DNA from: Yuukianura sp. NJ FZ-2021
Taxonomy: Eukaryota
NCBI GenBank assembly: GCA_046563655.1
Contig: CM102289.1
Span: 5,890,001 to 5,954,000 of the forward strand
Reading direction: 5' to 3'
DNA length: 64,000 nt
Within the stretch, counting starts at the first letter, position 1; every line of letters starts with the position of its first letter. The notes beneath the pieces were generated by a model that saw only the letters and a list, made by a program, of their open reading frames with translations, made no database searches and was not told the DNA's origin. Both the position numbers and the translations under genes were made by a program. Positions 1-64,000 of this stretch are shown here, in pieces.

Positions 1-2192
1 GAAAGTTCTTCATATGCATACCATAAGTCTTCTTCCGTTGCAAATCCAGTAACTAATGTGCACAAAAGTGGGAAAAATTGTTAAAATTTTAAAACCGTTT
101 TTGAAAAAGCTAAGAAAACTTACCTTTGTAACTCCAAGTTTCTTTGTCTAAAAATCCCTTGACAAGGTTTTGCATAAACTTATCCGTAACGTCATTCTTC
201 GGCGAATAGTAAAGTTCGGAACTGTTTATAGAAAAATTTTGAATGTTGATGTAAAACTGTTTTAAAAAACTCTACGTTGTATTTTGAAAAGTAGATTTTT
301 TCTGAAATTTGGAACTTACCATACAAATCTGACTACGTATGGAGGATAGTTGAGGTCAAGCGACTTGTAGATTGTGGGTGTCGTAACATGTTCGGCTTCA
401 ACAACGTCTCGAACAATTACGAGCACAATTGTAAAAAGTAGAGGAATCAAAATTTCAACAATTGCTTGAATGTGATGTCTAACTTGAATTTTGTAATTTT
501 TCCATAGCAGAAGTTTTAGTTTTTTCCATGTAGAACTGTTTTGACTATTGGCCAATATCGTGCTGTAAAAAAATTACATTTTAATCGTCGTGTTAATTAA
601 GTCCGCCTAAAGTTACAACGCTTGTAAATTAAACCAATTTGACAAGAAAGCTCAATGTCAACATTACAATTAGCGCATGTCCCCCCAAAGCATTTCTTTG
701 ACAATAATTTGCACAAAAGTGTCAAAAAAATTGTTACGCAGCGATGTACAGACGATATAAATTGGAGATGCGAGTATTAAGTGTCTACGTGAGCATAGTT
801 TGTGAATTTCATGCATATTGTTTTTAGGCCAATGAAATTTCGAAACTCGAGTTAATTAAAGTTCCATTTGCAAAAAACCTACTTTTATACTGAAGAGTAC
901 ACTTTGAAAAATTACAAGGATAAGAAATGAACTTGGGCTCAATCTTTCCCAGGAATACACGCAATAATACACAAAAGTAAAAACTTAGCAAATTTGTATT
1001 ATGGGAAAAAATTGAAATTTAAATTCTAACAATCCACATCCTTCCAAAATAAAAACTTGTCCGAATAGGTTTGGTATGACTCAAGACAAATGTGGTATTA
1101 GATAAAATATATAATATTATTGATATACAATTATATAAATGTATGGTAATCTATTCCTTTATTCAATCTAATTAAGAATCAGCAAATCTACTGATACTGT
1201 ACATCCCCAAAAAAATTAATCATGATTGGTTGCTCATGCCTTTGTCGGTGGCTTGGCTTGGAACATTCAAATTGTACAAAAACAAGATTTTTCTTGGAAA
1301 TAAAATTGTCGAATATTTTTAAATTTAAACATTTTTTTTGCACTTCAAACTTGTGAGGAAAATGATGCTGGATTTCCCACATTATTTTCATCTTTCATAA
1401 CTACAAACTAAATTACCTGCACTCAGAAGGCTAGCTGCTATCCCTTGTTATTATTACATGCTATTATCCAGTTTTATTGCAAATAACCCCTTAGTCTTTC
1501 TTTCAAAAAAAATAAAATATTTTTTTAGCAAGTCTGCTGGTTTTTTAAGTTGCTCATGCACAAAATTGACTGGGTTTTCCGTAAAGTGAGCCAAGTTTAT
1601 CTGTAGCTCCACAAGAGGATCAACAGTGCAAAAACAAATGGGAATTTTATGCAATAGTCACGATCAGTTCTCAACACACGAATCATCTTTATGTCTCTAA
1701 TACTAAAACTTGACTTTGATTATTCATAGAACTTGCCTCTTCAATTACAAATGTCATGGGAAAATAGAAGCTTCCAAACTGGAAATACTCCTTTCTAGAT
1801 GCATGAAATCTTTTTTTTAGAAACAAAAGCTTGGAACATGAAACTTCTATTTTGCAAGTATAACAAACGCGTGGAGTTGATGCCAACATCGACAATTATG
1901 AACCTGGTTTGGTCTGCGCAATTTAAAAAATTAATTGTACAAAAAATATTATTAGGTTCGGACGTGCCTTGGTTGGAATCGATCATGCGCAAAAACAGAC
2001 TCAAATTTCTTATACTTACGGTGGTTTAAATTGTTGCACCAATTTAAAAACATTTGAAGGTGAAGTCTAGAAAATTGGTACTCAAACTAATCTAAGTTAT
2101 AATTTAACTACACGAAGAATTAAGTTTTCAGGATTTACTACTTACGCGTTCCCTGGACTCCAGCTTTTGGCAGACCTTGAGAATCCCGGCAT
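1..2192 (-). CDS. ABC transporter subfamily A (ABCA3-like), 5' part; continues off the left edge
   Basis: Exon 562-320 encodes the ABCA N-terminal motif KLKLLLWKNYKIQVRH..EILIPLLF plus TM1. A likely first coding exon 2192-2146 (MPGFSRSAKSWSPGNA, gtaagt donor) splices in frame to it. Further exons lie near 124-230 and 1-52. Confidence 0.85.
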
Positions 2193-5100
2193 TTTAGACA
2201 CTGTTTTTCGAAAAGAGTCGGTTGAATTTCAATTCTTTAAGAATTTGCACAACTTGCAAGCATTTTCTAAAGTTTTGTACAATTCCTGCTTCTTGAAGCT
2301 TCACAAAAAGAGTCCTTGACTTCTGAGAACTTGTTCTGTAAAAACCAGGAAAAAGGAAACTGAAATCTATGGACCTTGGTGAGAAGAACTAGTAAATATT
2401 GAATGAGAATTGATTTAGTAAAGTTCATTTCACTTAATTGACTAAATGTTCACCTGAAATTATAGATTTTCCATCCAAAATGTTTTTCGAAACACTCACT
2501 CTAAAGTCTTTTGCAAAGGAAAGTGTTTACTATCTCTCAAAACAGTTTTAGACTTGCGAAAATTTTTTCGTTTAATTGATTTGATGATTCACGGTAAACT
2601 TGTGTTGTTCAATTTCAAAAACGAATGAGGTACTGAAAAATGAACTTTTGATTCATTTCGAATCAAAGACAATGGATACGTTTTGCGTGTAAAATGACCT
2701 CAATCCCTGTGATATAATGACCAAACTACGTAACAGCGTCCTCTTGCCCAGTGTACCTTCGCACCCTTTGCACAGTGTACATAGTATATATTTTGATATA
2801 CTGTGTAACAAGGTGTACTTAAAGTGAGAGTCACTGTACAAAGATGTTATTTAACACCTCATGAGAAAAAGTTCATTAGACAAGAGAGTGAATGGGACAT
2901 TGCACTTGAGAGGCCCCGCAAAAGTTTCCCACATTATTCCAATTTTTTAGTCAGAAAAAATTATCAGTATAAAATTTTTACATTTAAAGTTATGTAACAT
3001 TGCAAATAACAAAGAACTTAAAAAATTAGCAAGAGGATGAGCAACACTTTACACCCATTTTGCAATAAAACCTTGGCTTTGGACTACTAACCTAAACCCT
3101 GCGATTTGCAAAACAATTACTTAATAATAAAACCAGCATATCTTTCATAAAAACGATGTTACTTACCTTAACTATCGTTTGAACAGAATTGGAATCAATT
3201 CAAAATTTCCACCAAAATGGCTCGAGCAATAACGGAAATCAAAATTTACGGAGCGACAAACGCCAAACTTTGAAACAACTTTCACTCTCTTTTGAATTCA
3301 ATGATTTTCCTCACCGCAGGTCAAGTTTTTGTTGTTGTTAATTTGCAAAATTGGTTTGAATGAAAAGTAAAAGTAATTTTCGTACTTTGCGAAAAATTAG
3401 GAAGTGGCGGAAGTTGTTCCTGTTTCGTCAAGGAATGACTGATGCCTAAAATTTTTAGTACTTAAATGCTACCGCAACCCCTGTCCAAGGAGAACTGGTC
3501 ACCGCGGCTCAAGCTTCAGAAATATTATAAAGCGAAATAAAATTCCCTTACATCAGATGCAAAAAATTAAAGAAAAGACATTTATAAAGGAAATCTTACG
3601 GTGAGCAGTTTTTTTGTTGCAAAAATATTGCAAACAGGTTTTACTTCAATTCTTTATGTAGCGAGACATAAGAAATGACCACCTTGTCTTGTCAGTACTA
3701 TAAGGCAAAAATGGCTCCTTTGGCGCATCGCAACCTTGCTAACTTTTTGCAAACATACTAATCCCAAGGTGTGACGTTGAGTTTACAATGGCAAATCTTT
3801 TTAACCTGATATGAAAATGCTGAACGGACTTGACCAGAAGGAAAATCCCTCGGCATCAATTAGAATTTAAGCATTTGCTACCGTAGGGAACTAAATCTTG
3901 AAAAACCACACATAGGTAAACTACTTGACGTCAAGGATAGGTAATGGATCAGGAAATTTTTCAGGATTTAACCTAACCTGTTGGCAATGGGAATAAGTTT
4001 TTGTAGGCAAAAATTTCCGAAATTGTAACTGAAAACAAGTGAGTCATGTACACGAGCACTGGGCCTTCCTGTGTTCTTGGTTCAAAAATTGGCATTTCAA
4101 ACTTGTTCAGTGGGAAGTTTGAGTCAACCCTAATCTGTATTACATTAATGGAACCGGAAAGTTGCAAAAACGCGGGAAACTAATATTTAGAGTCAAAGGA
4201 CTTTTCGTTGAGTCATCTTTAGCATATACTTGGTTTGAATTTTGTAGAAATAGCAAAGGGTACCTGGATACCTACAGTGTCACTCATCGTTTTCGCAGTA
4301 TAATTTGAGCGTATGTATACGAAAAGTGTAAAATGTTCTCTCGATATTGGAAAATTGATTAAAAATTTCCCAGAATCAATAATTTTAATTGTAAATGTAA
4401 TCAAAAATCTTGAAAACAAAACTTTTTCCAGTAGAAAATTCTGAGCAAAAAGACAATGAAGCAATATTTTTGTTCATTCATTTTCTATTTTGAAATTTTA
4501 CTGTCAGCTTACGCTTACGCCGTTGACATTGAAACTTACGAAGGTTGTTTAACTGTTAAAAAAAGAACTTTGTGAACTGGTAAATGTAGAAGTACTTTAA
4601 ATAGTCATCGAGGATAGTAGAAGGCAATCGTAGAAACACTTACGAAGCGAGGTAACTCGGAAATTGATTCAATTGGTCAATGATGGATGACGAATCAGAT
4701 TCCATGTTGAAGAAGTACATGCGAAAATTAATTCGATCACGCTCATCGTTGTAGCGTCATAAGTGATCAACTGCAAATTTGCTAAAGAAGAGGATGGGGA
4801 AGGGGAACTCGATAGATTGGAATGCATATTCATTTTTTTTTTTGTAAAAATGTAAACTTTTACCGTTTACTCTGCTCTAACTCGAGCGGCAAAATTTATT
4901 TTTATTTTGGAAAGTCGATTAATTTTTATGGGCAGAATTTTTTAAGCAATTTCTGCTGTAGGTGCTCTGAACGTTCTAAAGTATTAAGAAGATTACACAA
5001 CTTGCTATGATTGCCAATGCTTAGTGTTTGTAAATTTTATTACGGCTTTTGTTAATTTCAAAATAAAATTTTCGATTCTTGAACTTTCTACTACTTTCAG

Positions 5101-5264
5101 TGTATAGTACACTGATTTCCAAAAGTTGTTGGTGTTTTCCGTCGCGTTGTCAAAATTGAAATCACTTGGAGTGGATAAGCATGCACAGACGCGAATTTCA
5201 AATTTCCCACTTATGGAGCTCACGTGGTTTGCCTCACTTTTCGAGAACATGAGGAATTGACTGT

Positions 5265-5273
5265 CTTTTTTCC
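5265..5273 (+). promoter_or_regulatory. 5'-TOP/TCT-like pyrimidine tract, probable RpS29 transcription start
   Basis: C followed by a T-run (cttttttcc) about 90 nt upstream of the RpS29 ATG, typical of ribosomal protein genes. Confidence 0.5.
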
Positions 5274-5356
5274 GGTGTGGATCTCATTGAATTGCGATTG
5301 AAAAGGAACAGATTCTATCGTTCGTGTCAAAGTTCAACGTCCGTAAGTAATTCAAA

Positions 5357-5812
5357 ATGGGTTTCTCAAATATCTGGTACTCGCATCCGCGTAAATATGG
5401 CCCTGGATCTCGATCCTGGTAAGCTTGACGTGTAAATTAACTTAGTCATAAATTACGAAAGTTGTATCATCTTCATCATCACCAATTAACGTGTTTTGCC
5501 GATTGGCCGAATTTGGGACGAATGATACATGAATTGATTACTTTCCTTCTAGTCGGGCGTGTTCTAACCAGCATGGATTGATCAGGAAGTATGGCCTCAT
5601 GATCTGCCGCCAATGCTTCAGAGAATATGCTGCCGATATTGGATTTAAGAAGGTAAACATTGATTTCAATCAACAAATTAATGAAACTTGCTGGGAAGAG
5701 AATGGAAGACAACCTTCTTCCATTTAATCAGCAAAACAAGACGAACGACGTTTATTTTGATTATGTTTGCCATTACGATTCTAATCGGTTGTTGTTTTTT
5801 TAGTTGGACTAA
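5357..5812 (+). CDS. RpS29: 40S ribosomal protein S29 (uS14)
   Basis: Exons 5357-5418, 5553-5652 and 5804-5812 give [62 protein letters not shown] at about 5930. Confidence 0.97.
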
Positions 5813-6237
5813 ATGGGCTAATGCAGCTTTGGCACCAAGGGGAGCTCAACACCATCTCCATCGCCCTTTAATTCTGACTTTTTCACTAAGCTAAGGATCC
5901 ATTTATAACTTAAACTTAACGTTTACGTTAATAAACATAAAAACAAAGAAATTTGCTATCGCCCGATGTATCTGGATTTCTGATCATTAATTTATTGATC
6001 ATTTTTCTTTTGTTGGACAATTTTATCCAGTTCGTTCGTCATTTAACGTTATAAATTATAGAAACAAAATGAGTAGGACTTTGTGGTCTTATCGATACTC
6101 ACTACATCTAATCTCTTATGCTTTGCGTAAACATCTAAACTACATTTAAATGACGAGCCTGCGCATCATGGAAAACCGAAACGAGTTACACGATTTACAG
6201 AAAATGCCGAGGAGGAAGGCTTTGGTATATGGTTTAT

Positions 6238-7432
6238 CTATGCTCCGAAGCGTTGCTGACATCCGGAGTATCTTTCCAGAACGTTTATAAAGTGAGATGA
6301 CTGGACAAGTGGAAGTTTTGGAACCCAACTGAAATAATCAATTTTCAATTATGATTTCGCACTTGTTAGGTTGTTAAACGTTGACATCGGAAATTGGACT
6401 TACTACATCTCAGATAGGCGAATATGCCACGGCAAAAATCCGAGCGTTGACTTAACGTTACCGGTGATTACTAGAACATCGGGGTCTGAGCATATTTTTG
6501 ACCCGGCCACGTTGCTTAGACTTAGTAGGTCATCTAACTCCGTTTCTGTAACTAATGGCCGACTGGCTCCATGTTGCCGGCGATACTCCATACTTTCTAT
6601 ACAAATATTTTTTGCCGTTTCGACAATTCGAGCTTTTCCATCCTCGTAAGACACGAGAAATACATGTATCGTGTCCAACGATTTGAAACCCGTGCGACCT
6701 GAAAATCAACCAAAAAATATTACATTCCACGTGAGACATGACAGTGTACTTTATGTATTCGTGTATTCGGGGCAACTAACCATTGCAAATCTTGTCGAAT
6801 GGAATGTGTTCATCGCTAACTTCATGGATTAAAATTTTCGGAGGCAGAGAGTGCGGCCTCACTTTGTCAATAGCCCATAAATTATTTAGAATCTCGTCTT
6901 GGATGGAATACATCAACTCTTCTTTCAGTTCCTTAATTTCACCTACAAAGAGAAAAATCTGTATTTGCCAAGTTCAACTTTTTAAATACAATCCATAAGT
7001 TAAAGTAATTGATAATTTACCGTAGTAATCGTAGAGACTAGTTACTGGAATGTTAGCTGCCCAGGACCATGCCACAAACTTTGACAAAACAGAAACGTCT
7101 AATCGGTGCTTCTTACGCGGCGGTACGTTTATCGAATTTTCTTTGCGACTTCGCGTCATGAGAAATTTGATCTTTTGAAGAATGCCTACTTGACTACTGT
7201 CACATTCTTCTGGAGTGACAAGGAAGGCAATATGTTGTGGATGCTTCTTGAGCCCTTGCGTACACTTGACAATGTTTGCGTACTCTGCTACTGCTGATCG
7301 ATGAGGCCAACAGGATGACAGACCTCTACTGCATTGATTCCATACCACAAGTACCCACTCCGTTAATTCGCGAATCAGCAGGTAAGTCAGATGTAACAGT
7401 ATCCAAATAAGGAAGTAAACGTATTTCATCAT
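6238..7432 (-). CDS. NUS1: Dehydrodolichyl diphosphate synthase subunit NUS1/NgBR (Tango14)
   Basis: Exons about 7432-7021, 6942-6781, 6698-6404 and 6328-6238. N-terminal TM, KKHPQHIAFLV, SLYDYYG, LVSYEDGK, DPDVLVITG..TLGFLPWHIRLSE, and C-terminal RxG motif (YSGCQQRFGA*). Confidence 0.93.
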
Positions 7433-8222
7433 CTTGCAAACGTGTTCAAACGTCGTACCTAGTCAAATAAGTTATAAATTAATTAGTTTAACAAATAGAT
7501 TAAACACTACATGTACATGCAATAAGTCACAAACAACGAATCCGGTTTCTAATTTCTATACACGTTAATAACAGCTGCAATAGTCCAATAAAAACTCCTG
7601 TCCAACATTAGTGTTACCCGTGATGAGCTGGGCATCCGTAATTTAATTGTCGTAATTTAAACGATTCGAGCAGAAATTATTCAAAGATATTAAACATTTT
7701 GACAGAATGTACATTGAATTTAATTAAAATAACCGTAATACTTACAACAAGTTGGAACTCAATTAGTAATCTAATCACAATGTTTGGCAAAGCGCTGCCC
7801 TTTTATAAGGTAAGGTCACCCCAACGGTGCTACGCAGAGTAACTTTTTGCGAAACGCATTTAATTCTCGTCACCGCAAATTATTGCCGCCTTTTGACGTG
7901 TTCTTAAAACTTACGACCAATTTCACCATAACCGTACGATGCACCGTACCGGTAGCGCTTAATGACCCATGTTGCATCATCCTTTGACCTTTCCAAGAAA
8001 TGACAAGTAGACTTTATATGGTTGCATCGAACTGGACTTGAGAAATTGAATTACTGACAAATGCTATCCTAAAGTATTTACTAGTACTACCTAGTAAATC
8101 GAAGAGGTTACGTCCAAACTAACGCTAACAAACGGAATGAAATACCTCCATGAGAGTTTTAGACGTCTTGAGAAAGAAACCTCACTCTTTATTATTTAAA
8201 CATGGATTTAAAAGTATGTAAT

Positions 8223-10564
8223 TTAATCCTCGTCTTCGTCATCACCAGCATCGCCACCTTGTCCCTTCTTGGCATTCTTCCTCTTGACACGTCCAACGCG
8301 ACCGCCGCCAAACGGTGATTTCAGGGAGAAGTCAATGTGCTTCTGACTGTCGAGGCGGACAACAAATGATGGAATATTTACTACTTGCTTTCTTACTCTG
8401 AAAACACAAAACAAACAATGGAATTAGATCATTCTAATTCTAGTAATCCTAGTTGTTGCCATGTTCCAAGCCGATGAGTCGGAGTTGATACAAGGAATCA
8501 ACCCGTCACTTTGACAAGGAATAATTTAGCCTCTGTGATATGTATCTGCCTCAATGTTGTACCGGCAAATGCTCATCGCAACATCACATGGCAGACCATC
8601 TTATTAAATTAAATACTCAAACTCGTCGATAAGAATTTTTTCTCTTACCGAATGTGACGCTGACGGATAAGGACACGGGCATGGTGGATACTCTTGGCAA
8701 GCCCTAATTTGAAGACTTGTGTCTGGAGACGTCGTTCTAGAAAATCTTCAATTCGGAGACCGAGAACGTAATCCAGTTTCATCTTAGTTTCTTCCAAGAC
8801 ACCAACTCTGACAAGCCGACGAAGGAGAGCATTACCTGTAAAAATAGAACACAGTTTACATCCATTGCTTTGTATTGAAAATTACTCATTCTGCAGTAAG
8901 TCTTTGTCAAATGTGTAAAAAAATGAAATTTTTTGTGTTACCTGTATTTTTTGATCTTTTCCAAATTTTGGGGAAATGAAGTCTATACAAAAAGAAAAAT
9001 TTTGGTGAAAAATGTTTGACCTAACTCAACCCATTATGGAGATATCGAAGGTCAAAGCCGCCATTTTGGAAATATTGCGGCACGATTATCTCCGGAACGG
9101 CTCATCCGATTTAGGTCATCTTGGGCTCAAATGAAAGGGCTCGACATGCTCCAGACCTCATTTTTTTCTCAAAATTTTGACAAGGGCCCATGGGCCCTTA
9201 ATTGTTGAAAGTTTAATTAGTTGTGGACTTTCATCTCAGAATATTAATTTTCTCGTTAGAATTACATGGAATATTTACAGTAGACCAAAATGACCCTTAA
9301 GGGCCCACTAAAAATCTTAAGGGCCCCTACACAATTTTACCATATACTGCCAAATTACAATTAAACACGTTGTAATGTTTAAGTAAGCACATTTTGCAGA
9401 AATTTTATAGGGGGCCCTTAAGATTTTCAGTGGGCCCTTAAGGGTCATTTTGGTCTACTGTAAATATTCCATGTAATTCTAACGAGAAAATTAATATTCT
9501 GAGATGAAAGTCCACAACTAATTAAACTTTCAACAATTAAGGGCCCATGGGCCCTTGTCAAAATTTTGAGAAAAAAATGAGGTCTGGAGCATGTCGAGCC
9601 CTTTCATTTGAGCCCAAGATGACCTAAATCGGATGAGCCGTTCCGGAGATAATCGTGCCGCAATATTTCCAAAATGGCGGCTTTGACCTTCGATATCTCC
9701 ATAATGGGTTGAGTTAGGTCAAACATTTTTCACCAAAATTTTTCTTTTTGTATGGACTTCATTTCCCCAAAATTTGGAAAAGATCAAAAAATACAGGTAA
9801 CACAAAAAATTTCATTTTTTTACACATTTGACAAAGACTTACTGTCTGATGTGCACGATAGATTCATCAGTTGAATAAAAAAGTTCGAATCAAGGTATTG
9901 GCCTTCATACAAGAGGTGTCAAGTCAAATATTCATCATTTCTCTATCATTTGCATCAAAATTACATGTAATAAACTGCCATGTCAATACCAAAAAATTAC
10001 CTTCGAAAAGACGTTTAGGGTCCTTGTCATCAAGGGTGAGGAGTTCTCTGGCAGCTTTTCGGATTTTGGCCAAGGTGTACTTGACTCGCCACACCTCTCG
10101 CTTATTTCTTAGCCCATACTCTCCGATGATCTTCAACTCCTGATCGAGTCTGAAAACAAAAACAGTATTATTATTACCTCATGCTGGACGTAAGAAGTAA
10201 AATACAATTAAAAATTAAAGCATACGCCTGCGCAGATTAAGGTAAACTCGACTTGTCAATGGGATCACGTTCATGTCAATTTGTGTAAAACCATACCTTA
10301 TATATCGATTCCATTTCACTATGACTACATGTAATCATAAATACCTGTACTTTCAATCTACACCGGCATAGCTGCTGGCTTCCGGTCCGGCACACGCAGC
10401 CCATCCATCACCCATTACCAGACGCAGACCATACAAGGCTTTGACCGCAAATTTCAACTAATCCTGACACAATTACGGACTAATACTTACCGAGCCTTCT
10501 CAAAGGGTCTTCTGGGGGTGACATATGTCTTTCGGTTGACCTGTGGCACTCGATGGTTGACCAT
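8223..10564 (-). CDS. RpS9: 40S ribosomal protein S9 (uS4)
   Basis: Exons 10564-10491, 10149-10001, 8835-8649 and 8397-8223. Motifs [79 protein letters not shown]. Confidence 0.98.
8457..8597 (-). ncRNA. Structured intronic RNA element (H/ACA-like, or RpS9 splicing-regulatory structure)
   Basis: In the last RpS9 intron: stems TCTGCC/GGCAGA, ATGTTG/CAACAT and GTTGAT/ATCAAC, an ANANNA (ATATCA) and a terminal ACA. An alternative long-range pairing also exists (TGCCATGT/ACATGGCA, CGATGAG/CTCATCG). Confidence 0.4.
8894..9844. mobile_element. Foldback/MITE-like non-autonomous DNA element with ~435-bp inverted arms, in RpS9 intron 2
   Basis: 8894-~9328 is the reverse complement of ~9411-9844, with only about 2 mismatches seen. 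Termini CAGTAAG...CTTACTG. 4-bp direct repeat TCTG at 8890-8893 and 9845-9848. Confidence 0.93.
9857..9947 (-). ncRNA. Box C/D snoRNA, predicted guide for a 28S 2'-O-methyl-G (yeast Gm2791/snR48-equivalent site)
   Basis: Minus strand: C box ATGATGA (9938-9932), guide TGACACCTCTTG (9921-9910) complementary to LSU CAAGAGGUGUCA, D' ATGA (9908-9905), D box CTGA (9870-9867), terminal stem GATAGA/TCTATC. Intronic in a ribosomal protein gene. Confidence 0.85.
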
Positions 10565-11935
10565 TTTAATCGGTTACTTTAAATTCTCAATCCAATCCTA
10601 AATTAGAATGAAAGTGCACACCGATAAAACCTAAGCAGAGGGAGACCGACCATCCACACTGAGCCACACGGTGAATGCTTGAAACATACCGCTCGCAATT
10701 TCACTCGCTCTCACGACCAATCAGAGTCCTGCACAGCGCCAATGATAATTCATTCATTCTGTGAAAACTTGATTCATACCTAATACATCCAGTAATAACA
10801 AAAGTACTAATTAATTGAAAGTAATTACAGCACATGTGCATAAATTACTTATATGAATTACAAGAATTACGTTAATTATTTTAATCTGCAAAACACTTTA
10901 CGTTGTGTTAAGTTGTGTAGTTTATACAAGTGCATAACTCGCCCAGTAGAAAAAAAATTGGTTCTATGTTGGTCACTAGGTGACGCTACCCATCCGCGGT
11001 CAAAATCTAGAAGACGCCACAAAAATTGCTGAACCACTTCCATTGTCTTTTTCACTGAAAATTTTTCAGTAACTTCATGTTACATACAATAATAAATCAA
11101 TGATATATTATGCACTCTTATATCTTTGCAGATTATATTTGGAGTAAAATTATGCAAACACGCACCACCAGAAATCAACTAATCTCTAGTAAGCAACTGG
11201 TAGTTTACTAAAAACCTACTTAAAAACAAACCAGTCTTTTCTTTTTTCGTTTAAAATGGCAGAAGACTTACATCGCTTTTATGTTTGTAAAATTGTAATT
11301 TGAAAAATTTCGAAATCCAAAATCCTGTTTACTTATTTCTGCAGTTTACTTCTTGCTTTCGCCTTGCTTCTTTTTGGTCTTCTGGTCGATCAAAGAAGAA
11401 ATGGTTCGGTAAAAAAAATAAAGCGTTTCAACAATGAGTACTATTCTTCAATTTGCCAGTTTAATTTACCCGTAAATGAAGGGAATAAATACCAAAACTC
11501 TGCTTATAAAACTGTTCAAAGACTAGTTTTCACGTTTATAATTTAAATTGTAAATGAGTCCCTTCTAAACGGACGTGTAAAAAGTATTCCGCTTCTGTTT
11601 CCTGAACTTCACAAACTCAGATACATAGTATAATAGAGTAACAATAATTATTAACATTATCATAACTTAACACACTTAATTAGTAGTACAGAATAACTCT
11701 AACTCTGTTTTCTCTTCTTTTCTTTGCGCTTGAGTGAGATCAATTTAAACAAAGGGGGCACAAAATCTTCCCCGAATTTGGTTTCGTTAAGTCCACTAGA
11801 CGAATATTTTATACGTATAATAACCCGGGACATTTGTAAACTCCTAACTTTAAGTAATAACTGAATAGTGAAACCGAGAGGAATTGATTGTGATGATAAA
11901 TCAGTAGATTGTTTGGCCTTGAGTTTCCATTTCTA

Positions 11936-14900
11936 TTAGAACTCAGTTGTACTCTTATTTTTCTTAATGCTGTTTGGATTCACTGACTGGTTCGTCTCAG
12001 TTGCCGCCGCAGGGGAGGGAAGAATTCCATTGGGTGGCTTCTGGTTCAGGAATCGATTGGGGTCAGACTTGGAGTTTATACCATTACAGAGGCTTATGGA
12101 GCCTCCAGCTGCCGGAGAGAATTGGATGGCCAAAGGATCTCCTGCTCCAGAAGGCGACAAGTTCAATGAAGTGGGATGTGGCGGAGGTATGCTTTGGATT
12201 TGATCAGTTCCGTTGTTCCGTGGCCAATCTGCCGGCCTATTGTTCAGAAGATGGAGGTCGAGAGGCGTAAAACGATTAGCATAGGCGTCTGATGGTCGTT
12301 TGTTGTTGTTTGAGAGAAAGGACGAGGGTGGTGTTGGTGTATTATGAAAAGCGGACGGAAGATTAGCCGCTGGATACAGTGTTGAATTGTGTGGCCGAGA
12401 CAGTAGGCCTGTCAAGCTAATTTCATTCCCATGCAGGTCTTCACCGTGGCGGAGAAGAGTAGGATCTTCTTCGTCATCTGAATTGTTCGCTCCGTCTTCC
12501 GATATGAGATCATCTTCGAAAGTGGCTCGAAGTGGAGTACGGGCACTCGCGTGCTGCTGCTCTTCGTACGTGGGACGCATTTGTAGTTTGGCACGGTATT
12601 CAATCCCACTTGCACTGTGGTAGAAGGACACTTGAGCAAAGTCAGGCTCCACCTCTTTTACGAGTCTGCAATTAAAACGAAAAATGATGCACAATTAAGT
12701 ATGTAACCACCGATTCCCACTTAAAATCACAAAAGAAAACTTACTCATCGAGAATATCAGTAAACGTTGGTCTGTCCGGAACACGGTAAGCCCAGCACTT
12801 GAACATTAGGTTATACAAAATATCTGGACAATTTTCAGGACGCTCCATAATTCCACCTTCCCGAACGTAACGCAGGACTTGGTCATTGTTCAATCCCTAA
12901 ATGATTTCACGTTACTCGGTTACTCAGATTACAACTTAAATATTCACTTTCTTAAATCTTAACACTTTTTACCTGATACGGTTGAGCAGCCAGGGTAGCC
13001 ATTTCCCACAAAACAACGCCGAAACTCCAGAGATCAGAATGAACCGTGAATACTCCGTCTTTAATAGATTCTGGAGCCATCCATCTCACCGGCAGCAGGC
13101 CACGAGTGGCTATTTTCAAAAACACAAGAAAACATGAAAAATTTATAAATTCCATTCAATATAAAAAACTGAATGATATTCTCACATTTTCGATAGTAAT
13201 CTGTATCCTTAGTCATTCCAAAGTCTCCCACTTTTACAGTAATGTCTTCAGACACCATACAATTTCTAGCTGCCAAATCTCGATGAACAAATCCTTTGCT
13301 CCCCAGATACGTCATTCCATCCGCAATTCCAGCTGCCATTCGTAGAATTTGCTGAAAAACACACATTTAAGACCGGCTTCAACAGAATGCTAAATAGTCA
13401 CAGCTAAGTTTAAGTAGTTCATATTTACTTTGAGTGTAGGTGGAGGCTCGCCATTGTTTTCGGGACTGTCTGGTCGTCTCGCTCTTAAATACTTTTTCAG
13501 ATCTCCATTCGCCATTAGTTCCATGACGACATAAGTTGGCTGAGATAAAGAAACTACGCAAAGCAGACGAACGACATGATGACAGTCCATTTGTGTCATG
13601 ATGCTCGCCTCTTGAAGGAAGCGATGAAGCTGCCGGAACAGTTCAACAATAATATAAGTCGCTGGGTTAGTGTAATATTCTGGTGTTTATGGGACTCCCA
13701 TTACCTCTTCACTTGGGGCACCCCTGGCTACTTGCTTCACAGCACATTTGACCTTGGCCTGGCCCTTGAAGTCTCGTATAATTCCTTCGTACACCATGCC
13801 AAATGAACCCTTCCCAAGCTCCTTGATCAGCTCAATCTTGTCACGGGGAACTTCAAATTCTTCAGGAATGTCAACTACAAAAAATATTCCAAATAATTCT
13901 CTCCTTCTATCAGCGAATCGCCTTTGTCGTAAAGTTTCAGCTTACCATTTTGAAGGTATTCTGGATTTGCCGATGTGATTTTCTTTACTAATTTCCTGGT
14001 CTTGAGGAAGTAAAGAAAGAAAGCAGCGGCCATTCCGAAGAAGATGAGAATTGGAAGTACGATGGCCAAGATTTGGCCAGCGCTCATCGCTTCCTCAGTA
14101 GCCTGTGAAAACCAAACAAGGTAAAATTACTCACCTCTGTTCAATTCAAAAAGTTTCCCTCAAAACTACTACTCAACTATATTTTTCCAACTAACAAGAA
14201 CGACGAAATACTTGGCCACGGTGTAATTGGCCAGTGGCGGTGGTGCCAATGAGATCACTTGAATTCGGATACTGTAGTTGCCAGGATGTAATACTTTTGG
14301 AAACGTGTAGTTTCGTCCACTTTCGTTGAATACCTTCCTCGTTATACAGGTTATGTGAGAAGGTTCCTAAAACAGAAAATTACACAAGTTACAAAAGTTT
14401 CCGCATTCTTAAAAATTTTGCTGTCAATATTTTACGTTTGTTTTTGATGTATCCACTCGAGTTACGTTGACGTTATAAGACATCACCATCCCATTAGCTT
14501 TGGCTGGCTCATCCCAACTCAGCTTTATTTCGTTTCCCGACACATTCACCACAATGGACTTAATGTCAACATAATCCGCCGTGTCTAAAATGAAGATTCA
14601 GCGAGTTAGCACAGATCACCCTATTAATTATACCCATGAAGTAATATGAACAACCAATTAATACCTGAGGGAAGCGTCGTAATTGATTCCCTAATGACAG
14701 GAGAGCAAGTTCGTGTATCATTAGCACGCGTATCAATCAAAATGTCCATCGACACTTCTCGGCACGCCATGACTCCAACTGTGTATCGCGTAAAATGCGT
14801 CAGATTCCCCAAGAAGTATATCGATCTTCCAACAGCATTCGTTTGATGTTCTGGTACATCAACTATCCATTGCATATCCGAAACTACAGCAAAGAATACA

Positions 14901-17900
14901 AAACAGTGTAAAGCTTAGACTTTAACTCCCGGATGGGTTAGTTTGTTACGTTACGATTGCCTCACTCATCACAATTTTCACGTCGATAGCCATATTAACC
15001 TTAATCTATGTCGTGTTACCTTTTGGCAAAAGTCCATCCGAGTGTGGAACACTCTCCGGAAAAGTTCTTGGACCATTCGTAACTTCCCGAGAATCTTCGG
15101 TAGTACTCGCTGTAAAGTTAGCATTCGCGTCTCTTCGTCTCCTTCTTCTCGAACTGATTTCAGGAAAAATATCCTCTGGCCTGACATGGTCACCATTATC
15201 ATTGTTGTCTCTATAATCAGGACTATAAACGAAAATTGTCTTTAGTTTTCGAAATTCGTTGGTTCCTACAACTTGAAATTCTCACTTTTCAAAAAAGATG
15301 GCATTTGTAATGGCATCCTGCACTTGATGCTCAAATAGTGCCAACTTCTCGCGTTCAGCCAATGGCGGTTGTGTAGTTCTTCGTTGAACTGCTTCATTTG
15401 CCGAACATGAACAACATTCCCGACCTTCTGGACCTCCGTCACCGTGATGCTGCAGAGTTTGAACAAAACTTGGAGTTGTCTTGTCCTTGACAGTTGGCTT
15501 CGTGTCAGGTCCTAAGAACGTCAACAGTCATAATTTTCCCAAACAATCCAACTTTTTCACATAGACGAGAACTTCGCAACGTATTTATTTTGTGTTTGCT
15601 TACGTCCGCGACAGTAATCTTGATTTTGAAACGAAGGATCCTGAACTTCTTCTTTCAAGTAGATTTGGTACTTTTCTATGACGCCATTTGGAGTTTCAGG
15701 TGGAAACCATGAGATCACGATCCCATTACTCGAATTAGACACCAACGTCACTTTCCTCGGCGGAGAAGGAACTACATCACCACAATAAGTTTGTTTTATT
15801 ACTCATTTCCTATTTTGACTCATTCTAATTCAAAACTTACCGCCAGGCAGTGTAGTAAAGTAATGTATCCGGGACTGAGCCGCTCTATTGTGATTCGGTG
15901 ACTCTCGATCGGGGATAACAACAGTCTTGACATAAATTGCGTACTGCGTATAAAACTGTAGACCAGTAATTAGTGACTCGGCTTGCCATGCTGGTTCACT
16001 CTCACGACTCCCAGTAAATGACATCTTGGCTACGTCAACAACTTTCCAGTCATCCCCTCCACACGGATCTCTGTCTTCGTAGATTGACGCCGTTTGTTCT
16101 GGGGATACTTTGTAGTACACTTCGTAGTTGAGAAGATATCGAGCGTCTGTTAGATTCCGTCGGAAGTTTTCCCATTGAATCGTCACAGACGAGTTTGTTC
16201 GTTTCTTAATCTCAAGGGCCAACTCAGTCTTGTTACCTTCAAAAAGCAAAACAAAATAAATTCAATAGTTCCTTCCATGATTTTATTTTTTCTTTCGGTA
16301 TTTTAAATTTTGGCGGTGAAAACTTACAGGGAACTTTGTCTCCATTGGTCACACCAATGTCAATTGTTGAATTTGTGTCTTGGGCTGAATTAATAGTAGT
16401 GTGGCGGAGAAAGTCATAAATTACTCCAGGACATAACTTGGGATTATAATGGAAGAGAACGCGGGCATCTGGGCGGAGGATTCGTATGCTGTTGGACTCA
16501 GTTCTGTTCCAGAGGGCTTGGATATTCTCATTGGATTTTACGACCACTGCATACCTGTTGGTTGTAAACAACATAAAGTAAGCCTAAAAGTGCGCAGTCA
16601 CAATTAATTGCCGCAATTTGTGCCATTGCTTATGCAACAAAGTAATCTTACGAGTTTTCCTCAAGAATATCCCCATGGATCCGCTTGAGTGACTTGAGGA
16701 AGTTGACTGACGACAAGGAATGTGAATTGGCCACTACGAGACTCCCATAAATGTCCTCAATCATGTCAAGATTATTCTCAAGTTCTCGGACAAGGTTTGG
16801 AGAGTAGCCACGGATCTGGATTTTGAGAGTTCCGTTGACAGCAGTACATCCTTTGAGTTGTGCTGATGATTCTACACTGTCCACAAACGTTCCCATACAT
16901 ACTTTCTTGCAAGGACCTGTGTAAAAAGCAACAATTTTATAAGTCATGCCATGTTACTTGTTTACATAAAAGGTCAAGAGGTCAACTGACCATCACATGG
17001 GTGACAATACTCGTCATCAATTCCAGTGACCGTGGTATAGTTTTTGGGACACTCCAGTACGCAGACGTCTCTTCCGTTGTATCCATGCAGGAGTTTTCCT
17101 CGGCTGCGATGACCTCCTCGTTTCGGATCCGAATACACAATAGAACGACACTCCTGTTCAGTTACGCAGCGTCGATTCAGATACTGAAAAAAGAAAAGAA
17201 AGAAATACGTTGAGTTGAAAATGTTGCGTAGAATTTGCTTTTTTCTATCAAAGAATCTGTTACAAATTCCAAGGTGGGTAAACAAACAGATTGTTGATTG
17301 CTACAATACAATACTTGTAGCAATACAATTGGTTGCTATAGCAACCTTGACAAATTCCTCAGAAGAAACATTTAATTCAATTCTGCAAAAAGCAAACCCA
17401 CACCACACACGCCCACACATCTATAAACTTTCCACTACTTTTTCTTGAATTGAATTTACTACTTAGGTCATAAAATCGAATCCTGTTTTTCCTTGGATTG
17501 CTCGAATGCACACAAAATTGGCAAAAACTATAGGATTAGAGAAGATTACGCTTAAAAATGCCATATTGCCAGCCAAGTCAAATACTAAAGGACAACAACA
17601 ACAACAAAAAAGCAATCTATGTTGCTTCATCTTTTGGCCTCGGTTTCTCTCCAAATTAAAACTTTATCAACAAACAGTTTTTTGTTCTGTTACAATTCAT
17701 AGAACCAATTTTTCATCATTACAACAACGCAAGTTCTTTTTAGTTCCAATTTTAAAACTTTGAACGCACATTGTAACTCAAATCTTCTTAAACCAAACTT
17801 CCGTCATTCCTTTTCAGCTCTCCAGCCATCCACTTCCTTGTCATAAAAAAACAGGTTAGGTTTTGTTTTTCTTTTCTTTGCAAAAAATGAAAAACTTTAT

Positions 17901-20900
17901 TCTAAAAATTTTGAAATTTCAAAAAGTATGCATAGCATGACCCTCTTCAATTACATTACATAAACCAGACATTGTTTTTACACTCTTTGCTTTTTCGATG
18001 CATAATAAAAAAAACTTTGTTTTTTACTCTCCTTGGTTTTTCGTTGCAAAAAAATGCATTTTTTTTTCAAAAGCACACAATTTTGAAATTTGAAGAAGTA
18101 AACATGACCCTCCTCACTTACATTACAGAAAACTAGTACAAGCATCTTACAACACAAAACTGTGACGATTTGAACAAATCATCTCATTCATCCAACATGA
18201 TTTAATAGGCCAAACGAAAGACGAAGGTCAAAGGTTATCCTCCACTTGACTTTGACAAAGATCCCGTCATGTCATTCTATGTAATTCGAACTACTTGTTT
18301 TTATCTTCACAAGGAAAGATGAAACTCTACATTTGCTATTCGCGAAAAAAAAACTTCAGATCCTAAACTCTTCCAAAAGTTGTTTTCTATCAACAACTCT
18401 TTCTTTCTTTTCCGAAAATTGTTATTTTGTTGTGCTTTTTTGCCAACTTTCACCAACTTCTCTTCTCTCAAATTCAATGAAACCAATCCATAGTTCACGT
18501 CATTGCCCTTTCCTAAACAACATTCGACAGAACAAGTACGTGCGTGTACACGGAAATTGCTACCAGGAACAAAACGTCCATCAACATCTAGTTTCAAAAG
18601 AGTATAGAAGAAAAAAAACAGAAAAGCAAATGACAAAGTGCGGTGTTTTTGGACGCGTAGTTTAGGCCAAGGCACGTGGAGGAGCCTTGTGTTCCGTAGG
18701 GCGGTTAGGTTTAAATTTCCTGTTTTCCTGAAATTGACACACGGAAACTACGAAACCAAACACAGGAGAAAGTTAGACTCTTTGAAGGAACAACTACAAA
18801 GTGAAATTGAACATAAACACAACAAATGGGGAAAACGTTAAGGCTCACCTCCAACTTCAACATAACAAACAGGGACAGTGTTTCTATATTTTCAAGTTTC
18901 AATTCAAACAATTCCGTTCCAACGAAATTGAGATAATTAAAAATCAATTTCAGGACTGCTGCTCTACTTCAATTGACTTGCGAAAACAACAACAACAGCA
19001 TGCTAAGCCCAGTTCTCAATCTCTCTGACGCCATACGTTAAGCCTCTCCAATTTTCAAGTACTAGGCAGCACAAAAAAAATTATTTGCTCAGAATCAAAC
19101 TGTGAACGATCTAAGCAATGCGCCTGTCTACAAAAAAAGACACGAGTTTCAAAACAACTCGATAATGGTTAAACGTTGGACAAACGTTTTTCAACATTTC
19201 CAGGTTTACTAACCAAACAACAAACAAACTAACAAGTACTCACAATGTACATAAACCAGTTAAGTGTAATTGTCAATTTGCAAATTTACGCTACACTTGT
19301 TGCCATTCTAAGCTTTTGGATATTAGCGGACCACTAAAGAAGCACATGATTCAATGTAATTTTCAAAGGAACAAACACATCTCTTGTGCTCTTTTGTCAA
19401 CTTCATCGTCATTTTAGCGTTTCATGCTCCAAAGTTATAAAAACTATTCCTAACATGAGACAAACATATGCTTCGTACCACGCGCCAAAAGTTTCTATTT
19501 ACTCTTTTGCCAAATAAACGAAAAAAAAAAACCTTGTTAGTACTGCGCTTGTCGTTGTCAGTCTCGAAATTCTCAAAAACCGAAAACTTCGAAAGATTTC
19601 TTCCTCGTACGAGGAATATTCGTCAATTTTACTTCCACACCTACACGCACTCTCATTTTCAAGCACAACAAATTTCTAATTTCCAAACTCAAGGAGTGAC
19701 TTTCGATCAAACTTTTTGAAAAATGTTTTAGCATTTTTAGTCTTTCCGACCGTTTGTATTAAAGCCTAAAAGTCCAATGTATAAAAAAACTAGATAAAGT
19801 GACGAATTCCCTAGTCTTCATCTTGATCTTCTCTAGTGAACGGGGAGGCGCGTGCGAAATCCTGCGGGAATTTTTTGTTTCCAAAAAACTACGGCGTAGT
19901 AAACGTGAAGAGCGGCAGAAGAATAATGGGGTAGGCACGTGCGGAAGCCTTTGTTAGCAATATAGCCAAACTAGGCCATCCTATGCCAAAATTATAGCTA
20001 TTAAATTGTGCTTTCTCCCTTCATCTTATAGCTTACACAATGACTTTTATGTCACAAAACTTTGTTCATATCGTCGCGCGGTCCACACTCGTCAACCTTC
20101 TTGACCACATTGTTCATCAACTTTCACAAACGCCCTGCCATTCTTCTTCTTTTTCACCAGTCACAGCAAAAATGTCACTCACATTCCCCACCTTTTACTT
20201 TCTTTCTAAAATTCTGTCACTTTGAAAAAAAAACTTTGGAATCAAAACTTCTAAACTGACATGATAAAAGAGACATGCCGAACTGATTTTCGACCAAAAA
20301 TGTCTCATTTTCAGTGTATACATTTCAAGTTTAACCTGCTCATGCCACGCCACTTGCCAATTCCCACCTTAAGTATACATTTTTTTAAAATAGGAATTTA
20401 AAAATATTTCCAAAATAATCAGACCTGCCAAAAATATTTAGTTCTCATGCATGTAATGTTAACCAAATCAATATTTGGGGTCTTCTTGTTACTAAATATT
20501 TATTTATTTACCAATGCCCATAATGTTCAGTTCCTAGCTTTTTCAGTAAATATTGTATTTAATTAAATATTTCATTGGTTTTTGGAAAATATTTTTGGCA
20601 AGTCTGAAAATAATTATAAATTACACTTTAATAAAATATTTGTGTCACCTCGTACGTAGTTTCTGGACATTGTGCTCGACAGACGATTCTTCGCGGATTT
20701 TCCTGCAGAATTTCCACATGCCTACAGGCGAAACAAGAACTCGGAGAATTCGGTGCGTCACAACCGCCAATACATTGATCATCGCAGCATTCTCCATCAG
20801 CAGTACACGGCCTCCCACCACATCCTGGACACTTTTTCTTGTTCACTGCAACCACACAAAACAAAAAAAAATATCAATTTACAATTCTTTCGTCATTCAT

Positions 20901-23900
20901 AAATCATGGCCCATTTTTTCGAAATTGTGAAAAACACATTATTTGTTATACGCTGAAAAATTCGTCATAATAGTACATTACGTCAGCAGTGCTATTCTGC
21001 AAATCATTTATAGATGTAAGTATTGATCTCTGACGTCGAACGACATGAGCTGAAGCTAACTTTAGAAAACAAATCCGAATTTTCTCATCAGTTTCTAGCT
21101 TTCTATTCTTTGCGTAAGCCTTAAGTAAAATCCATATCTAAGCTCCAACAAAAATAGTAAAACCTGTGACCGGCGCAGACGATGAAGGCCACTGACATAC
21201 ATGTTCACCAAAAACTTCCTTAAACCAAGTCCTTGACAAGAACTTTCAAAACATCAACAAGGGAAACCATCAGCGCATGTTAGTCTAGGCTTAACTCTAA
21301 AAACCATATCCTTTCTCCGTATTTTCCACCGCAGCGGCTTGGAATTGCTTTTGCCTTTCCCTAAATCCAGTGTTAATATTTTCAGACAGTGGACATTCCG
21401 GCCTTTTGCCCGAAACGGGAATTTTGTGTATTTCGGTCCAACCCCTTCAACCGAAATGACTAAAACTATTTTAACTTTACTGGAGGCGCGGTAGGATTTG
21501 AAAGTTTGAGAAACGTGGCTAGGTTTCGCATGCGTTTTCGGTCGTTCATTTCAGACGTTTTGGACAAAAATTCTGAAAAGTGACCGAAACTGGGCACACT
21601 GCCTGGATCCTAATTCCAAGTTTCTATTTTGAAAATTAAGTTTCAAAATTCTAAAATTCTTCTACCCAGAAAAAAAACAGCCATTGAGGAGAGTAGGATC
21701 TGCACCAACTCTCTTCTCAGCTCCCATAAAATCCCAGAGTCATTCCCATTCCAACGTTTTAGAGAGGTTAGTTGAATAACATCAAAACAGAAAAACAATT
21801 CCAAGGTTAGCAGGCAAGTGACAAGGTGAACTTAAGTCGTAAACTCAAACTACTACTACAGGGAATTTGCACGAGTAAAAAAGCCTCATTTTCCCGAGTA
21901 TGCGCCTCTGTACCACATAACAGAAAAACCAGTTCATGGAAAAAAGACAATGGTCTCATCCCATTGTCAGTTTTGTCACTCCAGGAAAACCTTAACAAAG
22001 TCAAACTAACAAAGTCCGCCGCTCTATTATTACTCAATCTAAACAATAATTTTTACGCGCCAATTTTAGGAAAACCATTGAGCTCACCAATTTCATTACC
22101 AAACATCCGCCTGTTTCCTCTTGATTTATCCTACGCAAGCGTGTCACAAATATTTAGTCTCCAGGCCAGTAATTTTACTAAAAAAATATTTCCGGATTTT
22201 CTCATCCTATTAATACTAACGATAAAGACAAGCCCAATTTTTTTTATTTTCTCATGCCCTTAATTTTAGTATTTTGCCAATTATTTATGTATTTCTCAAG
22301 CCCTTGATAATAAACAAGTAAATATGTGAGCAATTTATAAAAACGCCAATATTTAGATTCGTTTTTAGTAAATATTTTTGGCATGCTTGCTCATACGCCA
22401 CATAACCATAAAACCCGGGGAAAAAACTACCATTTACATAATACTACCCCAAAAAATTCTGTACACAAAAATAACAAACTTCCCGCTCTAATTAAATTCC
22501 CGTGAAAGCGAACTACTATCCTCAATTTAGCCTTCCTTTTTACGTGATATTTGTATGCGTGTGCCGCCTTTTAAGCTCGAAAACTCACTACAAAACAAAG
22601 TCTAGACGCCATTTATATCCGTGAGAGCTTTCTCAATTACTAAACTGCACGAGGCAGCTTTGAGTTTGAGTTTTAGCGGAGATGACCTACATTCTGCCAC
22701 AAAAAATAAAACGGAGCTACAAACCCCTCCTTCTACGTTTCTAAAAATCCACCATCGTCCACGAATAATTCATGAACATAAACACGCCTTCTTCCTGCAA
22801 AGGCAAAAAAAAACACGCAAAGTAAACAAACAAAAACGTAACACAAAAAACTCTTAAACGGACAAAAGTGGAGAGAGCGACGAAGGTTAGCCTATAAACC
22901 TCGTTACATAAAAACCAACTTAAAGATGTTTTGATCGTTTTCATTTTTATGAACAAGAGCTGCGTTAATTTCGAATCTTGTACCAAAACTTTTATGTAAC
23001 AAACGTAAACATACCAATTTGGCAGTCGGTGTTGCTCCAACAGAGATCTCGATTGTCCGACTCCGCTTTCGGACAGGCATTTGGAGGACAGAGATTCGGA
23101 CACTGGTCACTCGGCTTGTTTTTCTAGAAAAACGAGAAATTACAAAAGATGAGAAAAAAAGTTAATTACAATTTACGAATGCTCAACGCGTCTCTTCGAA
23201 TTTAAATCTCATTTCATTTTTTTTTATCAACATTTGAGTGAACTCAGCACATTTCAGTCATAAAACTCAAAAACCCGTTAGTCTGTTTTCATTCATTCCC
23301 AAAGTTACGAACCGGAAGAGATCACCACAGGAATTTAAGTGAATTGAGCTCATAGGAATTGCTATGCTTGTAACTAAAAGTTACAGTGGAATTCATATGA
23401 ATTGAGCTCATAGAAATTGTTTGTGTTTTCAATGGAATTGAATTTGGGAATACAGTTGAGCGCGTAGTTTAGTAGACAGACGGACCATGAGACAAGAAGT
23501 GTTGCAAAAACGCATAAAAAGCTTCTCAGAGGGCATTACCACTGTCATGAGACCATCAAGAGGCCATTTCCTCCCATTAACTAAAACTCCAAGTACGCGC
23601 AATTGTTAATTACAAAGTTATACTACTCATTGTATATAACTCTGAACCGAGTGAATGACACTCGAAACACTGAAATTCCAGTTACTGCAGTAACTCGCAG
23701 TACTTTGTACTATGAACTACTTTATACTTCCAGTGTCATGCGATAAACACACGTTATAGCAGCTGCGCTGCACTTACTGCAGCAGCAAAGCAGCAGGCTT
23801 AAAAAAAATTCAATATAAAACCACTCATCATTTTGAAAATTTCGAAAATTACAAGTTTCGAAAAATTCAAAACATAACGCAACCATTTTTTTTTAAATTG

Positions 23901-26143
23901 CTGTTCCAAGTTTGTGTTTTTACACCCATTTTCCTTTACAAAACTTTTACTTTTCCTGTTTCAACGTTGCGCAAAGTAAAATTTCTCTTGGTTTTTCAAA
24001 AATAGAAAAAAAAAATAGTCTAGACAAAAAATATTTTTTAGATAGTACGCATATGAATGAAGCTGGAAATTCCCAGCGGGTGTAAATTATGTTGTTACAT
24101 AACCACAAAAAAATTAAAGTAAAAACTTCATGTAGAACTTCCTCATGAAAATTTCGACAAATTTCGAGCACGTTTTAAAACCAACCAAATCATTTCATTC
24201 CCCGTACATGAATCTAAATCCAGCAACAGAAGTTTTAGCTAAGGATGATGAGGATGACAAAACCAGAATCGTCTAAAACCAACCGCCAGACACATTCAAA
24301 CTCATAATCTTTCAAAAACAACCGCTCTTTTTTTTTTAGTTTGGAACAAACAGTTAGTAATACCACACTCAAATTTAAGCGTCCGTCAAGCGTCCACCAG
24401 CAGTTCAAACATCAAATCCGATTAAAGTATTACACATTCAAAGTCTGCCAGGAATGAGTCACAAAGCTCCCATTGATTCTGTTTCTACAGAAATCGAACA
24501 CTGACCACCGTTATGCAAGAAAAGAACAAAGAAAAAAAGTAAACAAAAATGGATATTTCTTGTAGAGTAAAATCAAATATACCTGGACATGGTTGACGGT
24601 TGGATCATTGGTGATTTTAGCCCAATCAATTGTTTCAACATAGCATAGGTTTGGATTACTGCCAATGTAAACTCCACGTTCCATGATGTTTGTGAGGCTA
24701 GGGAGACCAATCTCATGCATATCCGGCATCTGGTAAAACAATCATTAAAAAAACAATATTGAAACATCCGGCTTTTTAAAAAATTCGAAGTATTTTGTTC
24801 AAAACTAATCAATAGTTTTGTCATCAAAAATTCTGTGTATTGTGCGTACATCAGAGATGATAAATGCATAGTTGTAGATTAAGTCCTGGCCGCGAATAAC
24901 AACCAAATTTGGAAACAAGTTGCGTAGAGTTTGGAGTCCTTGTGCAAATGTAAGCAGGAAGTAGCCAGTGATTTCACGAATTTTTGGAAAACTGTAGTTA
25001 CGATACTCCGCTGCTGAGCCATTGTCGATCAAACTAATTTGTAAGTTTCCTTCAATGACACGACAACCTTCCAGCCTCTCCAAATCGCGTACTTCATTTC
25101 GGATGTACATACTTCCACAAACTACAAAATCCATTAAACAAAAACACTTCAATTAGCAACTTACAAAAATTACATAAAATTTGGTCTAAAATTGGGTTAA
25201 AAAATTTCCACGCGCTCACTACAAACCTTGAAATTGGCACATAATTGTTTTAATTGTCTACTATGTAATACATATTCTGGAGGAATTGCCCATCACACCG
25301 CTAAGTTATTCAAAGGAAACTCAATATTTTGAGCTAAAGCAGGAAAACATCCTTCGTCTGACGTCAATGGCATAAACAAATGGAGAAAGTTACAACAGGC
25401 TTCTCTACCGTCAACCGCCAACATTTGAAAATTGGAAAACAGTCATATAAACCAATACGACCGCCCTCTCAACTACCCAGCTACGTCTGCTAAACCCAAA
25501 CTCTTGTTGTCACTCTCAATTTCATCATCTACCGCCATGGCCTCATCTCAGTTTGCCATTTTCTACCGTAAGGCCAAGGTCGGGCATTTTAGTTTTCATG
25601 ACTTTCAAATTAGATTTTCACAGGCCTCGTTTCAATTTGTCTTCCCCCGGATTTCTTCTTAGAAGTTTAGAAGTTCTTCGTAAAAGTTCAATTTCGGTTT
25701 TACAAGGTTTTACAACAAAACAACCCGAGCATCACCAAAACCCAAACGTCAAATCATATCATGTCAAACTCTCGCGCAAAATCGGAAATTGTCAAGCTAC
25801 ATTTCCTACATAGCCCTAAACCCTGTTTACTCTTGCAGTAATCTTGGATTTTATGAGGTCAGGTCACGGTCAGGGGAGCTATAAAGAGAAGGAAGATTGG
25901 TTAAGGTTAGGTTGTCAATGACAACCTTGTCATCATCACTATTAGCTTGGCGCCATATGTCATTTGTAAGCTAGAAAGTTAAGGCTTACGTCCATGAGCC
26001 GAGTAGTTGATGGTAGTCCCATGTACTCCAGTAGTTAGCGACGCAGGGAAAGTGAGGAGAGTGGCAGTGAAAGTCCAGAAGAGAATCCATAAGGCGTGTC
26101 TACTCACATGGGACTGATTCATAGTGATTGATCCTCCGAACAT
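11936..26143 (-). CDS. InR: Insulin-like receptor tyrosine kinase
   Basis: Signal exon 26143-25990; L1 ([35 protein letters not shown]); Cys-rich exons near 23.0-23.1, 20.65-20.85 and 17.0-17.2 kb; L2; FnIII domains; furin site [10 protein letters not shown] (~15132-15149); TM; NPEY; kinase motifs [44 protein letters not shown]; long C-tail ending at 11936. Confidence 0.96.
21368..21601. mobile_element. Possible old hAT-like MITE in an InR intron
   Basis: CAGTGT...ACACTG termini. Flanking 8-mers cctaaatc and cctggatc match at 6/8. Confidence 0.3.
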
Positions 26144-26499
26144 GACATAATTGGAGATCCCCTTCCACAAGGGATATGTCACGTACACAACAAAGGAGTT
26201 ACCTAGAAACAGTAATAACAGCAATTAAAACTAATGTTAGCCATAAATTCACACTCAAACCAATTTTAGTTAACCATCAACTTCAAAGTCAAACATAGGA
26301 ATCACATGACTGTAGCTCCCTGCTTAACTTTTGCAGTTGCTCAGAAACGTTTTACAAATTCCTCCTTTCTACTTTTTGCAAACTTGAAAAATTTAGCTGT
26401 CACTGTGTGCATAAATTCACAGTAATCGGCCAAGTCAAGCTCGTTGCATCGGAAAAAGAGGTGTATAGCATACCGGCGCCGCTTTTTGTAAAACTCTTA

Positions 26500-27176
26500 C
26501 CGTATTTCCTTGCCTATAAGACGCACTCGCGTATAAGACGCACCCAGAAATTTTCAAAAATACCCCGACAGCGCGAAAACCTAAAATTCGAAGCTGTAAA
26601 TTTACTTTTTCCGCGAGACGTCTAATTTGGTACATATCTAGCGAAATAAATTTATAGATATTTAACATTTCAGTTTCTGACGAATGTGAAACCAAAAGTG
26701 GAAAATTAATCGAAAATTATTCTCAGTGGGATTCCAATTGGAATTCTGTGAATAATTTTTCGAAATTTTCGAAATATGTTGGGAAAAAAAACAAACTTTT
26801 ACTCCAATATTGTTAGGTAATATTGTATGCTTGAACTTGCGTTGGGTTCAAACAAATGTTATCAAACCTTTAATATTTGGAATTGGCTTATGTCGTTGCA
26901 AAGAAGTGCCTTGGTGCAATTTTGTCAAAGCGTCTTTTAAATATGGACGGAGAACCGTGCCAATTTAATTTGGAAGACACCAGAACCATGGCGATACTGT
27001 TAGATTTGATGAACTAAAATTAGATTAAGAACGTATCAAGTAGAGTTTAGTAAATTTTTCGCAATTTGTACAAATTTTTAACAAAAACCCTCAGTTTTCA
27101 GCGAAAAAAATAATTTTCTGTTTCAAACGGGCGAAATTTCTCAGATAATACGCGTCTTATAGTCGAGGAAATACGG
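26500..27176. mobile_element. Tc1/mariner (pogo/Tigger-like) non-autonomous element
   Basis: TIRs CCGTATTTCCTTGCCTATAAGACGC and GCGTCTTATAGTCGAGGAAATACGG, flanked by TA on both sides. No transposase ORF. Confidence 0.85.
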
Positions 27177-30100
27177 TATTTTGCAAAACTTTTTTTGCAA
27201 GATCATTCCTAATCTGAATCCTTGCAACATTCCCCATCCCTGACAACTGACGTCAACTATCATCCCAAGAGTCTAATACTTTTCTAACAAAAATGTGCAG
27301 TATGATACATATCTCCGAAATTCATAATTCCGTGTTCAGGATCTTTATAGACTAACGAACACTTTCTGATTTGTAATCATAGTCGAATCCATTAACTATA
27401 TAGTCAGCAACACCCTCACATCATTTGCTACCACCAGTAATGTCACTGTCCTTCAGTAGTGAAACAATAGAAGCAAAAAAAAAGTGCTGGTAATCCGTCT
27501 GCCCGGAGTAAATTTGAACTCAACAAGTGCGACGTTAGTCGCAAAGTGGCACTGACCTATGCAAATTTTTTCTTTTTTTTCCAAAAAGTTGTAAATATCT
27601 GTTGTTTTTAGAGTCGCTGTTGACGTATTCCCGTAGAACATGTTTTAGTTTTTAGTTAAACTCCTTCCCGTAAAACTAACGTTGATTGATGATGTCACTT
27701 TTGGACATGACGGTTGAATGATTTTTAAAATAAGAAAGTTAACGATTTACCGCTTGTCTGTAACACACGAGGTACAATGTTGTTGAACTTGACTTTGTTC
27801 CACCGAAACTTTTGAAATACAAACACAAACTATTTTCAATAATCCAGTTTTTGAAATAATTGGACGTTTAGACGTCGCATGCGACTTTTCGTCTGACTGC
27901 AGTTTCCGGTTGTTTTGACTATAATTTCTCAAAAACTGTAAACAAAAATTCCAAGTTTGATGACGAATTAACACGGGCACTAAATGACTAATGTTCTAAG
28001 AAAGAAATACTTCCTAATCCTAACTCACCTACTAAAAAATTTGGAAAAACAAAAAACCACGTTTGAGTTTAAGGTTTTACTTTCACTTTACCAATACTAA
28101 ACCTACACGACCTACGACAACCGCCCGATTTTATGAAAATGAAACGAAAACGAATTATAGTTTAAATTTTGAACAAGTTCGTGGAAGTCATTTTCATTTT
28201 TTGTGCATGTAAAAAGCAAACTTTACTAAACAAATGGTTTAGCCGTTTATCTCAATGACTTTGTTTACCTCCTGAAACAAGGTTGTGTTTTTTTTTATCA
28301 TTTACGTTTCACAATTCGTAATCAAAATCATCCCTCAATTTTTCATCTGCTCCAGCACACCTATTACGTCTGTCAACAGATCATCACTAAATATGAAAAA
28401 CTTAAAAACTAACTTTTGCAATATTATAAAAATATACAATTAAATGAATTCCAGTGTAAGTGGAATGAACACATTCGCGATCCACAGAAATGAAACCATA
28501 ATCATTCGAGCAGACTGCAGAAAGTAAATTGTAAAGTGGTGAAAAGTGCTAGTGACTAACCTTTCAGATCAGAATTCACGTGCTTTGCAACGTGAAGTAT
28601 GGCTATGGCTTAATTAATTATCCTAACACTGAGGTCACACTCAAATTCAACTTTCAAATTACATCTTCTGTGATCTTTCGCTTGGTGAGAGATGCAAACA
28701 TAGTTAGCTTAGGTATTATGTATTTTTCAACCCGTGTCGGTGTCGGTGCCACGCAGTTTTATTCACGGTTAATCACAGTCAGTTAATCCCATTTAGTACT
28801 ACAGAATCTTTCTTTCTTTCTAATCTCATACTGTTACTTGCCGGATTCACTCATTAGGAATTTTGCAATTAATTAGCTCTCATTAGATTTACGGTAAACT
28901 GAGACTCCTAGACTTTGTACAGGTCTGACAGTCGAGCTTCCAGTGACCTTGACGACTAAGAACAAAAACAATCTGGCAAGACACATAAGGACCAGCAGCA
29001 AGCCAAGAATGAGATTTAAACAAAAAGCATGAGAACAAATGGACAAAAAATGTTGTAAATATTTGGAACTGAAAACTCAAGTCATCCAATCCATCACGCC
29101 GTGGCTTAATTTTTAAGCTGCGACTTGTATTTTCTGGACAAGGTTAATTACACGAATTTATTAATGAGGTTTGGCTTTAAGCGTGAATAGGTCACAACGC
29201 ATATAGTGAACTTAAACATCTAAACGACATCCGGATTGTGGTTAAGAAGTTAAACCGGTACATGGCGTAAAAATGTAAGGCACGTTTACTACATATGATT
29301 TCCAATTATCGAATCGCAATCTGCGATTCGCAGATAACAATCGAATAATTGCGTGTGCGCGCAGCTTAAAATCGTCGTACACAGTTCTTAATAGGAAACT
29401 GTAGAAAAAGTGAACCAAATCGAACTTGAATTGAACGGTTGCATTTACTATACTATAAGTCACAAACGAGATCAATAATTTTCCAATCTCGGAGCACCTT
29501 ATGCTTGCCTCGCTTTCTCTTTCCCATGGCCCGTGTAATGTTTACCTTTACTTACGCACTTAACTGATCAGCTGAACGACATTAACCACATCATAATGTG
29601 ATCACTGGCTGGGCACATTTACTACAAAGTCAAAGGTATGATTATGAAAAACAACTTTGTAAACCAAATTAGTTCACTTGAGCTAATAAGTTTTGGGCCA
29701 TGTTGGATCTATCTATTTAGATACAAATGACCTTCGACCTGTACAATAACAACTTAGTAAATAGTATCTGCAATAGAAGATGTTTACGAGACCTTTAGGC
29801 ATAACTTACTTGTTTGTCGAGAGTCCTGTGATTAGGAATTGTGTTAGTAGACTTAACAACGTCCTGTTTATGTTCATCAGTTGTCCAGGATTAACTAAAG
29901 TTCTCCACCGAGTATAAAACATTTAACACTTCTATTTATGTATTACACTGAACCCATCCACTGTCTATTTCCTTATTCGTCGGTCTCTATCATGACACAA
30001 ATAGAAGAAGCGTTGTGCTGATGATGGCCGGAAGCCTAGAGACATTCCAGATCACAATCTTCACTCACGACTGTATTGAAGTGTCGCCTTGATTTACTTT

Positions 30101-30824
30101 CGAATTCGACTACGTCGCTTGGACGTTCTAGGGATTCCGACAAGATGTTGGGCCTCACTCAATTAACCAAAACTAAGCACTCAATTGTTGTTTGAGGAAG
30201 AATTAACTGTCGAAATGGCTGAAACAATGTAGCTTTACGTTGTTTGTTATTGAGGAGATGGAAAGGGAGTGTAAGCTCCATCCAATCCGAAGCTCAGCCA
30301 CTCAGAAACTAGCGGCGAAAATACGCTTGGAACTTGGCACAAAAAATTCACTCATCCTAATCCCTCATTCAGGCACAGGGTTCACCAATACCCAGCGCTT
30401 CCAATGTGGGCAACGCATGTTACCCTACAATATCGGCTCCATGTAATTTGGCCAAAAAAGTAAAATGACCAGAAAAAAAAGCAAAAAATTAAAAATAAAT
30501 GCACTTCATATAACGAAACCCGAGCTTTATTGCTTATCCACATTCCAGCTTTTGCATTTTTGGTTATTTCGCTTTTGGCCAATCTTTTTTGGCCATTTCA
30601 CCCGCTACAAGCGACTGTAGTAAGTTTAAAGGATTACTTGCTAAAATTCTTTGATTTCAGTATTAGTTTAGCTTAAAAAATTACTTGCTATTTTGTTTCA
30701 GTATTCAATTAATTTTTAATGAAGTTATAAATGTTAATGATATAAAATTAAGTGTCTTACTATATTAGCTTTTGGTACAAACTGTAGAGGAATGGAAACT
30801 TTTACTCATGTGTTTGGTGCAGTG

Positions 30825-31061
30825 TAGGGATGCTCACGCTTATTTTCCAGAAACGAAAACGCTTCGATTCCGTTTCCTCGAATTTTGGAAACAAAACGAA
30901 CGGTACCGTTTCCGTTCCAACCTCTCCATTTCGTTTCCGATTCCTAGCGTTGCCGTATCCGTTTCCGTTTCCAGGGGGAGGTGCCGTTTCGTTTCCGTTT
31001 CCTGATGTCCCGTTTCGTTTCCGTTTCCTTGTGAAAACGAAACGGAACGTGAACATCCATA
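30825..31061. mobile_element. hAT-like MITE with internal GTTTCC/GAAAC subrepeats
   Basis: Imperfect TIRs TAGGGATGCTCACG and CGTGAACATCCATA. Degenerate 8-bp TSD gtgcagtg/gttaagtg. Many ccgtttccgttt units inside. Confidence 0.7.
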
Positions 31062-31367
31062 GTTAAGTGTTTAATAGAAACTGCAAAGGAACAAAAAATG
31101 TTAAGCTAGTTTTTGGTTCTGAGGGTTGGTTGGTAACTATTTTGGAATTTATATATAATGGGAATGTGTTATTTGATTTGAAATTGCAAAGTTGATGTTT
31201 TGAAAGAAAATGATATTAGAGTAGAGTGTAGGACGATTAAACGGGTTTGGAGCGAAATTACTTCGTTAGTAAACAAAAATTAATCAACGGAAAATAATTT
31301 ATGTGTTTTGTTTTTATGAATTTTCGCGAAAGAATTTTTTTTTTTCAATTTCTAGCACACTAATTTT

Positions 31368-32337
31368 ATGATTACATAGAATATTGAAACAAAAGTCTAC
31401 ACCCCGTAATCGTCATCAGTGGTGAACTACTGCGACCTACTACTAAATGATAAATACAGCCGTACGGTTGTCAAGTTGTCATTGGTGAACCCTGGTAAGA
31501 GTCGAATTGGTATACACGCTATACCTCTGTCTGTAAACATTGTCTGAGAATAATAGACCCACTTTTGGATGCAGTACTGCCGTTTGGCTGCCATCTTTCT
31601 TTTGGTAGCCGGATAAGAAAGATCCAAAAAGCGTTGTTTTAAGATCTTAAAAATTTCTTAAAAATGGTCCAAAAAAGCTCTAAAAAAGTTCTCTTAAAAG
31701 TCAAAATAAGCCCTATTTAACCGCTTTTGGTAAATAAAGTAAGCTCAAAAAGAGTACTTCAATTAACCGTCAGTTAGTAGGACAAGGTAAGGATTAACGA
31801 ACGTCATTGTAGCTGCACAGTGTAGTCATTCCAACCGTATTTTGTGGCTACAATGGGGGCCACATTTCAGTGGCCAGTTTTTTTTGCTAAATAATAAGCT
31901 AAACACACACATATTGAAGGAAAATTTTGATTTTTGTTGCGAAAATTGGGGTTTTCATTGAATTTGGCATGAAAAAGTTCCCAAAAAGTTCCAAAAAATT
32001 TTTTATTGCAAAAAAAGAATTTATAAGATTTTAAAGTTTTTAAAAGTTTTTAAAGATGGGAAAGTTCTAAAAAAGATTTATCTTTCTTATCCGGCCTCTG
32101 ATGATTACATAGAATATTGAAACAAAAGTCTACACTCTAGAATTGTCATCAGTGGTGAACTACTACCTACTACAAAATGATAAATACACCCGTAGGGTTG
32201 TCAAGTTGTCGTTGGTGAACCCTGGTAAGAGTCGAATTGGTATACACGCTATACCTCTGTCTGTAAACATTGTCTGAGAATAATAGACCCACTTTTGGAT
32301 GCAGTACTGCCGTTTGGCTGCCATCTTTCTTTTGGTA
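31368..32337. repeat. ~240-bp direct duplication (31368-31607 and 32101-32337) bracketing a TIR element
   Basis: Both copies run ATGATTACATAGAATATTGAAAC...CCATCTTTCTTTTGGTA. The 3' halves are identical and the 5' halves carry several substitutions. Confidence 0.9.
31608..32095. mobile_element. MITE-like element with 16-bp perfect TIRs
   Basis: GCCGGATAAGAAAGAT at 31608 and ATCTTTCTTATCCGGC ending at 32095, with an A-rich interior. Confidence 0.7.
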
Positions 32338-33879
32338 CACTTTGTCTATTCACACGCCGCTGTGTATAGTTTTACTGGTGACCACGAACCGGTAAGAACA
32401 AGGAGTTTATGACCTACACGAAAAGGCATGACCTAAGCACTCTCAACCAGACATGACGCTTCCGACTGCCAACCTTACGCCAACGAACAGTCCCACCACG
32501 GTCATTCATACTGTCCCGCCACTGCTGCGGTCGCATTGCCCACCTACACTTCCTCATGACTTTATTCATACGGCACTTTGACCCCGAAGGCGTTTTAACT
32601 TTCACCAAGTTCAGACTAGGCTTCGTTGCCAAAAAAAAATTCAGAACCCAATAAACTATTTACAGACGGCAAATTTCAAACTCAAATCGACCATTTTGTG
32701 TTTTGTTTGCACATTCTGAAATTTCGCACTAGTAATTTAAACCTTAACAAATTGGTCCATCTCCAAAAAATTTTTTAGAAACGTCTCATCATCATCTCGT
32801 TCTTTTGTCTTTGCTTCTGCAAATTTTTGCTTCAGTTGCCAAATCACGGGATCTCTGAACTCCGCATCCTGTTTACTTCAACAGAAAAATATATACGTAA
32901 GATCACCCAATCTTCTTCATCTTCATCACGAAAATGTAAATGACCACAAAAAGTTGTTACCTTCTGAAGACAATGTAACCAAGAAGCAATTGAACCCACC
33001 TTAAGCAGATTGTGTGGAGGCTGTTTCAGAAGATGATCAACAAAACAACAACAAAAACTTCACACAAAAAAAACTTTTTCGCCCCAGGGCAAAATTCCAC
33101 CCCTACGTGTTCAATATACCATAGACTATGTGGGGTGTGGCACCAAGTTGTTAGGCCCCACCAGAGTCGTGGGAGTCCCACGGTGGGACAGGAGTAACAT
33201 CAACATCAGCTGAGGCTACTGCGATTTGGGGAGTCGAGGAATTCCATTGTTGATTTTTTTAAATACTCGGGTGGGGCAGGGGGAAGGAGATTTTCGCAAC
33301 GTTGCAAAAAACGTGAAGATTTTCCCTCAGGAAAAGATCATCTCGGCTGTTTTTTTTTATTATTGTGCAACCATAACGAAGTGTGGATTGTGCGAATCCA
33401 TCCCCCTTTCGTGGTATCCATCTTGCCAATATCATTATACCTGTAGCAAATCACCTGTAATGTGCAGATTTTCATTTTCTTTGGCTAATACTGAAGATAC
33501 TGGTTGAAGGACATGGGATTCTGAACATTGCCAAATTCAATTCCAAACGACGTGCAAAATTCTCCTCCTCTCCTGCCATTGTTCGTTTTTTCGATTGTTG
33601 CAATACTGTCTTCAGCATTTGTCGTGCTCGTGTTTGTGTTTCACTCGTGTGTCACCTTCACAAGTTGCATTTTGGGAAGTATTTTTCCAACTAAAAAATA
33701 CTTGTATAAGCATCTTGATTGAGTGTACTAGCTAACCATGTTGTAAAAAAATTCTTAAAAAAAAAGAGTTTCGAATCAAAAGTTAGTAAAACAAACGAAC
33801 CGTAAGACAGAGTTTAAAAGGCAGAGGAATATTCAAAATTGAAAAAGTTTTAAATTCTAAATTTTAAAACTTAGGGAAA

Positions 33880-35874
33880 ATGGCTCCAAAGTTACAAAAG
33901 TTTTTAATTTTGTTTGACAACCCGAACCTACTGTACTTTCCTGGACAGTTTCTGACGGGCCGAGTTCTACTGGAATTGGAAGCAGAGACTCCGTTTATGG
34001 GTACTACATAAAACTGATATTATAACAAATTACATATTATACAACAAAACATTTCTTCTAAACACAAAACCAAAAAATTTAATTTTGAAAAAAAAAAAAC
34101 GACTATCTTGGTAATATCAAAATTTTTCATTTTCCACCTCCGCTTTCTCTTTCCAGCAGCGAAAGTTTCCTCCAATTTCCTCCCACGCGAGAGCATTTTA
34201 TGAACATTTTCAGCATCTCCAGCGTAGTTCGTTTTCCAGGAGCAGTTTGGCTTGAAACGTGTGCAGAGAAATTTTGTTGCTTGGAGGGACGGATGACAGC
34301 GTGTTGAATGAAACCTAAATCCCTGGAGAAATATCCAGTTCCTGTTAATTTCCGGGACGAAATTCATTCAAATAGATTAGACTTACTATAGTATTTCAGT
34401 TCTGAATTCACAATGTTTTGGTAAAACTTCGCGTCTCAAGCGCGTAGGCGTTTGTAAATGGTGAAGGTTACAATGTACTCCCACCAACTAAAGTAAAAAA
34501 CGAAGTTAGTGTAGGAGTACAGAAGGACACTAATTTCTAAATTCAACTTAACCTAATTACTGTTTTTCAGCAAAAACTTTAGTTTAATTTGTTAACAAAA
34601 GTCTCACAAATTACTATAGCTTCTCTGTCATTAACTTTTTCAGGGTTGTACTTCCATGTCGTAGGAGAAGGAGTAGTGCGCCTCAAAAGTCGAGGTCAGC
34701 AGCGCATCTATGACAAAGAACACTACATTGACTTCAGGATGCGACTACTCGGAGAGTCCGGTAACTACAAATATTAACCTACCAAACACAACCTATTTCC
34801 TAAATTTAATCTTTGGTTTTGGATCAATTCAGGCGGAAGTTCTGTCATGTTGTCTCCCGGGATTCACTCGTTTCCGTTCAAGTTAGGTCTGCCACTGGGC
34901 TTGCCTTCGACGTTCCTCGGTAGGAGTGGCTACGTCCAGTTTTATTGCAAAGCAGCTCTCCGGGAACCCAATGGCCTCATACACAAAAATCAACAAGTTT
35001 TCATCCTCGTCAATCCAATAGATCTCAATCAGGAACCAGCAGCAGTAGCAGTACGAATTCACCTAAAAGTTATAATGAAATTGTTATGACTTTTTCAATT
35101 GTGTTGTATTTTAAACTATTTTTTATATTTCTAGCAACCTTTTCACTGTGAAGTTGAACACAAAGTTGGAAATGCCTGTCTCTCGAGTGGAGTCGTCGAT
35201 ATTCGGATCCGACTGGACAAAGGTGGCTACGTTCCTGGAGAAAAGATTCACATTTGGGCTGTCATTGACAATCAGAGTTCACATCCACTTCGGTCTTCCA
35301 ATGCCACACTTACAGAAGTAAAAAGTTAACATAATCTGAATGTTTTAACTAACTTTTTTAAACTTAATTAAACTAACTACTCAATTAATTTTAGACTATC
35401 CAGTACTCTGCCAAAGGAAAAGTTGTCCAGACAGAACGACGAGAACTGTCAACATTCTCCAGGGGACGAGTGAAGCCAAAGGAAAAAGACGAATGGATCA
35501 ACGAAAAACTGTTGGTTCCCGCCCTTCCACCAACAAATCTCCGCGGATGTCACCTCATTCGGATACAGTATGACCTCATGGTAAGTAAACCTAACAAACC
35601 TAATGTAATAACATAACCAGCCTAGCCTAATTTAAACCTAACGTTGTTACTTTGTCAGTTCACAGTCGTGCCAAAACTGCCAGAGAAGAAAATCAAAGTC
35701 CAAATTCCGATTCTGATAGCGACGTATCCACTGCGAGACAGGACTTCCACGCAAGATGGCGGCGGCGGCGCTAAAATTCAAACGGCCAATGGCACTGCCG
35801 AAAAATTTCCAACAATTCTTCCAACCTACAGACCACAAACTTCCATCAAACCTATCAATAACAACGGCTACTAA
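33880..35874 (+). CDS. Arrestin domain-containing protein (alpha-arrestin, ARRDC/TXNIP family)
   Basis: Exon 1 MAPKLQKFLILFDNPNLLYFPGQFLTGRVLLEL; then GLYFHVVGEG, LSPGIHSFPFKLGLPLGLPSTFLGRSGYVQFYCKA, LDKGGYVPGEKI, LLVPALPPTNLRGCHLIRIQYDL, IPILIATYP. About 6 exons. Confidence 0.93.
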
Positions 35875-36689
35875 ATTTAATTTAACCATCCACATTATAA
35901 ATAACCCCAATATGTTTAAGTTAATCCGCCAAAACATAACACACTAGTCATCACACACTTTTTTTTTGGAAATAAGTATCAGTTTTCACATGGAAAAACA
36001 AATTACATTTATTCCTGTGTTTCATAAAATAAGTTTTTCCTTCCCACATGTTCCCACTCTACCTCACAAATAATTCAAGATATTTTAAAGCTAAAATCTA
36101 ACTAAAAACTCAGCACAATTTAATTTAGATTAGAAAATGACTTTAAGCTTGAACACAATGAAAAAATTAACAGACAAATTCATCAAAAACATGCTTAATT
36201 TTGAAACTCTTACTTAAAAACTGACTCTTTTCATCCCATTAAACTCCAGTCGTCCTCTTCAGTACATTATCTCCTATTTTTCCCAAGTGAAAGTGCATTA
36301 CGACATTAAGAAATATTAGAAATAAAAGCATGGAAAAGTTCAACGCTTATCGTTTTAAAGAGTTGTAGTCTTGGTTGCATTTTCATTTCAGACATCACAA
36401 ATGCCTTATAAATAGAAACTAACAATTCGACAAGTTTTAAGCTAAACGTTTCTAAAAACTTCTGAACTTTCCTACGACAAGTTCAAAATTTGGAAATGTG
36501 AAAGTGGAAAGACACGCCGTAAGCTCATTTTTAAGAAAAGTCAGCCAGTGATGAGGAGATTTTAGTTTAGAAATTAGGTAACGTTTCGTCTTCTTGGTTT
36601 TTGTCAAGTGATGATGGATTATGTGTGTTAGAGTGGTGGTTTTGGTTGAGGTTATACAACGCGTGCGCAGTGGAAAATGTTAACTTTAA

Positions 36690-39600
36690 TTAGGGAGTTC
36701 GCCTCATTATAGGAGTTCGTAGAAGAACGATGCTTTCGGCGGATATTATTGGCCGGTTGCTCTGACTGTGATGTTCGATGAGACGAGTCACACTATCAAA
36801 CGTTCTATCTTTCGTTCGTACCTAAATTATTAAAAACAAAATCATTTGTTAGTCTCGGTGACCTTTGACCTGAAATCTTTCTTAATTCACTCACCACTCC
36901 CTCGGGGTCAACCAGCAGAAGATGCTTTGGTGATCCATTTTGTAAACCCGTCAAGACATACTGGTGAGGTGTGGTCTGAGACTCTCGTACCAAATAGTCT
37001 CCGTCCTAAAAACGTGAAAACGAAAGTGTTAAAATTTTCAAACAACTTCCTCCGTTTTTTTTCAATTTTATTTTCTCTCACATTAACAACAAGCGCTTCA
37101 GCCTCTCCCCGACTCACGACTCCATGAAACCACGGTTCGTTTTCCAGCTCCTTTCGCTGCTCATCCGTTGTAAGTCGTCTCTTCCCCAGCGAGCCATTGA
37201 GAGATTCTATTTGAATGGAAAATTAGCTACCATTAGTTTCATCTCATAAATTACACTCACTGAAACATCAGCCACCGCCACTCGCGTCTCAATTCATTAA
37301 TCATTACCGTTAATGAACTCTCAAAAAACATTGAACTTTGCCGCTTAAGCTTCTCATTGCTTCCTTTCCCACGTGCCGCAAGTAAAGTATTCCAGAAGGA
37401 ATCAAAAAAGTTCCGAAGCGGATCCGTTTTCTAAATTCGAAAACGGATATTTTTAACTTCACCACGAATTTCGTGCCTGACTCAAGCATCAAATTCGTAG
37501 CTTAAGTATCAGGGAGGGTGATGAAAAAAGCTCGTAAGAGCTGTTACAAAGCGTTTTCTCTATCGGCATTGAGTGACACGCCGCTAGAATAAAAAATGAG
37601 TGGAGGAAGGACATACTGTCGTTACAAACGAGGTGGATGGCATCGTTAAATCGCTTCGGAAACATTATCGCTAATCTTCGGCAGGATCTAAAGCACTTAC
37701 GCATATCAAAGGGATCTCCAGCGACGACGGGGTCATTAGACTGGGGAACAGGACTTCCTCCGCTGCTTAAAAAGAGAGACTCAAGAGCTTTTTCTGGTGG
37801 CAACTGCCCAAAGGCTGGCGGCGTTGGAGCTTCAAAGTCTATTAAATTCACGGCCATTTCTGCAAAACAAAAACATCAAAAGTCAATTTCAAAAACGAAC
37901 AAATATTAACGTTTCTTGGATATTAAAATCTTAACTCACCTTTATCAGAAGTTGGGTCCAATGTAAGCGTCGATGGCGTAGGTTTTGTTCTCTGTCCATT
38001 TTGCGAAGTTTTTCCAACCATTTGCAGTTGGTTCTCCGGTGGAAGTTTTCCTGGAAGGTCGTTGTAATACTCAGGGTCATCATTAGCTAGCCTAAAATCA
38101 AACCATATCCGAATTCGGTTAAAATGTTACAAACGAGCTGCTTCATGTTGTCACGTTGTGTTTGAGTCGTATTTCGCGCTTTACTTTGGTGGAGGCGGAG
38201 GTCTCTTCTGCAGATACATCTTAAACCTGAGTTCAAAGGCTTGACCAATGGTTGTGATGACATCCTGCGCAAGACCAGTACCACATTCTAGCACAAAGCA
38301 GGCCCGTCCCAGCGATGTGTCCTTGGCCACGTACGCAACAAAATCTAGCATCGTCTGCAACAAAATAAATATTTAACAAGTTAAGCACAACCCACTCTTT
38401 AATTAAGTTTGAATAGAACTTACAACATCACCGCCCGAGGCAAAAGATATGTTCGGCATTTCATGAACTGCAATGACAGCTCCAGTCTCTAAACTCGTTA
38501 GCTTGAGGCAAGTGCTCGTAATGGTAAGACAGACATCACTGCCAGCATGTTCTAGCCTCGGCTTCAGTCCCAGAATTTTTACTAGTCTCCGATCGATCTA
38601 GATGAAAAAAAAATCAAGTTTTCAATTTCAATTTAAAAATTTTTCAAATAAAATACGTTTCCGTTTTAAGACTTTACCTTCCTTTTTCTATCCACAGCCT
38701 TGAATCCGGCCGCTTCACAGACTTGATTTATGCACTCTCTGAAAACCAAAATAAACAAATCCGTTAAGAAAAAAAAATTTTTTTTTTCCAAACTTTATCA
38801 CGAGCTCTTTTCCATTCAAAAAATTGGCACATAGAACACACTTACTTGGCTATGAGTGACCTTGTCTCAAAATCTAAACTTTTCATTGAGGTATTGACGT
38901 CGTGACATCCAATGTACTGAAATAGACCAGAAAAAAAATTCAGCATCCCCCATTCAAATTATATTACTAAAAAAATGCGCAATTTCCTACCGCTGCGCCA
39001 ATTTTCCTCGAATTTTCTGTTTTTCAAAAAGTCTCAAATAGAAACACCGCCGCTTTTTCCATCTCGCCGATTTTTCAAAAAAATACCTAACTACATATCC
39101 CTTTTTTAAAAAAAAATTCCTTCCCACACATCTTTTTGAAAATTCCTCTCATTCTCATTGTCACTTTCACTTCCTTTGAGAGTTTCAATTTTTAGCGGAA
39201 ACATAATTCCCTCCAAATGGTTTCCAAAACGTCAACTCAAGCCCAACCTCTTCAACTTCCTTCCCAGCGTCGTCGCATCAACATCCCCCCAAAAAACTGC
39301 CACACTGATTATGTCACCAAAAACTCTAAATTCCTTGCTCACATTCACATTTTCGTTCCCAGCGGCATTCCCCCTTTTGAATGACGTTTGACTCATGTGT
39401 CATGTCAGCTTTTTGTCAGTTTCCAATAAGCCCAATGGCAACGTTAACATAAGGGGAAGTGGAGTGTAATAATAGTAAAATCCCCAAAAAAAAAAAGTTT
39501 GTGCAAAACCCCTGTAACACTTTTGACAGCAAAAGAGAGCCAGAAAAAAAGTTTTCCATTCATAAAAATCCCCTTCAGACTTGGCTTCTGCACGCACTCA

Positions 39601-42600
39601 CTTTTCCAAAAAAAAAACCAAACCACTTTATATTTTTAAACCTGGCAAAAGTAACTTTTTGAAAACCAAACTTTTCTGGCCGTTTAGTCTTTCTCCAACT
39701 TATGAATGACTTTTTTTTTGAAAAGCTCATCTGACTGAGTTACAAAGGGGGAGACACGGAGAGTTTCTTCATTCATCTTTTAATCTTCATCTCCTCCATC
39801 CTCCGATATCCGCTTCCTCATCTTTGCCTGGATGGGGGAGGGGGATCAAATTACACGGACACATTTATGAGCAACGGCTCGGCTGCTGCGGAAAAGAGGG
39901 GAAACTTTACGCTCAAACTAAACTAATACAAAAAAAATTTACTTCCTTCCGAAACGTTTCATTCATAAAAATCCTATGCATTTCAGTCAGATTTTTAAAA
40001 TGTGTGAAAAACGGAAGAGACGCAGATGGAATAGTGAAATGGAACTTCCTCCAAATGCCTTTCAACAATAGATTTCTAGGCTTCTCTCTCTCGGCACAAA
40101 ACAATGGGGAATTATGAGAGTTCGAATCCAATCCAGAAAAACCGGAAGTCCATTCATCAGTCTATTTCCATTTCCATTCTAAAACATCGTTCCATAATCA
40201 ATACTCCACTCCCACAAAGTTCCACATTTCAGTTTTCAGTGATAACAGCACTAACAATTCAACATCCTTCCTCATCTACACTTAAATTTCAAACGGACGC
40301 AATACTTCCATCCATCCGCTTTGCTTTTCAGCATCCTGGCTTATGCTTTATGCTGAAAATGAATTTGGTTTCAATAGATTCCAAAATAAATTCCAATTTC
40401 CAGGAAAAAGCCGGGAGGATCAAATAAGAAAATCTAAAAATTCTGGCGACACATCCGAAATAAATCTATGCCTCCTCTGCAATGCAGAGTCTGCATTCAA
40501 TCATCTTTCGTCATCCATCCATCTTTTTCTTTAGTCTCTTATACCCCCAGAACGTGCGAAATTATGCGTGTGACCGATTACTCAAAAACCCAACAGCTTT
40601 CGTCTCCCTCACAGCGTTTCAGTTATGCCAGAAAGCTTTTCTTCTTCAGCGAAACGGCTCAACCTTATGAAAAATTGAGCCACGGAGCATATCCATGGCA
40701 TATGATTTTGTTTTTCGTGAAACTGTATTTTACACAAACCAAAAATTCACTTTTTTCAGCAAGTTGAGCCGAGACACGACGCAGCACTTTTATGAAAAAA
40801 AAAACTCCCTACTAATAAACCTAAAATTTTACCGAAACCATTTCCAACCGGGCGTAAGTTTTTCGGTGTTGCTGGGAATGTTTCGCGCTTATGCAATATA
40901 CTTAAGGAAAATTACAAGGAAAGTTGTAAAAAAAATACTTTGTAAGTGTAAAAACGATAAATCCGCATTAGAATTAAAGTTTGACGCGATCGTAGGTGGG
41001 GCCATAGGTTACTTACCCTCACAGCATATGTAACGCCTTCTTTGGTCAGAAGCTTGTCCGAGTGAAGCCATCCTTTCGCAGGTTGATTAATAAAGCCCGA
41101 ATTCCTGGCTTCCTCTACAGAAGACATGGAGAGTCCATTGCTTGTCGTTCCACTACTTTGGACTTCAGGAGGAAGCCCACCTTCGCCTTGTTCTATCCTA
41201 CTCGTTCCTTGGAATTGACTCGAAATGGGAATATGTGGGCTCTCTGTTCGTGTCGTACTCATAATCGGTGGAAATGGAAATGCTGAAACTGGGGTTTTAG
41301 TTGGCGTAGGCGTTGGAGAAGGAGTGGGTGCTTTGGCTTTGTCAATTGGTGACACAAGGCGACTACGAAAAGCTTTTAGAGTCGACGGTGGTCGTGGAGG
41401 CGGGGAAGGTGGACACGAGAAGGCCCCTGGACTGGATGCAGTCGGTGACACGGGTGACCTTGGAGAATGCTGAAGTGATGACGAGAACTTGTCGCTGGGT
41501 GAGACTTGGTCACCCGCTCTTACAAGACCTTTCAGTGCTGCTACGTGACGTTTGCGTAACGTCACAGTTTCTGGACTATTTGTTTGGTTTTGGCTCTTTT
41601 CAGTCGGTAGTGACGACGGGCGACTTAAGTCTTTCAATTTCTTGGGTGTAGCACTTTGACTTACTTCCGGTACAATGTGCCTGAGTAGGATTTCTTGCTC
41701 TCTCTTATTCAACGTTCTCCTGACACGACGATGTGGATGACACTCGATAGAATTTGCTCGTGTGGTAAATCTCTCGTGTGTTTTAGACGATGAACCGTTT
41801 GAAGAGAAAGTTGAATTCGATGGACCTTTGCAATCTGATAGTCTTGTTGATGAAGTTCGTTCAAGTGACTTGGATCTTTGTCTCTCTAGGGGACTACTGA
41901 AACTACTTTCACTTTCTTGTGATGAATGATTCGATGAGTGATGACAGAATTTGGGATGACGATGAAAACTAGTGTCAATATTGTTGTGAGTATTGGGATG
42001 ACTCTTATGGCTTGTCACTGAACTGAGATTGTTTTGTTTCCAAGGTAGAGAAATCGTCGCGTGATCACCGGCCTGGACACTGTTCAGTCTCCTTCTGTCA
42101 CAATAGTCGTTTCCAACTCGAAAAGCTGAAGATGACAAACTAGCAGATTCAGTCAAATGGGTCGTAGCTGGGCTTACTCTATGAAGATTGTTGTCAGATT
42201 TTGATTTTCCTTTTAAATGTTTGCAACTCTTCTCCCCCTTTTTCCCTGAAATCATTAAAAACTAATTTAGTTTTACAGATTACAACAACTGATCATCCTT
42301 CCAGCTTAAACTAAAACTAAACACTACGTCTCCTCAGCGTACTAACTTCATAATCTCAACTGCGCATGTTCCACAGCAATTACGGGAAAGCAAAAGCACT
42401 TAAACCTAATTAACACTTTACTTATTATACTGTATTACTCACCTTGAATTTGGAAAAGCGACGAGGTAGTAGGATTATGTGATGCTTTAGGTTTTCCTAA
42501 TTGGACGGAAGTTGATCCAGCAGAAGAGGATCCACTCAACGGTAACTTCGTATATCGACTTTCTTCAGTACTTTTTCTAGATGACGGGCCCTTACTCCCG

Positions 42601-42983
42601 ATGTCACTCCCCTGCTGATGCTGACTTGCTTGTTGCGAACTTACAGAACGATCCAAGTGCCTCGTCTCTGACTTACTAAAATGGAGTCCCAGAAAATGGA
42701 ACAATCCGTTATTGTTATTGTTGTAGTTTCTAGTCGACTGATTGTTGTCATCCGATAGGGACTCGGACTGGGATGGATTCGTCAAGAAGGCAGTGGTGTT
42801 GGATGACTGATTGTCGCCACTTCTTCGTCTACCGCCCCCAGAATTGCTTATTCTCAGCCTTAGTTTGTCGTTACTTTCCTTCTCGAGCTCTTCTGAACAC
42901 TGTTGTGTCTCATCAGCCAACTGACTCTCTGCGGTTGGGGTATCCAGTGACTCAACGGACGTGTTCTCATCGGGTGCTTCCCA
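36690..42983 (-). CDS. Shc: SHC adaptor protein (PTB + CH1 + SH2) with a long Ser/Pro-rich N-terminal extension; 5' end uncertain (possible upstream exons to ~45.4 kb)
   Basis: [90 protein letters not shown]1: [21 protein letters not shown]2: [47 protein letters not shown]. Confidence 0.93.
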
Positions 42984-45900
42984 TGGCAAGATTAAGGAAA
43001 ATTTGCAAAGGAAAAAAAAACAAGAAAACAAACATTAGCAAAAAGTGTTGTAGAGTTTACATGTATTTACAGCACATATGGATGAATAATGAAGTGGATG
43101 ATTCGAAACACTTTACAAGTACAGAAAATACCCCTCAAAAGTACAATCATTCCCCTCCCCCTCCTACGTAGTAAACTCTCAGCTTACCCCGTGTACCCCC
43201 ATTCACAATCCAAAGTAAAAATCATCCCCATCCCCCATATAGAAGGCGTAACTTGTCAGTGACAAGTCATTTCTCATTGAAACAATCCAAGAAATCATGA
43301 ATCTGCGGTAATCTTAGTAGCTGTACATCAATCTCCAATTGCCAAAGCAGACCAACAGGAACTCGTTTCTTTTCAAGATCAAGATCATGAACCTGTCTTT
43401 CTGCCTGATGACCTTGAGTAAAGTGTAACTCAAAAATGCGACTCCGCCTCAAGTTTACGGATCTTATATGTAAACAAATGCAACTTCAATCCAAAGATCA
43501 AGATCTGAATCAGTGATCATTGAGATCTGACAGATCTCGATAACCTCGACAAATGAAACTTACTATTCCGGAAGGTAGTAGTAGGATCCTCATGAAGTGG
43601 ATGATATGTCCTTGGTGGAAAGCACTTGAACTTAAGGATCCTACTCCAATCCCCTGTCATTTTCATATCTACTTTGTTTAGTTCCGCTTGCTCAACACGT
43701 AGTAACAACAATAATAATAGGAGCACTTTCGCCCACTTCCAGTTTTCCAAAGAGATCTTTGGATCGTTGAGAGCGGCGCGTGGGAACAACAGTTTGCATG
43801 GAAGATGACCTGGTTCCGGAGAGTCTGTTTATCGATCCAGAGAACCCAGTTGGAACAAGGAACGTGGAAGTTTTGCGAAAAAGAGAGAAACGACACACAG
43901 CACAAGACAAGACAACCACCAAGTTCACCCACTCACTCTGCTGTAAGTACTTCTGCAGCAGATTTGTACGCTTCACCTTCATCCACCACCGTGCTTGTTT
44001 CTTCTGTTTCAAAAATTTCAAGTTTCTACGCAACGGCGACAGAATGTGTACACGGCCCACAGCAGGCTTTCAAAATGACAAGGTGAGGCTGCATGATGCT
44101 ACGAGAAAAACTTGTCGTGTTGTTGTTCGAGAATTACTTCCTTCATGTTTTCTGTCACCTCTCAAACAGACGCCTGCCCAAAGACTCGTTTTAATTCTGG
44201 TCTCTCCTGTCACCTCGACCGAAGAGGACAATAGGGATCCTAAGGAAGCAGAATAAGTCGAGATTTTTAAAAGTCTTGTTCCTTGGTACTACAGAGTGAG
44301 TTAGAAGATGAAGAATTAAAGAGATGTGATACGGAACGAAGAAGGCTGTAGTAAGTACTTGGTCGTCGTGTCTCTGCCTCTCGGTTGTTCGTGAATGAAT
44401 GAAAAGCTTGAATGAATGAGAAGGAAATCTCTCTCGCTCCAAATCTTCGCTCGTGAAGGTTCGTCCTTTGGTTTTGCCTGGTAGGAGTGGAGTCAGTCCA
44501 CGGTCTACCACCGTGTAGACCGTGCTATATCCGGCCTCTCCTCCTCTTTCTGCTGACTGCTGACTTGCGGACTTGAACGAATGGAACGATAGAACTCCAC
44601 TTTTCAGTCCTAGAAATGGATTACACAACAAACCCTCCAACTCCATTCATGTTATAACTTTAAAAATATTCCATAATACAATGTGAATGAATATAAATAT
44701 AGGAAGGAGAAGCTATAAATTCAACTCAATTTGTTCCACTGTCATTTCCTCCATGAAATACTTAAACTGAGAGAGTCCTGAATCAAAAAATGTATAAAAC
44801 CAAAATGGTCAACCCAACCATTAAACTTGGAAAACTGTCACTAGCCTTAAGGAAATTATTCATTCCTAGAATCAACTCTTAACGGCTCATACCAAGCCAC
44901 CAAGCGTTGACGTGTAGCTCGTAAAATTCCAATTCAGGAAATGTCTCATGGTCTAAATTAAGTATTCAAAGAAAAGAGTTCCAAGTGTCCAAAGAAAACC
45001 AACAGAAAAACTTCCTTGTCAATTCTGACTGACAAGACAAGAAAAGATTGAAGACGAGCCAGTATGAACCGATTCATTCTGACGTGACACTTCCGAAATC
45101 TTTCGCGCATTCACACTCACTCAATGTCATCTTTGATGAGTACAGCCTCCTAAGCATAAACAGCACCCAGTACTTAACATCCCTACTTCTGCCAGCACGC
45201 CCATCACTTTAACTTGAGATAATTATCTTATCTACCCGGCTAATCGGCAACAACAACTTTAACTTTGTATTGATTTAAAAGTACTTACAGCTTGTGTGAC
45301 GAAGTCGAACAGGAGATGACGACGTTGGGAAAATAGCGAAACAACGAAACTTCCATTTCCAGCACGAGTGACCTCCGTTTGATTCTGAGTCTATAGAACG
45401 AGTGTCCGAGTCAACCATGAAGGCGGAAGAGGAGTACACGGAATGTGTTACATTGATCCTGTTCTGGATCTCCACATTATACCTATTAAACACAAATTCA
45501 TCAACATATTAATACTTCGCATACTAAATTGCTTCCCTAAATTGTAAATTCAAGGGGTAAAACGTTTGTGTCTAGTTTTAATTTACTAACTCTGTTCTCC
45601 GCTTACCTTACGGTCCACTTGCCATAAACCTGAAAGAAACAGAACTTGATTATCAAAAACAAACCTACAGTTAGGCCACGAATAAAATTTCAATTGAAAA
45701 AATCAATTTTTTACCTGAATAATGCGGTAGACCTTCCAGTGATTCCTCCGGAAATGTAACTTATTTGTGGTAAAATGAATGCCACGTTGCCAAAATTGAC
45801 AGGTCGAAAAACCTCCTGTACAAATAGGCTCGTTGAACCAGTTCACTGTAATTTCAGGAAACAACGAATTCGGCGTATGTGGAACTGGTATGTCCGGTTT

Positions 45901-47037
45901 TCACTTTTTCCAGAATCCCGTCGTTCTGTTACAGAACTTCTGTAATATTCAGCGCCATGCAAGGTTATTGCAGCGATCCAGCGTATGAAAAGAAAAGCGA
46001 TTCAAAGCTGCAGCTGTTTCACTCTTGTCTCTTCTGGCTCCCCAAATGCCAAATGGGATTTGATTTGATTGAACTGGAACTGAAAAGTGCGTGGGAGTTT
46101 TTTCCTTACTGTAGCAAATCAGCATTTGCATTCCCGTTATCTTTTTTTCATTGCGTAAAAAGAAAATTGAATTAATCTACGGTTGTAGTAAAACTATCCT
46201 GCCAAAACTACACCTTTACGTCGTACTTTATAAGGGCATTTGACTTTGGTAACTATGAGTACACGGCAAATGTAAATGGGGCAGGCAAAAGCAAATAATC
46301 ACTTATTTTGTTTTTTATATTTTACAAATTGTAATAAATTTGGTTGTAGATAATTAGTTTAGTTTTAATTAAATATGATACTTGACCATATGTGTTAAAT
46401 GGAGATATGGGAGTGAGTGTGGGTAACCACTTTCGTGTACTATTTGAAAAATCTAAAATTGAATGAAATCAATTTTGCCACTGTTTTGTAAGTTTACAAA
46501 TGCCAAATGTTGCATAAGACAAAGACGATTGTGTATTAAATAAAGGCAAGCGTAAATTCACGAATTCGAAAATATTAAATATTTATCACAATAAAAATTC
46601 AAAACACTTATTTTTTAAAAGAAATGACTTTTCTGTTTCTTAATATTATAATACAATTAAGTTTTATTGAGTTATACCAACGACCGTTAATGTAATGTAA
46701 CCCGACAATTTTTTTTGTAGTTTCGCACTTGAAAAATTGTCTTTGAAATGTCATTGGAATTGACATTACCAATTTGTCAAAATAATCGCACTTACTACAA
46801 CATCAATTCATTCACAACAAATAAGGAAATCAGGTCGAATCAGGTGAGGAAATTAATTCAAACTAGGTCTAAATTATGTATTAAAGTTAATTAATTGTAT
46901 TTGATTAACAGGAAAATATGCGACCTGCACTGGGTAAATCGTAAAACGTAACGTACGATGTAAATATTGTTCTGTGCTAACTTGACAAGGAAAGTTCTGC
47001 GAACCAAACCAATGCCACAACAACAACACAAGCCAGC

Positions 47038-47914
47038 GGTTGGAGATCACTTTCGCAGTCTGTTTTTCTTAGTCGTTTTTTCGACTCGGACATGCTCCAT
47101 TACAACCGCCAAAATGACCTATGCCAAAGTTGTTCCTCTTGAAAAAATAAGCAACTTTTTTTAGTACCATTTTTTCGTGTGACCTTTCCTTGAGGTCACA
47201 GGTCAAGGTCAAACGGAATGTTTCCAGACAACCGACAAAATGGTCTCTACGAAAGTTGTTCCTCTCGTCAGAAGCTACAACTTTCACTAAGATCACTTTT
47301 TTCTGTGACCTTTTCTTCGGGTCAAAGGTCAAGGTCAACTAAGTATGCCCTGTCAATCGAAAAAATGACCTCTACAAAAGTTGTTGGCCTCGATGAGTAG
47401 ATCATTTTTTGTCCTATGACCTATGACCTTCTGACCCCTCCCTGAGGTGTTATCTCAAGTTGAAGGCGCATCTCCCAGATTCGGGGTTTTAAAAAACCTA
47501 ACTTATAGCCTCAGGGAGTCGTCACAGGGTCATAGATCATAGGACAAAAAATGATCGGCTCATTGAGCTGAACAACTTTTGTAGCGGTCATTTTTTCGAT
47601 TGTCAGGACATTCTTAGTTGACCTTGACCTTTGACCCGAAGAGTCACAGGAAAAAATGGTATTAATAAAAGTTGTAGCTTTTGGGGAGAGGGACAAGTTT
47701 TGTAGGGACCATTTTGTCGGTTGTCAGGGAACGCCCCTTTTGACCTTGACCTGTGACCTCAAGGAAAGGTCGCAAAGAAAAATGGTACTAAAAAAAGTTG
47801 CTTATCTTTTCAAGAGGAACAACTTTTGTATAGGTCATTTTGGCGGTTATCATGGAGCATGTCCATGTGAAAAAAACGACTAAGAAAAACAGACTGCGAA
47901 AGTGATCTCCAACC
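47038..47914. mobile_element. Mutator-like (MULE) foldback/non-autonomous element
   Basis: Long imperfect inverted arms from GGTTGGAGATCACTTTCGCAGTCTG to CAGACTGCGAAAGTGATCTCCAACC. Perfect 9-bp TSD CAAGCCAGC at 47029-47037 and 47915-47923. Confidence 0.92.
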
Positions 47915-47996
47915 CAAGCCAGCCCAATTCTAAATACTAGTGCTATTCTTTATCGATTTTTCATTCATTTTGTATCATTTTTCGGGAAGACTTAAA

Positions 47997-49041
47997 ATGA
48001 CAATTGGTGTGCGACCTCAGATATCGTTGGATTCAAATCAATCCAGATTTGAAGATGATCCTGATCAAGATGTATCTACAGACGATGAACAAGGGAATGC
48101 CGACGAAGACGGAATGGAATTCACGAAAGCAATGCAAATCAGCACAAGAAAGGCTCATCGTATGACCGATTTACTCGTAAATGCAAAACTTGGATTTGGT
48201 GAGTAAATTAATGGCCAACAATCCCTGGAATTACGTCTGCTTACAAGTATTTTTGGTCGACCATGAAAGTGTAACGTGACGATTATGTCACGTTACTGCA
48301 TAAATTTCTAGAGGGAATGTGTGGTGAGGAAGGAAACGTAAATATTATCTGTTTTTAGCCATGTCCGATGACCGAGTTTGGGCCGAGGGACTCCTAATAT
48401 TTTACGAAATATTTCGGTTTCTGGAAGCTGCGTTGACACGACTCCGTAACAACGTTGAAGTATTCAATCGCATGGCAAAAGTTCTCGATGGTATTTACCG
48501 CACAACAGCATTTGAACAAGACCTAAGTGCATACTACGGAGAGTCATTCCTAATCAACTACGAAATTAGGCCTTCCGTTGGAAACTATTTACGTCACTTA
48601 CAAGTTCTGGAAGACAGAGAACCTCTGCGTCTCCTTGCCTACATCTACCATTTGTACTTGGGCTTACTCTCGGGTGGACAAATACTCAAAAAGAAACGGG
48701 ATTTGAAAAACAAAATCACGACTGTCGGAGGACTAATTGGAAATACTATCCCGGAGAACCAAATACGAAAAGATCACGTTACACTTTTCGAAGACGGCAG
48801 GTCAATTGCTGATATCAAAAAGGAAATCAAGTTCACAATGAACGATATTGCCTGTGACCTCTCCGCTGACGAACGCAATTCCCTATTGGAGGAAGGCGTT
48901 AAGGTCTTTCGCTACAATTTGGAGGTCATTCAAAGCATCAAAGGAACTGGTCGTATTGCTGCTATGAACGTGGTCAAACATCCAATTTTCATCTTTTCAA
49001 TACTTCTTCTCTTGTACGTGATATATTCCCTTTACAATTGA
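47997..49041 (+). CDS. Ho: Heme oxygenase
   Basis: Exons 47997-48198 and 48359-49041. FTKAMQISTRKAHRMTD (proximal His), WAEGLLIFYEIFRFLE, RTTAFEQDL, LLAYIYHLYLGLLSGGQIL, C-terminal TM anchor. Confidence 0.95.
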
Positions 49042-49235
49042 ATCTTAGGATTCCACAATTTAGATTTTCCGTGTTAAAATTTTTGTTTTTACCTTATTCC
49101 GTTTTATTTTTTGAAGATGACTCGTTCAACGTCGATTTGAAACCTAAAGGCTCATGTTGAACTAAAAATCTAGTGTTGCATTTAGGGGACTTGATGTTTT
49201 GGCGTTACTAAAATTGGGTAGGACTTGGTTTGTAA

Positions 49236-50309
<1,074 letters not shown>

Positions 50310-50840
50310 GATTCTACAAATTGAGGTCCAACCAAGGCTACCGACTTAACGGTATAGAGAAAAAGTTGATCTAAGATCTAATTAGTCGGATGGGCACGAA
50401 AACCTGATTGATTAATTAAAAAATTTCTCGATTTTGATTTTATTATGGTTTGAATGATTTGCTTGTGAAAAAAAAATCAAAACAGAAAAATAAAATCAGC
50501 AGGTAAATTTCAAACATAAATTTTGAAATGCTCCCGCCAAAAGTGAAGACGCTACTCTACCTCGCTTATGAACATGAAAAAATAGCTCCTCTCCCTCAAT
50601 TTCACTTCTTATCTTTTATAATAAATTATAATTTATTTATTATAATTTATCAATCATAATTTATTTATAATTTATCAAGCATAATTTATCATTATAGTAA
50701 ATGATTATTTCTAGGAACATGAAATCGATATCCACGTATTTGTCAATAGTCCAGATGCTCTTTCCTTTCACCTTGAAACATAATTCCGACATAAAAGAAG
50801 TTGAATTATCTTAAAAAATTTTAAATAACACAACTAACTC

Positions 50841-52477
50841 CTAAAACATTAATTTACCTCCTAGGTTGTATCCATTGTTGTTGTAATCCCCGAAGTAATT
50901 TGTAGGGCAGTAGTACGGATAGCCCATTCTCGTCGAAATACTGTTAACGTGATACGGTCTTTCGAACTTTGGGTTTGTAATCATTGACCTCCAGTCCTCA
51001 GAGGTCAATGACCCCCTGGCCAAGATCTCTCCCTGTTCTTCCTCATCTTCTAAATGTGCTCCAACACATAATAAGTAAATAAAAGTTCCAAGGATTCCGC
51101 CAATAAATGGACCAAACAACGGTACAAGCCAATATGGCTCATTTCTAAAAAAAATATGTAAAAAGTAACTTCATTTTTCTTATTTATTTTGTAATTAAAT
51201 TTTTTCCCTCTTAAATTGCCAAAAAAATTTCTAAAAAAATTGACCTACCCAAAATAAAATATGGCATCAACGGAATGACCTAGTGTAAGAGCCATGAGGC
51301 GCGGACCAAGGTCACGTGCCCTGTAATGATCAAATTTAATTAACTAATTAAAACATTAACTTTGATTATTTAATTTAGTTTTCCATACGGGTTAAGCACT
51401 GCGCCTGCATTCAAACCAAAACTTGCTGAAATTCCAGCGACGGCAACCGCAAAATAAATTCCGAATAGACTTTTGTGTACATTCATATTCCGCTTGTCGA
51501 TTATTCCAAACAGAAATACCATCAGAACAGCAACAGTTACAATCTTCAAAAATTATTTTATATAATATAATATAATAATCCTAAAGTAAATAAAGAATAA
51601 ATAGGCATATAAAAAAGTAATGACTCCTACTTACTTGATCTAGCATCCCGACCATAAGGGGGGTTGCTGGTAGTGGACTAAATATGGCCACAGCTTCTAC
51701 ACACACTTGATCTCCAGTGAGACACAACCCTATCAAACGAGTGTAAATCAATTGTTAACAACATTGTTAAGGTGATTAATTACTGGTTTGTTGACTAAGG
51801 TCAGTTGAGTCATCACTTACGATGTTCATAGATTGCAAAAGCCATACCAGCTCCCAAGTAGCCCCCAAGTAGTTGACCTAGCCAATAGTAGGGTACTTTG
51901 GTCCACTTCAGGTCACCTGTGATGGCCAAACAGAGCGTCACAACAGGGTTCACATGAGATCCTGTCAAATAACAACAATTAACAACTTATTGCATCTTGC
52001 ATTATATTGCAAGGGCAGTGTGAATAATTATACTAACTGTTGGGCAAGTATTAATTGTTAGGTAGGTCGAGTAAATGCACTAACTTTAGATTAGAAAATG
52101 ACGCCATTTTTACCTGAAGCTCCACCGAAAGCGACAATGGCAATCAGCAGTCCAGCAGCACTGCCGAAGACGGGCATTAAGTATGACTCGTTGGGCATCA
52201 GACGATGCTGTGCGCTGGCACCAACTGCAAACAGCTTGATCGAGCACATTCCAATTTTCGAAAAGTTAATTTACATTTGAAAATTTTGAATTTTGACTGT
52301 GTTCAAAAGCAAAAACAAAATTAACTCTTTCAAAGTTTTTGAAGATTTAGAACTTACGCAAATCACAAAGGTTCCAAGAAACTCCGCTAGGGGTTCAGTA
52401 ATAAATTTGTTGCGAATACGCATGTGCGTGCGCATGCAAACTGCAAGCGGCGTCGCTCCATGGCACCTTGTTACCAT
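50841..52477 (-). CDS. Aquaglyceroporin (AQP3/7/9/10-like); true start may lie upstream (~52881)
   Basis: LAEFLGTFVIC, GGASGSHVNPVVT, YWLGQLLGGYLGA, FGIIDKRN, FGLNAGAVLNPARDLGPRL (Asp after the second NPA), YWLVPLFGPFIGGILG. Confidence 0.92.
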
Positions 52478-55400
52478 TGTGTATGATTCTGGACTGGATC
52501 CGAGGGAATCTTAAAATTGAAATTAGTTAATTAGCTTTGTTAATTAGTTTTTTGCGTTCTAAATTCCAGTAACTGTTAGAATTGTTTGGAAATTGTCAGA
52601 ACTTGGCTACGGAGGTGGTGTGGCTGTGGCCCATGCGCGTCAAAATATTTCCGTTGTCTCCGTGTTTTGCATTTTAAAAAGTCGCGACATCGTGAGCATA
52701 ATCCTTAACAATCTCCAGAGAAGAGTACAGTTACCTTAAATTGCTGATTGCGTTGTACACTCATGAATGAGGTGACTTAAAACTTACGTGACATTGGTGA
52801 TGAAGAAGGAGAGTGAGTATGAAGTGCCGTCGGCGGGAGTCGAACTGGAGAACGTGAATGTCGTCGTGAGGGCTCGGTCATGGCCAAAGCATGAAAACAA
52901 GTGGTTTTATTAAGCTGATAAACAATTGGTTTGATTAAGCCGAAATCTGTATGCACTTGACACCTTTTGAGCAATTAAGGACAAATCAGACAGAGATTTC
53001 GATTAAAACATAACAATTTAACAGGGATGAATTTCATTGCATCTTCAGATCGCATTGTTTTGTGCGGGGGGAAGTGGGGTAAGGGGGATGAAAAAAAAAA
53101 CATCATTTACTTTAGTTTTCATATTCAAAACATCAACAAAAACAATAGGACCAACAATCGTAATCGTAATCACAACCGCACTTCTGCTTAATTACGTACA
53201 ACTCAAGCACGCAAAACAAAAAAAGTGTCTTAATGAATTTTAAACACGTCGCTGGTAGGCATGCTTGCTTCTTCGTAAAATCAAAAATGTCAACAAATAT
53301 AAGCAAAACATTACTACCGATTTGAAAATTTTCTTTTCTTTTTTAACGTTTCTAATTTTCTAATTTTCCAAAAATTCAAATGTGTTTTGGTTTTGACGCG
53401 TTAAGGATTTGAACGAAATCGAACTTTTCGAACGCAATTTTTTTTTAAATCCTACCGCCCTCAACGGAACTTTTGATTTTGCTTTTAACTTTTGTTTAAT
53501 TAGTGCATTCGTTTACATTTGCATTTAAACAAATGTTTATTATTATTTTGGCGGCAAAGTCCTCCTTTAAATTTAAATAGAAGGTGAAGTTGACATGCTA
53601 AAGTGATAAATCTTGTATTAGGTAAAGGTCACTTCCATGAAATTTTTTTGGCACAATCGATTTGTCATCCCAAATTGAAAAGTCATCATTTTTGAAACGC
53701 AATAATATTTGTAATGAAATGAAGAGTGGAAACCTTTTTGTTAACTCCTGCTTCATTAAGAAAATAATTTGGAATTGTGTTGTCCTTTTCATTAAATTAA
53801 AATTTTAAAGTGTGAAATGTCAATAATTAACTTTTTACACCTAAAAAGCAATTCCTATTTTGATTAAATTAAAAACCTCTTAAAAATTAAATTCCAAATC
53901 TGAAATCATGAAAAATACCGTAAATTTTCAAAGTGTTTGACCAAACAATAAAGGTGTGTTATCTTCGGTGTTTCCAAAAGATGTTTGACTTTCTCGCGAG
54001 AATCTTTACGGTAACAAAAATTAGAAAAGTTAATGGTATCAAGTGCTCTTGAGCAAGAGTTTTATTTTGAGATTAATTAAAATTGTGGGTGTTTCGTAAT
54101 ACCGTAACTCTTCGGTTGAAGGCCAAAAGTGAGCACTTGTACTACTTTCCTGCTCTTCATGGATCACAGTCATCATGAAGTGCTTGAGAGCCCCTTCACT
54201 TTTCAACGCCCTTACCACACAGATAGTGCTCATCAATTGATCAATTTAAGTCCAATGTCTTCCTCAACAAGTGTTAATTAAACACTCAATTACGGATGAG
54301 CATCTCTGACCTCCAACTATGCATACGGGGTCAACTCAACATCATAAACTCTGACACTGAAAACAAAATTTAATTTTTCATTTCTAGTCAAATTATGGGA
54401 ATTAGGACACGGTGAAGAATCATGCACAGAACTTCCTTTTCCTTCAAATTTTCTACTTGATTAAAGTAAATCAATTTAAACTTTATAGAGGCAAAGAGTA
54501 TAAAAAAAATGCAAGCCAATTTAAAAGTTCAATTAATTATCACCTATGAGGCTTAACCAAAGTGTAGGTAAAAGGTCACTTCCTAATGTCATTGCCAAAT
54601 TTAAAGAAAATCAATGAAATCAGGGATTTCAAATTTGTTAAAATTAGCGAGGAAATGCAAATTTGGATCCAATCGTGAATCACCTTCAGAGTAATTATTT
54701 CGAATTTGCATTTTTTTAAATAATATCTATACAATATATAATATAATAATATAAATTCACATGTTTTAATTTCAATTCTGTTTTAGACAATTTTGCTAAA
54801 TTTTTCGTCTAAAACTAACTTTTTTTTATTTTGACATTCTTATCTTGAACCTTCAAATTCTTTTTTATTTCTAACACATTGATTTTGTACTTCCTAACTT
54901 TTGGTGTAAAAACTCGAAATTACAAATAATATAATTTACATTGCAAATTCTGATAACTCCGCCCATTTTTTCTTCTGATTGTTCTGCTCATGCGCAATGA
55001 CCCTCCTTTGACATGAATATTTTTGAGCACCCTATTCTAAAGTAACGTAATTTTTGTTGATTCGTGCTGTGCTTTTTTTTTTCACAGAAAAACATTATGA
55101 TTGACCGCACCCAACAGTAGCAATTTAAAAGGCTTCAGGGCTTCACCATGAAAAATTTTGAGACTCAACTTAATAATAACCAACATTTCTTTTTATGAAA
55201 ACGAAAAAATAAACGTCAAATTACGGAAAAATTATATCACTTTGACATGCTAATCAGATTATCGTCCAACAAAATCTTGGTTGCATAAAATAAATTTGAA
55301 TTTAAAACTAAAGAGTTCTTTTCACGCTTAAACTGACCATAAACCCGCCAAGACTTAATATCCACTTCAACAAAAAATTTCCGCATCTTTTGCGTTAATA

Positions 55401-56709
55401 GGGTATTATGTAATAAAAGAGTCTCTTTCAATTAACAATTGGAGTTCACAAGTTAAAGTTAAGAAGGAAATAAGGTGGATGAAGTAAAGAGAAGGGAAAT
55501 GGGATGAGCTCGCAAAAATTGCATAACGCCAAAAGCGGATGACGACTTTGAAGATAAAAATCTTTTGTTGAAAACTTGAAATCAAAATTACTTTTGGTTT
55601 AGGTAAACATATTTTTACATAGACTATTGCAATTCCTTCGTTGTTGCCAATCAATGTGCAAATTCCACACTAAACAACGCATGACCGGTGACCCTATAAT
55701 ACTTCCCAGCATTCTACAGAAAAACACGAAAAAAATTATGTTTCAAGTGCAACTGAAATCAACTAGAAAATTCACATAATAAAAAGGATTTTGAGGCAGT
55801 CTATAAAAATCCAAAAACTAACAAAAAACAGATTGTTCGATTTCCAAAATTTTTTATTGAAAAGTTTCAACAATAATTTTGAAACGTAAAAATTTTTTGC
55901 CCATAAGCAAAAATTTTACAAATTTAAAAAGCAAATTCATTACTTTTTTTGAAAGTGCGTAATTAGTTATTAACGTTGCGGTCCAATTATGCTGGGATTT
56001 AAATTATCAAAAATCCATAAAATAAGAAATCGTTACCTTAAAAATTTACGCAAAATTTGAAATGATGCAAGTTTGATGAATTGTCAGGTAGTAATTTAAA
56101 TGGTTAATGGTAAATTCTCATTTTAGTGTAAAAAGGTGATGCGCATGAGGAATCATTTCATGATTAACTGAAGAAACAAACAAAGATGTCCACACTTTTT
56201 CCTCCGTGTCTGTGTCATCTGTCATGCTTCATAAAATTTATTATATCTATTTCGGAATTACGCATGCGCCGGCGCATCTTCAACTCTCTTTGGGCAACTT
56301 GACATTTCACCTTATGCTGTTGACTGTTAGGTCGTACCTACGGTTACATCAGAAACCAAAACACAATGAAAATGAAATGCTCATCTTCTCAAGCTCCACT
56401 TTCCATTTCACGAATGTTTCTGCCAAAAATGTTGGGGGGTTTGTCAATTAAAAATTTTTTCCCTAGGATGCAAAAAAGGAGTTTTTGTACATTGTTTTGG
56501 CTGTGAGTGGTTCCCTTAAGTCCTCGCTGCAGTTTTGTTGATTGGGGCCGTGACTCTCCTTCATTGAAAAAATTTCCTTGTACACAAAAAATTCACCTCC
56601 TCAATTGTAAACGTTCGACGGAGGCATAAAGCCTTGGGAAACTAAAATTCAAACCGTTCCTTGGATAAAAGCAAGTCCAAGCTGAAGGGCCTGCGCAGAA
56701 ACGTCTTCT

Positions 56710-56746
56710 TATAAAAGAGCGACGCAGAACCAGAGTTACTTCACTT
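56710..56746 (+). promoter_or_regulatory. TATA box plus Inr-like core promoter of the cuticular gene
   Basis: TATAAAAG at 56710-56717, TCACTT about 30 nt downstream, ATG at 56807. Confidence 0.65.
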
Positions 56747-56806
56747 TTCCAAAGAGTCTCAGTCTTAGCAGTTGTGTTTCCTTGTGTTACCAAACCTAAG
56801 CTTAAG

Positions 56807-58948
56807 ATGCAGAATTTGGTAAGATCCAGAAAACTTTTGAAATTTTGAAAAAAAAAGTTTTTGGAACAAGGTGCTTGGAATATTTCAAGGTTCGGAGCTT
56901 CCTCAAACGGAAATTTCGAATTAGGCGCTGAAAGTTTGAGTGTTTTTGTTAAATTTTATTGTGTGTTTTTTTTAAATTGATGTTTGACCCTAATTGTGGG
57001 ACGTGGGAACTTGATGGGAAAGTTTCGAAATCCCAAATTCTATTTTGAAGTTTGTTTGTTTTTGATTTTGATGCAGATCGTGATCTGTCTCCTGATTGGC
57101 TCAGTTGTAGCAGAGCCACCAGTGAGCGGTGGATACTCTGGGGGTGGCGGGTATTCCGGTGGATCCTTCCGGGAAGAGGGGGCAATCGGTGGCGGAATTG
57201 TTGACGAGGGACTTTTGAATCAAGTTCGAGACATCATCAATCAAAACACGTACCAAAGCCAAGGTTCTGCGCAGTCGTACTCTGCACCATCGTCTTCATA
57301 CGGCGGTAAAATTTAAAATTCCCAAAGACTTTATGAACAAATATTGCTTTGCTTGAATTCTATTAAAATATTTCTGAAATGCACGATTTTTAGCACCAGC
57401 ACGATCGCACTACACTGCACCAAGTGCCCAAAGTTACCGTGCACCAACACAGCAGAAATACTCTGCACCACAACAAAATTATGGTGCACCAGCCATTTCC
57501 GTCAGTGCTTACTCTGGAGACCAATCAAGAGCCCAGGAATATTCAGCGCCAAAGCAGTCCTACGGAGCACCAGCAGCATCATACAATGCCCCCAGCACCA
57601 ACTACGGTGCACCAGAACGTGTAGAACGCTACCGTGCACCAAGCTCAAACTATGGCGCCCCTGCACCAACTTACAATGCACCAAGCACAAATTATGGAGC
57701 TCCACAAGCTGACCGATACCGAGCACCCAGCTCAAACTATGGAGCTCCAGCCAAAACTTCAGCAGTTGAACAGTATCGTGCACCAAGCAGCAACTACGGA
57801 GCACCAGCACCAACCTATAATGCACCAAGTACCAAATACGGAGCACCAAGTGCATCTTCATACAAGGCCCCAACCAGCAACTACGGTGCCCCAGCTCCAA
57901 CCTATAATGCTCCAAGCACAAACTACGGCGCCCCAGCTAAATCACAGAAATACAGTGCCCCTGCTAAATCATATGGTGCTCCAGCACAAGCCACATATTC
58001 TGCACCCGGTAGAGCTTACTGAAATTTGTCACGCGGTAAATTTTACATTATTTTCAGCTTTTTTACAATTTTTTTTTCTTTGCCAATTAGCCCAAAGCTA
58101 CAAGCAACCACAGGCTTCTTATGGTGCACCATCAAGACCAGGTAAATATAAATCTCACTCGTACGAATTTCAAAATTTTAAAAAATTTCCCGCTTGTTAG
58201 CCTACAAAGCTCAAGAATACTCCGCTCCTGCTCAACAATCTTATTCCGCTCCATCTTCAAGTTATGGTGCCCCAGCTCGCCAGAGTTACTCTGCTCCATC
58301 TTCAAACTATGGCGCCCCAGCTCAACAGTCTTACTCCGCCCCATCCACCAACTACGGTGCACCAGCTCAACAATCTTACTCCGCTCCATCCTCAAACTAC
58401 GGTGCTCCAGCTCGACAAAGTTACTCTGCTCCATCTTCAAACTACGGTGCTCCAGCTCGTCAGACTTATTCTGCCCCACCAGCTCAAAGCTACGGTGCTC
58501 CAGCTCAGCAGTCTTACTCCGCCCCGTCCACCAACTACGGTGCACCAGCTCAGCAGTCCTACAGCGCTCCATCTACTAACTATGGAGCCCCGTCAGCCAA
58601 CACGTACTCGTCCAGGCCGTCCCAAAACTATGGCGCTCCATCTCAAGTTTCCGTCCAGAGAGCACCAGGTATTTCATGAAACTCTGTAAACTGGTATAAT
58701 TTGTGAAAATGACGTTTCAACTAAAATTTTCAGAGCAATACTCCGCCTCAGGCGATTACGCTGCCCCTCAAGTGTCGCAAGCCTATGGAGTTCCCGGTAT
58801 GGGGCGAATTGAGATTGAAGCCATTGAACGTTCCCGCGAAGTAGCCAGTTTCCGTACCAGCGACGCAGGTCAGGGATCTTACTCACGTGGTGGTCCTTCC
58901 ACAGCTTACGGCGCACCAGCTCCAAATGTTTCCGGTGGCTACCAGTAA
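56807..58948 (+). CDS. Secreted pro-resilin-like/cuticular protein with SSNYGAP repeats
   Basis: Mini first exon MQNL (56807-56818), signal peptide IVICLLIGSVVA then EPPVSGGY, many APS(S/T)NYGAP repeats in exons ~57394-58007 and ~58201-58668, last exon ending ...SGGYQ*. Confidence 0.85.
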
Positions 58949-59759
58949 TTCAAAAAACTAAAAAATGGCTTGAATTAACTTATGCATGACCAAAAATCCT
59001 ATATTTTTTGAAAAACCCCCTTGAAACAATCTTGCTTTAATCTTTTGGATTTTAACCGATTTAATAGTTGTGACAATGCAATTATGTAAGATGCAGAAAG
59101 AACATGGCATAAGCAACAATAAACACTTTAAGAAAAACAAAAGAAAAACGAGTTTCATTACATCTTTGTAAAGTTGTGAATTTTTGGTCGTGATTTGCAA
59201 AATTAGTAAAATGAAAGTGAAATTGAATACTGGGGGAGATTATACCATGTTCGTCTGATAAATGTTTTGTTCCTTTACTTGAAACACAAAGTCATTTGCT
59301 TTAACTTTTAAGAAATTACTCATCTTCCGCCTTCTGAAACACATCTTCTGAGATCCTCGCATCTTTCCTACTCCGCCCTCTTCCTTATGACACTTTGAAA
59401 AATTTGCATTTCCGTTTGTCTTGAAGCAAGAACTTCTAGCAAAAAGTCTTGAAGGCATAAGAGGGTCACCGCCGCAAATTATCCAAGTCGTTTTGTCACA
59501 AATTCTCACGATCTGCTCATGAAAGATCAGTCATTCCAAATTGTTAAATAGGCGCCAAACCTACGTGGGATTTCAACTTCGCATGAATCCATCTTGACTT
59601 TCGGACTTTCACTTCCTATGTTCTAAACTCATCTTAATTTATTTTTTTAATTCAATGACAATACTAGTCTGAGTCTGCGTGCTTTTGTGGAGCGAATACT
59701 GAAGTTCAGCGGTAAGTTTAAAAAACTCGTTAAAATTAATAATGCTTTTTTCTTACTTA

Positions 59760-60267
59760 CGCTGAATCTATACTTCGTGGTTTTCTCGTTACATTCTCGT
59801 TGCATTCCATTCCATTTTCCATTTTCGCGATCCATACTTGTTTTCCATCGTTGCTTCGTGGTTTCCACGAGGAACGATCATGGAATGGAAATGGAACGGA
59901 AATGCATTTTGAGTTTTCCGTTCCTGTTACATTCCATTGCCATGCCAGTGTCATCGTGCCATTGAACTCAGTTCTATTCCTTCAATGGAACGACCGAGGA
60001 AAAGCCGGTTGCTATGCCAAATTAAATTTGCACAAATGCACCAACACAAGAAAAATAAGAAAAATGTGCAATTTCAATTTGTGCATCGACGGGACGATCC
60101 ATACTTTTCAGCGAGAATTCTCGATGAAATGGAAAACGGAATGCTACTGTCATGGAAATGGTACTGGAATGCAATTGTAGTATGGATGACAACAATGCAT
60201 TCGTAATGGAATGGAACGAGAATGGAAGAGGAACGGAAATGGAAAAGGTAAAAGTATAGATTCAGCG
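59760..60267. mobile_element. PIF/Harbinger-like MITE with internal (GGAAT/CATTC) subrepeats
   Basis: 16-bp TIRs CGCTGAATCTATACTT and AAGTATAGATTCAGCG flanked by TTA on both sides. Confidence 0.8.
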
Positions 60268-60278
60268 TTAGCCTTACT

Positions 60279-60348
60279 CAAGATAACTAAACATAAACAA
60301 ACAAGCGCTTTCTAGAAAGCGCATGTGTGTTTATGTTTAGTTACCTTG
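60279..60348. mobile_element. 70-bp palindromic mini-element with 8-bp TSD
   Basis: CAAGATAACTAAACATAAAC...GCGCTTTCTAGAAAGCGC...GTTTATGTTTAGTTACCTTG, with GCCTTACT repeated at 60271-60278 and 60349-60356. Confidence 0.75.
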
Positions 60349-62115
60349 GCCTTACTTAACCCTTATTTTTTTTTTTTTTTACATTTTCAGCTTAAACTTA
60401 ACATGTTTCAGCTTAAATGACAATTCCGATCCAGTTAATTTGCAAACTTTGGAGTTTTTAATTATGAACAGTACGGGTGATAGGGTTTCGGCTACGTATG
60501 GGTGGAATAAGTTGTGTTTATGTTATGCGTGTTACCATGGCAACCAGAGAAGCCCTTTAATAGACAAGGCGTCGCGTCTCATTTCCATATGCCTACTATA
60601 GTAGTCCGCTTATAGCTTTACCTCCTCTCTTGCGCACAACAACAAACCTAAAGTTGGAGCCGGCACTGTACCACACATGTGTAATTGCGGTGGGGTGGTG
60701 AAATATTTTGTACCGTACCGAACCAACCAACATTTTCCATTTCGACTTCTTGTAGTTGTGAACTTATTTGTATTTCAATAGTGCATATTAATTTATTACT
60801 GCATTATTATGAATTTTGAAAAAATGAACTGTAACGTAACAGCCTGTTGCCTTGCAACTTTGAACTAAACCAACACACACTGTGTTTTAATTCGTTATTT
60901 AGCATAATTGTAGTAAATCTTTTGAAATAACAACAAAAAATACACTTGGGTTCTATTTTAAGAAATGTATACAAACAAAGCAATGATGTTGTAAAAATTC
61001 TTCCTCTAGCAATTTGTTTTTTATTATTATAATATTAAACATTACATTATTTTTACAACATAATTTTACATTATTACTATTGTTGATTATAATTAGGATT
61101 CCACTCACCAGGATAAAACATTTGAGAATTAAAAGGTTGTTGGTTTTAATGTTGGTTACAACAAAATAAGTAATGTGAAAATTATTAAACCAATTTTTCT
61201 AATGCCTGTTGTTGTTTCTGTGTGTCGTAATCAGATTATTATAAAATTCCTGTCCTACTACTTCACAAAACTTAAAAAAATATTTCCAAACGAAATTGTT
61301 TCGGATCCCGCTGCGCACCCCAGAAAATCGTGTGTGTTTGAAGGGAAGAAGGAGAGTGAAAAATTCGGAGTTGTTCTGCTCCCTCGTCCTCCCGTTCCCT
61401 CTTCTTGTTCCAAGGCAGAGTGACTCCATATTGAAATTTGGATAGGAAGAGGCCAAGAAGGGACATTTGTAGTAAGCACGCCATTCGGTTACGCTAGTTT
61501 TCTAATTCTAGTTTAGGTTAATTATCTTCTCTACCTTAACTAGTTTACTTCCAAGGATTTAGTTCTAAGGACTTAGGATCATCTTAACACGAAGGGTAAG
61601 CAACCGATTGTTTCTTTCAGTCACTAAATCTGGTAATTCGTCGTGTCATTCAATTTGGCGCATATATCCCATTGTACTCGCCTTGTCGCCTTGTTATCTC
61701 CTTTCCCGCTTAAGCTGAGAAGCCGGCCGCCATTTTATCATGACTCTTGTCGTACTCGATAAATACACTCGTATGTCATCTGTTAAATGAAGGTTCCTAT
61801 ACTTGATAAGTTGTTCCAACCGGTTTCATGTTTTTATGAAACCGGGAGCTATGTAATGCGCAGTGAGGTGTAGGTCATTGCCCTTCCTTGAGATAACGTC
61901 ATAGTTTGTGAATTGGATTAAGGCCCCTGCTTACTAAAATATTACTGCTTGTACTTATTGAGTTTGTCCATTTTTCCAGAAACACATTCAAGATTCCTTC
62001 ACAACTTTATTGTCGTGGCCAGTCTTATAGTCAACATTCCAAAATTGGGTCGAACGTGATCATCGATTGCACGGCTGGAGGGACCTTATCCGGCGGTGTA
62101 AAGAACGAAGGGATC

Positions 62116-64000
62116 ATGAAGAAGGAGGATGGTGACGAACGAGGGTTAGAGTTAGAACCACTAGAACTTTGGAAATTAACAGCTGACTTGGTGCGATTGA
62201 TTGTCATTGCTTTTGTATAGAAAATTGTTCATTGGTGGACTCAGTTGGGAAACGACGATTGATGGACTTCAACGTTACTTCAGTCGGTTTGGAGAGGTCG
62301 TTGACTCCGTGGTCATGAAGAACCCGGATACTGGACGCTCCCGTGGATTTGGCTTTGTCACCTTCGCTGACCCTGGAAATGTTGACGCTGTTTTGAATAG
62401 TGGACCTCATCAATTGGATGGAAGGACTGTAAGTCACTAAAAGCTCAGTTTACGTTTACCATCGATAACCTTAGTCTAACCTACCCTCTTCAGCAACCTT
62501 TAGTAACGCAATCTATCGTAATAGCTTCAGTTTACATCAGATCAGCTGATCTGTGTTAGATAAAATAACTAAACGTTAACGACGTCTAGATGAACATAAT
62601 CTAAAGAATACACAACATTCTAATTGATTGTCTTTTATTGTTTATTATTAGATCGATCCGAAACCATGCAACCCGCGGACTCTTCAGAAGCCTCGTCGAG
62701 GAACTAACATCCCGAAGGTGTTCCTGGGTGGGCTTCCACCCAATGTGACGGAGACTGACCTTCGGTCATTCTTTGATCGTTATGGAAAAGTAATCGAGGT
62801 GGTAATCATGTACGATCAGGAACGTCGCAGGACACGCGGTAAGTCAAAACATAAAAATTACACAGTAACATTTCTATCCGAATCTTTTTCTTTCCCACCA
62901 AATCATTTCTTGGCTAAAGTTATCTTATAAGTAAACACCCTTCACAATCTTATTGTAAGGGGTAAATGGAGATTAGCCACAAAGTAAAGTCTTTTCCATA
63001 GTACCGGATGATCTGTTTTATCGGAGATCTGGCCTCCAAGACTTGCCACATTCTACACCTTAGTAAAAATCACATTTTAACTAGAACCCGTTCTAAAAAG
63101 TGTGTTGGTTTCGGGTAAATTGTAATATTCTTTATATATAAAGTATAATTTGAGACCATTTTTCATCAGGATTTGGATTTGTTTCCTTTGAAACGGAGGA
63201 TCCTGTTGAAAGATTAGTTGCAGAGCATTTTGTCAACCTTAATGGAAAGCAGGTATAATTATGTTGCAATTAATAACAATATAAGTAATTAATACTTTGG
63301 AGAAGAGCTTGACAGCAGTGTCAGTGTCAATTTATTGTGTTCATTGTCACTTTAACGCTTGTCGTTGTTCTATTCCAGGTTGAAATCAAACGAGCTGAGC
63401 CGCGAGATGGGCGTGGAGGAAGTAGCATGGGCCGGCAATCTGGATGGGGTGCAATGGTGCGTGTGAACATTTTTTGTTACTTCTTACTAGCCATTCGTAG
63501 TTGCTTGCTTGGAATTTGGAACTTTCTTTTTTATTTTGCAAACCTTTTGTTTGCCAAACTTTTTGGTTATTACGAAAAGTTAAACGTTAAAGTCGTAGTT
63601 CGCATTGAGATGGTGCTTGACCGGGGATATGGTTGTGATAACAATTTCTAAAGGGCGGCATGGGTAACCATATGGGACAGATGGGAGGAATGGGTCATAT
63701 GCCACCAGGAGGAATGAACATGGGCTACCAAGGCTGGGGAACACCACCGCAACAAAGTGGCTACGCTCCGCAAGGCTACCAAGGCGGCCAAAGCTATCAA
63801 GGATGGGGAGCAGGCACTGGCGGACAACAAATGCCTCAATGGGGTAGTTATGGAACTAATCCGCAGCAGAGTTACGGTTATGGTAAGGAATTAAACGAAG
63901 TTCTTCCCCTATACTTGAAATTTTGAAAATTTGAAGCAAAAGTTACGGCGGGAAGAAGTTAATACTAATTGAAATTGTATTTTGACAGGCACAACTCCAC
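62116..64000 (+). CDS. Hrb27C: hnRNP Hrb27C/hrp48 (DAZAP1-like), two RRMs plus Gly/Gln/Tyr-rich tail; continues off the right edge
   Basis: [102 protein letters not shown]. Confidence 0.95.
62911..63053 (+). ncRNA. Box H/ACA snoRNA in an Hrb27C intron; 3' pocket predicted to target the 28S helix-69 uridine
   Basis: Hairpin 1 TGGCTAA...TTAGCCA with upper stem ACCCTTCACAAT/ATTGTAAGGGGT. H box AAAGTA (62981-62986). Hairpin 2 AAGTCTT...AAGACTT. ACA at 63048-63050. Pocket CATAGT/CTCC pairs with GGAG-U-A-ACUAUG, 14 nt from the ACA. Confidence 0.8.

What the first reader, a model, noticed from the sequence alone, without database searches (positions are those of the whole stretch)
8836..9947. Self-folding insertion that may preserve snoRNA-to-splice-site geometry in RpS9 intron 2
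Seen: a 951-bp foldback element (8894-9844, 4-bp TSD) lies only 12 bp 3' of the C/D snoRNA terminal stem, between the snoRNA and the 3' splice site at 8836. Removing the element plus one TSD puts the D box about 76 nt from the acceptor; with it the linear distance is about 1030 nt. Established: in vertebrates, intronic C/D snoRNAs are processed best about 70-80 nt upstream of the 3' splice site, although a terminal stem can compensate for poor position. Inference: because the insert can fold into one ~435-bp hairpin, it loops itself out and restores the effective spacing, which would make it a structurally silent insertion in an essential, highly expressed gene, with possible selection on arm complementarity.
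Basis: partly seen in the sequence, partly recalled or inferred. Interest (0 to 1): 0.8.

Follow-up and report, generated by a model that had tools for sequence, protein, structure and literature searches.

The report
Young foldback transposon in RpS9 intron
A 951-base hairpin-shaped jumping element sits just downstream of a conserved small nucleolar RNA gene in an intron of the ribosomal protein S9 gene, but other samples lack it and its sister copies have equally matched arms, so it is likely an ordinary recent insertion and not a structure selected to protect the small RNA.

Summary
The anatomy is confirmed. The element at 8894-9844 has 434-bp arms (2 mismatches), an 83-bp spacer and a 4-bp TSD. 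It lies between a C/D snoRNA (D box 9870-9867) and the acceptor at 8836: 1031 nt with the element, 76 nt without. The snoRNA is a credible snoR1-like guide: it pairs over 14 nt with the genome's own 28S, and the same guide sits in the same RpS9 intron of another animal, 102 nt from the exon. All 7 two-ended copies have 4-bp TSDs, 3 of the 6 others have arms as well matched or better, and differences between copies are mirrored in both arms. All 3 DNA runs laid (2 samples, 2 studies) carry the empty site, so the insertion is not fixed. The hairpin is predicted to form without disturbing the snoRNA stem, so passive looping-out is possible. It is untested (no carrier RNA) and may not be needed; the hairpin could also hinder 3' trimming. 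This is an ordinary recent non-autonomous foldback insertion of unresolved superfamily.

The parts
8894..9844 (.). Non-autonomous foldback-type DNA transposon, 951 bp, ends CAG...CTG; no stop-to-stop frame overlapping it exceeds 62 codons
   Evidence: relatives
9411..9844 (-). 5' arm on the transcript (434 bp); begins with a consensus donor hexamer GTAAGT at 9842-9837
8894..9327 (-). 3' arm on the transcript (434 bp; 2 mismatches to the 5' arm)
9328..9410 (.). 83-bp spacer (hairpin loop), identical to the spacer of the C6 copy
9845..9848 (-). TSD copy kept in the empty allele; part of the predicted outer snoRNA stem
8890..8893 (-). Second TSD copy; supplies a CAG directly after the element
9862..9942 (-). 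Box C/D snoRNA, snoR1-like (clan CL00066): C box 9938-9932, guide 9922-9909, D' box 9908-9905, D box 9870-9867; ends approximate
9845..9959 (-). Predicted extended external stem: 9949-9942/9855-9862 (8 bp) and 9959-9953/9845-9851 (7 bp)
   Evidence: z -1.64
8836..10000 (-). Host intron (second CDS intron of RpS9), 1165 nt
   Evidence: same intron position in L112
8859..8889 (-). 31-nt flank differing from the empty allele of other samples by 5 substitutions and 1 indel; has two AG dinucleotides absent from the empty allele
   Evidence: table 5c compared by eye; AG positions
10001..10149 (-). RpS9 CDS exon upstream of the host intron
8649..8835 (-). RpS9 CDS exon downstream of the host intron; single match in the assembly

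Best explanation
This is a non-coding foldback-type DNA transposon that other samples lack at this site and that likely inserted recently, by chance, into the short gap between an intronic C/D snoRNA and the RpS9 acceptor; its matched arms are shared by sister copies and likely owe nothing to selection at this locus. A cut-and-paste transposase supplied in trans (inferred; none found) would have made the 4-bp TSD. The arms of each copy are likely homogenised against each other (inferred from mirrored differences). The pre-mRNA is predicted to fold into one ~434-bp hairpin. The allele is likely tolerated because the branch point and acceptor region stay downstream of the hairpin and the snoRNA keeps its own extended stem (inferred, not measured); its effect on snoRNA yield could be neutral or mildly harmful.
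For: All 7 two-ended copies examined have exact 4-bp TSDs, at different target sequences. Three full-length copies of this subfamily share an exact 18-nt terminus (6 hits, control 0) and are 92-98% identical to the query. Arm mismatches per 430 bp: 2 here; 1, 2, 2, 3, 5(+4 gaps), 12(+3 gaps) elsewhere. RpS9 vs C6 copy: 8 variable columns split by copy, 0 by arm, 3 singletons; the same pattern holds in all 6 pairs tested. Galileo shows the same pattern, >99% within copies and ~7% between (PMC2775673, passages). The empty site is in 3 of 3 DNA runs laid, from 2 samples and 2 studies, at about the depth of the flanks (X1 249 vs 249-252; X3 6.4; X4 69). The C6 copy also shows a clean empty site in X3 (skip 954, 4 letters shared, 138 letters on the short side). 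The L112 ortholog has the snoRNA 102 nt from the exon, with no such insertion in the printed intron.
Against: No autonomous partner was found, so transposition is inferred from TSDs, copies and empty sites. Only two samples were seen, as contigs, which drop rare variants, so allele frequency is unknown. The insertion sits in a single-copy essential gene beside what appears to be the only boxed copy of this guide (1 of 7 exact 13-mer matches), so survival may have been filtered by the hairpin's harmlessness; this cannot be excluded. More distant relatives have 93-96% arms, so arm identity does decay with age. Some sister copies also lie in or near genes (C7 copy in a short intron of a zinc-finger gene, C8b apparently between SprT-like exons), so they are not all 'untranscribed' controls.
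Confidence: 0.85

Rival explanations
1. Passive looping-out, without selection: the hairpin folds, brings the snoRNA back to about 80 nt of single-stranded path from the acceptor (22 + 58 nt), and so keeps splicing-coupled snoRNP assembly working. This is compatible with the best explanation and concerns the consequence only.
For: 433 of 434 arm pairs in the MFE; snoRNA stem unchanged; 22 and 58 nt. Yeast intron stems shorten effective splice-site distances (PMC12350175, passages). rRNA-guiding C/D snoRNAs tend to be near the branchpoint and AQR-bound (PMC10234308, passages).
Against: AQR binds 33-40 nt upstream of the branchpoint (PMC10234308); if the branch point is near 8855 (my guess, untested), that window falls on the TSD and the hairpin base. 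A terminal stem can compensate for position anyway (same paper), so looping need not matter. Before the 3' arm is made, the stem probability drops to 0.6 in two of four truncated folds. These rules come from mammals and are not shown for arthropods.
Confidence: 0.3
2. The insertion is mildly harmful. The 434-bp duplex would block 3'-to-5' trimming of the snoRNA precursor or attract dsRNA enzymes (editing, Dicer/Drosha), and its donor-like 5' end could divert splicing, lowering snoRNA or RpS9 output and keeping the allele rare.
For: The hairpin lies wholly 3' of the D box. The donor-like site at 9842 matches 7 of 11 consensus positions against 8 of 11 for the native donor, and 5 of its 6 positions are unpaired in folds of the first 590-700 nt. 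The allele is absent from both other samples. The exosome and dsRNA-enzyme reasoning is from my own knowledge.
Against: No expression data. Absence from two samples is also expected for a neutral young insertion. Once formed, the hairpin masks the donor (MFE).
Confidence: 0.3
3. Introner-like nested intron: the element carries a donor at its 5' end and takes a CAG acceptor from the TSD, so it would be spliced out first (net +3 nt), restoring a linear distance of about 79 nt without relying on the hairpin.
For: GTAAGT at 9842-9837 and CAG at 8893-8891. Introners with 4-bp TSDs that carry one site and co-opt the other are described (bioRxiv 10.1101/2022.06.06.494994, passages).
Against: The donor and the branch/pyrimidine region are paired in the predicted hairpin. 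An AG in the TSD occurs in 3 of 7 copies in one orientation, about what chance gives (my estimate ~0.3 per site). There is no RNA evidence, and the element lies inside an existing intron, not an exon.
Confidence: 0.06
4. One reading: arm complementarity at this locus is maintained by selection to preserve snoRNA-to-acceptor geometry.
For: Arms 432/434, in a single-copy essential gene next to a conserved snoRNA.
Against: 3 of 6 other copies have as few or fewer arm mismatches, and differences are mirrored family-wide. The site is empty in other samples. The spacer is identical to that of the C6 copy, which fits a young age.
Confidence: 0.03

Closest known systems
Foldback-type non-autonomous TIR transposons (Galileo/Newton copies of Drosophila buzzatii; PMC2775673, passages)
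   Same: Very long TIRs around a short middle, no coding capacity, TSD; arms >99% alike within a copy but several percent divergent between copies.
   Different: Galileo makes 7-bp TSDs and belongs to the P superfamily; here the TSD is 4 bp and the ends are CAG...CTG (GAG...CTC in a distant relative). No sequence comparison with Galileo was made.
4-bp-TSD superfamilies: Sola2 (PMC3627910, passage) and AcademX (PMC10045372, passage)
   Same: 4-bp TSD.
   Different: No transposase linked to these TIRs was found. The one DUF6589 hit in the genome (an Academ link that I recall, not checked) has no matching TIR nearby. The superfamily is unresolved.
snoR1 (RF00345, clan CL00066; SNORD60/yeast snR48 equivalence recalled)
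   Same: C, D' and D boxes; the conserved guide-plus-D' motif; 14-nt pairing to the genome's 28S just upstream of the conserved GAAAAGUUACC segment.
   Different: Scores 25 bits against a gathering score of 49; the 3' half is divergent; hosted in an RpS9 intron here and in L112, but in only 1 of 78 metagenome loci with this motif.
Yeast 'zipper' and 'downstream' intron stems (PMC12350175, passages)
   Same: An intronic stem that shortens the effective path between splicing signals.
   Different: Those are short, host-derived and partly tested by mutation. This is a 434-bp transposon duplex, not fixed and untested, and the proposed beneficiary is a snoRNA.
Introners (10.1101/2022.06.06.494994, passages)
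   Same: TIR element with a 4-bp TSD, carrying a donor and able to co-opt an acceptor from the TSD.
   Different: It sits inside an existing intron, both sites are paired in the predicted hairpin, and splicing is not shown.

Membership tests
Non-autonomous TIR (foldback-type) DNA transposon | Terminal inverted repeats | tested here: met
   434-bp arms, 432 identical
Non-autonomous TIR (foldback-type) DNA transposon | Target-site duplication of constant length | tested here: met
   Exact 4 bp in 7 of 7 two-ended copies examined
Non-autonomous TIR (foldback-type) DNA transposon | Dispersed copies and empty orthologous site | tested here: met
   empty site in 3 of 3 DNA runs laid
Non-autonomous TIR (foldback-type) DNA transposon | No coding capacity | tested here: met
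   Longest stop-to-stop frame 62 aa among 12 listed
MITE in the strict sense (iMITEdb definition, PMC5199201) | <800 bp and high copy number | tested here: not met
   951 bp; 3 copies of the subfamily found (a lower bound)
Galileo / P superfamily | 7-bp TSD | tested here: not met
   4-bp TSD against 7 bp in PMC2775673
Sola2 or AcademX | 4-bp (or 3-4-bp) TSD | tested here: met
   papers
Sola2 or AcademX | Autonomous partner with the superfamily's transposase and the same termini | tested here: inconclusive
   None found: (the two longer copies owe their length to other repeats in the spacer); no Sola profile was searched
Box C/D snoRNA (snoR1-like) | C box and D box with a terminal stem | tested here: met
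   fold z only -1.64
Box C/D snoRNA (snoR1-like) | 10-21-nt antisense element to rRNA upstream of D or D' | tested here: met
   14 nt (12 Watson-Crick + 2 G-U) to 28S in 3 of 3 own-genome copies fetched; no comparable target found for the D-box side
Box C/D snoRNA (snoR1-like) | Rfam gathering score | tested here: not met
   0 hits at gathering; snoR1 25.1 bits against 49, E 0.024
Box C/D snoRNA (snoR1-like) | Conservation at the orthologous position | tested here: met
   L112: same intron, 19-nt identical guide/D' block, C and D boxes
Box C/D snoRNA (snoR1-like) | Expression, fibrillarin binding, 28S methylation | not testable with these tools
   The only RNA run offered covers exons only, with many differences
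Introner | Splice sites at the element ends | tested here: inconclusive
   Donor hexamer and TSD-derived CAG present but paired in the predicted hairpin
Introner | Element forms a whole new intron in an exon | tested here: not met
   It lies within a pre-existing intron that L112 shares

The most novel reading that the evidence does not exclude
The unfixed foldback allele survives in a single-copy ribosomal protein gene because its 434-bp hairpin (or, less likely, its removal as a nested intron) folds the 1-kb insertion out of the way. The filled and empty alleles would then be a natural pair showing that the snoRNA-to-branchpoint rule is read as structural rather than linear distance in an arthropod, and that palindromic transposons are pre-adapted to be invisible to intronic snoRNA processing.
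Probability: 0.2. Interest if true: 0.5.

Novelty: new member of a known kind. Interest (0 to 1): 0.2.

Why it matters
As it stands, little: a young foldback insertion in an intron is common, and the snoRNA is a member of a known clan. The residual value is practical. An allele pair, with and without a 951-nt self-pairing insert, exists at a locus where a canonical rRNA-guiding C/D snoRNA sits at the textbook distance from the acceptor. It could test whether that spacing is linear or structural, and whether a long duplex blocks snoRNA 3' trimming, in a non-vertebrate. It also adds an unannotated RpS9-hosted snoRNA and an unclassified 4-bp-TSD foldback family.

Tried and rejected
Rfam at gathering threshold over the whole window: 0 hits. 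28S target by exact 13-mer: no rDNA hit among 7 matches, because the last pair is G-U; found through RF02543. Search for an autonomous partner: terminal pattern with 1 mismatch (20 hits), flanks of lone termini, DUF6589 (1 fragment, no matching TIR in the 30 kb around it), and the middles of the two longer copies, which proved to be other repeats. None was found. Assembly artefact rejected: TSD, a spacer identical to another copy, and sister copies with their own TSDs. The RNA run X6 (share 0.05) covers exons only with many differences, so it says nothing on splicing here. In one search the joints other than X3's have short sides (19-49 letters) beside a high-copy repeat and were not counted. 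A MAFFT alignment of the window intron with L112 misaligned and was dropped. Introns 1 and 3 showed no blastn match to L112 and no Rfam hit to E 10. Left out of the 7-copy count: the C2 copy (one end damaged; arms 3 mismatches in 537), the C1 single arm, and distant relatives L030-L038. The 31-nt divergent flank has no second match in the assembly. Four paper look-ups (three papers: AcademH, Hirose and Steitz 2001, the Sola description) were not held, so Sola and Academ termini rest on recall. One six-term literature search for a long inverted repeat or transposon insertion next to an intronic snoRNA returned 0 papers, and one on 'effective distance' returned 3 yeast papers; this does not show absence from print. 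Earlier-finding look-ups near the site, by words and by sequence returned nothing.

Full report
Observation. The window holds an RpS9 gene on the minus strand with CDS exons 10564-10491, 10149-10001, 8835-8649 and 8397-8223. Homologs carry PF00163 and several are named S9e; named near hits include two insects at 85-89%, so the host is likely an arthropod. The second CDS intron (10000-8836, 1165 nt) contains a 951-bp element at 8894-9844, with 434-bp arms and an 83-bp spacer. The arms differ at 2 positions. A 4-bp TSD flanks it. The D box (9870-9867) is 1031 nt from the next exon, or 76 nt without the element and one TSD.

The snoRNA. Rfam gives no hit at gathering. At relaxed threshold the 5' half matches snoR1 (RF00345, clan CL00066; 25.1 bits against 49; E 0.024). 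The guide before the D' box pairs over 14 nt (12 Watson-Crick, 2 G-U) with the 28S rRNA in 3 of the 3 own-genome copies fetched. The D'+5 rule (own knowledge) points to the G just after CAA in that site; equivalence with SNORD60/snR48 is recalled. A metagenome scan for C box + guide + D' returned 78 loci. One of them, L112, encodes RpS9 (92%, 97% and 78% identity on three exons) and has the snoRNA in the same intron, with its D box 102 nt from the exon and no insertion in the printed intron. Of 7 exact guide matches in the assembly, only this one has boxes (variants with a mismatch would be missed), and the RpS9 exon searched is single-copy. Folding predicts an 8-bp inner and a 7-bp outer external stem, the latter including the TSD copy. 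The fold is only modestly better than shuffles (z -1.64; 13 of 200). Expression was not testable.

The element. The genome has three full-length copies of this subfamily: here, C6 at 98% and C4 at 92%. There is also a ~75%-identical sister family, and more distant relatives, one with GAG...CTC ends; counts are lower bounds. All 7 two-ended copies examined have an exact 4-bp TSD at different target sequences. No frame overlapping the element exceeds 62 codons. No autonomous partner was found. A 4-bp TSD fits Sola2 (PMC3627910, passage) and AcademX (PMC10045372, passage), so the superfamily stays open.

Test of selection on the arms. Over the first 430 bp, arm mismatches are 2 in the RpS9 copy and 1, 2, 2, 3, 5(+4 gaps) and 12(+3 gaps) in the six others. 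Three of six are as good or better. Between the RpS9 and C6 copies, 8 variable columns are shared by both arms of one copy, none is shared by arm across copies, and 3 are singletons. All 6 pairs tested show this pattern. So the arms evolve in concert within each copy, as reported for Galileo (>99% within, ~7% between; PMC2775673, passages). On the other side, older relatives have 93-96% arms, and some sister copies also lie in or near genes, so they are imperfect controls for 'not transcribed'.

Test of age. Six public runs hold the region. I laid three DNA runs (X1 and X4 from one sample, X3 from another study) and one RNA run. All three DNA runs have a contig joining 8858 to 9845 with 30 letters between, at about the depth of the flanks. 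This is the empty site, with one TSD copy and a D-box distance of 75 nt. The contigs are ~99% identical to the window elsewhere, so they are likely the same species. The C6 copy also has a clean empty site in X3. Contigs drop rare variants, so frequency is unknown, but the insertion is not fixed. The window's 31 nt just 3' of the element differ from the empty allele by 5 substitutions and 1 indel (by eye). That is far above the ~0.3-0.5% seen in X3's flanks and unlikely even at 5% (P 0.004), although X1 shows a haplotype with 11 substitutions in ~210 nt in intron 1. The changes add two AGs upstream of the acceptor and do not look compensatory. Error-prone repair or an old divergent haplotype are guesses.

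How it would behave in the pre-mRNA (predicted). In the MFE of the intron, 433 of 434 arm pairs form, and the six core snoRNA stem pairs have probability >=0.99 with or without the element. The single-stranded path from D box to exon would be 22 + 58 nt, so looping-out is physically plausible. Three things weaken it as an explanation. Second, AQR binds 33-40 nt upstream of the branchpoint, which may fall on the hairpin base (branch point guessed). Third, the duplex lies in the path of 3' trimming and could attract dsRNA enzymes (own knowledge), and the element starts with a donor hexamer (7 of 11 consensus positions against 8 for the native donor) that is largely unpaired until the second arm is made. 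With the TSD's CAG, this also gives Introner-like geometry (10.1101/2022.06.06.494994, passages), but both sites are paired in the hairpin, an AG-bearing TSD is common by chance, and no RNA supports it. The one RNA run covers exons only with many differences.

Verdict. Shown: the anatomy, the family, the TSDs, the empty site, family-wide arm identity, and the snoRNA's boxes, target complement and conserved position. Inferred: recent transposition, arm homogenisation and tolerance. Untested: any effect on snoRNA or RpS9. It is an ordinary young foldback insertion, and selection on its arms is not supported. It is a new member of a known kind, interest 0.2, with residual value as a natural allele pair. 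All papers were seen as passages or search listings only and no supplements were read; Hirose and Steitz 2001 is known to me only through citing passages.

Noticed in passing
window 8859-8889: A cluster of 5 substitutions and 1 indel relative to the empty allele of both other samples, directly 3' of the insertion; it adds two AGs and a donor-like GTAATT upstream of the acceptor. Unexplained.
   Followed up: partly
window 9842-9837 and 8893-8891 (minus): The element's terminus carries a consensus donor hexamer in either orientation, and here the TSD supplies a CAG: a possible cryptic donor or nested intron.
   Followed up: partly
L010:1501-2715 (G000:C7:5873968-5875182): A 1215-bp sister-family foldback sits in what looks like a ~90-nt intron of a C2H2 zinc-finger gene, about 15 kb before the window start; its TSD also supplies an AG on the gene's strand.
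   Followed up: partly
L028:1443-3645 and L027:1286-3399: The two longer copies have other repeats inserted in their spacers; one ~850-bp insert has about 30 full-length copies in the genome.
   Followed up: partly
window 47038-47914: A second, older foldback-like element (arms ~410 bp, 88% alike), with no blastn match to this family.
   Followed up: no
window 8398-8648 and 10150-10490 (minus): The other two RpS9 CDS introns contain GC-richer, predicted structured stretches (intron 3 with an ACA triplet, H/ACA-like by eye); no Rfam hit and no match to L112.
   Followed up: partly
window ~10600-10690 (minus): A probable 5'-UTR intron upstream of the RpS9 start codon, which would change the intron numbering.
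   Followed up: no
window 10143-10352: Run X1 carries two intron-1 haplotypes, one with 11 substitutions and 11 gap letters in ~210 nt: high intronic polymorphism in this species.
   Followed up: no
L083 (metagenome): A snoR1-like snoRNA whose next exon looks like elongation factor 1-alpha (by eye), suggesting that this guide has different host genes in different lineages.
   Followed up: no
L133:4437-7033; L134:1950-2372; L135:6638-7751: Open frames resembling a Polinton-type DNA polymerase (by eye), a DUF6589 fragment, and an unrelated 1.1-kb foldback with CAC ends and a 5-bp TSD, near G000:C3:5.13-5.15 Mb.
   Followed up: no

What the first reader, a model, noticed from the sequence alone, without database searches (positions are those of the whole stretch)
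13186..13225. Insulin-receptor kinase lacks the first activation-loop tyrosine (3-aa deletion)
Seen: one continuous exon reads [13 protein letters not shown], then [14 protein letters not shown] after splicing. Established: insulin/IGF receptors have DFGMTRDIYETDYYRK with three autophosphorylated tyrosines (human Y1158/Y1162/Y1163). Here IYE is cleanly missing and no intron lies at that point, while the Gly-loop, AVK lysine, HRD and DFG motifs are intact. Inference: a shortened two-tyrosine loop may alter autoinhibition, basal activity or adaptor docking, and may mark a diverged receptor paralogue.
Basis: partly seen in the sequence, partly recalled or inferred. Interest (0 to 1): 0.7.

Follow-up and report, generated by a model that had tools for sequence, protein, structure and literature searches.

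The report
Springtail insulin receptor with shortened switch
This springtail-type animal's only detected insulin receptor lacks three amino acids, including one of the three switch tyrosines that nearly all animal insulin receptors keep; its springtail relatives have lost that tyrosine too, and the receptor likely still works as a two-tyrosine switch that would no longer dock the booster protein SH2B/Lnk at that site.

Summary
On the minus strand one exon reads [13 protein letters not shown], three residues shorter than human IR. Contigs from 4 runs (2 samples, 2 studies) show no indel there. The paralogue idea is not supported: this is the only insulin receptor found in G000. It sits in a springtail clade (100/100). 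Five other records carry the same deletion. One (L027) has an identical loop at dS 1.36, with kinase dN/dS 0.049. None of 17 springtail-type sequences has the first tyrosine: 8 keep full length with F/V/I/L there, and others lost 1, 2 or 3 residues. Parsimony gives one tyrosine loss and three deletion changes; a single origin of the deletions is rejected. So the tyrosine was probably gone before this deletion. Best reading: a working, ligand-regulated, two-tyrosine receptor that has lost the pY1158 docking site. Human Y1158F stays activatable but loses SH2B1 stimulation (PMC2731532). Raised basal activity is the main rival. Activity is untested, no RNA run was listed, and I found no paper describing this.

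The parts
13186..13225 (-). Activation-loop start, [13 protein letters not shown]: 3 residues short, two tyrosines (equivalent to human Y1162/Y1163), Lys in place of the usual Arg after DFGMT
13186..13351 (-). Kinase exon: helix E, HRD catalytic loop, DFG, activation loop
   Evidence: PF07714 E 6e-20
13110..13185 (-). 76-base GT-AG phase-1 intron after the YYRK codons; same position in L027
12973..13109 (-). Kinase exon: P+1 loop, APE, helix F
12745..12896 (-). Kinase C-lobe exon
11936..12665 (-). Last coding exon: end of kinase and low-complexity C-tail, stop codon
13429..13629 (-). Kinase N-lobe exon (helix C to hinge)
13705..13874 (-). Kinase N-lobe exon: Gly-loop and AVK lysine
13946..14102 (-). 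Transmembrane and juxtamembrane exon; NPEY motif at 13956-13967
14199..16234 (-). Fibronectin-III exons and insert domain; a run of six arginines at about 15132-15149 is the likely furin site
   Evidence: tblastn to Orchesella and Folsomia InR
16290..16917 (-). L2 domain exons
   Evidence: PF01030 E 4.5e-11
16989..23144 (-). Three cysteine-rich (furin-like) exons at about 23016-23144, 20640-20846 and 16989-17186
   Evidence: PF00757 E 5.9e-11
24586..25122 (-). L1 domain exons; the signal-peptide exon further upstream was not located

Best explanation
This gene is the only insulin receptor found in a springtail-type genome, its activation loop has two tyrosines and is three residues short, and it likely still works as a ligand-activated kinase switched by the two remaining tyrosines while it would no longer bind SH2B/Lnk at the missing one. 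Shown: deletion, intact domains and catalytic motifs, conservation in relatives, purifying selection. Inferred history: the first tyrosine was replaced (F/V/I/L) in an early springtail; the segment, no longer a phosphosite, then tolerated separate deletions of 1, 2 and 3 residues. Inferred mechanism: insulin-like peptide binds the ectodomain, the Y1162/Y1163 equivalents are phosphorylated and hold the loop open, and IRS/Shc dock at the intact NPEY motif. The SH2B/Lnk boost through pY1158 would be lost, so Lnk would act through IRS or other kinases.
For: No indel in contigs of 4 runs. All InR domains present in order, no break seen in the kinase exons. Only InR found in G000. Same deletion in P0006, P0211, P0424, P0425 and P0426/L027. 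Window vs L027 over 274 codons: dN 0.067, dS 1.36, ratio 0.049, loop identical in protein. Tree without the loop columns: 9 springtail rows 100/100; tyrosine loss 1 change; loop length 3 changes; deletion carriers as one clade rejected, p-AU 1.5e-7. 0 of 17 springtail-type rows keep the first Tyr, 17 of 17 keep YY. Pathway partners present: 4 insulin-family loci, 2 over the Pfam cut-off; IRS-1-like PTB; Shc. Human Y1158F is still insulin-activated and phosphorylates IRS-1, with reduced autophosphorylation and no SH2B1 stimulation (PMC2731532). ALK Y1278F behaves like wild type and Y1283 is critical (PMC5704167 section 2.5). The Folsomia 2-residue-short kinase models as a normal IR kinase, pLDDT 90, TM 0.94 to activated IRK 4xlv.
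Against: No activity or expression data; no experiment on a 3-residue-short IR loop was found. The papers test substitutions, not deletions. In PDGFRA, deletions in this segment often activate (PMC13333789), and ALK Y1278S is gain-of-function. G000 keeps an SH2B/Lnk gene with a well-conserved SH2 domain, so there is no co-loss to support lost docking. A preprint reports Y1158 is phosphorylated first in cis (10.64898/2026.10.08.757607), which would make its loss more costly. The model is of Folsomia, not this protein, and its loop is low-confidence (pLDDT 59-64). 12 of the 17 rows are unnamed, and the short fragments were picked partly by their loop pattern. The own-genome search scores only its best candidates, so a second InR cannot be strictly excluded.
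Confidence: 0.62

Rival explanations
1. The short loop cannot fully block the ATP and substrate sites when unphosphorylated, so the receptor has raised basal activity or a lower ligand threshold, offsetting the lost SH2B/Lnk boost.
For: [quoted passage not shown] PDGFRA 4-residue deletions at D842 transformed Ba/F3 cells with all 20 residues at 842, and some 1- and 3-residue deletions did too (PMC13333789); that D842 matches the Asp after DFGMTK is recalled numbering, not a call. ALK Y1278S is gain-of-function. Deletions arose more than once in springtails.
Against: Two PDGFRA 2-residue net deletions did not transform. The Y1162 equivalent, the pseudosubstrate residue, and the preceding Asp are kept. 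Repeated deletion fits relaxed constraint equally well. The genome keeps insulin-like peptides and the ectodomain is intact.
Confidence: 0.2
2. The receptor is a low-output kinase: loss of the priming tyrosine and the short loop slow activation, giving springtails dampened insulin signalling.
For: Y1158F autophosphorylation is reduced. Y1158 is first in a sequential cis mechanism. A Drosophila Ile-to-Phe allele just before this tyrosine is proposed to reduce activity (PMC8045697, passage).
Against: Other work puts Y1158 last (PMC5704167). It is the only InR found and is under strong purifying selection.
Confidence: 0.13
3. It is a spare, decaying or decoy paralogue beside a canonical InR.
For: Folsomia has two InR-like genes, one highly diverged (P0429, P0149). 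Insects have kinase-less decoys (PMC7253209). L027 and L035, with different loops, come from contigs that share a dataset prefix.
Against: No second InR in G000 by L1 search (1 match), PF01030 (2 genes) or canonical kinase. dN/dS 0.049. Both Folsomia genes lack the tyrosine as well. L035 falls with Orchesella and Folsomia and has a different intron position, so it is likely another species.
Confidence: 0.04
4. Assembly error or a missed intron.
For: No RNA or raw-read run was available; only contigs were laid.
Against: Four runs agree, and five independent, diverged records carry the same loop.
Confidence: 0.01

Closest known systems
Insulin/IGF-1 receptor family (human INSR, IGF1R, INSRR; Drosophila InR)
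   Same: L1-CR-L2-FnIII ectodomain, basic cleavage site, one TM helix, NPEY, tyrosine kinase with intact Gly-loop, Lys, HRD, DFG and YY.
   Different: No first tyrosine of the Y-x-x-x-Y-Y motif, loop 3 residues shorter, Lys for Arg after DFGMT, Ser for the Gly after YYRK.
Springtail InRs: Allacma fusca CAG7723244.1, Orchesella cincta and O. dallaii, Folsomia candida XP_021950984.1 and XP_021960211.1
   Same: One clade (100/100); all lack the first tyrosine and have Lys after DFG-x-x.
   Different: Allacma (F) and Orchesella (I) keep full loop length; both Folsomia genes are 2 residues short; this gene is 3 short.
Human IR Y1158F and ALK Y1278F/Y1278S mutants
   Same: Loss of the first loop tyrosine with YY kept.
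   Different: Engineered or tumour substitutions without shortening; here a natural, long-conserved deletion.
PDGFRA exon-18 activation-loop deletions (e.g. I843_D846del)
   Same: In-frame loss of 1-4 residues just after DFG leaves a working kinase in most tested cases.
   Different: Somatic oncogenic changes in a class III receptor with different autoinhibition; positional equivalence is recalled.

Membership tests
Insulin receptor family (class II RTK) | L1-cysteine-rich-L2 ectodomain followed by FnIII domains | tested here: met
Insulin receptor family (class II RTK) | Basic alpha/beta cleavage site, single TM, juxtamembrane NPEY | tested here: met
   six-Arg run, TM exon and NPEY; cleavage itself not tested
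Insulin receptor family (class II RTK) | Kinase groups with InR and not with Trk, ROS or ALK | tested here: met
   the 42 best PDB hits are all IR, IGF1R, IRR or fly InR; trees held InR-family rows only
Insulin receptor family (class II RTK) | Intact catalytic motifs (Gly-loop, beta-3 Lys, helix-C Glu, HRD, DFG, APE) | tested here: met
Canonical three-tyrosine InR activation loop | Y-x-x-x-Y-Y motif, 9 residues from DFG to YY | tested here: not met
   6 residues and two tyrosines. It is filed as an InR by architecture and tree, not as a canonical-loop InR.
Insulin receptor family (class II RTK) | Binds insulin-like peptide and autophosphorylates in response | not testable with these tools
   candidate ligands exist in G000
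Insect decoy InRs (SDR, DR2) | Loss of the kinase domain | tested here: not met
   complete kinase under purifying selection
Springtail InR clade | Groups with named Collembola InRs | tested here: met
   sister to Allacma 96/94, clade 100/100; no Poduromorpha or Neelipleona sequence was available by name

The most novel reading that the evidence does not exclude
Springtails as a class rewired the insulin-receptor switch: after losing the first tyrosine they shortened the ATP-blocking segment several times, giving a receptor that needs no pY1158 priming and no SH2B/Lnk boost and is partly on without ligand. This three-residue-short form would be the extreme of that series.
Probability: 0.2. Interest if true: 0.75.

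Novelty: new variant of a known kind. Interest (0 to 1): 0.5.

Why it matters
The three-tyrosine loop is nearly fixed in insulin receptors (315 of 324 full-length InR-like loops held), and the role of Y1158 is disputed: last to be phosphorylated in one account, first and priming in another. Springtails give a natural series in a conserved receptor: substitution, then loops 1, 2 and 3 residues short. That series can test whether the first tyrosine is needed for activation or is mainly an adaptor dock, and how short the loop can get while staying autoinhibited. It is also a candidate molecular marker for Collembola and for one lineage inside it.

Tried and rejected
Sequencing runs: no RNA holder listed. 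Single-sequence AlphaFold of the Folsomia kinase failed, pLDDT 34; the alignment-based model shows fold only and cannot tell active from inhibited. The window's own spliced kinase could not be folded, because no contiguous record of it was held. PF08916 (SH2B dimerisation domain) found nothing in G000 and rang in no control; I dropped the idea of Lnk loss after finding its SH2 domain. The search of 50%-identity representatives added P0386 but no new 3-residue deletion. The 54-column tree of short fragments is mostly unresolved. Four Lys-type loops that keep the tyrosine (P0220, P0233, P0428, P0263) fell outside the springtail rows in it, with weak support; if they are springtails, the loss is not class-wide. 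Intron-loss origin of the deletion: mite-like records have an intron at this spot, but none of the springtail-type DNA held (window, L027, L033, L035) does, so I did not pursue it. The signal-peptide exon was not found (three hydrophobic ATG candidates). Earlier-finding look-ups returned nothing. The Hubbard 2013 review was not held.

Full report
Observation. The minus strand at 13225-13186 encodes [13 protein letters not shown] at the end of a 166-base exon, followed by a 76-base GT-AG intron; the next exon gives [14 protein letters not shown]. No GT lies between the DFG and YY codons. Against human IR the exon aligns with a 3-residue gap at IYE. Contigs of 4 of the 5 listed runs were laid (at most 2 samples, 2 studies). 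They show alleles elsewhere in the stretch but no indel or substitution at 13186-13225; two runs span it in one piece. No RNA run was listed, so splicing is inferred.

The gene. tblastn with Orchesella and Folsomia receptors places L1, cysteine-rich, L2, FnIII, TM and kinase exons in order from about 25122 to the stop at 11936, with Pfam support. The kinase model has all catalytic motifs and a juxtamembrane NPEY. The signal-peptide exon was not located. The best named match among those tested is the springtail Allacma fusca.

Copy number. In G000 the L1 exon finds 1 match, itself. PF01030 gives 6 matches in 2 genes; the second is an EGFR by its translation (the name is my reading of the motifs). 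A canonical insect-type InR kinase gives 62 matches, of which only the window's exons exceed 61% identity (79, 71, 62%). The nearest others were read as sevenless/ROS-like and other kinases. These searches score only their best candidates, so single copy is likely, not proven.

Relatives. Three protein searches, one search of representatives and one metagenome scan found the same deletion in P0006, P0211, P0424, P0425 and P0426 (= L027), each followed by the same Cys read-through that marks the intron. Among InR-like loops in the 423 proteins held, 324 had normal length and 315 of these the first Tyr. The 9 without it were 6 springtail-type rows and 3 unnamed others (P0361 N, P0367 D, P0380 C). 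This set is redundant and chosen by similarity. Named springtails: Allacma has F at the tyrosine position, both Orchesella have I, and both Folsomia genes are 2 residues short. Unnamed L033 is 1 short and L035 has V. In all, 0 of 17 springtail-type rows keep the first Tyr and all keep YY. Only 5 of the 17 are named, and the short fragments were chosen partly by loop pattern. Four other Lys-type loops keep the Tyr and fell outside in a weak tree.

History. In a 21-row kinase tree with the loop columns removed, the 9 springtail rows with long sequence form a clade (100/100). The window pairs with L027 (100/98) and then Allacma (96/94). Tyrosine loss needs 1 change and loop length 3 changes, and one clade of all 5 deletion carriers is rejected (p-AU 1.5e-7). 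A 29-row tree with the loop included agrees (one further row was skipped because its Gly-loop was not matched). Inference: the tyrosine went first, and what this lineage deleted was probably a hydrophobic pair plus Glu, not IYE.

Selection. Window versus L027 over 274 codons: pS 0.63, pN 0.064, dS 1.36, dN 0.067, ratio 0.049; the loop differs only at silent sites. The kinase has been maintained with the short loop for a long time.

Pathway. G000 has 4 insulin-family loci (2 over the Pfam cut-off), an IRS-1-like PTB exon, an SH2B/Lnk SH2 exon (E 3e-22) and Shc just upstream of the receptor.

Mechanism. PMC2731532 (passages): SH2B1 binds pY1158; Y1158F is still insulin-activated and phosphorylates IRS-1 (given there as data not shown), autophosphorylates less, and is not stimulated by SH2B1. 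PMC5704167 (abstract, passages, section 2.5): ALK Y1278F is like wild type, Y1283 is critical, Y1278S is gain-of-function, and IR Y1158 is described as phosphorylated last. Preprint 10.64898/2026.10.08.757607 (passages): the N-terminal loop segment occludes ATP, and Y1158 is phosphorylated first in cis; its supplements were not seen. PMC13333789 (passages): PDGFRA deletions of 1-4 residues at D842 mostly transform cells, and two do not; the positional match to this loop is recalled. PMC8045697 and PMC13714748 (passages) give the textbook three-tyrosine model. An AlphaFold model of the Folsomia 2-short kinase is a normal IR fold (pLDDT 90.2, loop 59-64; TM 0.94 to 4xlv, 0.89 to 1irk), which is weak evidence and not of this protein. 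I therefore favour a working two-tyrosine, ligand-regulated receptor without pY1158 docking (0.62), over raised basal activity (0.2), low output (0.13), spare paralogue (0.04) and artefact (0.01).

Prior art. PMC7253209 (passages and a supplement search) reports one InR in springtails, sampled two species whose sequences I did not see, and never uses the words 'activation loop' in its main text. Searches for insulin receptor + Collembola + activation loop gave 0 papers; a looser one gave 19, of which the 15 listed were unrelated by title and abstract start; springtail + insulin receptor + tyrosine kinase + autophosphorylation gave only that paper. The library lacks most subscription journals, so this is not proof of novelty.

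Verdict. Real, conserved and apparently undescribed: a new variant of a known receptor, of moderate interest (0.5). The wider point is the springtail-wide loss of the first tyrosine, with this deletion as its most extreme form found.

Noticed in passing
window 36811-38597 (minus), gene extends further upstream: Shc adaptor gene (PTB and SH2 exons) lies directly upstream of the insulin receptor on the same strand. Vertebrate SHC and INSR-family genes share chromosomes (recalled), so the linkage may be old.
   Followed up: partly
window about 8226-10178 (minus): S4-domain ribosomal protein gene, RpS9-like by my reading, downstream of the receptor.
   Followed up: partly
window 13630-13704: 75-base intron in the kinase N-lobe that L027, L033 and L035 lack: a likely recent intron gain.
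   Followed up: partly
window about 13560 (minus), kinase beta-4 region: Cys replaces the Gly of the usual LLGVVS; L027 keeps Gly. Laid contigs X1-X3 list no variant there.
   Followed up: no
window 31368-31607 and 32101-32337: Two direct copies of about 240 bases, 730 apart (179 bases at 97%, 73 at 88%), between Shc and the receptor; possibly a small mobile element or local duplication.
   Followed up: no
L043, L044, P0280, P0282, P0288, P0290, P0291, P0296: These InR records (P0282 is the mite Euroglyphus) break off after DFGMTR, as if an intron sits exactly where springtails have their deletions; in L043 the loop resumes downstream.
   Followed up: partly
P0149 / P0432-P0434: Folsomia candida has a second, fast-evolving InR-like gene, also 2 residues short, although one InR was reported for springtails.
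   Followed up: partly
P0361, P0367, P0380: Three unnamed, otherwise canonical InR loops have N, D or C at the first tyrosine: separate losses or sequence errors.
   Followed up: no
G000:C8:9726308-9731743 (L107, L108, L110): Cluster of three insulin-like peptide A-chain exons within about 5.5 kb, plus one at C8:3399536.
   Followed up: no
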